Source: Carpediemonas membranifera BICM (taxonomy: Eukaryota > Protista > Fornicata). Taken from it: a stretch of DNA of 64,000 bases. The stretch is taken from NCBI GenBank assembly GCA_019828565.1, contig JAHDYR010000028.1:134300-198299 (forward strand), in the 5' to 3' direction. Each line of letters opens with the position of its first letter. Within the stretch, counting starts at the first letter, position 1. The translations under genes were made by a program, and so were the position numbers. Positions 1 through 64,000 of the stretch are shown here, one piece after another. The notes below the pieces were generated by a model. The model worked only from the letters and a program-made list of their open reading frames with translations, was not told where the DNA came from and ran no database searches.

Positions 1-221
1 GGCTGCGCCTCGGTGAGAGGCAACACGCCTTCCGCAATCGTTGCTGGGGGATTACCGTCCACTTCAGGCTGGCGGCGATAGGAACCGGGCCGGACCTAAT
101 TAAACAACACGACTTCGAGAAGATTCTGACCTGACTTGATCTGACGACATTTGACGACTCCAAACTGTGATTTTGCCCCTATTTTGTAGCCGCATTTTAA
201 GGTCTTCGGGTCTGTGCTATT

Positions 222-255
222 GAAGGGTCCAACAATGGGTTTATACTGCGCAACA
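222..255 (+). repeat. Diverged direct copy of the element right end, upstream of the Fanzor ORF
   Basis: GAAGGGTCCAACAATGGGTTTATACTGCGCAACA vs right end GGAGGTTCGAACAATGTGTTTATACTGCGCAACA (copy 2), 30/34 identical; also present at 10271-10304 (-). Confidence 0.85.
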
Positions 256-507
256 CTGCCCTGTCTCACTCCTACTCACGTCTTAAGTCGGTAGGGAGAT
301 CGTATTCTCCAGGGCTTTCACAAAGCGTCTTCTTCGTGGACGTCAGCACAGCTGCAAACATCACAATCGCTCACACGTCGTCTCATTGTCTTCTATTCCA
401 CATTAAATTCACTTCTACACTTGTATATGCTGGTAATGGTGTTCATCGTCGGCTCTTATATGTCACCTTCATCAATGACCAGCTGCACACCTGTAGTGCG
501 CAACAAG

Positions 508-2366
508 ATGGAGATATATACGATCAAAGCCTCCATCAACCAAGCTTTCAGACAGAACTACACCGAAGAACGGAGAGTGGGGATTACGCCGCAGCAAAAT
601 ATCTCTACTCATGCCTGCTGGCCCGGCTCGCGGTTGAATGCTATGCGCAGCGCCGGCAACTCCCCCTACATGACGCCGACTTCCACAACGGACTGCTCAC
701 TCATGTACGCGGCGGTCATCCGGGTCAGGCCTACGCGGCCATCGTGCAGGCGCTCGACACTCTGCCGATGTGGCGGGGAGACTACCACGCGGGATCTGGT
801 CGCGCAGCTCGAAGGTCGTGCGGAGTCGCATGGAGTGAGTCCCAGTCTCCGGAAGTGGTTCACCCGATACGCCAACTCTGTGAAGCTGTGGCTCGCCCGC
901 ACGGTGACGACGTACCGTGACAGGCTACAGAGCACCCTCGCCCGACTCGAAGAGGCCCTCGCAGGTGTTGGTTCTCCGGCCTTCTTCCAGCAGGAGTTGG
1001 CCGGCGTTCACGCCATCCTCAACATGGTCAACCCTGAGATCCTCGCGTGTCTCCCCTCGCTGTTCTGGGCGACTCACATGGGTGAGAACGACGGGCTCCC
1101 AGTCTCTCAGGCTGCCCCACGCATTCTCTCTTGCGTCTGGGCAATTGCTGACGGAGTGGAGACGTTGAGTGGCCTCATCAGCCACTTCAACGGGGAGTAC
1201 TCGATGTCGCTCCGCCAGCCTCGCCTCGTGCCGATCGTGCCCATGGCCCCCGTCCGACCGGGCTTCATGGCCTACGGTGAAACGATGGGCCTACTGAATG
1301 ATAATTTCTGCCATCGTGTGGGAATTAATCCCACACTCCCACACGCCACCCGCCGTCTGCTCAGCCTGAGCACCGATGGGGTCTGTGTGGCGGTGACGGT
1401 TAAGCGAGGCGGCCGCTATCGGCCACAACATGATGCGAGCATGCCTGTTCGAAAGCGAGCGAAATGGCGGGAGAAAGAGCGCCCCCGACTCGGGACCAAT
1501 AATGCCGAGGCTCCGCCCGCGCCGGATCCTGATGCCCACCTCATGGGGTTCGACCCGGGCGCGAGGTCCATCGGAGGGTATAGTATTACATCAGGCACCC
1601 CGATGGCACCACCAGCTCCGGCGTCCTTCCAAAGTGCGGATACACTAAGACGCCAAGTTTCGGCTTTGATATGACGGCCGCGTCGTTCAAGAGCACAAGA
1701 CTAGTGAGTATCAACAACTCTATTAGGTTTGTGCTGGACAACGCGAACGACATTTTCGAGGCTGGAATGCGTAAGTCTTTCCGCCGAGTGCGCTTTGCGA
1801 ACCACATCCTTCGCCAGAAGCACTTCGCCCGCTGCGGCCAACAGTTGGCTCGGGAGTTCGGTTGGCGTCGCCACCATCCCATCGCCACCCACATTCGCCT
1901 GAAAGTCTTCTACGGGAGCTCGGGATTCACCACGCCTGCTGGTATGTTCATTCCTTGCGCGCCATATCGAAAGTTCGCGAGAGAGATAGTTCCCCTTCTC
2001 AAGGGGTATAACATTGTCGTCGATCTTAACATGGTTAACGAGGACCGCACCACCGTCGTCTGCCCTCACTGCCACGCCCCCTGCAAGCGAGTTCGTCCGC
2101 GTGATGACCAGCACGTTCACCCACATCGTGTGATGCTCTGCGAAAAACCACAGTGCCGTGGTGCTCAGTGGCGCGCAACAGTTCCTGATGCTCTGAATGT
2201 TGATCATCGGGACAAGAGTGCTGCAGAAAACATCCTGTGGCGTTCTCTTGCCACGGAAGATGAGCTCAGTGGCTCTCCGTTCAGTCGCACATTGATCCCG
2301 CGCCTTCCAACATCATTCCAGTATCATCAATTGGCTAACCGCCAACATTCGTCTACGGACGGATGA
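508..2366 (+). pseudogene. Fanzor1-like RuvC nuclease, frameshifted copy
   Basis: RuvC-I LMGFDPG, RuvC-II VNEDRTT, Zn finger CPHC..CEKPQC, RuvC-III HRDKSAAENI. A +1 nt indel near 776 and a +5 nt indel near 1578 relative to copy 2 split the ORF. Confidence 0.85.
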
Positions 2367-2441
2367 TGTTGTGCAGTTTGGCACTTTGATCGTTCCTTTC
2401 AGGCCCTGTCTGGAGGTTCGAACAATGTGTTTATACTGCGC
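2367..2441 (+). ncRNA. Candidate Fanzor omegaRNA scaffold, copy 1
   Basis: Conserved ~75 nt between stop codon and element end; long imperfect hairpin (GTGCAGT/ACTGCGC, TTCAGG/TCTGGA). Confidence 0.6.
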
Positions 2442-2646
2442 GCTGCTCGAACAGGCCATTCAGGTGTTAAATGCTTGAAACTGCCCAGTCTCCCTCCTTG
2501 GTCATGAACATGGCAGCTGACGGCACTCCAGGTGTTATCATTCCAGCACTGGTGCGGCTGTGTCAGGGGATTCTTCGCTCCACCTGCCGGTCAAAGCCCA
2601 CTTGTCCATGGGACTTATGGGATTTACTTATGCGAGTGACGCTTGG

Positions 2647-4455
2647 CTACATCATCCAATATGTCCAGGTCGTCCTCCACCCAGGCCGGCAGCTCCACCG
2701 GGGACACGGGGCGGCTGTCAGCGCCATCCCATTCTTACCGGACAGCGCTGAAAGGTGCGGGTGGACCTTGGCGACCTTGCCCTCTGTGGGCCGGCTGGAC
2801 TTGAGACGGGCGCCCACCCGGGCCTTGCGGGCCTTGTTCGACGTCGGAACGTCCTTGGTCACCAGGGCTGGGGCCGCCGCGGTGAGCACAGGGAGAAGTG
2901 GACCCCGGGCCCGCTTAAGGTCGTCAATCAATTGATTAGGCAGCTTAAACTGCACAGTAATCTCCATGATCTCGTCGAAGCTCTTGACGGGGTTACCGGG
3001 CAGCAAGGTCTGTGCGGCCGCAAACATGGCCTCCGACTCCTTCCTGGCTGCCTCGGTGAGCAGGGCGTCTGCTGTGGCGAGCTGGGCGATGACTCTGCCC
3101 CAAGAGTTGGTGTAAATGCGGTAGACCTGGACCATATCTGCCTCCTCGGCGGTGGGGAGGCCAGTGTCGATGATGGAGATGTCGGCGAGGGTGTCCAGCA
3201 GAGGGACCCTCAGCTTCTGCCGGGCTACCCGGACTCGGCTGGCGTCGAATACGGCCCCGTCGGCCTCAGGCACGCCCTCCATGGTCAGCGCGGTCAGGTC
3301 CTTGTCAACCTGCAGGGCCATGGCGCTGGCTCGGGCCTCGACGAGCACTTTAGGGATGTGGAGCACGGACGAGACCTCCCCCAGGACCTTGGAGCCCGTC
3401 AGCCGGGCCGTGATCGTCGCCAGTCTGACCTTGCGGCGGGACTCGTCCGGTAAGTTCCTGAGGGCCTCGACGACGGCCTCTCGGATGTCGGGACGGGACA
3501 GCCAGTGGTCGAAGACAGTCTCCTCGCACATGTAGGGGTCTGCCGCGACGACACGGACGGTCGGCAGGGAAATGATCGAGTCAAATGACAGGTTCATTTC
3601 AGGGGGGACGGTGTCGGCTGCCCGGACGAAGGCGGCCGTGTTCAGGGCCGTGTGGACAAACTCGACCAGCCCATCCCGGCACTCGGGGCTGAGAAGCGTG
3701 TCGTCCATTCGGATCACGCCGTCCTCCTGAGCTACGGCGTCCCAGGCGGCCTTGAGATCGTCCGTCCCCATTGCCACCCTGGCCGCGAACCCGACCTTGT
3801 CGACGGTGCCGCGGACTACGCTCTTGAGCCGGTCAGTGTACTTGAACGGCAGGAACCGCGTGCCCCTGACCTCCCCGAGGGCGGTGATCTTTGGGTCGCG
3901 CCACATCCGCAGTGCCGAGAGGGCGAAGGACACGGGGGCCGGCTGCATCGACAGGTCAGCCTCGGCCTCCTCAATGGCTGCGATGAGGGCCACGATGCCG
4001 TCCTTGTAGTACTGCGCCGGGTACACCCAGCGGTCGTGTCCCACGTGGTGGCCATCCTCGAGCAGCTTCTCCGTCACAGCTCTGGCCTGGGTCGCGGTCA
4101 GCTTGAACTCCGCGCGGATCTGGTCGATGTTGATGGGCATCACAGGGTTCTGCTCGATACGGCCGGCGACAGTCGATGCGACACGGTTGGGGAACGAAGT
4201 CAAGCATATGGTGCCGTCAACAAGCTCCACCTCGGTGTCGGAGGACGCAATCTCGTAGCAAACAGCCTTAATGTCGCTAGATAGGACATTAAGCTTCTCA
4301 CTGAGAGCTCTGAAGGACGTACTTCCCTCGTCATTGACGATGTCGTGAATATGGCCACGGACGAAGCTACGGAGCATCACAGTCTCACGATCTATCGAAT
4401 AAAGCACGTCGAGACCTCTTTTCTCGATAACAAAGTTCAGGAACTGCTCATCCAT
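2647..4455 (-). CDS. UFL1: E3 UFM1-protein ligase 1-like
   Basis: N-terminus (LDVLYSIDRETVML...GSTSFRALSEKLNV) resembles UFL1 LEVVHTLDGKEYIT...GRVNIVDLQQVINV; exon structure of the C-terminus uncertain. Confidence 0.6.
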   Translation of the reverse strand: MDEQFLNFVIEKRGLDVLYSIDRETVMLRSFVRGHIHDIVNDEGSTSFRALSEKLNVLSSDIKAVCYEIASSDTEVELVDGTICLTSFPNRVASTVAGRIEQNPVMPINIDQIRAEFKLTATQARAVTEKLLEDGHHVGHDRWVYPAQYYKDGIVALIAAIEEAEADLSMQPAPVSFALSALRMWRDPKITALGEVRGTRFLPFKYTDRLKSVVRGTVDKVGFAARVAMGTDDLKAAWDAVAQEDGVIRMDDTLLSPECRDGLVEFVHTALNTAAFVRAADTVPPEMNLSFDSIISLPTVRVVAADPYMCEETVFDHWLSRPDIREAVVEALRNLPDESRRKVRLATITARLTGSKVLGEVSSVLHIPKVLVEARASAMALQVDKDLTALTMEGVPEADGAVFDASRVRVARQKLRVPLLDTLADISIIDTGLPTAEEADMVQVYRIYTNSWGRVIAQLATADALLTEAARKESEAMFAAAQTLLPGNPVKSFDEIMEITVQFKLPNQLIDDLKRARGPLLPVLTAAAPALVTKDVPTSNKARKARVGARLKSSRPTEGKVAKVHPHLSALSGKNGMALTAAPCPRWSCRPGWRTTWTYWMM

Positions 4456-4989
4456 GGACTCGAATGATCGAGCTTATCCTGCGGGTTCAACTACTGAAGT
4501 CTGCTATAGACGATTGAGAGTTACTTTACTGCTTGCACTGTGCACTCTATGATACTTCAACTACCGGGCCTCATCGCCACTCTGAACCCGGCGGTCATTA
4601 ATGTCATGCCGCACTTGTTCCGGGGAGACAGTGTGACGACCTCTCCTGTGTGGCCGCAGAGTTCTACTAAACCATGGCAGGATTCGAGTCAATGTCACAG
4701 CTCAGCCGAACGGCCTGCAACGCGTCACCGCCGGCGAGGCTGCTGTCTTCCCCTCCGCCCACGGCAAGCCCGCCATTGAACCCTGGACCGTCATCGGTCC
4801 ATCGCCACTCGACGCCTCATGAGGTAAGTGAGATTGGCCAAGCCATTTTTGGCGGGAAGGCCGCACAGACGCTTCTCTCGTCGAAGTCCCATGACATCTT
4901 GTAAAAACCGCACTCATGACGTCCCACTCCGCTGCACTTTCCCACCTTTATATGTTACATATCACTGTGGCCGAGCTATGTACGCACTG

Positions 4990-7941
4990 CTATGTCTCGT
5001 GGTCGCTGCTGTAAGGGTCTAGGAGCGACAGGTCGTCGGTGGGGGTACCAGCGGGTGCCCGCACCTCTTTGGATACTCTCGACGATGATGGGCTTCGAAC
5101 TATATTCTTGACCAGCCCTGGAAACAGAGAAAGGATGGCGAGAATGACGGGCGCGATAAGCGTGACACCGGTGGGGCAATGGCTGTAGACCCTCGTGACA
5201 GCCGCGGCGACGCCACCACCGGCGATCATGATGAACGGTTTCTTCTCGCCCGTGGCGAAGTTCGTCTTGTCGCTGCCGAACCACCCCTTGTCCTTGTTCC
5301 GCAGGTACCAGGCCCAGGTGCGGACGTCGCGCGTGTTGGGCTGGGGGTCGTGTGGGCAGTAGCAGCGGCTGCAGATGCCGGGGACAGCCGTCTTGACGTG
5401 GCCATAGTCGAACCAGGTCAACCTCTCACCGTTGATGCACTCCACCGTCTCGAAGAAGTGGTTCCACCCACTCATGGCGTCGGCAAGCCTGAAGTTCCAG
5501 ATTTTCTTCCAATTCCGGCCAGTGTTGAGATAGCCCGTCATGTGGTGGATCATCGTGTCGTTGTACACTGCCAGCAGCATGCCGTGCGTCTGCTCGAGGG
5601 CGGCATCGATTTGATTGTACCCGGAGGCAAGGAATGGTACGTTTCGCATCTGGTTGATGGCGAAACAGCTGAGTAGCTCCTGGTCTGAAAAAGCCCAGAA
5701 CTGTCCAGGGAACTGGCAGCAGTTGGCAGGGTCCTCGGCAAACATGACCAGATCGTTGAAAATATCGCCCAGACGGGGGAGGTCGAGCTTGACCATGCCT
5801 CCGTTGATATGCCAGTCGAGCATGATGTCTTTGGTGAAGGTGATGGGGCTAGGGTGCTCGAAGAGGGCGTCGGGGTTCTTCATGACGAACATGTCGATGT
5901 CAATCATCGCCATGCGCTTGACCGGACGGGACCCGATCTTGCTGAGATATGTGTTAATATTGAGCGAAAGAATGCGCTGGAACGCGCCGAAAAAGGCCTC
6001 TGACTGCACAGTCAGGAGCTTGAGAAGTTCATGGGGCAGCGCGTCGTCCACGAATACATACTCTGCATTGAGCTCGATAAAGCCGTGCATGATGTCGGGG
6101 AACTTCGTCAGGTCGTCGTGGGACGCGATGATGATGCGCGCCTTGGAGTAGAGGCGGAGGCTGAGCACGAAGGTCAGCGTCTGCCCGGCGTACACGTGGT
6201 CGGCCTTGGTCAGCCACACGACGTACGCGTCGTCGGCGGGGTTCACCGGGACGCGGCGGGTCGTCATCCACTCAGCGGCCTCGAACCGCTCGTCCAGCGT
6301 CATATACATAAAGGGGAAGAAGTTTCCAGCGGTGACCCCCTCCACGCCCTCTCTCAGCGTCCCCAGGTGTGCCACTGGCCGGACCATGGGCTCTGGGCGA
6401 TCATCCCCAGGATACAGCATGGTCTTCCGGAACCCGGCCGATGCTACACGGTGGATCTTGTCGTTAGTCTGTGCGACGACGTCGGGGGTGAGTAGCGAGA
6501 GGTCCTGGCTTGTCAAGAAGGGGAACCAGCCGACGTCGAGTTGGCGCACGGCGGCGATGGCGTCTGCCACGGTCGGCTGGGTGGCGAGGGCGTGGGTGAC
6601 ATGGTCGACGTTGGCATCGCCGTTGGCAATCACGGCGACGTTCAGGCTGCGGTGGAGCTGGAGCCCAGCTCCGTAAGCCTCTTGGGCGTACTGGGAGCGG
6701 AATATGACGCCGGGGTCAAGCAGGGCCAGCTGGAACCAGCCGGGGTGCTCCCTCTGGAGGCCCTTGATGACGGTGACCAGGTCGTCTTCCCGTCGCGCGT
6801 GGGTACGCTTGACCATTCGGACGTCGCCCATCGCGGTGGCCTTTCGGGCGAAGTCGGTGTCGGTGGAGCTGACGAGCACGCGGACCTGCGGGATGCTCGA
6901 GGCGAAGGCGTGGACGTCGTAGAGCGACATCAGGAAGCGCTTGCAGTCGCGCTCGGCCTCGGGCGTGTCGGCCCACGTGACGAAGATCGCGGCGTTCGTG
7001 CTCTGCGTGTCTGCGTAGGCGAGCGATGTGTCGGGCGTCGGCGTCATGTCGGTGTATCGGAAGATCTCGACGGGGGTGGTTGTGGTCATCAGGCCGGCGA
7101 ACGCGAGGGCGGCGAGAAGCGCCACGGCTTGCATGATGCGGTGACGCCGCACTGCGGGCGAGATGTCCAGCCGCATGTGCACTCTAAGGTACGCAACGGA
7201 CAGGGAGAGCGTCGAACCGACTGCGATGACAAGGACCTCGGTTGTCGGCGCGACTATGGTCATCAGCACGATGGCGCCGGCCAGAGCGTACGGGAAGAGC
7301 AGGACCGGCGTGTCAACGGGATCTACCTGCGAGATGGTGACGAAAGCCTGTGCGTGCAGCGCAATGGTCGCTGCGAAGGCGACGCCGATTGTCGCGCAGC
7401 ATAGGAACGAAGCGGACAGGGGAAGCAGGGTGATGAGACGAGGCAGGTCGAAGACGACTGCAAGAACAAGCGCGCCAGCAGGGGAGCAGGGGAGCATGTT
7501 GGATGTGGATCCGCGCGACCACACGAGAACAGCTACAGCTATTAACAATGCACTCACAATGGCGCCGGCCAATGAGGAAAGAGAAGACCGTTCGACAACA
7601 AAAGCGATCATAGAGGCGACGAATGTCCATGTCACCAGGGACAGAACTGTCAGTGTGAGCGAGGGAACCGACGCGTTCTTCCAGGAAGAGAGAAAAGCAA
7701 GGGACCGATTCCGGTGCCGGTGCTTCAAGGCCACTGTGGCCGCATAAATGAGTGTAAGAGTTGCTAATGCCACAATCTCGGCCTCTATTAGCGCTTCGTC
7801 GCGCCATGGAGGCACCAAGTGACGAAAAATTGCGGCTGCGACAGGAAGTAGCAGGGCTGTAAGGTAAAGAAGTAATACTACACGTATTCTCGTTGTTGGG
7901 TTGTGAAAGCCCACCAGCAATGAGTCCTCGGATCCTGGCAT
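4990..7941 (-). CDS. Multi-pass membrane protein with GT8-family glycosyltransferase domain
   Basis: Many hydrophobic segments in the first ~290 aa; GT8 motifs MIDIDMFVMKNPDALF (DxD), INGGM, SDQELL, GYN, IHH. Confidence 0.7.
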   Translation of the reverse strand: MPGSEDSLLVGFHNPTTRIRVVLLLYLTALLLPVAAAIFRHLVPPWRDEALIEAEIVALATLTLIYAATVALKHRHRNRSLAFLSSWKNASVPSLTLTVLSLVTWTFVASMIAFVVERSSLSSLAGAIVSALLIAVAVLVWSRGSTSNMLPCSPAGALVLAVVFDLPRLITLLPLSASFLCCATIGVAFAATIALHAQAFVTISQVDPVDTPVLLFPYALAGAIVLMTIVAPTTEVLVIAVGSTLSLSVAYLRVHMRLDISPAVRRHRIMQAVALLAALAFAGLMTTTTPVEIFRYTDMTPTPDTSLAYADTQSTNAAIFVTWADTPEAERDCKRFLMSLYDVHAFASSIPQVRVLVSSTDTDFARKATAMGDVRMVKRTHARREDDLVTVIKGLQREHPGWFQLALLDPGVIFRSQYAQEAYGAGLQLHRSLNVAVIANGDANVDHVTHALATQPTVADAIAAVRQLDVGWFPFLTSQDLSLLTPDVVAQTNDKIHRVASAGFRKTMLYPGDDRPEPMVRPVAHLGTLREGVEGVTAGNFFPFMYMTLDERFEAAEWMTTRRVPVNPADDAYVVWLTKADHVYAGQTLTFVLSLRLYSKARIIIASHDDLTKFPDIMHGFIELNAEYVFVDDALPHELLKLLTVQSEAFFGAFQRILSLNINTYLSKIGSRPVKRMAMIDIDMFVMKNPDALFEHPSPITFTKDIMLDWHINGGMVKLDLPRLGDIFNDLVMFAEDPANCCQFPGQFWAFSDQELLSCFAINQMRNVPFLASGYNQIDAALEQTHGMLLAVYNDTMIHHMTGYLNTGRNWKKIWNFRLADAMSGWNHFFETVECINGERLTWFDYGHVKTAVPGICSRCYCPHDPQPNTRDVRTWAWYLRNKDKGWFGSDKTNFATGEKKPFIMIAGGGVAAAVTRVYSHCPTGVTLIAPVILAILSLFPGLVKNIVRSPSSSRVSKEVRAPAGTPTDDLSLLDPYSSDHET

Positions 7942-8086
7942 TCAGTTGCCGTACTCCGCAGCTTAGGGCTTTGCATAATTTTGTGTACCGCGTATCATTG
8001 TACGCTGGCCCTAAGTGTGAGCATGCCTGCGTACGCAAACCTGAGGGGTAGCTGGGGGATCACAAATTTTCCACAGATTCTGACCC

Positions 8087-8165
8087 TGTTGCGCAGTATA
8101 AACACATTGTTCGAACCTCCAGACAGGGCCTGAAAGGAACGATCAAAGTGCCAAACTGCACAACA
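8087..8165 (-). ncRNA. Candidate Fanzor omegaRNA scaffold, copy 2
   Basis: 79 nt after the stop; TGTTGTGCAGT pairs with ACTGCGCAACA to close a long hairpin; followed by variable flank (putative guide). Confidence 0.65.
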
Positions 8166-10018
8166 TCATCCGTCCGTAGACGAATGTTGGCGGTTAGCCA
8201 ATTGATGATACTGGAATGATGTTGGAAGGCGCGGGATCAATGTGCGACTGAACGGAGAGCCACTGAGCTCATCTTCCGTGGCAAGAGAACGCCACAGGAT
8301 GTTTTCTGCAGCACTCTTGTCCCGATGATCAACATTCAGAGCATCAGGAACTGTTGCGCGCCACTGAGCACCACGGCACTGTGGTTTTTCGCAGAGCATC
8401 ACACGATGTGGGTGAACGTGCTGGTCATCACGCGGACGAACTCGCTTGTAGGGGGCGTGGCAGTGAGGGCAGACGACGGTGGTGCGGTCCTCGTTAACCA
8501 TGTTAAGATCGACGACAATGTTATACCCCTTGAGAAGGGGAACTATCTCTCTCGCGAACTTTCGATATGGCGCGCAAGGAATGAACATACCAGCAGGCGT
8601 GGTGAATCCCGAGCTCCCGTAGAAGACTTTCAGGCGAATGTGGGTGGCGATGGGATGGTGGCGACGCCAACCGAACTCCCGAGCCAACTGTTGGCCGCAG
8701 CGGGCGAAGTGCTTCTGGCGAAGGATGTGGTTCGCAAAGCGCACTCGGCGGAAAGACTTACGCATTCCAGCCTCGAAAATGTCGTTCGCGTTGTCCAGCA
8801 CAAACCTAATAGAGTTGTTGATACTCACTAGTCTTGTGCTCTTGAACGACGCGGCCGTCATATCAAAGCCGAAACTTGGCGTCTTAGTGTATCCGCACTT
8901 TGGAAGGACGCCGGAGCTGGTGGTGCCATCGGGGTGCCTGATGTAATATCCTCCGATGGACCTCGCGCCCGGGTCGAACCCCATGAGGTGGGAATCAGGA
9001 TCCGGCGCGGGCGGAGCATCGGCATTATTGGTCCCGAGTCGGGGGCGCTCTTTCTCCCGCCATTTCGCTCGCTTTCGAACAGGCATGCTCGCATCATGTT
9101 GTGGCCGATAGCGGCCGCCTCGCTTAACCGTCACCGCCACACAGACCCCATCGGTGCTCAGGCTGAGCAGACGGCGGGTGGCGTGTGGGAGTGTGGGATT
9201 AATTCCCACACGATGGCAGAAATTATCATTCAGTAGGCCCATCGTTTCACCGTAGGCCATGAAGCCCGGTCGGACGGGGGCCATGGGCACGATCGGCACG
9301 AGGCGAGGCTGGCGGAGCGACATCGAGTACTCCCCGTTGAAGTGGCTGATGAGGCCACTCAACGTCTCCACTCCGTCAGCAATTGCCCAGACGCAAGAGA
9401 GAATGCGTGGGGCAGCCTGAGAGACTGGGAGCCCGTCGTTCTCACCCATGTGAGTCGCCCAGAACAGCGAGGGGAGACACGCGAGGATCTCAGGGTTGAC
9501 CATGTTGAGGATGGCGTGAACGCCGGCCAACTCCTGCTGGAAGAAGGCCGGAGAACCAACACCTGCGAGGGCCTCTTCGAGTCGGGCGAGGGTGCTCTGT
9601 AGCCTGTCACGGTACGTCGTCACCGTGCGGGCGAGCCACAGCTTCACAGAGTTGGCGTATCGGGTGAACCACTTCCGGAGACTGGGACTCACTCCATGCG
9701 ACTCCGCACGACCTTCGAGCTGCGCGACCAGATCCCGCGTGGTAGTCTCCCGCCACATCGGCAGAGTGTCGAGCGCCTGCACGATGGCCGCGTAGGCCTG
9801 ACCCGGATGACCGCCGCGTACATGAGTGAGCAGTCCGTTGTGGAAGTCGGCGTCATGTAGGGGGAGTTGCCGGCGCTGCGCATAGCATTCAACCGCGAGC
9901 CGGGCCAGCAGGCATGAGTAGAGATATTTTGCTGCGGCGTAATCCCCACTCTCCGTTCTTCGGTGTAGTTCTGTCTGAAAGCTTGGTTGATGGAGGCTTT
10001 GATCGTATATATCTCCAT
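8166..10018 (-). CDS. Fanzor1-like RNA-guided RuvC endonuclease
   Basis: Open frame through all three RuvC motifs (D, E, D intact) and the Zn finger; YGSSGF...APYRKF segment typical of Fanzor1. Likely ATG at 10018 (MEIYTIKASINQ) needs one frame change near 9912. Confidence 0.85.
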
Positions 10019-10963
10019 CTTGTTGCGCACTACAGGTGTGCAGCTGGTCATTGATGAAGATGACATATAAGAGCCGACGATGAACACCATTACCAGCATA
10101 TACAAGTGTAGAAGTGAATTTAATGTGGAATAGAAGACAATGAGACGACGTGTGAGCGATTGTGATGTTTGCAGCTGTGCTGACGTCCACGAAGAAGACG
10201 CTTTGTGAAAGCCCTGGAGAATACGATCTCCCTACCGACTTAAGACGTGAGTAGGAGTGAGACAGGGCAGTGTTGCGCAGTATAAACCCATTGTTGGACC
10301 CTTCAATAGCACAGACCCGAAGACCTTAAAATGCGGCTACAAAATAGGGGCAAAATCACAGTTTGGAGTCGTCAAATGTCGTCAGATCAAGTCAGGTCAG
10401 AATCTTCTCGAAGTCGTGTTGTTTAATTAGGTCCGGCCCGGTTCCTATCGCCGCCAGCCTGAAGTGGACGGTAATCCCCCAGCAACGATTGCGGAAGGCG
10501 TGTTGCCTCTCACCGAGGCGCAGCCCCCGCCTAGAGACCGGACGCCGTAGGCACGGCGCCCGCTGCCGCCCTGCGGTGAACCAGTAGCGGCCTAAACCAG
10601 GTCTTGGCTTCGATTTCGGCGGTGCAGTGGCTCGACGTCGTCCGCCACGAAGTGTCAGAGTGTTGTCCCTAGTCCGACGCCTCTCGTGCCCTGCTCCCAG
10701 TCATCACCAGCAGGCCCTCCCGCTGCCGTCGTCCCGTCCGTCTCGGCGCTTCGTGCGATCGACATGAAAGATCACGGTGCCCCGACCTGGCTTGGCTCAG
10801 CAAGGAAACCCGGACCCAGCCAGCCCCATTTTGCTACGTCCACAAGGACTTGTCCCACTGCAACTCCGAGTGCTGCACGCAGCATCTCGAGCTGCTGGCT
10901 TCTTACCGTCTGACATGGGGATGATGTGCCGGCACCTAGTATTCTACTGCAGACCACGCGCGT

Positions 10964-12305
10964 TTACAACAGCTCGGCGTCCATTGCAATGGAGAGCCGC
11001 TCCCCCAAACCCGCCCGGGTGTCCGCGTCGGCCACCTGGCACCGCTGCAGCACCGTCATCAGTGTGCTCTCGATCGTGGGGAACGCCTTCGACCCTGAGA
11101 ACCGGGGGCAGGGCTTGAGCTTGCCCTTGTCCAGCAGGTCCGGCAGCAGTGGTACTAGGTCCGCATTGACGCTGCTCTCGCCAAACCGACCCACGACGAG
11201 CAGGGCACCGTAGAACCCGTCCCTCGGCCCGGCGAGCAGGGCCTCTCTGACGAATTCAAAGGCGGACTCCTGCATCTTCGGGTACTTCCCGCCGTACTGG
11301 AAGAGCACCTCCGCCAGCATCTTGGCGGCCTCCTCCCTGACGTCTCGGCCGGTGATGTCCTCGGGATCGTACGGCCCCAGCGTCTCGGTGACAACCATCG
11401 TGACCAGTGCGGGCAGCACCTCCTGCAGGCTCGACTCCAGTGGGGGCCGTAGCGATGAGTTGGCCCAGACGGCCGCGAGGAGGCTACAGGCAGCCCTAAT
11501 GGGGAACAGGTCGTCCGCGAGATTCTTCATGATCGTCGCCAGGGCCTCTCTGACGATGAACGGGACGCTGTCCGACACGCGGTGCGTCCTCAACTCCGCA
11601 CAGAGCTTGGGCAGCGCCGCCTCGACCTCAGCCCGCTTGGACTCGTCCGCAAGAGGCTTGAGCGCGTCCTTCACGCGATGCAGGAACTCCTGGGACACCT
11701 GCGGCATGACCCGCGCCCTGTGGAGGATGTACGACAGCCCGTGCTCGGCGTCCGTCAGCGCCCCCCGGGCTCCCTGGGTCACGGGCGGGTTCGCGTCAAA
11801 GTCCTCGGGCAGGATGGTCTCGACAATGTCGTTCTGTGCCCGCTCTAGGGCCTCGACGGAGACGTTCTCGTTCGTGGCGGGCATCTTTCCCGTCACCGCG
11901 AGCCAGTGGACTGATAGAGATGGCTCCGCAGGACGCCGCGGGTCTGAATTGAGCAGCTCGTTGATGTTGACGACGTCGTCTGCCACACAGTACGTATCCC
12001 CGTTCCCGATCGTGCGGTAGCGGGACGAGCGGGATGATGGTCCCAACACAACGTTCATATTGCGGGTCTTCAAAGCTTCGTTCACATCGTCAGCAGTTAG
12101 CTTGTTGTCTGGTGACTGGTACGCAAAGCGCCGTGCAAGCTGCGTGAATAGGCGCAGAGATACAAACAGAAAGGACATTCGCCAGCCGGAACTGAAGCTC
12201 GTCTGCCATAATGGACGCGACAGCGTCGTCTAGCTCTGTAGGAATAAACTCAGACGCAACATTTTGAGCTAGCGCCGTGAGCGCGACGCTCCGGTGAGAG
12301 GACAT
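10964..12305 (-). CDS. TAF6: TFIID subunit TAF6 (intron 12140-12167)
   Basis: Histone fold (DELQFRL..KLTADDVNEALK), HWLAVTG motif, HEAT-like C-terminus; 28-nt GT-AG intron joins the frames. Confidence 0.85.
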
Positions 12306-12730
12306 AGCAATCGTGGTGCACTTTATGTCAAGTCGCTTTTCCGCCTCTGGAACCTGTTGTCCCTGCATATGTGACTGGTATTGACCCGGCTCCCCGGCGA
12401 CACCGCGATCGAGTGGTATTTCCGGGGTTTTCCAGACACGGATCAGCGCGGTTATGACCGGTCTTGGGTCACCCTGTCATGGTGGAGTCGGTCACAGTCA
12501 GCACGACTTGGGGAGGGAGACGTGACACAATCGAGGTCAGAGAGCATCGCTAGAGTGTGGCAACAACAACACCAGAGCCCAAGACCCAGCTTCGGTCCCC
12601 GGCCCAGGTCACATCCGCCACCTGAAAGAACATGGGAAGAAGGGAAGAGAATCCATCCTGTCGGTGCTGTCACAGTTTGAAAAAATATCAAAAACAAAAC
12701 TATAAAGCTTTATACACAGCCGTAAATGCT

Positions 12731-13333
12731 CTAATCGAGCCTGTTGACAACAACCTTAGCTTCCCTCACCACCCGCTTCTCGCCGCCGACCTCCATCTCA
12801 TATCCTTCAGCAACAACAGCGAGCACCTCGCCGTCCTTCTTGCTGGGGTCCTTGATGATGGACAGTGCATGCTGTGTGCTGGGGTCGAACAGGCTGCCCA
12901 GGCTCTCCACCCGCCGAACACCCAGCCTCTCCAAGGCCGCCTTCATTTGACGTTGGGTGGTTCCAACGCCGTCCGCAAAAATTTTGGCGGTCTTAGCAGG
13001 GACCTTCTTGCCCTTGGCGATCTGCGGGGGGATGGATTCGAAGGCACGGTCGAGATTGTCGGCCACCTCGAGCATGTTCTTCAGCACCTTGATGGCGCCT
13101 TCCTGCTTGGCCTCAGCAAGCGCTTCCCGGTTCCTTTGGGCGGCGTTGCGCTGGTCGGCAATGGATCTGAGCAGCTGGTTCTTCGTATCAGCGAGTTCTT
13201 GCTGGCAAGCAGCGAGCTCGTCAGAGATGCTCGCTGAAGTTTCCTCTACAGTCGAATCGAAGCGAGGAAACTGGATCCCACTGAAAATAGAGCTCTGCAG
13301 GGCAGGACGGAGTGAAACAAAGGTGCTCAGCAT
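12731..13333 (-). CDS. grpE: Mitochondrial-type GrpE (Mge1) with N-terminal presequence
   Basis: LLRSIADQRN, LEVADNLDRA, FDPSTQHA, GYEM..RVVREAKVVV; Ser/Arg-containing leader with no acidic residues. Confidence 0.9.
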   Translation of the reverse strand: MLSTFVSLRPALQSSIFSGIQFPRFDSTVEETSASISDELAACQQELADTKNQLLRSIADQRNAAQRNREALAEAKQEGAIKVLKNMLEVADNLDRAFESIPPQIAKGKKVPAKTAKIFADGVGTTQRQMKAALERLGVRRVESLGSLFDPSTQHALSIIKDPSKKDGEVLAVVAEGYEMEVGGEKRVVREAKVVVNRLD

Positions 13334-13469
13334 CTGTTGGGTCCCTCGAAAATGAAGTCGTCAACGATGCCGCCCGACTCATGCCAGTCAACAACAGCCC
13401 AGCATGGCGAGCGCATTGGGAGCCTTTACCTTACTAACATAATAACATAAACATCACATCACATCCCCC

Positions 13470-14037
13470 TCACTCGTACATCTCGCCCGGCCCCGAGGCA
13501 ACGGTCACCGGGGCATTACTCGCAGCCAGCTGCCGCCTGAGCTCCACGATCTCGTCCAGCCTGGCCTTCGCAACGTTGTCCAGCTCCGCCACCATGTCCG
13601 TCTGATCGTTGTACAGCCCTAGGATCCGGGTCGCCTTGGCCTGGGCTGTGTCTCTTGCCGTCAGGGCGGCAGCGAGCTCTGAAGCTGGGACGAGTTGGTC
13701 GCTTGGGAGTGCCGAGAAGTCAATGGGCGGCTCGGGCTCGGGATCGGTCTGTATTGCGCAGTGGACGCAGGGTGCGGATAGGAGTGTCTGTAGTTTGGCC
13801 CTCTCGTCCTGCAGATACTCCACTTCCTGTGCTGCTATGCGTACTTGTGATGTAAGCTTTGCTCTCAGCTCTTCAACTTCACTCCTGAGCGTTGAATTTT
13901 GGTGAACCAACGCCTCGTTCTTGGTTTCAAGATCTCTGAAGTTAAACAGACGTTCAATTGTCAAATCCGGGTCCAAACCGATAGTCTTTCCACGGAACTC
14001 TCCTTCTGTATAGCCACAATAGCTTCCTTCGTCCATG
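13470..14037 (-). CDS. Hypothetical coiled-coil protein
   Basis: ~188-aa ORF from first ATG with heptad-rich segments. Confidence 0.55.
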
Positions 14038-14264
14038 CGAGCTGCCGCAGCGCGTTTTTTGGACCTATCCTGCACAACGAAAATCTCGAGATTGAGTCGA
14101 TATACGATCAGTAAACCTTAGCCATAGCTTTAAATGATGCTAATATACTCATTCCGCGCCCTCCTTCTGGCTGCCACACCCTGGCTTTTGACCAGCATGC
14201 TCCATCCTCGTATTATTCATAAATGCGTCATCAGCGCAGTAAGTCCACACCAATGCATTTCTGC

Positions 14265-15671
14265 TCAGAGCAACCCGACCAACACCCGGATCAGCGTGTA
14301 CAACAGCCCCAACACCGCCACGACGGCGACTGTCACCAGTGCTAGTGTGACCAAGAACGACGTCCGAACGGGCAGAGAGCCGTCTCTCACGATCAACTCC
14401 ATCTGGTCAAGCTGCCGCTGGATCTGCCCCAGGTGGGCCATGATTCCCTCGAGCGAGGGCTCTGTCTTCGACATTCGCACAGTCGGCCCCAGGAGCGCGT
14501 CCTCGCCGCCATCACCCCGCATCATCCGGAGACTGCTACCAGCTGGAAGCATGGGATCAGTCTGCCCGGCTACACCATCCTTGGCAATCCGGGAGAAGAC
14601 ATGGCTGGCCCGACGTGGTCCAGGGGGGCTCCGGCCCGGCGTGGCGGGGCTGACGTGGAGGCTGGCCAGCCTCAGGCGGGGGTCGACCACGGGTGACGTG
14701 CCGTAAGCGTTGGACCCCTCAGCCTCGCTCAGCACGCTGTGGATGCGGTTGACGAGGATGGAGGAGTCGTCCAGCCGCATCAGCTCGCGGTTGACTGCGG
14801 CGACCACGCCCTTTTGTAAATCCAACAGGGCCGACCGCTGCTGCTCAAACAGCTCGTTCTGGGCCTCCAGTCTGGCCACATCCCCCGTCGCCGAGTCGAC
14901 CTTCTCACTCAGCTCCCTCACCGCGGTCAGGGCGTCGAGCTGCCGTCGGAGCGTCTCCATGTCCCGCCTCGAAGCTTCCAGCGCCTGCCTCAGAGCCTCG
15001 TTCTCCTCTATAGCGGCGGTCTGGGCATCTCTAGTCTGGTCCAGCTCGGCCGTCACGGAGCTGAGGGTGCGGGACAGGCCGTCGAGCTTCGTCTTATACC
15101 CTGCCGCTTGGCCATTGTTCACCTCCATGGTGTCCAAGGCGTCGGCCAGGGCGTCTCTGTCCTCTCGAAGCTCTGTCACCTCCTTGTAGAGCGCGGACAT
15201 CCTGTCTGATAGAGCTGCGGATCTTGACGCCATTGAGGGCCTTCGGGACTGGCCAATGGTCGAAAGAGCCGGGGTGGCGCTTGTTATGCGCTCGCGATCA
15301 GGCGAGAGTGCCGCCTCCGAGATAACGCCGGGGTCGTCCTCGTCGCCGGCAGGTCCCATGTCTCGGAAGATCGAGAACACGGCGTAGATGTCGATGGAGG
15401 CCTCATTGTCGGGGAACAGGCGGCTAATTACGCGGCTGCGATCCGATTCGGAAAGGATAGTTTCGAGGAACAGCTCTAGCTTCTGCCTTTGAATCCGGCC
15501 GTCCTCGTCGGTGACATATGCTAGTTCTTCGGCAAACTCTTGGAAGTCCGGATCATGTGCTCCGCCTGCATCTCCTAGTTCTGCTCTTGTCATGTGAACG
15601 CTCTCCATTGCTGATGACGGTGCGTGCTTTCCTGACAGCATGGTATCCAAAGTTCGCGGGGTCTGTAGCAT
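14265..15671 (-). CDS. Coiled-coil protein with EF-hand-like N-terminus and C-terminal TM anchor
   Basis: DEDGRIQRQKL loop, long coiled coil, hydrophobic terminal helix. Confidence 0.6.
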   Translation of the reverse strand: MLQTPRTLDTMLSGKHAPSSAMESVHMTRAELGDAGGAHDPDFQEFAEELAYVTDEDGRIQRQKLELFLETILSESDRSRVISRLFPDNEASIDIYAVFSIFRDMGPAGDEDDPGVISEAALSPDRERITSATPALSTIGQSRRPSMASRSAALSDRMSALYKEVTELREDRDALADALDTMEVNNGQAAGYKTKLDGLSRTLSSVTAELDQTRDAQTAAIEENEALRQALEASRRDMETLRRQLDALTAVRELSEKVDSATGDVARLEAQNELFEQQRSALLDLQKGVVAAVNRELMRLDDSSILVNRIHSVLSEAEGSNAYGTSPVVDPRLRLASLHVSPATPGRSPPGPRRASHVFSRIAKDGVAGQTDPMLPAGSSLRMMRGDGGEDALLGPTVRMSKTEPSLEGIMAHLGQIQRQLDQMELIVRDGSLPVRTSFLVTLALVTVAVVAVLGLLYTLIRVLVGLL

Positions 15672-15805
15672 CTACAGCCGTGTCATGTTGTATCTACTAC
15701 ACTGCCGCCAACACATAGCACGCTGGCTTCATATCAGCACATCATCCTGGACACGGGCAGCAGGACCTCCCCAAGCCCTGAAACCCTCTCACCTTTATAG
15801 CAACA

Positions 15806-17380
15806 TTACTCGTCCTTCTTCTCGGCCTCGACCTTGGCAGGCAGTGGCGGCACTACCATGGTAAACAGCATCCCCCCAACGAAGATGATGGCCGATGCAA
15901 ACCGGGTAAACTTCAGATATGCGACACAACGCTCCCATGTGAGGTAGTAGAACAGCGGCATCTGTAGGTAAATGAAGCTCATAGTCGCGACAGCGGTAAT
16001 TACATGATACACGTAAATCAGCCGGCCTCTGGTAGCAAAGAACGGCCGGAAGACCGCGCTCATCCGCCGGGCGAGGTTGGTGAAGAGGGCGGACGACAGG
16101 AAGAAGATGTAGAAGCCCGGCTCCCATCCATGCCATATGGCGCTCGTGGCGAAGGTCGCAATCGTCGCGATCATCTTCACATGCTTCCCAAAACGCCGTT
16201 TGATCATTTCATTTCTTCTCACGCCGGAATAGACGTAGGATGCGAGGAAGAAGCCGATGCCGGCATTCCAGTGGGTGGTCATCATCGCCATGCTCGGCGG
16301 GAACTGGGTAAGCAGCCACGTGTAGTTGGCCCCCTGTCTGAACTCGAACTTGGACCATACCCTGGCCATGGTGTGCCGCCGCCCGCTGTACGTCAGCCCG
16401 CTCATCGTCGAGGCGCCGTGGGCCAGGCCCCAGACAGAGTAGTACTTGGCTTTGATGAGTTCAATCGGGATGATGTGGTAGCGGACGATTCGCCAGAGCA
16501 GTGGTGTGGCAAGGTATGTCGCGTGTTGGGCATGGTAGGGGAGCATCGGGTCGGGCGGGAAGAAGGAGAAGAGCACCCAGAAGGCCATAAGACACACTCC
16601 CCAGATCATGTAAATGAGGCCCCAAGCGATCGACTCGAGGCGGAGTCTGATTCGGTCCTTCTTGGTCAAGCCCTCGAAAGAGCGGCCCGACGCGAAGGAT
16701 GCGTATTCTGCGAATGTGAAGAAGGGCCCGACGATAACAGACCCGTAAAACATGCTGTAGCCCAGGAAGGCAATGAGCGACGGACACTTGGCCAGCGGGG
16801 CCTTGATGCGGCCATACGGCCCGACCGGTCTTGGCTTGACAGCGAGCTCATCGGCCGTCATGTCCGCCCCCCGGGCAACGTCGAAGGCGAGGGAGGAGAG
16901 ACGGAGGGCGAGGATCATGGGGGTTCCCGTGAAGTGGAGGTTGTCGATGGAATGGGGGTGGTAGAGGCGTCGAGCCTGCTCCCAGGACTGGTAGGCGAAG
17001 GTGAGGACGAAGATCAGCCAGCTCATGCCGGTCGGGGTCAGACCCAGGCGGCGGGGGTTGAGACGGAGCAGCAGGTAGACGATGCAGATCATGAGCCATA
17101 CGTTCAGGACGAGGGGACCGTAGGCAAAGGCTGTCAGGGCGGCGCCGACGGTAACATTGTACAGATGATGAACGGTAGGCCTCTTATCCGGCAGGAATTG
17201 ATGAAAGAAGGCGAAAACGTATGCTAAAAGAAGCGATGCGAGCATACGGACGTCGTACGGCGTCACAGAGATGGACTCGGCGAAGTTTGCAAATAAATCG
17301 TTCAATGCGGAAGGCGAATAGCACCATTGATCCAACCAGTCCAAGTAGACGTGAAATGGGTTCATACTGAGCTGTATCAT
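15806..17380 (-). CDS. MBOAT lysophospholipid acyltransferase
   Basis: Multi-TM; GPFF, HWN and SAIWHGWEPGFYIFF (catalytic His); start at ATG 17380 or 17365. Confidence 0.9.
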   Translation of the reverse strand: MIQLSMNPFHVYLDWLDQWCYSPSALNDLFANFAESISVTPYDVRMLASLLLAYVFAFFHQFLPDKRPTVHHLYNVTVGAALTAFAYGPLVLNVWLMICIVYLLLRLNPRRLGLTPTGMSWLIFVLTFAYQSWEQARRLYHPHSIDNLHFTGTPMILALRLSSLAFDVARGADMTADELAVKPRPVGPYGRIKAPLAKCPSLIAFLGYSMFYGSVIVGPFFTFAEYASFASGRSFEGLTKKDRIRLRLESIAWGLIYMIWGVCLMAFWVLFSFFPPDPMLPYHAQHATYLATPLLWRIVRYHIIPIELIKAKYYSVWGLAHGASTMSGLTYSGRRHTMARVWSKFEFRQGANYTWLLTQFPPSMAMMTTHWNAGIGFFLASYVYSGVRRNEMIKRRFGKHVKMIATIATFATSAIWHGWEPGFYIFFLSSALFTNLARRMSAVFRPFFATRGRLIYVYHVITAVATMSFIYLQMPLFYYLTWERCVAYLKFTRFASAIIFVGGMLFTMVVPPLPAKVEAEKKDE

Positions 17381-17641
17381 TGCTTGTAGCCAGCAGCAAC
17401 CAGCTTTTTCACAATTTTGTCGGCGCAGCGGAAATGAGACTGTCGCAGATCTTGTCAATATTGAGCTAGATTGTGTCTTTTTCCTGGATCCTGCCGACCG
17501 CTTCCTATTGAATTTTCTGGCAGACCCAAACCTAGGCAGAGTAGTCGTAGTAGAAGAGGATTAGAGTCTCAGTACAACTGTCCAGGGGGAGCAGATCAAA
17601 TTAGATGGTTGATGCTCTTTATAACACTTCAATACCATGCT

Positions 17642-18831
17642 TCATGACCGTATGATGTTGGCTCTGGTCCACGCTTCAATGGCCGCCACGACCCCGGGCT
17701 TGACGTTGAAGCGGGGGTCGGTCGGCCCGACGCTGTTGCTGGCATCGCCGTAGACCCGCGCCCCAGGCAGCATCTGGGCCATGGACAGGCCGCACAGGTC
17801 GTAGCAGGTGTGGTAGGCGTCCCGGCTGCAGTCGGGCTTGTCTAGGAGCCCGCCGCCGGGGCACTGGCAGGCGGCGAGGAGGTACCTCTGCAACGCCACC
17901 GGGTCGGTGATGGTGGAGTATCCGTGCCGGGCCAGCACGCCGCACGCCATGCCCAGCCAGGTCGAGTAGCAGCCGTCAACGACCTTGTTGGTGCGGCCGT
18001 TGAACCCGCCTTCCTCGGTCTGCCGATAGACCACCCACCGCTGTAGCCTGGCGACGTCCAGGCCACCGAGGTCGCCCTTGATCAGGTCCAGTGCTGCTAG
18101 ACCCAGGCCCGTGAAGGAGCCGTGGGCCTCGAGCCCGGGAGCGGCAGCAAGGCCGCCCTCGTACGTCTGGCAGGAGAGGATGAAGTCAACCACACCAGCT
18201 TCCAGCTCTGATGTCCAGATACCGGCGATCTTTCCGGATATGACCGCAGCGTAGACTGCCCGCATGTCAATCTCGCCATCAGGCTCCATGCGATACGACC
18301 CGTCCGGCATGTGGACCGAGGATAGATACGAGTATAGCCCAGGTCTGTCGATCAGGTCGAGCACCGGCACGCGGGTGTGAGGGGAGACGATGACGAGGGT
18401 CGTCAGGGCGCTGTACGTAGTGATCGTGTGTGCGCCACAGGAGAGGTGACCCTTGAATCCTCCGCCCGGGTGTTGCAGCGCCAGTATCGTCTTCGCGATG
18501 TCTGTGGCCGTATCTTCATCGAGGGCGTCCAGAGCGTCGAGGGCGCGGCTGATCCAAAAGAGGTTGAACGGCCGAGCCACTGAAAGGGAGATGAGGTACT
18601 CGGGCTGATCAGTGTACAGCATTCGCTTGAGGTACGCGATTGTGTCCGTTCTGTTGAGCTTGATACTGTGTGAAGGCTTATCGAAAGGCAAACGTCTGTT
18701 CAAGCTCCGGCGTGCCGATGAGAGGCCGAATAAAGCGCATTACGAGGTCATTGACCTGCGTTATCACGGATATGCTGGAATAAACAAACCCTCTTCGCCT
18801 CTATCGTCGTCGGTGTCGCCTCGCTCATCAT
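17642..18831 (-). CDS. FNTB: Protein farnesyltransferase beta subunit (introns 18756-18789, 18666-18693)
   Basis: GEIDMRAVY, CQTYEGG, EAHG, GRTNKVVDGCYS, DAYHTCY prenyltransferase motifs; spliced N-terminus MMSEATPTTIEAKR. Confidence 0.9.
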
Positions 18832-19103
18832 TTGCCCTCATGCTGTCAGCAACAAGATCGTGAAGCACAAGGAGAAGGGGCCAGAGGACACGGTCACCAT
18901 GGATTTGTACCACAAGATCGAGAGCCTCTTCCACCACTTTGCCTTTAGTGACCTACCTCGCCTTTAGTGACCTCCCCGCGGAGATCCAGCTCAAAGCCAG
19001 TCACCAACTCATCAAACCAATGCTTATCGGACTCATGAAGCTGATGGTGCCCCTGCTGGAGCGCCCTGTTCAATTGTGCAGGTTTAGCCAAAAAATTGGA
19101 ACA

Positions 19104-19949
19104 ATGTCGGCGTCGGAGTTGGCCGCCATTGTCCGGGATGAGATGAAATCTACTGGTATTTATAGCGAGCTGCAGGCGCAGCTCCGAGCCTACGTGTATT
19201 GTATTGCTGAAAAGGGAAAGAATGTTTCTCGTGAGCCAATTGAGCTTGATCAGAACGATGAAATGATCGCTGTCATGATCATGGACTGGCTAGACGCTAA
19301 AGGCCTGAAGAACACTAAGAAAGTGATCTCAGTTGAGCTTGACAGTGAAAGCCTGCCAACAGCCGAGCAAGTCCGCGCTCGTCTGCCTCAGTCCGCCACC
19401 CCGACCGAGCCCTGCCTCATACGGGCCATGCTATCCTCAAAGAAGTCCGCCCCGGCCGCTCTCGGCCAGGCTGCCCCCTCGTTCAGCGCCACGTCGCTCT
19501 CCGGCCTCTCTGACCTGAGTACGAGCTCAGTCCAGCGCGAATCGCCTAAGTCTCCGGACATCCGGACTGAGATGAGGCCGGAACTTGCTCAGATGGAGAG
19601 CACGAATGGAATATACCAGCTGACTATCGGCATCGGTCTCGATAAGCCGAGCCTGCCCGACCTGTCGAAGGGGGTCACACCCAACCCGAGCAAGTCGCTC
19701 CCCCCGCTCAGCGGCGGGCCTATGGGCCGTGGGAACCCTCTGGCTGGGTCCTTGGACAAGAGTGCGGACGGCCTCAGCCTGTCGTCTGCCGGCCTCGACG
19801 TCCTCCAGCAGGTTAAGCGGCCTGCAGTGACATATACTGCACCTGAGAAGGAGGAGGAGGAGGATGGGATCGACCTGGAAGGGGAGCTTGAGGACTTCAG
19901 CGACCTCGACGACATCGAGTTCGAGGATGACTTCGAGGACGACAAGTAG
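19104..19949 (+). CDS. FOP/FGFR1OP(CEP43)-like LisH basal-body protein
   Basis: ELAAIVRDEMKSTGIYSELQAQLRAYV and LisH-like MIMDWLDAKGLKNTKKV; acidic tail. Confidence 0.7.
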   Translation: MSASELAAIVRDEMKSTGIYSELQAQLRAYVYCIAEKGKNVSREPIELDQNDEMIAVMIMDWLDAKGLKNTKKVISVELDSESLPTAEQVRARLPQSATPTEPCLIRAMLSSKKSAPAALGQAAPSFSATSLSGLSDLSTSSVQRESPKSPDIRTEMRPELAQMESTNGIYQLTIGIGLDKPSLPDLSKGVTPNPSKSLPPLSGGPMGRGNPLAGSLDKSADGLSLSSAGLDVLQQVKRPAVTYTAPEKEEEEDGIDLEGELEDFSDLDDIEFEDDFEDDK

Positions 19950-20661
19950 TGAGGTTGGTGTTTGATCATGTTCGACTGCTGTTTGCTGAGTAAATAGACA
20001 AGCCTGCCGTCAGTCAGCTTCAGAAAGACAGCTACGCCCTCAGCCGCTGTTTCATCCCTCTATGTCTGCCCAACGGCATTGTACCAGACAGTCTCATCAA
20101 CGGCCAGCAAATCATCGTCCTTTCTCATGAGGGGCAGCATCAGATCAATGGAATGACAAGTGGCGCCACAGGGCATGTGTTGATCACCGAGAATTGTCGC
20201 TCCTATCGCATGTCGAGATGAGATGCGATCAATTTCCTAAAAGTGCACACAACATTCTGAACATCTCCATCATCGATTTTAGGACGACGACACCGAGATA
20301 CTGAGACAGAGGGCCACCTGCCCTGCGGCCGGCATGGCGCCATCACAGGCTCTTGAGTATCTCAGCGCGTCCACGACCAATTCGATCAGTGCCCGGTCTC
20401 GACGGCACCTGCTGCATCTTGGTTAGCTGGGATCCCGTGACCAGGCTGACTCATCTCATATCTCTCCGGTCCAGCCGATGTAGCATGGGCTCTATCCATG
20501 CACATCATCGCGCGCTGAGCTTGATTCAAGTGCGACAGGGGCGACTCAGCCTTCCGTGCTTAAGGCCTTCAACACGATGTGGCGCTCTATTCATGGATAT
20601 TGGCCTCATCCGAGGTAAAATTTAAGATTTCTACACGCGGTGACTTCACTTCACAAAACCC

Positions 20662-23600
20662 TCACCCTTGCGCGACAATCCGCAGCAGGCTGGCTGCGAC
20701 GTTGTCACCGTCGCCCTCATGAAGAGAGTCCAATTGCCTCAGGAGCTCCACCAGGGCCTCTGGGGCGGGCGTCCCTGCAGTAGCAGCAACCAGGGCCCGA
20801 CACGTGGCCACTGACCACTGGATCATCGCCACCCGGTCGGCCGACGCCACGCCCTGGAGGGCGGCGGCCATTGCATGCATCAAGGTCTCGTCCAAGAAGG
20901 TGCCTGGATGTGCTGGGCCAAACAGACGAACCAGCAGGGCAATCGTGTGCAGGGCGTGGAGCTGCAGACTTGGGTTGGCCAGGCATGCCACGAGCGGGGT
21001 GAATGCATCCAAGATCTGGGTCTGCCCTGTCAAGATACACTGTGACCGCTGCCTGAGGCCGTTGTCACCAACACCATCGAGCACTGCAGAGAAGAATGCG
21101 AGGATCTCTTCCAGCACGGACACATTCCTCGCTTCGTTCGGGTCGGGGTCTGTTTCAGTAGCTTTAAGCACATCCACCATGAGGGCGGCCAATAGTCGGC
21201 AGATCTCCCTCGTCTGCAGCAGTTCTCTGCGGATATCCCGGTTTGCTAGGGCAATCCGGAGAATGAGCACGACGTCGCTGTGCAGGTGCGGGTGTGTCGC
21301 GTGGCAGAACCCAAGTAAATCTGTAAACACGAGTCGGCTGTGCTGGGCCAGCTCGTCGAGCACGCTCCCGTCCAGAGCGATGCATCGTGCAAGGAGGTGG
21401 GTGCCGATCTTAGGAATCGGGCTATGATCGTACAAGAGCGGCCTGAACACGGTGAGCATGTGTTCCTTGACGAACTTGACCACGACTGGCATGTTTCCCC
21501 CGTCCGCGATGACTGTATTAAGGGCCATCAGCAGGCACGACGCGTAGTGGTAGCGGGTGGCAGGGATGGGGTCTTGGCACAGGGAGAACACCAGCGCGGG
21601 CAGGAACTGGCCGACAGCGAGTGCCATGTCAAACGTGGTGACCTGGGCTGTCACCGCGACACACAGCGACTTCACCATGTCAAGGGCGTCGTCAGAGATG
21701 ATGGGCGTGTTGGTGTTCGGGAGAACTTGGATCGAGAGGGGCAGAACGACCGCGAGGACCTGGAGCATAGAGTCGCACGAGAGATGGGGGCGCAGGTCGG
21801 CGCGGTCGAACGCTGGAGAGAGAAGGCGCGCCTTTTCAATCTTTTGATTAATTGTCACCATTTTGTGGTCATTCCGGATCTCGGATAGGATCTTGCTGAA
21901 AGTCTGCTCCGCCAGCAGCTGGATCTGAGCCGCGAGGAACACGGCGCAGTGGCCGACATAAACTGCACTGTCGAACATGGCGATGCCGTAGATGGCGCAT
22001 GCCCTCTTCGTGAGCAGAGGCTCTATCGACGTCGCAGGCATCCCTCTGATCATCTGTCCGCACGCCACCAAGGCCTTTCCTCTGAACAGGGCGTGCGAGT
22101 GCTCAGTGAGCTTGAGGACTGAGTCTGCGAGCACCTTGTCGCCCGCCAGGAGGTTAACTATGCGCTTGGGCGGGGATCCTGTGCTGAAGACGGCGTTGAG
22201 TATGTTGAGGGCGGCCAGCTGGACCCTAGGGTTGTTCTCAGCGAGGAGCCCGCTGATGGGCAGCACATGCAGTTTCTCCGCAGCAGCATGGATCAGCGCC
22301 GGGTTATTCAAGCCGTGTCGCCCCACAGCGCTGAGGGCAGCAACCCTTCTGTTCGTCTCAGCGGTTGAGTCACCCGGGGTAGAGATAAATCTTCCCATGG
22401 CCACGATGACGGCTGGGGTGAAGAACGTGGCCGTAGCCGCGTGGGGGGTCCACACGGCGATGTTCTCGATGGCCCTGCAGATGTAGTGGGAAACCACGAC
22501 GTCGAGGTCGTCGACTCGGTCGAGGAAGGTGGGGATCATAGAGGGCGGGATGCTCTGCCGGTCGGTGCGGCTACCAAGGTAGAACAGAACCTCGGCCAGG
22601 GCAGCGGTGGCCATCCTCCGCAGCCCCTGGAGGTTCTTAGTCGTCGCCGTCTGCAGCGCTTCGAGCAGTGCGAAACCGACCTCGCTGTGGGCCGAGCTCG
22701 ACGTCCGTGCTTCAGCTCTGAACAGCAGCGACAGGACGCAGCAGACCAGGGACCGGGTCGACGGGTCTCTATGCGCTCTCAGGAGCCGCGCCAGGTGGCT
22801 AGGCAGGGGCGAGGAGATCAGAGCAGACGCGACCTCCACAGACTTCAACAGATGCAGCACCAGGGCCAGCACGGGCTTGTGAGAGTCTGACAGGTCTCTG
22901 ATGTCCAGCATGGTGATCACACGACCCGTCCACGCTTCAAGGTCACCGGCGCTCATGCGGGCGAGCTCGGCTGCCGTGGGAGCGTCAGCAGCAAGGTGGT
23001 CATACGATATCTTCGCGTATCTGTCAATCTGCTTTGTCAACACAATGGGTCGCGCCTTGAGGTCCTCCGCGACCCTGAGCAGTGGCTCGGCGTCAGGGGG
23101 GGCCTGAAAGTCGTCCTCGGGGATGGCAGACATGAACATGCGCGTCTCTGTCTCCGTCGTCGGTGTCTCGGGCGGAAGTATGCCGGAGCCTGACTTGCGG
23201 TTTGAAAGAATCGCGGCAATCTTGGACAGACGGTGCTGTACCGCGTGTGAATCAGATTCATCAAATTTCTGAGCGATCCCCCTGTATCTCTGATACATTG
23301 GCTCAGGTGGCAATGCCCCCAACTTCAGTGGTTCCCCAAAGAAGGGATGGATTGCCAGGGCGGGCCAAGCGAGCCGCTCTCTCGGGTCACGGGACAATAG
23401 ACCAGTCAGCAGACTCTTGAAGTCGGCGTCAGTTCCTGCTGGGATGTCTAGGGGGCAAGTGAGTGTGTTTCTAGCGGCTTGAAGCGGGGTGTCGGATACC
23501 GTGATGAAGGGGTGACGGCCGAACGCCATGTAGTAGAGCAGGATACCCATAGCCCACAGGTCGGTCTCGTATGACGGCACGCCTTCCCTGTCAAGAAGCT

Positions 23601-24167
23601 CGGGTGGGAGGAGACGGACGTGGTCCTTGGCGTCCGCCTCGAACTGCTGCTGGGACCTGACCTGCACATCGTCGACCTGTATGGCGTTGTTGAAGTGATA
23701 CAGCTTAAGGTTGCCGTTGCCGTCTAGCAGGACCGACCTTGACTCGAGGGGGCCGTAGATGGTGCCCTTGCGGTGGCAAAAGTGGAGGGCCTCGCGGATG
23801 TCTCGGGCAAAGAGGCGGGTGGACTCGACAGGGAGGCAGCCGTCCTCCTCCAGCAGCTTCTCGAGGCTGCCACCAGTGCACAGCTCGACGACTAGCCAGA
23901 TATGCTCCTCGGTCTCGTACCACGAGAAGAAGCGCAGGATGTTTGGGTGCTGGAACGAATGGAGGTAGCGGGCCTCCTTGCGGATATCATCGGTGTACTC
24001 CTTGAGGATGGACTTGGCGGCGACGTACTCCTGTGTGAGCTGGCGCGGTGGAACGGACAATGTTGAACTTCTTCCGAGCCCTGTAGACGACACTCTTCTC
24101 TGTGCGTCCTACCTCGTCAAATACCTGCGTTAGGAAGATTGGTGGTACAAACAATGTACTCTTGCAT
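20662..24167 (-). CDS. ULK4: ULK4/RUNKEL-like pseudokinase with HEAT/ARM repeats (introns 24125-24152, 24031-24058)
   Basis: Spliced N-terminus MQEYIVFDEVGRTEKSVVYRARKK; WYETEEHIWLVVELCTGG; degenerate HRD/DFG; long helical repeat region. Confidence 0.85.
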
Positions 24168-24384
24168 CCCCGAGATGGTGGGATGATGCTTTTGTCTTAT
24201 CGTGCACAAATGACGTTTAATCAGATGATTAGGCCTCCTCCTCCTTGGCAGCCTGCCCGAATCCGACCTCGGTCGCCAGTTGGGTCGTTCTGCTCGTGCA
24301 GGTCGACCACATGCGTCAGCCACTCGCGATCAGCTTCATGATACATGATTTACTCGGCGCGGCATATGTTAACCATAACTCTCC

Positions 24385-25389
24385 TCATGGGGCCAGCTTT
24401 GAGCTGATCAGGGCCTCGTGCTCGATAGCATCCGTGAGGTGTGCGTCCTCAAGAGGGTGGGCGTCAGGCACGTCCGCCACCCGCCGCACAAAGAGCCGGA
24501 ACTTCTGCAGCCGGGAGGCGACGTTCTCGCGGGAGATGCCCTCCACGTTCATCAGACTCAGTACGTTCTTAGGCACGGACGACTTGACGCCCAGCACCCG
24601 GACAGCAGTGACAAAGCGCTGGTGGAGCTCGGGGGTCCACACCAGACGTCTGCGGCCGTCCTTACCGACCTTGCCCTCGGGTTTGTTCATGTACGCCTCG
24701 TCCTGGTGGGCATCGAAGGCTGCCCGGTCCATCCCATCGAACTGGGGGGCAATGCGCTGAGTCTGCACGAAGCCGGCGGGGGCAGGCTTGGCTGTCGGCG
24801 GTGACGGGGCTGCGCTGGATGCGGGCGAGGCTGTGTTGACGATCTTGGGCACGGACACAGGCTTGGGGACCGATACAGAGATGTAGAGCTGGTCGGACCC
24901 GGTCATGGCCGACTTCTGGACGAGAAGCTGCCTCGAGGTGGAGAGTGGCGCGAGGCGAGTGACATACAGAGGCATGAATCCCGCCGCGTCGGCAGGATTG
25001 TCAACGGGCAGGTCGGGGCGGGAGACGGCATGGCTAGCAATGGTCTGCAGCGGGAGCTCTGGCTCTGGGATGATGACCATGTTGGCGGTGTTGAAGAATT
25101 TGATCTTGGGGATCGTGTCGGTTGGAATCATGACCGGAGCCGGTGGGGCGAGAGAAAAAGAACTCGGGGGGGGCGTTATAGCAGGCGGGGTGGATAATGT
25201 AGGCGTTGGGGCATCTTGGCCGAACGATGAGAGTGGATTCTGCAGGCTGACTAGAGAGGAGCCGATAGCGAACGGATCCTCCTCATGAGTGGGGAGCATC
25301 TTCTCCTTGGAGTTGAGATCCATTGCTAGCGCCGAATCGAAGAACATAGCTTCATCTCTAAAGACGTTGGAATCAAGTAGAAACTCCAT
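24385..25389 (-). CDS. GARP/SHAQKYF-class Myb-like transcription factor
   Basis: RRRLVWTPELHQRFVTAV..VPKNVLSLMNVEGISRENVASRLQKFR. Confidence 0.85.
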   Translation of the reverse strand: MEFLLDSNVFRDEAMFFDSALAMDLNSKEKMLPTHEEDPFAIGSSLVSLQNPLSSFGQDAPTPTLSTPPAITPPPSSFSLAPPAPVMIPTDTIPKIKFFNTANMVIIPEPELPLQTIASHAVSRPDLPVDNPADAAGFMPLYVTRLAPLSTSRQLLVQKSAMTGSDQLYISVSVPKPVSVPKIVNTASPASSAAPSPPTAKPAPAGFVQTQRIAPQFDGMDRAAFDAHQDEAYMNKPEGKVGKDGRRRLVWTPELHQRFVTAVRVLGVKSSVPKNVLSLMNVEGISRENVASRLQKFRLFVRRVADVPDAHPLEDAHLTDAIEHEALISSKLAP

Positions 25390-25850
25390 TCGTTGCAATA
25401 GAAAAACCGAGCTCGTGTCCTGGGCTCAAGGAATTATTGGCTGCATTTTCCTGCCACCCTGGGAGTCACTCAGAGCACCCAACAGAGAGCGTTGGAGGCA
25501 ACACAGACGACCCTGACATATGTCCTGGGTGTCTAAGTTTTTTTTCCAATTTTTGTCAGATGACCACCAATTCGAAGTCAACCAAAAAATGGGAAGCGCG
25601 CCTGGTCTATTTTCACACTTTCTAACGGAATCCAATGCTTCGCCATTGAAAGTGGAATACGGGTCAAACCAGCCACTCTTGGGCCTGGAAGGAGAACTGG
25701 CGCTGAGTCGACGCGACTGAATGCGTCAATCGCACTGTCATGCAGCCCACCTATGATGTCTGGGGCTGGCGGCAAAGTCGGCATACATCATGTGCCAGGA
25801 TAATAGAAAGGTATGACAAGACGATATAAGACGATGCAGTATTTAACCAA

Positions 25851-26165
25851 TTAGCCGAAAAGGTCGAAGCCCATGTCGGAGTCAGACTCGGACTCCTCAG
25901 CGGGCTCCTCGGCAGCCTCCTCGGTGGCGGCGGCGGCACCAGCGGCAGCGGGAGCGGCACCACCAGTGGGGACGGTAGCGAGCTTCTCAGCGCCAGCGGC
26001 GATGACCTCCTCGAGGTTCTTGCCAGCGAGCTCAGAGATGATGAGGTCGCACTGGGCGGAATCGGCGTCAACACCGACGGAGGAAAGGACGGAAGTCATG
26101 TCCTTAGCGGAGGGAGCGGCGTTGCCACCGAGGACGCAGAGCATGTAAGCAGCGAGGTTCTTCAT
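25851..26165 (-). CDS. RPLP2: 60S acidic ribosomal protein P2
   Basis: [15 protein letters not shown]...[12 protein letters not shown]. Confidence 0.95.
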
Positions 26166-26379
26166 CTGTGTAACAGTAATAAGACCGTAAAAGGCACGGG
26201 GAACGCACGGGAAAACGTCGACTTTCTCAGCTACTTTTTTTTCGCAAAAAAATGACGACGTCATTCCTCGACAGCTTGGCAGCTCTTGGTCTGTAAAAAT
26301 TCCTCGACAGCTCAAACTTGTCCACCAGAAGGTGCCTTAAAGCCAAGCCCCAGTTTTATCTATACATGCGCGTGGAGCC

Positions 26380-26940
26380 TCATTTTGACTTGACAAGGTA
26401 AACATTTGTTGTCTCGTTTGTGCTCTCGTCCTTCTTCCATACATGGGTCTCCACCGGGTTGTTAAACCCTGCCGCACGGAGCATTCCGATGATGATGCCA
26501 GTAATGAACGTCGCAGGGTTGAGCTGGCCCGCCTCGATGTATCTGTTGGTGATAGGCACAGACTCGAGAATCATGTCTGGGTGAGACATCCGGGGGTGGG
26601 TACAAACACGAGTTGTCCGCGGGGATGCGCTGCAGGCCGTCTGCAGGCCGACCGAAGAGCATGCGCCATACATTGTTCGAGATGAACGACAGAAACGACT
26701 CAAGGGTATCTTTCCTGTTGGCCTTCTCACGGTATGTCATGAGTTCCAGGACCTTGAGGCCAAGGCGTTCTCCGGCTGCTTGAAGACGCCCCTCGAGTTC
26801 ATCAGAGCTTGAAGCTCTGCTGTGGAAGTAATTCAGCATCTCTGCGAAGAGAAATGAGAATGAAGACATAGCGATCTGAGTAAATGCTATATTCGATGAG
26901 CACAAACGTCCGGGCGCCCCTTCTTTAGTGTCTTTTCCAT
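26380..26940 (-). CDS. TRAPPC5: TRAPP subunit TRAPPC5/Trs31 (introns 26876-26903, 26577-26607)
   Basis: SSFSFLFAEMLNY, VWRMLFGRPADGL, YMILESVPITNRYI, LNPATFITGIIIGML after splicing. Confidence 0.85.
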
Positions 26941-27044
26941 CGATTTCGTTCGATGATGCTTAACCTGCGTGGTCGGCCACTGCCGCTCCGTGCATGTGCA
27001 CAGTACTACATGAGCGTCACATAAACCAATCCGTCCGTGCCCAC

Positions 27045-27623
27045 TCACTCAGCTTCCGCCTTCTTCTCGTCGACGTAGGCCCGCAGCGTCCTCTCCTGCT
27101 GGGCCAGGCCAGGCTGGTGCCCGTGCATCTTGCGGCTCAGACGCTTGTACAGCTCCTTGGCAGACATAGTCTTGCCCAGCTCGTCTGTTCTCTTCAGTGA
27201 CAGATACCCGAATGAGCTGGAGGCCCTGGGCTTCTCCGACTCGAGCTGGTCTGTCTCCCGTAGATACTGCAACGTCGCAGCAACACCGTCTCTCGCTAGA
27301 CTGGTCGTGTCTGCCGCTGTAAGGTGAAGCGAGGGCGCGGAAGGGGCGGTGCGAGCGCGGGGCTTGCGGCCCTTCTCGGCGGAGGGGTCGTGCTGGCTCC
27401 ACTGGCCAATGCTGCCGACCTTGGCGTCGAACTGCTGTGGTAAGGGCTCTTCGCGTGCCCGTTTCTTCGCTTGTTCTGCCGCATACTGGTCTGAGAGTGT
27501 CTGTTCAGTCATCGCCGTCACCACAGACGACACGCCTTCCAGTCCTTGCCGAAACGCTTCCGCCTTCCGTTTTTTGCTTCCCTTCCTTCGTTTATCCAAG
27601 CTTCTTCTCTCCCGGCCGCTCAT
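27045..27623 (-). CDS. Short SART-1/Snu66-like tri-snRNP protein
   Basis: TDELGKTMSAKELYKRLSRKMHGHQPG resembles SART1 C-terminal VDETGRKLTPKEAFRQLSHRFHGKGSG. Confidence 0.65.
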   Translation of the reverse strand: MSGRERRSLDKRRKGSKKRKAEAFRQGLEGVSSVVTAMTEQTLSDQYAAEQAKKRAREEPLPQQFDAKVGSIGQWSQHDPSAEKGRKPRARTAPSAPSLHLTAADTTSLARDGVAATLQYLRETDQLESEKPRASSSFGYLSLKRTDELGKTMSAKELYKRLSRKMHGHQPGLAQQERTLRAYVDEKKAEAE

Positions 27624-27906
27624 AATGGCCACTGATAAGAGGGATCTGGTCAAATCGATTTATACGTATACATAGCTCTCAATGTACCGGTCCACACCGG
27701 CCAGCGTTAGTGGCAGCTTCACCCCCGACCTATAGGCTGGCCGGCGTTGGACTGATCTGGTCAAACCCGGCAAACCGCGGGTCTACCCAGAATCCCGCTG
27801 CCATCGCTCTGCGTGCTCCAGAAGCATCAGTAACAGCGGGATCCGGGTATAGCCCTGGTATCTTTACTGCTAGATTTGTCTCTTTCTTCTGCCTGCGTTC
27901 ATCCCC

Positions 27907-28116
27907 TCAGATGAGAATGCCGATCAGACTGAGCATCGCGAGGATGACCCAAAACTGCAGGATCCCGCGGTTCAAGAGAAGAAGCACAATTAAGTTCAGG
28001 TTTGTCGTTGAGTTGTAAATGTTCTCTTGCTTGGAGGTGAGCAGTATCCAGCTGATAAAAACTGAGGCACTAAGGTATACTCCATCTATGCTCCTCTGCC
28101 ATGCCGGAATGTCCAT
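27907..28116 (-). CDS. Possible small membrane protein
   Basis: 69-aa hydrophobic ATG-initiated ORF between RPL10 and the SART1-like gene; no homology recognised. Confidence 0.25.
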   Translation of the reverse strand: MDIPAWQRSIDGVYLSASVFISWILLTSKQENIYNSTTNLNLIVLLLLNRGILQFWVILAMLSLIGILI

Positions 28117-28155
28117 TTTGGACGGGCAGATCCGTCAGATGATTTATGATCGGAA

Positions 28156-28782
28156 TTAGAAGCCAAGAGGGCCGTGGGTAGAGACAGCGATGGCGTGGCA
28201 GCCGTCGGGGATGATCTTACCCTCCTCACGGAGCGTGGTGTACTCCTCCTTCTTGTACTTGGTGAAGCCCCACTTGTCAGAGATGACGATCTCCTGGTAG
28301 CCGGGGAACTTGTACTTGGCACGGCGGAAAGCCTCCTGGACGAAGGGGACAGTCTTCTCACCGCAACGGACAGACATGAGGGGCTGGCCGATGTTCACGC
28401 GAGCAACGAGGCCCTGGGGCTTGCCCCAGGCGTGACGCATACCGGTCTGGAGACGATCAGCGCCAGCGCATGTAAGCATCTTGTTGATGCGGAGAACGTG
28501 GAAGGGGTGGATGCGGATACGCATGTGGAAGGCCTCCTTGCCGCAGTTAGTAACGAGGTACTTGTTGCAGGAGATACGGGAAGCCTCAAGAGCCTCAGAG
28601 GAGATCTGCTCCTTCTCACGGGAGATCATGTGGACGCAGCAGGGGAAGTCATCAACGTGAGCGGACTTGCGGCCAAGATCGTAGATGCGGAGCTTCCCAT
28701 CGGGGACACCGCGGTTGAAACGAGACTTGGGGAAAGGCTTGTTCTTGCAGTAACGGTAGCAACGAGCAGGACGGCGACCCAT
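28156..28782 (-). CDS. RPL10: 60S ribosomal protein L10 (uL16)
   Basis: [11 protein letters not shown]...[12 protein letters not shown]. Confidence 0.97.
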
Positions 28783-29108
28783 CTGTATAAGACGATATAT
28801 AATGCCTAATATCTCTTAGAAGGCAAGAGATGGCCTGGCAACGAACACTTGACGATTAACACGATTCTCGCGCGCACTTTACGCCATAGCGGCAAAAATG
28901 GTTTTAACTATTTTACTCGAGATCCACCAACTCACAGGCCGTGAAACTAACCCTTCATTCTTATATTAGACCAACCTATGTGTCTCTTATTTATATTCCC
29001 GATACCACTTGTCCTTTTCGCTTCCAATCACTCACCCACACTGAATCAAGTGGTGACCCACGAGAATCAAAAACAAAAAACAAAGAGGTCTATAAAATTT
29101 ATGCGAAG

Positions 29109-30399
29109 TTAGTGGCCGGCCTGGGCGATGTTCTTGCCCTTGGGCTGGTTGATAGCCTTGAGCATCTCGTGGAACCAGGCAGTCTCGATGTCGAAGGGCT
29201 TGCCGCCGGCGATACGGGGGAACTCGCAGGCCTTGAGGATGTTGCTGTCGTTCTCATCGTGGCCAATGACGCCGGACTTGCCAGCGATGGCGCAGTCGAC
29301 AGCAAGGTCGGTGCAGGACTTGATGAGGCGGAGATCGTCAGCATTGGCTGGGGCGGCGCGAGCGAAGTAGCCAGACTTCTGGACCATGACCTTCTCAGCA
29401 CCGAGCATCTTGGCGAACTGGTCGCCGAACCACTTGCCGGGGTTGACGGCGTCGAGCTTGATGTGACCGAAGGCGTCGCGGGGGACAGGCTGGCCAGCCG
29501 CCTCCATCTCCTTCACGATGGTCTCAACACCGGCGCCCTCTGAGATGAAGATGTTGACGTTGTCGATCTCGTCCATGACCTTCTTGAGGCGTTTGGCCTC
29601 GGCCTTGATGTCGACCTCCATCTCGGGGATGAAGACAGCATGGACGTCCTTGCGCGCCTGGGTCAGCCCGAGGCCCTCAGCCCACTTGAGCGTGGCGAGG
29701 CGCTCGCGGTATTTGGCAGCGGTCGCGGCAGTGAGCCAGCCGCAGTTGCGGCCCATGACCTCGTGGATGATCAGCATACGGGGGTTAGCGTTGTGCTCAC
29801 CGACGACGTTCTCGAAGAACTTGGCGCCCTCCTCCGCGGCGGTCCAGGCGCCGAGAGACTGGCGGATGGGGTAGACGTCGTTGTCGATGGTCTTGGGGAG
29901 GCCGACAACAGTGAGGGGGTAGTCGTTCTCGGCAAGGTAGGCGGCCAGGTCAGCAGCGGTGGTGTTGGTGTCATCACCGCCGATGGTGTGGAGGACATCG
30001 ACCCTGTCCTTGGTGAGCTGCTCGGCGGCAACCTTAAGAGGGTCCTCGCCCTCCTTCACGAGGCCGCGCTTCACGCAATCAGCAACGTTGGTGAGCTTGA
30101 CGCGGGAGTTGCCGATAGGGGAGCCGCCGTGGAGGTGGAGAGTGGGGGCAGCCTGGCGCATCTCGTCAGAGACAAGGATGTAGTCGCCAAGAAGAAGGCC
30201 CTTGTAGCCAGAGACGTAACAGATGATCTAGGTTAGTGGATAGTGAGTGCTGGCGTGTTTAGGCCGCACCAGCATGGCAACAAACCTCGATCTTGGGATA
30301 CAGCTCAGTGTAACGCTCAATGAGACCACCGATGGCGGAAGAGAGGCAAGGAGCAAGCCCGCCAGCGGTAAGGATAGCAACGCGGTTGACGGAAGGCAT
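29109..30399 (-). CDS. pfp: Pyrophosphate-dependent phosphofructokinase, bacterial (Propionibacterium-like) type (intron 30228-30285)
   Basis: VAILTAGGLAPCLSSAI, GGSPIGNSRVKLTN, GGDDTN (PPi-type GGDD), PKTIDND, MGRNCGW. Confidence 0.92.
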
Positions 30400-30545
30400 T
30401 TTCGTATGAATGCTTGATGTCTTGTCAAGATCTCCCCCGAATCATACAGAATCAGGTCGATCTCGTCCCCTCCGTACCAATTCAATGGACCCCGACCACT
30501 CAAGGTTCCAAATACCCGGCTCCCCGGCATATTATATGTACGGTT

Positions 30546-33341
30546 TTAATAATCACTCAACTCCGCCAAGCTGAGCCGGTCCTCCCCGTCTGGCCCAGCT
30601 CCATCGCCCACACCCAACACCTCTTCTCCCCCACTCTCAGCCCCCGACTCGACTCCAGAGTCAGAGTCAGGGTCGGAGTCGTCGGAGTCCCAGCCGACAG
30701 CAATCTCGCCGCCCTCCAGCATCACACCGACTGACGCTATGAGCCCAGCGGCGGTGGCATCAGAGTGGACGGGAACCAGGCTCCGTTCGATCTTGGCCAC
30801 CAGGCTGTCGACTGCCTTGGCAGTCATCTTCTTGACCGTGATGTGCTGGAGAAGGTTCTGGAGAGATTGGATCAGAGCTTGGCCGACAGGCTCCTTCATC
30901 TTCTTCTGGAGGGCGACGGTGACCATCTTCTGAACCGCATTCCAAACAAATTCGAACGAATCTGCCGATTCCAAGGCGATCTTCTCGATCAAAAGAAGTG
31001 GAACCGCGGCGAAGGCGCTGACCTTGTGGATGCCCATCATGATATGCCCAAGGGAGGCGCACACGTCGCAGCAATGGTCTGCTTGCAGCGTGTCATGCTC
31101 GGCCTGGTTGATCGTGACGTCGAGGAACTGCCGGAGAACGACGCTCTTGATGACTCCGCGGTCAGTCTCGCTGAAGCTGGTGGATCTCAGCAAGGCGAGC
31201 ACTGCCTGGCGGGCCACAGGTCCCAGTGGGTTATGCTCGCCGCACGAGAGATGGACGAGCAGAAGACTGTTGGCAAGACGCGCGAATAGACCGCTACGGT
31301 CGGTCAGGGGCCTGGAGTCTGGCGGCACGGCCCGGGATAGGATGAGCGTCGTCACTGCTGAGATAAAGTGCTGTCTGTTGCCGTCGACCTTGGGGCCCTC
31401 ATTCGTGCCGGGGAGGGCGAGGGGTGACACAACTGACTGCCAGAAACGGAAGGTGAGCTTATACTGGGGGTCGAAAATATCGTGGTCGGCCTCGTCGATG
31501 AGAGAATGGAAGTCGTCAAGACCAATCTTGACCACAAGGTCTAAAAGTGCCCGATAGGCGACAATCTGCTGTTTCTCTTCCCGTCCATTGACAGCAACCT
31601 CCATAATCGACCGGACGATGTCCTTCTTACGGTAGTCTATGTCGACGACGGCCAGGCCGCAGAGCAGCTTGAAGGCCTCAACCCCACCCCGGCCGTGGGC
31701 TGCGATCATCGCCTGGCATTGCTCCAGAATGGGCCTGGCGCTGTACAGAGTGGCCTCGCTGTTCTCCACCGGGAATGACCGGATGACCTTCCAGGCGACG
31801 TATGCGGCCTCCAGAGTGGAGTCCGGCGTGTTGAACTCTGTGGCTCTGGCGGCGTAGTGGGCGAGGAGGGCGTTGAGCAGCTGCCATAGCTCGGAGTCCC
31901 CGTCCGGACTCGGGAAGAGTCGGCCGAGGGCCCGCATGACGGCCCTGATGTCTGTCCGGCACCCGTCCCTCACCATGACTCCGGCAACCCGAGCCACGCG
32001 ATGCTGGACCGCTGGGTCCGGTAGCATGCCCCACAGGGTGACTGCTATGTCGATGCTCACTAGCAGCAGCTGCTTGATGGTTGTCGCGGCGGCCTTATGC
32101 TCGTCGGGGTTGTCGAGCCGCATGAGAAGCGCTTCCATGTAACTGAGCATCGTCTCCGCATCGAGGTCGTCATCAGGGTCGAGTGCCCAACCCCGACGGT
32201 CGAGCAGACCCTTACGTTGCGCCAGTGTGATCGAGATCTGGATGAGCACGAGGACTAGGCGATCGTGCAGTTTAGCGCCCTGTGTACACGCCCGAATGCC
32301 CAGAGCTGCGCCAGAAGTCAGGGTAGTCACGGCTCTCTGGTCAGCGGTGGAGAATGCTGCGAGAACAGCCCAGCTCGGGTCAGATTCATTCAATTTCGCG
32401 GGATCTGGAGGAGATACAATCTGGCACCACCGTTCCACGGCGGCGCGGTCAGGGTTTCTGTTCTTAGTGGAGGCGTTGGCATGCTGGTGTGTCAGCTCAA
32501 TGATGGCAGCGATTGCTTCCCTCGCCTTGTCCTGCACCCTCTGTTCCTGGTCGTTGAGGGCCGCGTGGAGGAATGTCGTGAACGCCTCCGGTGTGACCTG
32601 GGGTCTGTCGTGCTGGAGTGAGGCGGGGTAGAGCTTCAGTCTGACCATGACGTCGATGGCCTCGGCCCGCACCTTGGGGTTGGGGTGTCCGATGGCGCCA
32701 AAGACAGTGGACACGAGGGCTTTGGATGCCTTGTCAGAGTCGGCAATGTCCTCTGGGTCGTCCGACTCTGGCGATGGCCAGAAGAGGCAGCTGAGCACTC
32801 TCTTGCTCACGCCGTCCGCCTGGTCGTGCCGGAGGAGACGGCAGAGTGTGTGGACGTCAGCGTTGGAGGCAAAGGAAGCGAATAGGAAGACTGCCTCCTC
32901 TCTGACGACGGGGGAGATGTCCCTGAAGCAGGCGTGGGCAGTGTTGTAGATCTCGTTAGTGGCCTCCTCCACACTTTCGTCCATTTCTTCGAGTTCAACT
33001 AGTTCAGTGACGATACCTGAGAGCATTTTGAAGGCTGCTGTGCGCACAGAGGCGGCGTAGCGATCGGTGTAGCGGAGGAGATAAGCAACGGTGACTGTGA
33101 GGAGGTCTGCACAGGAGATACAGGCGATGCTGACGAGCTTGATGCATCGTTGCATCGCCTTGTTCACAGATTTGCTTGCGAGAATGTGCTTGAGGCACTG
33201 GCAGTACGGCTTCACCATGTTTTCGTCGAAAGCGCTACCAGAAGCTCCCAACGCCGCCAAAAGTAGCTCTCTGGCCTTAATAAGGTTCTGGTTCGTCTCT
33301 GCCTGTCTAAATGCCTCGCAGATTCGAAGTTCATGCTCCAT
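30546..33341 (-). CDS. NCAPG: Condensin subunit CAP-G/Cnd3-like HEAT protein
   Basis: EAFRQAE..., SVRTAAFKML, RDISPVVREEAV, LLRHDQADGV pattern as in CAP-G; start uncertain. Confidence 0.65.
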   Translation of the reverse strand: MEHELRICEAFRQAETNQNLIKARELLLAALGASGSAFDENMVKPYCQCLKHILASKSVNKAMQRCIKLVSIACISCADLLTVTVAYLLRYTDRYAASVRTAAFKMLSGIVTELVELEEMDESVEEATNEIYNTAHACFRDISPVVREEAVFLFASFASNADVHTLCRLLRHDQADGVSKRVLSCLFWPSPESDDPEDIADSDKASKALVSTVFGAIGHPNPKVRAEAIDVMVRLKLYPASLQHDRPQVTPEAFTTFLHAALNDQEQRVQDKAREAIAAIIELTHQHANASTKNRNPDRAAVERWCQIVSPPDPAKLNESDPSWAVLAAFSTADQRAVTTLTSGAALGIRACTQGAKLHDRLVLVLIQISITLAQRKGLLDRRGWALDPDDDLDAETMLSYMEALLMRLDNPDEHKAAATTIKQLLLVSIDIAVTLWGMLPDPAVQHRVARVAGVMVRDGCRTDIRAVMRALGRLFPSPDGDSELWQLLNALLAHYAARATEFNTPDSTLEAAYVAWKVIRSFPVENSEATLYSARPILEQCQAMIAAHGRGGVEAFKLLCGLAVVDIDYRKKDIVRSIMEVAVNGREEKQQIVAYRALLDLVVKIGLDDFHSLIDEADHDIFDPQYKLTFRFWQSVVSPLALPGTNEGPKVDGNRQHFISAVTTLILSRAVPPDSRPLTDRSGLFARLANSLLLVHLSCGEHNPLGPVARQAVLALLRSTSFSETDRGVIKSVVLRQFLDVTINQAEHDTLQADHCCDVCASLGHIMMGIHKVSAFAAVPLLLIEKIALESADSFEFVWNAVQKMVTVALQKKMKEPVGQALIQSLQNLLQHITVKKMTAKAVDSLVAKIERSLVPVHSDATAAGLIASVGVMLEGGEIAVGWDSDDSDPDSDSGVESGAESGGEEVLGVGDGAGPDGEDRLSLAELSDY

Positions 33342-34360
33342 CAGATTTTCGATTTTTGGCCCAATGCGACTTAGTTTCGACTTCACCCGGCAGTCATGGG
33401 CAAACCCTCGGCCTCGTCTGCTATACCTTCTACTCCCAAGTAGTGACGCCCGTGTGTCCGGGCTGTGCGTGGATTGAATCATCCTGAATCGTCATTTTCG
33501 ACGACTCAGCAATTAGGGTTGGCAGTTTAAAGAATATTGATGGGTCAGGCATCCTGTATGAGTTTCTCTTAAAGTGCAATGGTGTGAGTTTCAGCCCTCT
33601 CCGAACTCTATTCGTCATGTTCGATGTCCGTCGAGATCGAAGATCGGGCCGACTCCAAACACATACTTCCAGTGTGCGTCCGCTGGTAATGGCCCGGATC
33701 CAGATGTAAGAGGGCTATACAAGCATTATGGCAGAGCGACAGCGATTCGACGGTTGTAGTCGAGGTGACGGCATCGCTCAGCTTCGGACCCTCTCTCGGG
33801 ACTATTTCGAAAGGCAGGTGAACATGTCACCAACCAAATTGATGGCCGATATAGCATCGGGCTGGGCTCTAAAGCATGCATTCACGCACCATTTTGACTG
33901 ATGGTGTCTGGGTTGACATGGTCTGACCGATTTCGCTGTGCGCCAGAGGGCTAGCCTCCCGGCCTGCTCTCGCGCATGCTTGGTCCCTCTTCTCCCCTGT
34001 GTTGATTTGCTCTGACTGTTCTCTGGCAGTATCGGTGTGGGCAGGTCATTCGGGGCCGAGATGTGACTCGACCCCCAAAATGGCGAGTCGGACGCGAACG
34101 GGCAGCGCGCTCCTGGAATCAGCAGAGTGATACTCACTCCACGTATTCCGGTAGCGCACGGTCCGACTCAGCCAACTTGCTTTTCGGATGGTCTCCCGTG
34201 TGAGCCGAGGAACGCACCACCCCAGCCAGCTTTCATCATTCGATGCGTTGCACCCTCACACATATCATCAACCGCTGTCTGCCACAATTGTTGCATCGGC
34301 ATGCCCCTGCCTTCATTCCTTCGCGCCATGACTGTCCCACCCATGCTTTGATATTTACTC

Positions 34361-35695
34361 CTATTCACCGTCACCATACTGCCAGTTGGCGAGTGCCTCG
34401 GCGTCCTCCTTCGACACGGACGGCTTGACCCGATCCAGGGCCCGGAAGAAGTTCTCCGCCGACACGGGCGGCACGTTCACCTCAGAGCCCTCGAACGACA
34501 TGATGTCCCTTTCCACTGCACCCTCGTCTGAAGGCGCGCAGGCCAGCCACTTGGTGCCCTCCGCCGTCTGTGTTGGCTTAAAGTGCGTTGTTGTCTGGAG
34601 CTGCCGGATGGGCTGGAACAGGGCGTCCCGCACCACGATGGAGATGTCGGAGCCTGAGTAGCCCTCGGAGTGGAGGGCGAGTTGGGTGAAGTCGTCGTCT
34701 GTGAGCGTGTTGGGCGTGTCCCCGAGATGGACCTTGAACATCTGTCTGCGGGCGGGCTCATCGGGCAATGGGATGAAGATGCGCTTCTCAAAGCGACGGC
34801 GGATGGCCGAGTCGAGTGAGTCGGGCAGGTTGGTGGCGGCCAGCACGAGCACTTGCCCCCCGTTCTTACCGACGCCCTGCATCTGGACGAGGAACTCCGT
34901 CTTGACCCGCTTGGACGACTCAGAGTCGTTGTCCGACCGGGCAGACGCGAGGGAGTCGAACTCGTCGATGAAAATGATGGCGCGCTCCTCCTGGCGGGCC
35001 ATCTCAAACAGGGTGCGGACGAGCTTTTCCGACTGCCCCTGCCACTTCGACATGAGGTCAGACGCGGAGACGGAGAAGAATGTGCTGTCGCATGTGTTTG
35101 CTACGGCAGCGGCGATGTAGCTCTTCTGTGTTAGCGGCTGGACTGGGACAAACACCGGTACCGGGCGGCCCGTAGAGGAGGATGCCCTTCCACGGGGTCC
35201 GCTTGCCCTGGAACAGGTGGGCGAACTGCTGAGGGAAGATGACAGCCTCCTTGAGAGCCGCCTTCGCCTTCTCAAGGCCAGCGACGTCGTCCCACTTCAC
35301 GTCGGGCTTCGTCTTCACGATGGCGCCCTCAATAGCGCTGTCGAGCTCCGCCTTCTCCTTGTCCTCCTTGGAGCTCTTCTTGTTACCAGTGCCAGACGGC
35401 TGGGCCTCGGCTTGGACGGGAGCGGGGGCCGCCTGACCCTTGAGCAGCTTCGAAAGGGTCTCAGCGCGGTCCATGTAGCCGTTGGCGAAGGACCGCATCT
35501 GCTGTGTGCGGATAGTGTTCTTGTCGTACTTGAACCCCATCATGAAGTACTGGATTGCTGTCTTGTATTGGTCGAAAGCCTCCTGAAACTTCTGCTGGTC
35601 ATCGAACTCACGAGCTCGCTTACCATATTCACTTGCTTTGGTGTAGAAACTGAATAAGATGGTAAAATGGGCACAAACGAGCCTGCATCCGCCAT
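34361..35695 (-). CDS. VPS4: Vps4 AAA ATPase (introns 35650-35678, 35126-35153)
   Basis: MIT domain; WDDVAGLE; Walker A GPPGTG|KS rebuilt by a 28-nt intron; IIFIDE; RRRFEKRI. Confidence 0.93.
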
Positions 35696-35979
35696 TTCGT
35701 TTTTCCACGTTTTGTTATGGAGATGCAACCCTGACCCATAATCCAAACCACATAAAGACTGCTACAATGGCGCTGGTAGCCGGCCAATGGCATGGGCTCG
35801 GTGTACTCTACCCACGAGGCATTTTTATCACATCACTATTTTTGGCGACATGATCTACAGCGTGGGAATTACCATATTTTTTGCGACCAACCGCGGCATT
35901 GCTGCGATTTTGCGATACTCAAGGTCAATTGGATGTAGGTAGCCTCGCTTCGCGTCAATTCCGGAGAAATTTACGTTGC

Positions 35980-36756
35980 TCATTCATCGTAGTCCTTGTC
36001 GAGTATGAACATCTCCAGCCGCTCCATCACGACCTTATGCTCAGTTATCCGCTCGGCCAGCTTGCTCCGAGCAGCTCTCACCTCCATGATGGGGACGTCG
36101 CTCAGTGGGTAGCCCTCGGAGTCCGTCAGCTTATGCGGGTACACGTCACTGAGCTGGGTCAGCTGGCTGATCTCCTTGACGAGCGAGTCGCGCTTGGCCA
36201 TGAGTGCTTTCATCTTCTCGACCCGAGGGGCACCCTGCCGCAACGCAGTGGAGCTCACCTTGTCACCGTTGTCTGAATGAACCACAGGAATGACCACAGC
36301 ATCGAGGGGGGCGAGGCCCCGCTCGAGCCTGACCTTGTTGCAGTGCTCGAGGCCGCCGAGTGTCTCTTCGGATATGATGAGAGCTTCGAGGGATGCTATG
36401 GTGCCTGCAGGACCTACTGGATCGTTGAGCTCGAAGATATCGAGCTTCGGGAGCCTCTTTCCGACATTGATGCCAAGGGTTTCGAGGAAGAGCCTGATGG
36501 CTTGGCACCGATCTTCATAGGACTGGATTAAATGCCCATTCGCCTTGTTCTTTTGCAGTTCTGGAGTGGTAACACCTATCATAATGGTCCCGTCGGTGTC
36601 CGTAACGAGCAGAGAGGCCGACAGCAAGGCGTAGTGGCCAATGTGGAGCCGGTCGAATGTTCCTGCCACAGCTACGAGGTCGTATTCGATAGTTCCTGCT
36701 GGTCTCTTCTCATACTGCCCGTCTCTGGGAGGCTGAGGGATTCGATACTCGGTCAT
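35980..36756 (-). CDS. Phosphopantetheine adenylyltransferase (eukaryotic/archaeal CoaD type) with C-terminal Nas2-N-like domain
   Basis: AGTFDRLHIGH, DPVGPA, ISEET, KVSST motifs; tail LTDSEGYPLSDVPIMEVRAAR. Confidence 0.85.
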   Translation of the reverse strand: MTEYRIPQPPRDGQYEKRPAGTIEYDLVAVAGTFDRLHIGHYALLSASLLVTDTDGTIMIGVTTPELQKNKANGHLIQSYEDRCQAIRLFLETLGINVGKRLPKLDIFELNDPVGPAGTIASLEALIISEETLGGLEHCNKVRLERGLAPLDAVVIPVVHSDNGDKVSSTALRQGAPRVEKMKALMAKRDSLVKEISQLTQLSDVYPHKLTDSEGYPLSDVPIMEVRAARSKLAERITEHKVVMERLEMFILDKDYDE

Positions 36757-36877
36757 TGGAAAGTAACGTTTTCACGGCACTCGTTCAATAGCAGTCACGC
36801 ACACGCGAGTCATTGCTTCCACTCATCGCTGCACTCCTTCTTCTTGGCCGGCCTGTACCCGATCCCCGCCCCGTTCG

Positions 36878-37291
36878 TCACCCGGACCCTCGCCCCCTTC
36901 GCCTTGGGCCGGTCGGGGATCCTCCACCCGTCCACAATGGTCCGGGCCACCACGTCAATGTCATCGAAGGTGATCTTCCGTTCTGTAGGTCTTGCGGGGC
37001 CGTCATCGAAGAGCCCTCGGGCTTCTCGCCAGACCGAGATTCAGCAGCGTCAAGATCCTTCTGGACGTCCATGAATTGCTCAAGCAGACTTTTTGACGAC
37101 CTCTTAGCCACTGTAGGCTGCTGAAGCCATGAAGGCACGTGAGAGTCGCGCACGGGCTCATCGTGCTGGTGCTCTGCAGCGGGAGCAGCTGGAGACGGTT
37201 CTCTGTAAAATTCGACAGTTCGAACGGCATCTCTGTTCTGTATCCCGATCTTCTTCTTCTTCGCTGCGTTCTTCTTGAGTTTAATGGCCAT
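36878..37291 (-). CDS. Hypothetical protein (3' end may be frameshifted or spliced)
   Basis: Lys-rich ATG-started ORF filling the gap between genes. Confidence 0.4.
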   Translation of the reverse strand: MAIKLKKNAAKKKKIGIQNRDAVRTVEFYREPSPAAPAAEHQHDEPVRDSHVPSWLQQPTVAKRSSKSLLEQFMDVQKDLDAAESRSGEKPEGSSMTAPQDLQNGRSPSMTLTWWPGPLWTGGGSPTGPRRRGRGSG

Positions 37292-37374
37292 CGCCACGAA
37301 TTGCCACGCAGGATAAGACGATCGACCAGGGCATCAGCATCTCCTACAGGGAAGCCTTTACCACCGTATCCAAT

Positions 37375-37983
37375 CTAACACCCGCACCCGCCTGTGGACG
37401 CCTCGGGGGCACTGTCGTCCTCGATCTTCAGCGTCCTCGTGCTCCTGACGTTCTCCGTGCTGTTCCGCCCCCCATGCTGCTGCTGCAGGTTCTTGGCGAT
37501 GTGCAGGAACATCGGGTTCAGTGTATCAACGTCCTTGGCCGACGTCTCGAAGAACTGAGCGCCCACCTTCTCAGCATACTCACGACCTTCTTCAGAAGAG
37601 ATAACGTGTTGTGACTTCGGCAAATCGGTCTTGTTAGCCGCAATGGCGAGGATGGGCTTGCCATCGACGTTCTTCACGAGCTCCTGGACCCAGTTCTGGA
37701 CCCGGTCAAAGGAGTCCCGGTCGGTCACGTCGTAGACAAGAACGGCGGCGTTCGCGTCCCTGTAGTAGACTAGCGCAAGGGAATGGAACTTCTCTTGGCC
37801 AGCAGTATCCCACAGGTTCAGTGTGATGGTCTGATCCGCAATATTAAGCACCTTTGAGCGGAAAGAGGCCTGAATCGTCATAATATGGTCACTTTCAAAC
37901 TTCCGCTTGGTGTATTGTAGAAGAATGGACGTTTTCCCTACTGCTCCCTCACCTAAGAGCACAAGCTTGTACTCGGAAACCAT
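37375..37983 (-). CDS. RAB21: Rab21-like small GTPase
   Basis: LGEGAVGKTS, TIQASF, WDTAGQEKF, NKTD, ETSAK, C-terminal CGC. Confidence 0.9.
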   Translation of the reverse strand: MVSEYKLVLLGEGAVGKTSILLQYTKRKFESDHIMTIQASFRSKVLNIADQTITLNLWDTAGQEKFHSLALVYYRDANAAVLVYDVTDRDSFDRVQNWVQELVKNVDGKPILAIAANKTDLPKSQHVISSEEGREYAEKVGAQFFETSAKDVDTLNPMFLHIAKNLQQQHGGRNSTENVRSTRTLKIEDDSAPEASTGGCGC

Positions 37984-38232
37984 ATTTCTCGCTCGCCTCC
38001 TTTTCCAAGCATTTACGAATTTACTCTATTGTATGTAACATGTTGGAGTGCCACGATTCAGCTAACGGCATGCACCGGAGCGCTTGCCGTTTGGCCCTGC
38101 CTCGTGGCGGCAGGTCGGGGGAGGGGAGGGGTGAGTGCGGCGTTTTCGAGGCTGAGGATTCGCGCCACTCGCTGGAGCTCGTTTGTCTTCTTCAGCCACC
38201 ATTCCATGAGGCCCTTGGCGAGGATGGCCCGG

Positions 38233-39097
38233 TGTAGCGGTGAAGCTTGGTTTAATCTGACAAAAGGCTCATCTGACCAGTGTTGACCACCACACTACCC
38301 CCCTGTAGCGCAGCTACCACACTCTAAACTCATCGAAGATATCTTTCACGCCCATTCGCTCTTGGTACGTGTCGAGAGCCTCCAACTCATCTATTTCGCT
38401 GTCGAACGGTTGCCACGTGTCCTCAGCTGCCTCGTAGCCTCTCCAGTGAAGGCGGACCTTCAAGACCGGGTGGCGTCTGACTATCTCGACGCGGTGATCA
38501 ACGATCGAGTCGACCTCGTAGTATTCGCCTTCGCAGGCGGCCATGGCCTCGACCTCGTGTCTGGGCGCCTGGGTTAAGAACTTCCTCAAACGCTCGGCGT
38601 GGACGACCATCTCCTTCTTCATATTGAGGTCGCGGATTGTGAGCGTGTTGGGGTGCTCGGCTGGGTCGACCAGCAGCATCGGGCCGCGCAGTTTCTGTTG
38701 TAGCTTGTCGACACGACCGATGCGCTCGAGCAGCACGTAGCTATCGGGTTCGAGCTGAGCGGTTACCTCTTCCCCCTCTCCGAGCGCTGCTTCCTGCATA
38801 GCCCTGCTGACCTCCACCGACCGTCTGAAAGCTGTCAAGCCCTGTGGGGTCATCAGTGACTGAGGAGGGTCTGCCGAGGGGAATAGAACATCGAATGGCG
38901 TTAGGCCCGAACGGGCGTACGCGCTGGTGTTGATGATGTGCTGCACGTCGCGGACCGTCTCCGTCCACTTCGTGTTGGGGCCCAAATCAGCCATCAGTGA
39001 CCGAATGTGACGCATGACTTCCGCGTTCGCCCGCTCCACTATACCATTGCCCGCTGGGTGGTAGGGCGTGGAGAAACGGTGGCCAATGCCGAGCTTC
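38233..39097 (-). mobile_element. Chromovirus Ty3/Gypsy 3' fragment (integrase end, chromodomain, PPT, ~62-bp LTR 38233-38294)
   Basis: STPYHPAGNGIVERAN; YYEVDSIVDHR..LHWRGYEAAEDTW; PPT AGGGGGTAG followed by TGTGGTGGT...ACCGCTACA. Confidence 0.8.
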
Positions 39098-39304
39098 TGT
39101 GCCGGGGCGAAGAGATTGGAACATTTACATAAACTGCGGACGTGGATGCCTTATGACATCCTACCCCCCTTAAGCTTGAGCTTGTGGGACTTGAGGTAGT
39201 CACGTGCCGCAGTGACGTGGCGGAGCCCGTCAGCGGGTTCCCATGTGGGATCGTAGTCGCCCTCCCAGCGGACGAGAAGCTGCAGTGTGCCGTTGCGGTG
39301 CTTC
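39098..39304 (-). mobile_element. Second chromovirus 3' fragment (chromodomain end, PPT, ~61-bp LTR 39098-39158)
   Basis: LLVRWEGDYDPTWEP; PPT AAGGGGGTAGGA followed by TGTCAT...GGCACA, which abuts the integrase of the previous element. Confidence 0.65.
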
Positions 39305-40044
39305 TGTAATCAATTGATGACTGATTTACCCCGGATCAATTAAATCACTCTCTGTGTTTCCTGCTGCAACAATATATATTGCCATGGTAGTACCGGAAAC
39401 AGTACTGAACTGCGCACCCTACCTTAATAAGGTCTCTGAGGCGGAGTGGCGCCATATGGTTAAGTCCTGGCGTGCTTATGCCGCTAGGTGCCGTGATCCG
39501 ATTGCTATTTTCGACCTGGTGTCAAACGAAGTGCTCGAAACGTTTAAGTGCCGTTCTCCCATGCTGGGCTCTTTTCTCCAGGTGGTGGATGAACCGATGG
39601 ATGAGCATGACCCCGATCGTGAGACGGAGTGGAACGAGGAGTTTATAACAAGATGTTCCAACCTCTCGACGAGCTAGAGGCCATCGAATGGCTGAAGAAG
39701 CTGAATTGCCCCGAGTCGGGCAATCTCGTCGAGAACATGGCCGATTACGTGCTGACATTCAAGGAGACGTGTTCCTACTTCGGCGAGCTGCAGCCTCAAG
39801 CCAAGCAACTCGTGGAGGCGTTCGTCGCGGGAGTCCGCTATCAAGTCCTGAGAGCGAATCGGCGCCAAGAAGAAGAGCAAGGATCTGGAGGAGACCATGA
39901 AGGTGGCTTTTGAGCAAGCCCTGGAGGCTGAGAAGGGTAGACGTGAGGCGCAGCGTCAGTCAGTTGAGTCGAAGGGCGAGAAGACCAAGAAGAAGCATGA
40001 AAACAAGGCGTCTACCAAGTGCCCCTACTGCAACAAGGTGGGCC
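39305..40044 (+). mobile_element. Gypsy element A, 5' part (putative 67-bp LTR 39305-39371 plus frameshifted gag)
   Basis: TGT...ACA segment followed by gag-like ORFs ending KCPYCNKVG, whose knuckle continues at 63704. Confidence 0.7.
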
Positions 40045-40133
40045 TGTCGCAACACCGTATTAATATTTATATATTTTATGGGTGTCGAAATAAATTAGCG
40101 CATCGTTACAACAGTGAATTCACTAGTGGCTAC

Positions 40134-41267
40134 ATGTTCGGTAATATTTCTCTGCCGACTCTGAGCGTTGAGACATTGACTAGCGAAACCTGGCGCTCAT
40201 TTAAGAGGGATGCCGCCCGAATCAAGGCGTTGTATCCCGCCGCCAAGCTGGCTGTCCTCCTCCCCAATGACCTGCAGGACATCATCGAGGACACTCTCAA
40301 CGTAGACCTGGCGAAGGCAAATGACGACAAGATTGACGAATACGTCAGCAAGTTCCTTGCTCCGGTGGACAAATTGTCCCTTGTCAAAGAGCTCGAGGCC
40401 GTCACCTGCCAGGTATCTGAAAAAGAATCACCTCCATTCGCGCGTACGTCAGCGCGTTCTCAGCAGTTTTCTCTAAGGCCGAAGACATCGAAGAGTCCGA
40501 CTCGGACGAGGACGAAGAGGAACAAGAAGAGGACGAAGAAGACATTTCCCCCTTTGAGAAGAACGCGCGTAAGATCTTCCTTCAGGGGATCCGCCCATCC
40601 ACTTTCCGCAAGGTCCTGGACTTTGAACTCAAGGAGCATCCTAAGAGGAAGTCACTTGCCGATGCATACGAGCTGAGCATTGTCCTCGCTCAAGAAGATG
40701 ACGACGCTCGGGCTAAGGCCATTCGCTTTGGTCACTACCAGGCCGGAAAGTCCTCCACCCGAAAGAAAGGAACGGCCGCAGGAGGCCAACCGCCTCGCCT
40801 CCCGGTCCCGGGCGCAGTTGCCTCAGGGGCCCCGGAGAAGTCTTCCACTCTCAAGCCGAACGACGTCAACCCAGCTTTGAAGCCTCCCCATCGTGCCTGT
40901 GGCAAGTGCGGCGGATGGCATTGGGATAATCAGTGCCCCAATGGGGCCCCAATGCGCTCTCGCCAAGAAGGAGGCGGCCTCCGGTCCAACCCGAAGAAGA
41001 AGGAGCCAATCGAGGCTAATCTCCTGGACACGGACCCCGATGAGCCACTCAAAGTGTCTGGTCGTATAAACGACCAAGAGTATTCCTTTATTATTGACAC
41101 TGGAGCACCAAAATCTATCATCTCCGCTGCGTCAGCAGAGGCCCTTGGCCTACAGACAGTGACCGGCCCGACCCTCCGCTTCAGAATGGCGAACGGTTCC
41201 ATTTCGACAACTAACCACTATACTGAGGCTTGGTTACACCTCACGCTGGCGGGAGCCCCAACGCGGT
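40134..41267 (+). pseudogene. Element B gag and protease N-part (frameshifted)
   Basis: Knuckle CGKCGGWHWDNQC; aspartic protease IIDTGA. Confidence 0.85.
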
Positions 41268-41294
41268 GATGGATGTGCTGGGAGGCAGATATGG

Positions 41295-41463
41295 CATACT
41301 GTCCAGGGTTCAGGAATTTCCCTTATTGGGTAGGGGAATTTCCTCGGGCTTTCCCCCGAGGAAATTCCCTGATTGGATAAGGGAAATTCCTGGTGGCTCA
41401 CTCAATATTAAACTGTTTTAATTAATTATGTCATGTGCGTATACTTCATCGACTCAAGTAACC
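41295..41463 (+). repeat. Left TIR with internal palindrome
   Basis: Reverse complement of 57986-58154. Confidence 0.95.
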
Positions 41464-41892
41464 TTCCCCATTTCAGACATTTTTTTCACAACAAGGCTGA
41501 GTAGAATCTTCTAAGTGGTATACATGCACTCCCCTACCAGTAAGAAGCATGCATACCAACTTTCAAATTCTAAATCCTGCTAGAAAAAAGTAACATAGGG
41601 ACAAATATTCCTTGGGAGTTCAGACTCAAAAATCGGGCAGGGGGGAGGAAATGGTCCATAAGTACGCCTTATGGGTCGCTTCCTCCTCTCTGCCCTTTTT
41701 TTATTGACTTCTGATTTGCCAGATTTGACACATGTTCGAGGTGAGTCTTAGATTACTCAAAATGGCCTCCTGATTCAGCAGATAGACTCAAAATTTCACA
41801 ATTCGTACTCAAAACCAATTTCAACAGACGTCTGTTGCAAAATCTGCCAAAAACGCACTTTAAAGTCATTTTTGCAACAGACGTCTGTGGAA

Positions 41893-43145
41893 ATGGTCTT
41901 TAAGCTCTCCGCTGCCGATTTGACGCAACTACACAAGACTAACTACAGTAATACGTACATTGCCGACATTAGCGGGGTCAAAACTGTCGTCAAGGTCGAT
42001 AACTGTATGACACTTCGCCTGACACACGAAAAGACGATACTTCAGGCAATGAAAAGCCCATTTATTGTTACAATCGTCGATGTGGGCTTTGTTGACAGCG
42101 ATCAAGCGTTTGCCACTCGCTTTGTTGACCATATGTCGTGGCGAGACGTTCTGGCACTACCAGTACCGGATCAATGTCGCTACTTGCGGCACTTACTGTT
42201 AGCTCTCAGCCATGTGCATGAGAATGGATTCATCCACGGCGACATCAAGCCCGACAACTACCTTTTCAACCGAGAAGACGGTGGATTACTCATTGACTTC
42301 GGCTCTGCCATCAAAATAGAGGCTCCTACTGGGATTAACAGGTATATGGGACAAGACATGAGAGGGACACCTGGTTTTATCCCCCCGAGCTTCGTGCCGA
42401 CGAACTCAGTCGGAAATCGAAGCATTGTACAGTAGCTATGCGGGAACCACAGAATTTGAACCCCTTCCAGGCTTCCAGGAACACCACAACCAGAAACACC
42501 AACATGCACACAGTTGATGCGGCATACGACATCTTTTCCTGCGGCGTTATCGTCCTCATGATGGCATTGCGACTGGATAAGTCTCCATTTCGATCTGTGA
42601 GAGTGGATGGTGGCAAGCCAAGTAACCCAGACGAGCATATTGGCGCTCTATATAACATGGCGTACTTCTACGGCCGCGAAATCACGATACACAGCAAGAA
42701 GAAGAATGCAGCCCGTGGTTTGATGATCAATCCGACTCTCTGCACGAGAGGAAGCCCTCCGACACAGTATAGGAGCCTTTATGACCTTGCAATGGGGATG
42801 CTCAGCTATAATCCGGAGGATAGACCAACAGCTTTGATGTGCGCTGAACATCTCAACGATATCGCCGCCCTAGCAGCAACGTTCGCATCAACACCACTGA
42901 TGATCAACGACCAGGTGACAATCTCTCAGGAAACGCTCGCTGCCGCCAAACTCACCGTTGAAGCACTTCGAGAAACCCGATTTGCTGGCCGATGCATTGC
43001 ATGTGGCATGCCGGTTCACGATAATCGAACAATAACTTGCAAGACACACCACCAAGATTACAGAAGCATCATGAACCCCCACACAAAGAGAAGAGGACGA
43101 GTTTGGAGGGTTCATCGTGATCTATCATTGATTATTGATATGTAA
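41893..43145 (+). CDS. Cdc7-like Ser/Thr kinase (one frameshift in the C-run at 42381-42386)
   Basis: VVK, HE, HGDIKPDN, DFG, GTPGFIPP(E), DIFSCG, DRPTA; one extra C joins the two ORFs. Confidence 0.75.
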
Positions 43146-43593
43146 CCGCCCAGTATCGAATCACCTCACTACCATGGGATGATCGCATTCACCTTCAAAG
43201 AAAGAGATGAGGCCGCATACTCGACCAGATATAAAGGAGATATGCTGCAGCCTTGAAAAGAAAGAAAGAAAGAAAGAAATTTATGGTGCTTGGATTCTGA
43301 CCCCCGGACTGAGCTTGTTTCCCGTGCTGCAGCCTTGCGCTGGCTTTATAGACAATACCCAGTTGTTTACACTAAAACCGAAAAATCAGTCCAGTAGACG
43401 CTCGAATCGAACTGGAGTGGGGTGGCTGTGATACAGTGTTCGTTCCTGTAGTACCCAGGCAGAAGACCCGACCGGACGATATGGCCTGGAACTCTACCGG
43501 CAAAAAGCAGCTGGCGGCCGCTGAGGAATATGTGGAAGGCGCTTCCAGAATGATCTTTACACTACTTTCTTTGCTTCTATCTTGTACTTACTG

Positions 43594-45273
43594 TTAATCA
43601 CTCTCATCATCTTTTTGTCTACTTGTGGATGACGGAGCGCCTTCCTGTATTTGCGCTTTTCTTTTGATACCCTCTGGGAGACTGACAAGTTCCGCATGGT
43701 CGTCCTGGAGCAGAATAAAGTGGGTAATGCCATGTCTGGAACAGAACACCTGGAAATTCTCACAACGATCAGCAGCTGAGTCGCCAGAAGGGTACAAACC
43801 CCAAAACTGGTGACCATGTGTGAACAATATCACTGTAGAATTATTACCGTTGTTGCACACCATGATGACATTACGCATGTAGATCATGGAAAACTCTCGC
43901 ACAGCATCATCGGTAAGCCAGCCCATCTTGGAAAACAGTTCTGCCTTAGCGGAATCCTCCGTCAGAGCCGTCCGCTTCACCCGGCTTTCCACCAGCTCGG
44001 CACGCAAAGCCATGGCTGCCTCAAGATCTGTTCTGTGGGTCAGGGTGGTCATATCCCGGAAATGGCCGTCCCTAATCATGCAACAGCAGTGCGCAACACA
44101 GCTGCCATCACGGTGTGTCGAGTATTTCCTCCATGACTTCAACCCATTCACAATTTCCTCAACGAAGGACTGTGGCTGACCGCTGGTGCCGATTGGAATC
44201 TCTTTCTTCTCAATCATATTGTTGATGTGAGACTCAATGGCCACAGATGACTCGTGTTCAGACTTGATCAAGAGCAGAGAGCGAAAGTCGACGATCTTAG
44301 CAGTGGAATCGAAGTTCGGGTACGCAGGCCGGTAAACCTTGTTAAGCAAAGGATAACAACGCGGCGGGAGTCTTGCGTCTTCCTCCGATACGATCTTCGC
44401 TTTTGCACAACCGTCAGGTCTTGCGATAATGACTCTTCGCTTCATGTACGAGAGCTTGGACATCCAGAACCAGAATTGCGCGATCTCATGGAGGTGATCT
44501 GGCTGAGTCATGATTCTGATGAGCCACGTGGCGTCATGGGCGGCAAGTTCGACGGCGGGTAGCTCATCTGGTGTCAAAAGCACCACACACCGTTGCATTG
44601 TGAACTTGAACTTGCCAGAATACAACTGAAAGATCGGCCGTGGGTCACGGGCGGAAGACTGGCAGGCGGCAATATACACACCCATGATTCGGGCGAACTT
44701 GCAGACATGACTCTCATAATTCTTCAGAATTGCCTCGATGAAGTCGAAGGCAGTTGTCCAGATGGCTGGTATCGTGCGGGCATCGACCACAAACCGACCA
44801 TCAGAGTCCGAGTGACCAGTGATAATGAAAAAAGTCTCATAGTCACCATACAGCTTGCCGAATTCCTTGATTTTCGCCTCAAAATCGTCCTCGTTCTCGA
44901 ACTGGGCCGTCTCGATAACCGTATACTCGCTATGCATTGCCGCAAAGATCTGACGAATGCGTTCTGCGTGCCCTCCAATGGAGACAGATTCATCAATCGA
45001 AAACTGCCTGCTATCTCCAGCAACGAACCCATAGGTTGGCTCGAACACGATGAGGACACGTGTATTCTTCAGCGCCAGTGCAGTACGGGTGCACTTGTGA
45101 CGTCGGGATGGCGAGGGAAAACCGACGTTGCGTGTTTCGCTACTGATGTCCCCACAGACACATTCAAACAGCTTTGATCCATCCAGATATCGATTTCTCC
45201 ACCCCATTGCATTGAAAAATGTCTGATCGTCGTTCATGACGCCAATGCCAAATTGAGGGTGAGAAAATGGCAT
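43594..45273 (-). CDS. Caspase-like (clan CD) plus OTU-like peptidase protein
   Basis: FIITGHS and VYIAACQS His/Cys motifs; RDGSCVAH...GWLTD...FILLQDDHAELV OTU-like pattern. Confidence 0.55.
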   Translation of the reverse strand: MPFSHPQFGIGVMNDDQTFFNAMGWRNRYLDGSKLFECVCGDISSETRNVGFPSPSRRHKCTRTALALKNTRVLIVFEPTYGFVAGDSRQFSIDESVSIGGHAERIRQIFAAMHSEYTVIETAQFENEDDFEAKIKEFGKLYGDYETFFIITGHSDSDGRFVVDARTIPAIWTTAFDFIEAILKNYESHVCKFARIMGVYIAACQSSARDPRPIFQLYSGKFKFTMQRCVVLLTPDELPAVELAAHDATWLIRIMTQPDHLHEIAQFWFWMSKLSYMKRRVIIARPDGCAKAKIVSEEDARLPPRCYPLLNKVYRPAYPNFDSTAKIVDFRSLLLIKSEHESSVAIESHINNMIEKKEIPIGTSGQPQSFVEEIVNGLKSWRKYSTHRDGSCVAHCCCMIRDGHFRDMTTLTHRTDLEAAMALRAELVESRVKRTALTEDSAKAELFSKMGWLTDDAVREFSMIYMRNVIMVCNNGNNSTVILFTHGHQFWGLYPSGDSAADRCENFQVFCSRHGITHFILLQDDHAELVSLPEGIKRKAQIQEGAPSSTSRQKDDESD

Positions 45274-45334
45274 CGCACTTTAAAGCAGCTTTATGTGAGA
45301 AATGTATTGCATATAATTCTGCATTCAGAAGACG

Positions 45335-46193
45335 ATGGCTAGAACAAAGCAAACGGCTCGCCGGCCTACGCAAGGTGGAAAGGCGCCTCGCAAGCAGTTA
45401 GCAGCGATAGCTGCGCGGAGAGCGAATACTTCGTCGTACCGCACCTACAAGCCGTTGTCTCAGGCCGCGTTGGAGAATTGCACGGCAGTCCTGCAAAAGG
45501 CTGATGCTGATATCCAAGAAACTATTCTGTCGTGCATCAAGAAGACGGAGGCGCACAACTTCAAGCAGATGGTCAAGAATTCAACACGAGCTGGTTTCCG
45601 ACTTGCATTCAACACTGAGTCCGAGTCTGTCCACATGAACCCATCGAGGAAGGACGAGGTGGCAGCGCGGGCAGAAGCTGCTTACCAATCAGCGCTGCAT
45701 GCCTTCCGCAGCGTTGACCCTGAGACTGCTGCGACAGAAGATATGAAGACACTGCTTGACACCTTAGCGGTTGCTCTTGACGCAACGCCAGATGTGCCAC
45801 ATGCTCGCCTGGATCCTGAAGAACAGCGTCGGTTCCTGAAGCTGAAGGATACGAAGAAATTCTCCAAGTACTGCCTTCCTCGCAGTGACGAGAAGTTTTT
45901 TCTCGACCAATCTTCGCGCTGCCTTGCGCGAACACCTGGCGAAGGTGTTTCCAAACCTCCCTTGGAACAAGATTGTCTCCTGCTTCTCCCCTGAAGCGAT
46001 CAATGCTGATTTCTTTATCCTGTCCACGAGCAATGCCACCTACGACGAAGCTTGCCTGACAATGCCGTCTGATGAGAGAAAGAAGCTTCGCAACCATCTT
46101 TCCATGACTGAAGAACGGCAGATTGCTCGTCAAGAGATGGAGGTTGAGATTTACCAGTTTTTAAGAGAGCTCGGTATGTTCTCTACAGTGTAA
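45335..46193 (+). CDS. Protein with N-terminal histone H3-tail mimic (probable frameshift near 45900)
   Basis: [29 protein letters not shown] followed by sequence unrelated to the H3 fold. Confidence 0.75.
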
Positions 46194-46282
46194 AAGATGC
46201 AATTGTTGACCATTGACTCGATCAGCGCGCCTCTAAACCCCACTATTCGAAGGCGTCTCTGCGGGCTGAAGAGACATAAAGG

Positions 46283-47041
46283 TTAAAACAGTTTAAGGAA
46301 CTCGTCCAACGTCTTCGCATTGTGCGTCATGGCCACCTTGTCCTTCTTCGTCAACCTCGATTTGGTACCCTTTCTCTTCACAGTCGTCTTCTTCTTCTTA
46401 GAAGGCTCCCAGCTCCCATTGGCGCATGCTTTTCTTAGCTTCTTCTGCTCTAATCTGTACTTCTCCTCCTCCGTCATGTCTGCTTCCTTTTTCTTTGCCT
46501 TCGCCTTCTTCTTCGACTTCATTACATCTAACTTCTTCGCCTTCTCTGCATCCTCCTGGACCACGCGAGAAATTGAGTGCTTCACGTCCTTCGGTACATC
46601 ACGATTCCTCGCATGCTTAACCACGACAAAGACATTATCGTCAGTGCCGCCACCTTCAAGGATGACCTTGTCCTTTGGGATCTTGCTGGTGGCAACCAAG
46701 AAGCAGATCGGCTTCTTATCCACCTTGAATAGGGCAAACCTGCAGTTGCCAGCAGCCGAATGATGGCAAAGCTTGTTGACGCATGCTTCATCAGGAGTCA
46801 TGAGGTGCAGCTGTGACGATAGCTGAATCCGAGAAGGCTGATCGCTAAGAACACCCTTGGCAATCCCGAGCACTTCTCCCTCATCAACATCGCCAGCCGT
46901 GACCAAACCATACATCATGTCATCGCCCTTTGACACCATGCATGTGCTGCACTTCAGAGAAATGAGCGATTGGCCGTCAAGCTCGACAATTTGGTCATCA
47001 TCGAAAGGCAAGGCGTCTATCTTCATCGCGGCTTCGCCCAT
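46283..47041 (-). CDS. Divergent SET-domain protein with Lys-rich tail
   Basis: YGLVTAGDVDEGEVLG..KG, KLCHHSAAGNC (cf. RFINHSCxPN), FLVATSKIPKD. Confidence 0.6.
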   Translation of the reverse strand: MGEAAMKIDALPFDDDQIVELDGQSLISLKCSTCMVSKGDDMMYGLVTAGDVDEGEVLGIAKGVLSDQPSRIQLSSQLHLMTPDEACVNKLCHHSAAGNCRFALFKVDKKPICFLVATSKIPKDKVILEGGGTDDNVFVVVKHARNRDVPKDVKHSISRVVQEDAEKAKKLDVMKSKKKAKAKKKEADMTEEEKYRLEQKKLRKACANGSWEPSKKKKTTVKRKGTKSRLTKKDKVAMTHNAKTLDEFLKLF

Positions 47042-47259
47042 GTCCGCCCAATTTGCATAGACACGACGCGCAAGCTCTTCCGGAAAGCAATCGCAGCAAA
47101 GTTGACAGTTCCACTTTCTTGCTGCATTCTACGCAGTTTATACCAGCAGTTTATACGCAGCAATGACACAGCACCAAGAGCGTGGCACACAACCCTTCAA
47201 TGACCCATGTAAGGTTGGGTGGGTCTTATGTCAGGCTGTTTCTTTTCAATCATTTCAAT

Positions 47260-48090
47260 CATATCCTGCACAGACTTCGTTGATGAAGAAGTTCTGCTAT
47301 GACGAAGCCGGCTTGTCGCGACGAGAACTGGGCCATAGAACTGAAATCGGCATCCGAATATCGCGGCACGCATGGGTATTTACCCCCAGAAATGTTCAAA
47401 GTGTGTTCGTGTTCGGTCATTCCGCCGTCAACGAGCGCCATACGAGACCTCCAAGCATACGCGCATGACTGCATCGGCTCTTCCCGCCTGTTCTTCATGT
47501 CGTCACACCTGCCTCCGACATTTACTCGTGCGGTGTAGTCATTGCTCTTTTACGGTCTCCCCAAGTCCCCCTTTGCCGCGAAGGTGACTGACATGGCGCA
47601 GATCGACAACAAGAAGAAGAATAAGATGCTGAAGCTTGGTAGCTTGCTGAACTGGTGCCACTTCTATGGTGGGCAGTTGCAGTTGTCACGTAAGACACTC
47701 GAACCGCTCAGAGATTGTCTCAACTTCGTGAACGTGAACTCTGCACTACCGATTCGCGGCACAACGCCACCCACTTGCCTCGGAATGTACGACCTGGCAA
47801 TGCAGATGCTCCCACTTCGACCCAACGAAGCGTCCCACTGCTGCCGAATGTCTTGACAAGCTCAAGGTCATCATGCGCGTGCATGAATGCGTCGCCAAGC
47901 CGAGTCCGCTTCTGTTAGATGACACTGAACAGGTCTTACTCTCTGTAGATCAGCGAAAGAGAATGGTCGACTGCTGCCAACTGGGGTCCTGGAGGAAAAG
48001 TTTAGAGATGCGATTCGAAAGGGTCGTAGCATTGAACTCGAAACCATGAGTCCTAAGAACACCGGCGCATGCCCAACACTCACCCCGGTG
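47260..48090 (+). pseudogene. Degenerate second kinase, paralogue of 41893-43145
   Basis: RGTHGYLPPE, DIYSCGVV and YDLAMQML spread across frames. Confidence 0.6.
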
Positions 48091-49419
48091 AAGTACTGGC
48101 CGTGGTTTGAACATATACCGACACATAACTGGGTAAATACGTAAAATGTTGTGCGAAAATTGCGTCTTGTTCTGCACAGAGCGATGACGAAACTAAAAAC
48201 GGAACAAGAAGAGGCCTGAAGATTTAACTGCCCGGCGGTGCAGGTTCGTCAAGTGGCCGGAGATGCCGCTTCCAGTAAGGTGTATGCCGTACAGCTCGCC
48301 GTATCCATCTCCGTGCCCGTCTCCATCCCCACTCCGCCTTCAACGCCAGCCCCCGCCACGCCTGTTGTAAGTCCGCCTCCATCTCCTGTCCGCAGTTCAC
48401 CACCGAGTCTCGAAATCGAATCACCTCACTACCATGATTCCCCGCAATACCATGATGTATGTGATGACCATTAAACGATCTCCTTCTATACAATGACTTC
48501 TGAAGCCGTCCGACCAACGGCACAGAACGGTTTATAGCATGCATATGATCCATTCTGGTGCCTTTATCCTCTATAACCAACATCAGTCCATCAAAATGAA
48601 TCTTGCAACAGAATACTCATCCACACGCATCGAGAACGAAAAAGAAGCATATAACCAACATCAACAACCTAATAGAAGGCTGCATGCAAGCGTAGAGCTC
48701 TCCTAGTCGATTCTTCAATTTATCAAGCATCAATCTCCACGTCAGGATGAGAAACTGTGCGCCCAAAAGCTCAGAGATGCCGTTATAGATGATATAACGA
48801 CGTCTCTGAGCTTTTCAGCGATGTCAGTTTTCTGGCCACGTCAAGTTCGGCTCTGCGAAAATAACAGTGCATTGCACTATAAGTCATACATTTGGAATAC
48901 AGCAATGCACTGTTATTTTCGCCAAAACCACGCTGACCTACCATTGTCCATGGGCTTGACGGGGGTGATCTTCTCGGCTTGGATTTGGCTGAAACTTGGT
49001 ATATGTGTAGTATTTGATATGTTAGGACGGATCCAAGATTTTTTACATATCGTTCGAGTCTATTTACCGAGATATACGTAAAGCAAAATTAGGGTTGAGT
49101 CTATTCTGGCTGAAAAGCGGTATGGTGGGTTCTCTGACTGTCTGAACACGGCTCCAGAAGTTTTACGTGATGAATTGGCATATTTATATTGCTTTGCGTA
49201 AACAGAAAATTTTGACAGTACCTACAATCAACTACCTGCATATACATGCTATAAACATGCTTAAAAATGCCTTCAGTCATTACGTGCTATATACTAAAAG
49301 CTCTTCCTGCATCTTATTTCGAAAGAACAAAATATTCACTCTGAAAATAACACTGCATTTGCTGTGAAATTTTGGAAAAAGATGCTAGATATCACTATTC
49401 TACGCAGCTGGATTCGTGA

Positions 49420-51036
49420 GCATCATGAGAAGACCGTTAGGATTTGCTTCTGCTGCACCTGGTCAAGAGCGTAAGGCTATTCGAGCAGATAAGAGTATGT
49501 TCGAGATGGTTCGCACTCCCGGACGAATAAGAGCCGCTTGGAGCACCTCAAGGAGCACAAAGTGATAACGAAGACAGCCCTGAGATGCGCGCTGGTCGAT
49601 AACATCGTCATTGACGAGATTCGTGATGTGTTGGTCTCGCTGGCCGAGTTTCACTAATGGATCTCATCAGCAAGGCTTCCCTTCCCGAGCTCATGGCCAT
49701 TAGTGACGACCTTGCTGGCCCCGAGCTGTCTAAGGTTCCTGCAGGCTTGTTTATGGAGGATGATCAGGTTGAAATCGTGCGGAAGCAGTTTTTGACCACT
49801 ACACCGGATCAGCGATCACCTTTGAGGATAACCGCGAGGCTGTCATGCCGTCACATCGTGGCTCTATTCATCTAGAAGGAACAGGCCGTCTCTTTCTTCC
49901 AGATCAAGTCAACCTGATCCTTCGCGCTCTCTTCGTCGCCCCTGAGGCACTGTCGAGGAGCCCGCCGCGTGCATTCCCCCCTACGAGGACATTCTTTTCT
50001 GGTTTGCAAGAATGATCCGGGAAGCGATGTGACATCAGCCCAGCGAGCGGTTGCGTCGAGATGTTGCCAAGGCAGCCGCCGAAGCTATTCAGGCAAGGAA
50101 TGACCGCGAGGAAGCCATACACTCGCGAACTCGTTACTGCATCCCATGTCGCGCGAGATACAGGGCAGCTGCATATGTGACTTTACCACCCGCCAGCGAC
50201 GCCGTGGAATTTTCCGACACTGACGAGGACGAGTCCGATGGCCACGCTGAACCGGCCGCCATGCAGGGTGACGGCGTTCCTTTGCCCCAGACTGATCAAG
50301 ACGTCGAAGTAGGAGTCCGATGTGGACGACACAGACACCGTTGGTCTCCAGACGGTTTACGATGTTGATGCAGAGAGGCCGATCATGACGTCCGCGAGAG
50401 CCAGTGTCCCTGCTTAATCACAGCTTAGCACAGCTAGACGACACCATTGCAGGCCTTGATGATGTACCCGAGTCTGTGCGCTTGTTGGAGCAGTGCAGGC
50501 CCTTGTGATAGAAAACGCAGCTTGCTGAGGAGAGGGAGGCGAGGAGGCGCTTGAACAGGCTAACAAGTTGAGGAGTCCCAGAAGAACTAGAAGCTGAGTT
50601 AGGTCAGCAGAAGGGCGAGGATCAGGCGATCCATCAGTTTACTCAAGCAGGATTGGCGCGCGCGAGTGAGGCTGGGCGCCGAAGCACTCGCCGATGAACT
50701 CGAAGACAACTGGGCGGAGCTTATCGAGGCGCGCCGAGGGAGGGCAACAATCCGAGCTTGACCGCTACGTTGCTCTCGCTGCCTGATGGAACTGTTCCAG
50801 AGGAGCTGAAATGTGGCTGGAGCACTTTGTGGACTCGGATCAATAGCACCATGATGAGGTGCAGGGGCCAGAAGTTCATAACGGTCCCACCCCTAGACCT
50901 CGGTCTTACGCCTGAGATGAAGGCTATCATCACTGCAGCACTCTCGAGAGAAGAAGACAAAAGCTCGTGTAACACAGGGAGAGAAGCTGGAGTTTCCCCT
51001 GGAAGGGCGTTCATGCTAGTGGAGCAGTTGAAGTAA
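49420..51036 (+). pseudogene. Fragmented unknown ORF(s)
   Basis: Series of short coding-like ORFs (49657-49875, 50051-50368, 50758-51036); no recognisable family. Confidence 0.3.
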
Positions 51037-51522
51037 ATGGGCACGGCGACAGGGCGGAACAAGCAACCGCGAAATAGAGATATCAGGTCATCCCTGACAT
51101 TGTATGGCGAGAACTGTTCTCAGTCTCCGCTTTGGGAGCTCTAAGATCAGTCTGAGATGAGTTACAGATGTCCACACGGTATTCGTCAAACTGAGCACTT
51201 CTCCAAATGAAATGTACTCGTGCTGCTTTAATGAGTCTTTGTTGTGAGTCATAAACATGAGCTTTCAATTGCCTTCATTTGCCTGTTTCTGCCATTATTG
51301 ATCTGCATATATTGATTCCGGCGACTATCTAAACAAAAGCGGCTTTGAATTTCTTCAACAATGCCATGATTCGCATGCGCATAATGTCCACGATGAAATG
51401 GCAGGCTTGACTCGCGATGCTGGCTCCCTCAGGCGTTTCTAGATGTTGTGGTTTCATTGGTTTCATTCTCAGTGACACCCTTTACGCCATAATTCATTTA
51501 CGTTATAAACATATCGAACGAA

Positions 51523-52752
51523 ATGAAGCAAGTGCCGAAAAAGAAGTCTCCTGGAACCTATCGCGCGTTCACTGGTCATGATCTTACTACAAATCTTTCA
51601 AAGATCACTTTTCGGGCCATGTTGACATGCTTCTTTGTCATTGTCGATGATATCGACGTAGACAGTGGCCTCTCACTGGGAATGCCCAAAGACTCCGTGT
51701 TATCGGCCTATAACACTGTCGTGTCGAACTTGCTTGTCCCTGTGTACGGTGGTTTTGTTGCTTTGAAGAAGAAGAACTTCAACGAGAAGGGGTTGCTAGA
51801 CTGGGCGAGAGATTTGGGTTATAAGCTCGGTTACACCAAGACTAAGCCGATCATCTACCACCAGTTGACGCCGAAAGAGAAGCCTAGCGCCAAGGATCTG
51901 TCAGTTTTCATGAAGGAGATGGCGAATGTCCTCAGACTAGCCAACGCCCCTGATATGGACATCGAGAACCTGAAGAAGATGAAGTTCATCTTCCCGACAG
52001 GTCTACTTCTTGATGCCAGGCAAAGATATCACAAGCAAAGCGTGCAGACCAAAAGGCTGAGGGGAGATGAACCCAGCTTTCCTGCGTCTCCAATCAAATC
52101 TGAGTCACTGCTCAACGATAACAGCCTTCTTGGATCCATTAAGACTGAAAGAGATGCGAAGACTCCCGCTCGTGACTCTTCTCTGACAAATCCTTCGGTC
52201 CAACACCAAATGATCCAGGATCTTCACCAATACGTTGTTGGTGAACGAAAGTTCGATATGGCACATCAGCAAGAGCTGAAGCGTCCTACTGCTGATGACA
52301 GTGATGACAGTGATGTCAGCATTGCTGAGAAGACAGGTCCGCTGATTTCTTTCGATATGTTTATGCGTCAACTAGCATTTTGCTGCGGGCATTGCACTTC
52401 CCCGGATTGGTTGGGCAATCCGGAGAACGAAACTGACTTCGCCCAGTGCGGATCATGCAACCGCTACTACCATGGGAGGTGCGTGAGGTGGCTCAGCAAT
52501 GGGAAGAAGGCCATTACCAATTTCACGTGTCCGGATTGTGCTGCTGCTTCTGAATGCACCCGCTGCAAGGCTAAGATCAAATCGTCAAAGGGAAGGGACT
52601 CTTTCTTCTGCAACATGTGCAAATCTTGGTATTGCAAGCCATGCGGTGTGGCCATGTGGGAGACCTCGATTGATGGAACCGTTGCCAGGTTCTTATTTTG
52701 CCAGGTCTGCAAGGAAAGCCTCCTGGCACTGAATCCGAGTCTGGCATTGTGA
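51523..52752 (+). CDS. PHD-finger protein with second Cys-rich finger
   Basis: CGHC..AQCGSCNRYYHGRCV..FTCPDC (C4HC3), then CTRC..CNMC..CKPC..CQVC. Confidence 0.8.
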   Translation: MKQVPKKKSPGTYRAFTGHDLTTNLSKITFRAMLTCFFVIVDDIDVDSGLSLGMPKDSVLSAYNTVVSNLLVPVYGGFVALKKKNFNEKGLLDWARDLGYKLGYTKTKPIIYHQLTPKEKPSAKDLSVFMKEMANVLRLANAPDMDIENLKKMKFIFPTGLLLDARQRYHKQSVQTKRLRGDEPSFPASPIKSESLLNDNSLLGSIKTERDAKTPARDSSLTNPSVQHQMIQDLHQYVVGERKFDMAHQQELKRPTADDSDDSDVSIAEKTGPLISFDMFMRQLAFCCGHCTSPDWLGNPENETDFAQCGSCNRYYHGRCVRWLSNGKKAITNFTCPDCAAASECTRCKAKIKSSKGRDSFFCNMCKSWYCKPCGVAMWETSIDGTVARFLFCQVCKESLLALNPSLAL

Positions 52753-52964
52753 GAGTAAAGGAAGGAAGAAGCGATCCAGCCTTTATGTAATTTAATCACT
52801 TGCGGCTTATCTACATACAGCGGCCGGCCGGGGTTAGCCACTCACTGGGGTCAACATCATCCCACGGCAGCAAATTCGCTGCAGTAGATTGACTGTCGTC
52901 CCCGCTGGGGAAGGTGGGGAAGGTGTGGAGACGTTTCTATTACGCGTTTATTGGGCAATGTGGG

Positions 52965-54359
52965 TCAAACAACAATTTCTGCTGGTATTGGTTTCTCATA
53001 CAACGGCATCCATGGAAGAGTTGGTGTCCACCGCAGAATATTGTTGTACGCGTACCACCGTTTGTTGAGTGGGTTGAACAGCCAGTAAGTGCTGGGGGAC
53101 TTATCCATCAGTGTCACTGCATATTTTGATGCCTCAAAGCGCGCAATAGCAGGAAACCCATGCGATTGTCTCGAAACCACAGTTTGTCTGCTCCCGCCGT
53201 CTACTCGCACATAGATAAGGACGTTGTTGGGCAATAGCACAAACTTGGAAAGTGGGTACAACCTATACACCTCATGTTCGCTGCAAGGAATCGGGTTTGG
53301 GTCCAAAAATAGAGATCGGACAATGTTGGGGATGAGTCGGGATCTACCGATGAGATAGCAATCATTGCCAGATCTAACGATCATAAACCTAGACTGTGCA
53401 ACAAAGATGATTGCGTCGATCCAGACAGGTGTCCTCCTGAACCCCGGATGGGCGACATCCGTCATGTCATCAGCGGGAATATGACCAGTGGTATTACCGG
53501 TGAAGAACTGGGCTGGGACTATATTCTTTGTCTTGGATGCCCGGACCGTTCCGGACAAGATAACAAGTCCAGGCACGGCCCTGATCCCTCCAAGATTGAC
53601 GGGAAGTTTCACCTTAGCAAACGAAGAGAATCGGTGAGTGAGGGCCACATCGTGTCCAAACCAAGCCATCATATTAACGCCATACTCCTGAGAAGGCGCT
53701 GTAACGAGCACCCCGTGCATTGTGTGCAACATGATGTAAGTGTTGCAGTGGCAGTCAAGAACAAATCGATGCCTGCACCACAGATGCATCTTGGCAAGCT
53801 TCTCAGCTATGGCTGCGGGGAAAACCGCCTGATGGACAGATGTAACACGAGCGAACCACAAGTTGCCAATGTAGAACGCCTTGCTGGTTGAGAAGAAGAA
53901 ACACTTGCCATCAGACCAGAACCGCATGATCCGGTGACGGAATGAACGATGATTGTCGTGGAAGACAAACCCACAATAATGCACGAGCTCTGATGCATCA
54001 TAGCTCTTGATGACAGTCCGATCTCTCTTAGCAACACTATGTGAAAACATGAACTTCCTGCACATGAACCAGAGAGCGCTCGAGTCACCATCGGTCACCG
54101 TCCTCAGTATGGCCCACAACGTCCCTTGTATAAGCGTGTGAAGACGGTCGGGCAGCGATTCGCCTTCGCGAAGCTGAACATCCATGCTTAGCTGTGGATG
54201 GCTTCGCAGTTTGATGACGCGAGAGAGAATCCGGGCAACCTGCGATGCCTGATCCGAATTCTCAAGCTCTTGCGCGTGAAGACAAGCAAGCTGAAGCATG
54301 TCATCAAACGTCTCCAGGTCTTGAAAGATGTGATAGAAATGCGAACGCGCAGGGAACAT
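52965..54359 (-). CDS. Hypothetical protein, beta-rich C-terminus (possibly divergent RCC1-like)
   Basis: Intact 464-aa ORF; fold assignment tentative. Confidence 0.5.
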   Translation of the reverse strand: MFPARSHFYHIFQDLETFDDMLQLACLHAQELENSDQASQVARILSRVIKLRSHPQLSMDVQLREGESLPDRLHTLIQGTLWAILRTVTDGDSSALWFMCRKFMFSHSVAKRDRTVIKSYDASELVHYCGFVFHDNHRSFRHRIMRFWSDGKCFFFSTSKAFYIGNLWFARVTSVHQAVFPAAIAEKLAKMHLWCRHRFVLDCHCNTYIMLHTMHGVLVTAPSQEYGVNMMAWFGHDVALTHRFSSFAKVKLPVNLGGIRAVPGLVILSGTVRASKTKNIVPAQFFTGNTTGHIPADDMTDVAHPGFRRTPVWIDAIIFVAQSRFMIVRSGNDCYLIGRSRLIPNIVRSLFLDPNPIPCSEHEVYRLYPLSKFVLLPNNVLIYVRVDGGSRQTVVSRQSHGFPAIARFEASKYAVTLMDKSPSTYWLFNPLNKRWYAYNNILRWTPTLPWMPLYEKPIPAEIVV

Positions 54360-54614
54360 AAAAGAAGACCCTTGTGGCTTGTTCTAAATAGCCCGGCAGG
54401 TTGTTGGGCAAAGTTTTGCACAGGACACAAGAGTTCCAGTAAAGGTCACAAACACTGAGCGACAATTGTCTGTGATTAGAATCAGTCATGTTCCCCCTAT
54501 AGCTGTTCTTAAACTGCACTGCCAAAATGAGGTGGAGAAAATGGCATCGACATTTTTTTACGTAGGACCAATATAAACAGCGAAAAAACGTAAAGGAAAC
54601 AAAACTGGGAGGAC

Positions 54615-57185
54615 ATGCATATCTCCACACAAGCTACTTTGGTCATCTGGAGAATGACACCTTACGGTAACATTCTAGCACCATCAAGCGTTTCCGCCGT
54701 CAATGTCATTCTAGCAAACGTTTACACCTCGATCCAAGGACACCACGCTAATGGCATGGATCGACGGTTCCGTCAATGCGATAAGGATTCGCGTTCGTTG
54801 TTCAAGGCTGTCTTGCTATCTCTAACTGATGGTGATATTGACAAGAGCATTCTTGATCCTGTCTTTGTTTCCTTGCTTGATGGTAATACGGATCGTTTTC
54901 GACGTAACATATGTGCTACTGTCAGAGAGTACACACCAACATGGTCCCATGCCTTCTCACCTGCGTCGGACGAGAGAGATAGCTTGTGCGAGGACAACCA
55001 CCTGCTACTCGAGAAGATTGAGAACACCGAGCATGCATTTCAGTTCGCAATGGCGCTCAAGCGGATCACTGAAGGTGTCAATGTCGTTGATGATGAGGTT
55101 ACTGTCTTTAACGCGATCGCCAAAAGGCTGGGTATCCAGACCATGAAGTTTGATGTCTCACATTATGCTCTCAAAGACCTTGGGTGTGATATTAGGAACG
55201 TGTTCGGAGTGAAAGAAGCCATGAAAGATCACGAGGCAGATTTTTTCGAGAGTCTTGTACCAGACGAGATACACTGTTCGCACAACACGTTTCGTTATGA
55301 TCAAAACAACCAGAAGTTCCCTCTCGAACATACGACACGTTTCCCAATTGCAGCTGACGCAATAGGCTCCTTGCCGGTTCCGGTCAACAACTACTTACAT
55401 GATGGAACGCACATTACTATCTTCTTCAACAGCGAAGATGAACGAGATCAATGTGTCTCCATGCTTTCCCACCCTCAACCCCACCAAGTTGAAAAGCGAT
55501 CGGTGGGCCTTTGTCAAGTCGGTTAAGTATAACATTTCCAGCCGTATTGCACGAGGCATTCAGTCACCACAGTATCTCGAGACAGCCAGAGATATTTGGT
55601 ATGATACAACGACACATGTTAGCAGAGAAGCGCGTGTTGAAGCTAGCTACATTCCAGTTGACATTCTCATCTGGTTTGATGCATGGCGAGGGACTACGAC
55701 CGCTGTCAAATTCAGGCTGATTGACATGACAGGAGAGGTCTTTCCGCAGAGAGTGACATCACCATTCAGACTGCTTGAGTACCAGGGAAAGGAGGATCTT
55801 TTGCCAACATACTTTGAGTATATTCAGTCTAACGTGGAAGAGGCAATCCAGAAGTCATTCCAAGTGCGAGAAACTGGAAGGTGGGCAAGAATCAACAGAG
55901 TATTGCTGATTGGTGACCACCCTGCCATGTCGACAGTTGTGGGCTCGCTGCAAGGAGGGCATTATCCATCGCCTTTCCAATCGAATAGTAAGCGAAACAT
56001 GGGTTGGATGCCGTTTGGCGCCACGTTCCGGACCACACTTCAGCACGTCCTCCAAGCCAAAGAAGGTAGTATTGCTGAATCTACATCGGGTATTCCAGAT
56101 CCTGCCGCGCACTGGGGCAGCTTTCTCCCTGGCGACTGACCGAAGGCGTTCGTTGGAATACAGAAGAAGAAGGTTACGTCAAACTCTCTTTGAGGGATCG
56201 TCGATTGCTCCTGACAGTGTGTTTCTTATCCCCCAATCATGCACTGTTGCCATCATTTCATGGGTCAGGTGGCCCTAATGGCGGGAATGTTCAAACCGCG
56301 GAATGACGGCTCACGAGAAGAGAACGCTCAGTGGGGACGTTATCTGCAATCTATCCAAGATTTCAAACCGCCAGATCGTACAACTGGGTGTAATGAGCAT
56401 ATGTTAGGCCGCAGGTTGATGGCCAACATGGCAACGACGTACTATCATGCGTTTCCTGTCTCTGTTCAGTCCATCTTCAGACTAATGGGATATCTTTTTC
56501 TCCCATTATTACTCAACTGCGACAGTGACGGAAGATATCGTGTGGTGGCATCGAGTTGCTGCACTGTTGGTCCACTTACTCCATGTAAGCCTCTCCTTGG
56601 TCACTGATAAGCCCATCCCGGTTCCCACACCATCCGAGGCAAAAATCAATGCGGCCATTCACTCAGACGCTATATAGCAATGCAATTGTCGCAACCATTC
56701 CCGAGATACAAGCCGCAACAATGCTTCCTTTTGGTGTCATCATTGAGGAGTACTTCGAGAGAGACTTCATTGGCAACCAGGATGCTCGTGTACATTTGAG
56801 GAGGAACACAGTTCTGCAGCAAGTTATTCTGAGAGAACAAGCGGAGATGTTCTATCGGTTCCTGCGCGGTCCTGTATCTTATGGTCGACGTGAGGGCCAC
56901 GTACCACTTCTTTCCCCTCTGATCAGCCTCCGAGTACACAAATGTTGCAAAGATCACGCTCAATGGATTCGTATTCAACAGGATATGACAGAAACGTTGC
57001 CAAAGTCTGATGTCAACGATCTGAATAGAAAATTCGAGCAGAACGTCGCTCATTTGTGGGAAAGCATGCTGAGACGAGCGCGAAAGTCATGGAACAATGA
57101 AGACTGGCTGTTTATCAAGGTTCGGGATGATCGTGAGAACGGTGTTCGTCTTGACGTGTGTCTATGCAGAGAAGGCTGTCCATAA
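54615..57185 (+). pseudogene. DDE transposase (Chapaev/Transib/CMC-like) split by several frameshifts
   Basis: ILIWFDA (D1), YQGKED, LLIGDHPAM..VG..G.YP (D2), IPPIMH (after +1 C), GVIIEEYFE (E). Confidence 0.65.
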
Positions 57186-57985
57186 ATCGTAGTTGTATTT
57201 TAGCGGGGAGACAATAATCAACCACACGCCCGACCAAGCAGGAAAGTGACGCCCCTGGGATTGACGGGGGAAACCCCGCATATTCCGGCAGCAAAACTTC
57301 GCTGAAACGGAACCACATAATTACTTGACTGATTTTTGGATCTTAGAGAAGACTTGACGCGCATAAACTCAGGTTGATCGTCAAGATCTCCGAAAGGAAC
57401 GCAACTGCTGCCTAAATCACCTTTTATCATTATTAGTCGGTTCAGCTTTTTTTCTCGCAAGTCCGTCATCATTTCGTGACATAATCCGCGGGATCCGTAG
57501 CGAACGATGACTCCTCGGAAAAAAACACATAGTTGTGCTCTACACTTGACCTACATTCCAAATATTCACTTTGTTCTTTCCAACGGCTCAGTTTTTGTCA
57601 TGCGTTGACCGACCAAGAATGTGAGCGTACACTGACACTATTGGTTGCATGATGTGAAACATCGTGTATTGCGTACATGAACAAAGTTTTAAGCTGTTAT
57701 GACTCGTATTCGTTGAGATATGGCTGTTTGTTCATACGCCTAAAAATGCACACATGGTCAAATCTGTCGAAACAAAAAAGAATTGGGAATATCTCGGGAA
57801 TGACACGTTGCCGTTTTTCAAAAATCGGGCAAGCCCAACGAATGATAGTATGGGATCGCCTGCATCATTTGCAAAAAACGGCAACGTGTCAATCTCTAGA
57901 TATCGCCAATTCTGCATAAAAACTTTTTTTTGCAAGGCATAGAACTCTACACTGTGAGCACTAGTGTATTAGTGCTTGCAGAAGC

Positions 57986-58154
57986 GGTTACTTGAGTCGA
58001 TGAAGTATACGCACATGACATAATTAATTAAAACAGTTTAATATTGAGTGAGCCACCAGGAATTTCCCTTATCCAATCAGGGAATTTCCTCGGGGGAAAG
58101 CCCGAGGAAATTCCCCTACCCAATAAGGGAAATTCCTGCACCCTGGACAGTATG
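57986..58154 (-). repeat. Right TIR
   Basis: Reverse complement of 41295-41463. Confidence 0.95.
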
Positions 58155-58986
58155 GGGGCAGAGAGCGGTGAGGCTCTATGAGTCTGCGCACGACCTGGAC
58201 CGTCCGACCCCCCTAGGGAATCTGGACTGGGCGACAGCGGAGAGAGGATCGGTCTTACATCGCCTCTACCAATGGCGACGGAGCGTCCTCCAGGGCACAC
58301 AGGAGGAGATGCCCGCCAGGGAAAGAGCAAAGAGGGGAGGCTGGACCCTCACAGCAGAAGAACTACTGCACACCGGGAGCCGAACGGCCAAAGGGGTGGC
58401 AACAGTACTAGCCCCGGAAGTCATCCTCAGCATGCAGCAAGGGAAGAGACCCAAGAAACCAGGAATGATCAAGGGTGAGATGATAACCAGACGGGAAGTC
58501 AAGAGAGTAATCATGACTGCATCCAACACACTCCCCTCCCCCAGCAACAGTGGCAGAAGCAGAGCCATACTTGGGAGCGCGATCGGCCAGCCCCAGGCCC
58601 TCCTGAGCAGGATCAAGCGGTGTTGCCCCCTATGTACCCTGGACTCAGAAGGTGACACCATTACTCGCCTGTACACTGTCACCAGAACCGCGGCGGAAAC
58701 CACCAAAATCCTCTCAGAATGGGCATACAACCAGCCCCTGGGAACACAAAGCCACATCATCTGCCAATGCAAGGCGGTAGAACGCCCAGGAGGATGGAAT
58801 GACATCCTGGCGGAGGCGCATCTACGCACACAGTACCACGCCCTAAGGCAAGGGCAGGAGGCGGAGTGGTACAACTCAAGGGCAATCCTGGAAATGCTCT
58901 GGCTCCTCCGCAGCGAGGACCATACCGTCAGAGAGGGACTGCAGAACGGCAGACGTGCCCTTCTGAACCTCCGGAAAGACGGGTAA
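58155..58986 (+). pseudogene. C-terminal part of LINE ORF
   Basis: Purine-rich ORF with CCPLC..SHIICQC knuckle-like motif. Confidence 0.55.
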
Positions 58987-60019
58987 GTACACCATCCCAG
59001 AATCCTATGACCTCTGGGACCAGGGTCAAACTGGGACCCAACCCCCTGCCTCAACCGAAGCGGAGCGCTCCTGGGATCAGCGGGGGACGCAAGCCCCACG
59101 TATCCCGGTAGCACCAGCCGCGGAAGGGGGACTCAACCCCGAACACTAATCTCGCTAACACACAAACGCTCACCCATACTGGGAACGTAGACAACATTCA
59201 GCCGGCAGAACCGGCACACTCTTCACACGTATAAGAAATAACCCAGAGCCATAGGGCGGGGCACGTATGCACATGTATACACGTACGTGCGAGGTATCGG
59301 GGCGCAGCAGCCAAACAGGAGGGTAACCATAAGGCAACAATACCACCTGGGCGGCACCTGGACCAAAAACAGAGCTGCGCCGAACGGCCCGGCACCCAAA
59401 ACTGGGAACCAGCCGGAAGCTAGGAAGAAGCCCTATAGGGAACAAATCCTTGAGGAGGGGATCCATGCCGGAACGGAAAGTGTGGAAGAGCCCGAACGCA
59501 GCCGTGAATCATATAGCTACCCAGCGATGATCGGTGGGTTTCATAACTGGCCCAATTGCGTGGTACGGCAAACGCCAAGCCCGAAACCGCTTCGGCGGGT
59601 GCCTGAAAAATTGCAAACTGGGTCGAATGGTATGGAGAACATATCCCTGAGAGGAGCCCTGTAGGGGGAAACCGAGCAGAAGGCCCCGGTGGCGGGTGTG
59701 CAGGGCAAGGCCTTGCGGGTGCCAGGCAGAACGGGGGCCCGAAGGACCCCCAAGAGTAAGACCTGGGTTATCCCGACTTTGGGGGTATCGGGCCAGCCAG
59801 TTGATAGGTCAACATGCAAGGGACTACCCAGCCTTACCAGCTGGACCCTGACGGTGATGGTGCTAACGCCCCCAACGTAGTATCAGGCTCGCTCACGAAG
59901 GGAAGTCAACACGCTAAGGCGTTCCCGGGGACATGGGGTGGTGCAAACTGGTAATTCCCTGATTTACACAGGTGTACAGGATACGTTAAATTTCTTTCTT
60001 TCGGGAGCCCCAACGCGGT

Positions 60020-62997
60020 TTAAGGCGAAGTTCGCAATCCTCAGTGGGGACCGCGAGAAAATCCTTATTGGCACCGACATTCTTCGTGTACTCGGGCTTC
60101 TTACGAAGGATTCCTTATTCCTCCAGCTCGTAGCCGAAAATCTGAGCAAGGGAGGACGGGGACGACATTCCGCTGAGTTTGAACCAGTTAGACGTCTCGG
60201 AGGACGTTGGTGCTGTTGAAATTCCCGAATCCGCGAGCGCCACGCTCCGAAGCGAGGTACGAGCGCTACTTGCTGAGTATTCCACGTTGTTCGGCCCCAT
60301 TCCGGCTCAAGGAGCCAAGGTTGAACCTATGCGGATCCGATTGAATGACCCGGACGCCCTGGTCCAGGAACGAGCCCGGAGACTATCAGGGGAACGACGC
60401 CTTCAGGTGCGGGAAGAAGTAACCCGCCTACGCCACCTTGGCATCACCAGGAACAGCGTCGGACCGTTCTCCTCCCCGATCGTGGTAGTGGATAAGAAGA
60501 ACGGCGCCATACGCCTCTGTGTGGACTACACAAAGCTCAACATTCTCACCATTCGTGACCATTTTCCCCTTCCCGACTTGAAAACCTTCGTGCAGGGAGG
60601 CGGCGGGGGCTCAATTCTTCGCCAGCTTGGACTTGACGTCCGGGTACCATCAGATGCCCCTCCACGAGGAAGACAGAGCTATGACGGCGTTTGTAACACC
60701 TGACGACTACGAGGAGTTCAACCGAGTCCCATTCGGGCTGACTAACGCTCCGAGTTATTTCCAGCGTACCATGCAATCCATCCTCGCCCCGGTACTCCAC
60801 CGGGGGGTGCTGGTCTATATTGACGACATCTTAATCTACGCCCAATCTGAGGAGGAACTTATAGCACGCTTAGAGCAAACCTTCCAGTTGCTGACAAAGT
60901 ATGACCTTCGGCTTAGCCCGGCAAAATGTGTGATCGGCGCGGAGGAGTTAGACATCGTGGGCTTCCACCTTTCCCGCGAGGGGAAGAGCATCGACAAGCG
61001 ACGGATTGAAGCACTCACGTCGATAGAGGCTCCGAGCAATGTTTCAGGGGTCAGAACACTCTTAGGGATGTTTAATTACGTGATCGACTTCATCCCAGCC
61101 GCGGCGGACCTTGTGGACCCCCTCTATGAGCTGATCAGGAACGCCGGTGAGCCATTCGTATGGGGACCACGCCAAGAGGAAGCCCTCGTGGCCCTGAGAG
61201 AGGCGGTAGCCCAAGAGACCGTCCTGGCTCAGCCTGATCCCAGCCTGCCATGGGACGTTTACACTGACGCAAGCGACCGGGGGCTTGGGGCCGTAATCAC
61301 CAGGGAGAGGGCGCGAATCGCCGCCTGGTCGCCTTCGTTTCGAAATTATTTAACGCGACGCAGAGGCGCTGGGCCACCTACGACAAGGAGCTGTACGCAA
61401 TCCTTCATACCCTCACCCGGCCTGACTTGAGTCCTCTACTCAAGATGGTTAACTCGCTCACTATCCACACAGACCACCGGAATATTGTGTACCTCATGCG
61501 CCGCTCCCTCGTATCCCCCAAGGTGATGCGCTGGCGGATTGCTTTGCAAGAATTCAATTTCAACATTGCCCACATATCAGGCGAGCATAATGTGGTCGCC
61601 GACGCTCTTTCACGGCTAGAATCGTCGACTAAGACTGTGAACAGTGCCGAGATCGTACCATCGGAGGAGGAGAAGCTGCGCATACTTCAAGATCTGCATG
61701 AGGGCGCCAATGGCCACCCCAAGGCAGTACGCCTTACGACTCTTGCGATGGAGGCGGGTCATGTTTGGCCCGACGTCTCGGCACTCGCCAAGCGGGTAGT
61801 CAAGCAGTGCTTGACATGCCAGAAGTTGCGCGCACACAAGCGATCGCCCCCGGCGAAGAACAGCACACACCGGTACACGCCCTTTGAATGCGTCCAAGTC
61901 GACACTCTCTCCCTGGGGGCTAGCGGTGAGTACAAGGGCGTCTTGGTCTTCACAGATGTCTTCACGAAATACGTGGTACTGAAGCCGGTGAGATCAACCA
62001 CGGCCGCCGAGACAGCCCAAGCAATGCTAGAAGTCTGGGCCCTATTTGGGAAACCAGCGCTACTTCAAACTGATGGCGGACCGGAATTTAGGAACCAAGT
62101 GGACGCTGAAGTCAACCGGATCCTCTCCCTCAAGCATCGTTACTCGACCCCACATCACCCAGCCTCCAACGGAATTGTTGAACGCACGAATGGAAAAGTC
62201 CTTCGTCTGTTGCGGGGTTTACTATTTGACAGCCAGGACTATGACTGGGTTTCCTTTCCTCCCTTTAGTGCAGTACATCATTAATACACGGCCAACACGG
62301 GCCACGGGGCAAAGCCCCCTTACGCCTAGTGACAGGCAATTCGGGATCCGACTCCGAGCAGTTTTCAGTCGCGCAATACGAGCGGGCGTGGGCCCTATTT
62401 AAGGAAATGTCGGCGGGCCAAGCCGATTGCCTGAAGGCGTTCCGCGACGCCCTTAATACCCGCCGTCTGCAAGCCAAGGCTCATCTCCAACGGTATAGCG
62501 AACGAAACAAGAGCGGCGAGGACAGCGACACACCTCCGAGCTTCCCGGATGGCTCCTTCGCACTCCTCCGCTACGTTGGCAGAGCTCCCAAGCTGCTCAC
62601 CAGCCTCCGGGGCCCGATGAAGGTTGTACGAGCCGGCGAATCGCCCGCTACGCACGTGGTTCGCGACTTAGTGTCGCTGGCAGAGGTCCTGGTCAGCGAT
62701 GAGCGACTCATTCCTGTCGAGACGCCAGAGGACGAGCAAGCCCTGATCGCTAGGGCACTTGCCGCCGAGTGCGGTGAGTACGTGGTCGACAATGTCTACA
62801 AGCACAGGGTCTCAAACAAGGGGTCCAAGGTCGAATTCAAAGTCCACTGGCTGGGCTACGAGCCGAGCGAAGACTCTTGGATTAGTTTTACCAGAGACAC
62901 CGACCAGCTGGAGGCCCTAGACCAATATTTGCGCGAGAACCCTGCACTAGAGCCGACTCTGGCTCGTATTCGTCGCAGGTGGCGGGCCCGGTCCTAG
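60020..62997 (+). pseudogene. Element B pol: protease end, RT, RNase H, integrase, chromodomain
   Basis: RLCVDY, PFGLTNAP, YIDD, YTDASD, HHCC, D,D35E, FKVHWLGYEPSEDSW; several frameshifts. Confidence 0.92.
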
Positions 62998-63703
62998 CCG
63001 CAGTATTAGGCAACTCAATCGGCGAGCAGCCAATTATGCTCAATTACCCCAGGAAGTAATTCTTCCGCCCAATATCGCTCTACACATGCTTGTTACACCT
63101 CTTTTTGCGGGGAATTTCGGTCCAAACCTCCCCAGTTAATCGATAGTCGATTGATTCCAAATTTTTGCGCATTGCGGGGGAACCAATGCCCGTGAGAACC
63201 TAGTGCTACAGCAGTACAATCACCTTTATATATCTCCCCATTTCCCTCGGGTTCAGCTCTCGTTGCGATCATCTTCCCCGTTCACTCTTTCGCCATCGAC
63301 TCGTGTTTCGGCCACCACACGAGGTACTCAGACCTCAGACAGGAGGTGGAGAGTGTAGCCGCTGCAGGAGCATATCGGAGTACACCCTTTTCCATTTTTT
63401 TTCCGTCCTTCGCCTCCTCCTTCTTTTCGACTCATCGCTGGGTCGTGCAGGTTAAGACCCATTCAATGAAAAATATGGTGACCCCGGGGGTCGGAGCCCA
63501 GTTCCACCCTGAAGGAAGATCCTCGACCATCGGATGGGTTTCTGACACAATTTGCAAAGTGGCTTTAATACTCTCGGTGGGGGGAGGGGTAGTGTCGCAA
63601 TACCGTATTAATATTTATATATTTTATGGGTGTCGTCTTGGTCTACTTGGTCCGAGACGACACACCAGTAGTCGAAATAAAGTGGCAGCGCATCGTTACA
63701 ACA

Positions 63704-64000
63704 GGCCACGATGCCACAAAGTGCTGGAAGAAGCAGAGGGACGAACGCAAGAAGGGTGTAAAAACTCAGGCTTGTTTCTCTACGTGCTGCTTCACCTCTT
63801 CTGGTCGCTCAGGGGATAGCGAAGCGTCCTGAAGCCGTGGTGTGTGTAGACGGTCGCGACGTTAACACATTGCTGAACACCGGGGCCGACACAGATTTTG
63901 TCGACAAGACGTTGATCGACGAGTTGGGGTTCGCGGATGAAATTATCCCCACAAACGTGAAGGTTCGATTGCAAGGCAGGACGGTTTTACAACGTGCATG
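63704..64000 (+). mobile_element. Gypsy element A continuation (knuckle end, protease)
   Basis: GHDATKC completes CPYCNKVGHDATKC; LLNTGADTDFV protease-like motif. Confidence 0.8.

Follow-up and report, generated by a model that had tools for sequence, protein, structure and literature searches.

In a 64,000-nucleotide stretch of the Carpediemonas membranifera genome (the window), one gene of a DNA transposon encodes a protein that, judged by its sequence, begins with a genuine copy of the N-terminal tail of histone H3 and continues without a histone fold (Table 1). The 30-letter translation of positions 45335 to 45424 differs from canonical H3 by six substitutions (K9R, S10P, T22A, K23I, K27R, and S28A). 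Residues A1 to R8, G12 to K18, and Q19 to A21 are unchanged, starting at residue 1, and alignment to solved H3 chains places one extra residue ahead of GGK. Against those chains the match covers residues 1 to 40 only, and at E values up to 10 it gathers 133 sequences, the best at 2e-6.

A preliminary description of this DNA had already recognized the tail, and this identification is borne out. Its list of changes was correct as far as it went, but it missed T22A and the one-residue insertion. It also described K4, K14, and K18 as kept; the three lysines are indeed present, although "K14" and "K18" stand at tail positions 15 and 19 because one residue is inserted before GGK.

A non-histone protein headed by an H3 tail

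The protein starts with M-A-R-T-K, with Arg at 2 and Lys at 4, as the H3TM rules require, and the initiator Met is probably removed, judging by the Ala that follows it. Both ARKS motifs are absent. Where inhibitory mimics of the K-to-M or K-to-I kind have Met or Ile at K9 or K27, the tail has Arg at both positions and Ile at 23 only. The histone-like domain of PAF15 (PF15715) gives a weak Pfam match to the tail (E = 2.4).

To look for a histone fold, we built a profile from 28 H3 folds; its best score across all six frames of the window was 5.7 bits, compared with 66 to 193 bits for the same profile on real H3 loci. Pfam likewise returned no histone match (PF00125) at E values up to 10. The preliminary description had likewise seen no histone fold after the tail. 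Lacking the defining fold, the tail protein is neither H3 nor CENP-A.

That description also took 45335 to 46193 as the frame of a single product, which does not hold. The stretch consists of two frames, the first stopping at 45994 and the +1 frame continuing to 46193. By codon scores, the first frame fits better as far as 45895 and the second from 45900 on, which locates the break at the T6 run at 45896 to 45901; codon use within the body is coding-like on both sides of this single homopolymer break. A homopolymer sequencing error is the likely cause because the published C. membranifera assembly is described as using R9.4 nanopore reads (PMC8516963). Alternatively, an intron of 25 or 28 nt could account for the frame switch. 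A diverged histone fold in the +1 frame just ahead of the break was also considered and was ruled out, since codon scores favor the first frame there.

Body residues 31 to 184, searched against 1.84 billion cluster representatives, gave three matches, one of which belongs to a second copy of the element. The other two were weak (E = 3e-4 and 5e-4; a bacterial TPR protein and an "uncharacterized YoxC" record) and were discarded, so that this search yielded no relatives of the body beyond the second copy. The single-sequence structure model of the tail protein was poor (pLDDT 47), and a fold search with this low-confidence model returned nothing at an E value of 0.001 in PDB or BFVD.

TABLE 1 Features of the element, with coordinates in the window
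Feature	Position	Strand	Remarks
Left terminal inverted repeat	41295..41463	+	169 nt; starts CATAC; GG just before
Ser/Thr kinase, two overlapping frames	41893..43145	+	C6 run at 42381
Intact 559-aa ORF, family not assigned	43594..45273	-	Divergent from H3-tail gene; best Atlas score 0.79 (no more than a lead)
33-nt motif	45243..45275	+	60 nt upstream of H3-tail start
H3 N-terminal tail copy	45335..45424	+	Extreme protein N-terminus; 22/28 identical to canonical H3
Non-histone body, about 255 aa	45425..46193	+	Helical by low-confidence prediction; frame switch at T6 run
SET-like protein	46283..47041	-	Degenerate cofactor and catalytic motifs; lysine-rich helical tail
Decayed duplicate of the C-terminal part of the kinase	47469..47856	+	31% identity over 91 aa, E = 5e-7
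Protein of 409 aa with a PHD finger near its end, then a second Cys-rich finger	51523..52752	+
Intact 464-aa ORF, family not assigned	52965..54359	-
Second copy of 33-nt motif	54517..54549	+	88% identical; 66 nt upstream of transposase start
Transposase, several frames	54615..57185	+	Resembles Transposase_21 (EnSpm), RAG1, Plavaka
Right terminal inverted repeat	57986..58154	-	99% complementary to left; GG just after

The transposon and its other genes

The element, bounded by its inverted repeats, spans 16,860 bp, and its GC content is mostly 0.44 to 0.52, versus 0.52 to 0.66 for the window's first 41 kb. The ends (CATAC...GTATG) have the CA..TG form of the CMCT clade (EnSpm/Plavaka/Transib), whose end rule and target duplication (2 to 5 bp) are described in PMC12730594. 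The GG on both flanks is a possible 2-bp target-site duplication, a two-base agreement expected by chance in about 1 of 16 cases. Transposase Atlas scores were 0.92 to 0.95 (Transposase_21, RAG1, and Plavaka clusters), with a recognition value of 2030, below the 2300 mark, and Pfam gave no match for this protein. By eye, the H-x3-H motif is present (MHCCHH), and the C(2)C position reads SPF. The transposon setting given in the preliminary description stands: the element is a DNA transposon with 169-nt inverted repeats, and the Atlas scores place its DDE transposase in the CMCT clade.

The 15-nt core of the 33-nt motif occurs exactly twice in the window, ahead of the H3-tail gene and of the transposase, and the motif is possibly a promoter element that these two genes share. 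Paralogy of the 559-aa and 464-aa ORFs was examined as a cause of the shared motif and was ruled out.

The chromatin-related neighbors named in the preliminary description fared differently: the PHD protein is real, but the "SET" protein is only SET-like. The closest solved relatives of the element's PHD finger are those of BPTF (the best, E = 7e-6), ALFIN-LIKE, and PHF8, all of which read H3K4me3. A Tyr occupies the position of a BPTF Trp that we take to be an aromatic-cage residue. Predicting the complex of the PHD protein with the tail, without alignments, gave a score of 0.00, which speaks neither for nor against binding. Elsewhere in the PHD protein, at 52117 to 52299, there is a weak Ndc80_HEC match (E = 0.041; 14 bits, where the cut-off is 25) that probably arose by chance.

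For the SET-like protein, the Pfam match (E = 0.035) is below the cut-off and covers profile positions 2 to 97 of 105, and the match to SETD8 has an E value of 0.14. Its KLCHHS aligns with RLINHS of SETD8 and departs from RxxNHS, the SET cofactor motif; no Tyr follows the last strand, where the terminal catalytic Tyr is expected. The protein is therefore likely inactive as a methyltransferase. Its single-sequence model was poor (pLDDT 42). Among solved structures, the kinase matches Cdc7 best (E = 7e-10) but hardly better than S6 kinase; a Cdc7-like match is of interest in a host species with reduced replication machinery.

The element also contains long imperfect hairpins at 41808 to 41904, 48760 to 48922, and 57779 to 57913, with others in the terminal repeats. 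It lies among nested insertions at 39384 to 63635, where an insert of about 1.9 kb interrupts a Ty3-type LTR element that has a chromodomain; direct repeats of 18 nt (near 41250 and 60002) bound this insert, and the DNA transposon sits inside it. A further chromodomain integrase is found at 38314 to 39150. Elsewhere in the window, 8087 to 10525 and 1 to 2441 are inverted copies of a multi-copy element, differing in small indels only; its 530-aa protein has TnpB/Fanzor-like motifs by eye, 16 cluster members, and a weak Cas12f1-like TNB match (E = 0.14).

Origin of the tail and the changes at K9 and K27

We examined whether the codons of the tail resemble those of the element or those of the host. 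GC3 is 0.50 in the tail, 0.58 in four element genes, and 0.77 in nine host genes, and the 30 tail codons favor the element over the host by about 6 bits. Because element-like codons here encode a conserved peptide, albeit over 30 codons, an old capture is suggested, with the tail long resident in the element and the peptide under purifying selection. R9 is encoded by CGG, which differs from a Lys codon at two bases, and is thus no simple read error.

The 464-aa ORF encodes a protein identical to one recorded from a different contig (727,793 nt), and two proteins encoded outside the element come from a contig of 198,299 nt, which indicates that a second copy of the element exists. Among 205 candidates of 30 to 155 aa, the best tail match was KAG9389682.1, from a contig that is likewise 727,793 nt long. 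It agrees exactly with the tail protein of the window up to R26 and in 50 residues of the body; three indels separate the two, and two of these lengthen same-base runs. One indel falls at residue 27, where K is read in the shifted frame. The simpler reading is that the second copy has R27 as well, through a single lost G; alternatively, a K codon may have been shortened at the A run. Thus, of the two arginines whose conservation in other copies the preliminary description had raised, R9 is shared, and residue 27 is ambiguous at the indel. The H3-tail gene is frameshifted in both copies as assembled, and since the two are near-identical, they do not by themselves demonstrate selection. KAG9389682.1 is annotated as "histone H3/CENP-A," which we regard as a misannotation, based on the tail alone with no histone fold; the record concerns a species studied for its reduced kinetochore.

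The tail might also copy a divergent host H3 variant that already had R9, P10, I23, and R27, a scenario we consider very unlikely. The host is reported to have five H3 genes, one CenpA, and "other divergent H3 variants" (PMC8516963). R9 and I23 do occur in fold-bearing H3 proteins, in 97 and 3, respectively, of 107 matches, a set chosen by likeness to the query. Yet no fold-bearing protein with residues 9 to 12 of the tail appeared among the matches listed at 30 to 155 aa (120 of 177), in the 3 matches among 5191 candidates of 156 to 499 aa, or in the 21 matches among 53 candidates of 224 to 2000 aa; for the last set, sequences were inspected for 12 and tail positions were scored for all. Across the searches from 30 to 2000 aa, the sole match to these residues, among the matches listed, was the second copy. 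These searches cover cluster representatives, and a host H3 inside a 90% cluster could be hidden among them. The codon use of the tail is also not host-like.

All six substitutions fall on modifiable residues, which has a chance of 0.021 if positions are treated as equal. A control with viral H3 tails weakens this. A scan of IMG/VR, using a pattern of positions 1 to 7 only, gave 41 loci, of which 39 have an H3 fold; residue 9 is K in 33 of these, R in 5, and H in 1. In a set of 29 distinct giant-virus H3 tails, changes occur at K9 in 5, at K27 in 6, at K18 in 7, at K23 in 8, and at S28 in 21, but at K14 in none; K9, T22, K23, K27, and S28 belong to the positions that vary most. Modifiable residues account for 63 of the 90 changes in the giant-virus tails, which brings the chance of six out of six to about 0.12. 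Against this background, the modifiable-residue pattern is not significant. In a metagenome scan of 6 of 64 parts, an H3 fold was present in 78 of the 81 frames from the best 80 of 390 loci, and 77 of these have K9. The tail is clearly unlike ordinary H3, yet it is within reach of the drift seen in viral H3s.

H3 tails were also found on other proteins. Nine of the 21 matches in the search from 224 to 2000 aa lack a histone domain, namely, seven VWA proteins (six with a U-box), a fungal F-box protein (P0156), and a possibly chimeric tyrosine recombinase (P0145). The search from 30 to 155 aa added a 2EXR protein with an H3 tail (P0120). All nine fold-less matches of the longer search carry R9, as does the 2EXR protein, but the query words favored R9. 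The idea that tail fusions generally carry R9 was rejected, as scans neutral to position 9 gave fusions with K9: L058, of the VWA family and with K27 as well; L011, a giant-virus ORF; and L066, with another histone-like fold. The grafting of H3 tails therefore recurs, and it does not require loss of K9. Selected loss of K9 and K27 is not established, given the drift at these two positions among giant-virus H3s and the K9 retained by three other fusions.

Some of these loci deserve mention in their own right. The VWA (+U-box) proteins (P0149, P0150, P0153, P0154, P0157, P0159, P0160, and L058:13-900) carry H3 residues 1 to 26 with K9 or R9. This diverse family, which was not found in viral contigs, is possibly an undescribed family of H3-mimic ubiquitin ligases. 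The ORF at L011:4525-4962 has an H3 tail without a fold and adjoins a UvrD helicase, and L066:232-555 joins an H3 tail to a different histone fold, H2B-like by eye. At L042:255-4405, a compact locus has a small recombinase-like ORF (by eye; no Pfam match), then an intact SET protein (E = 3e-6), and directly thereafter a full H3 with Q10, R27, and an insertion at the same place as that of the tail in the window. This locus looks like mobile cargo and is a possible model for the ancestral cargo of the element, although no homology between the two was detected, their SET proteins included.

These observations bear on another possibility: an H3 gene, either captured or of viral origin, is decaying into a relic, and the substitutions reflect drift at labile positions. 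The natural variability of K9, T22, K23, K27, and S28 in giant-virus tails fits such a relic, as do the L042 precedent and the several broken genes in the element. We nevertheless consider it quite unlikely: 22 of 28 residues are kept despite element-like codons, the long body frame is coding-like on either side of one homopolymer break, and the breaks themselves may owe much to early nanopore chemistry, given that two of the three second-copy indels extend same-base runs.

A proposed role and its relation to known systems

Our tentative proposal, which we hold at somewhat less than even confidence, is that the tail acts as a portable mimic of H3: bearing marks at K4, K14, and K18, it would dock chromatin readers and keep the element active. 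An H3 gene would have been captured long ago, losing its fold while the tail was retained under purifying selection. Removal of the Met would free the A1-R2-T3-K4 end needed by PHD readers, for which PMC8166343 describes a need for loss of the Met, a groove for R2, and a cage for K4. The host's K4 and acetyl enzymes would then mark K4, K14, and K18, and the marked tail would recruit chromatin readers, the PHD protein of the element probably among them. With R9/P10 and R27/A28, the bait would be neither methylated at positions 9 and 27 nor held by chromodomain readers. The body would tether this bait to DNA or proteins of the element, and the H3-tail gene would be co-expressed with the transposase, both having the same 33-nt motif upstream. 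As a result, the element would be kept in active chromatin. The preliminary description had proposed a bait for K4/K14 machinery or for the PHD protein, and its interpretation as a whole is partly supported. A conflict over silencing is plausible in metamonads because H3K9me3 and H3K27me3 are reported to cover silent transposon genes in Trichomonas (PMC11875748). It is doubtful, however, that a tail open to activating marks only, a PHD reader, a dead SET protein, and a kinase work as one module that shields the element from K9/K27 silencing.

Alternatively, the tail could be a borrowed tag for nuclear import and DNA binding that brings the body into the nucleus. The retained stretch ends at about residue 28, and residues 1 to 28 of H3 are an import signal; H3 tails of similar length head unrelated proteins (VWA/U-box, F-box, 2EXR, and tyrosine recombinase); and the K-to-R changes preserve charge. 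Still, an import tag has no need of a letter-for-letter A1 to R8 at the exact N-terminus, K23I loses a charge, and the PHD and SET-like neighbors suggest tail chemistry, making this explanation unlikely.

The preliminary description had also suggested that the tail inhibits K9/K27 methyltransferases as a pseudo-substrate, a claim that now looks weak. A competitive inhibitor of silencing methyltransferases could work through K9R and K27R as pseudo-substrates or through K23I as a trap. It would be in keeping with the ARR context retained at 9 and 27, with the inhibitory effect of K-to-I at K27, and with the likely dead SET protein encoded next door. However, inhibitory mimics use K-to-M or K-to-I, and K-to-R, the change present at 9 and 27, is not inhibitory in the way K-to-M is. 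In addition, the K9 motif (ARKS) is broken by P10 and the insertion, and I23 is present in ordinary H3s as well. Finally, E(z) is reported as absent from every metamonad surveyed in 10.1101/2021.07.16.452543, which is partly contradicted by the EZH2 homologues and K9/K27 marks reported in Trichomonas (PMC11875748). Overall, inhibition is highly improbable.

Returning to the portable mimic, the tail resembles those of H3 variants, CENP-A, and giant-virus H3s but, unlike them, is not followed by a histone fold. It shares with EZHIP and the K27M oncohistones a peptide resembling an altered H3 site; there, a Met-type change traps PRC2, whereas the element's tail has K-to-R. Like the VWA/U-box, F-box, 2EXR, tyrosine recombinase, and L011 fusions, it puts an H3 stretch from residue 1 to about residue 26 at the start of a protein that is not a histone, but those fusions have unrelated bodies, keep S10, and in some cases keep K9. 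The finding suggests that H3-tail fusion proteins form a recurring class. If the module reading were right, the element would be one case of a wider and apparently undescribed grafting of H3 residues 1 to 26 onto non-histone proteins, including ubiquitin-ligase parts.

H3TMs such as VRK1, which are reported to bind PHD readers (PMC8166343), and PAF15 (PF15715) also have an H3-like N-terminus on a non-histone protein. They differ in being host genes, with only a short motif in the case of H3TMs, whereas here the tail is transposon cargo with 22 of 28 residues identical. Among viral histone mimics, influenza NS1 has a K4-like motif and SARS-CoV-2 ORF8 an ARKS motif (PMC13165374). As in those cases, a selfish element presents an H3-like motif to host chromatin proteins; unlike those short motifs, the copy described here has 29 residues, a true N-terminus, a DNA transposon as carrier, and no ARKS.

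Transposons with SET or TET cargo are described in PMC12730594 and 10.1101/2025.02.11.637652, and 10.1101/2021.11.30.470311 is among the sources on chromatin cargo of the SET, TET, PHD, or chromo kind. Cases given there include SET and adenine methylase in the Plavaka elements of Bostrychia; TET in fungal EnSpm, ESTA, and Plavaka; and SET in HarbingerS and MuDR. The element resembles these transposons in size (17 to 19 kb in Bostrychia), CA..TG ends, and accessory chromatin genes, and it has a possible short target duplication as well. It differs from the CMCT cargo described so far in those sources, which consists of enzymes or readers, by its H3-tail fusion and degenerate SET. No transposon-borne H3-tail fusion was reported in the mostly open-access literature searched; if the module reading held, the element would carry the first H3-tail mimic borne by a transposon. 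A nearly whole H3 tail serving as transposon bait would unite histone mimicry with transposon chromatin cargo in a new anti-silencing route.
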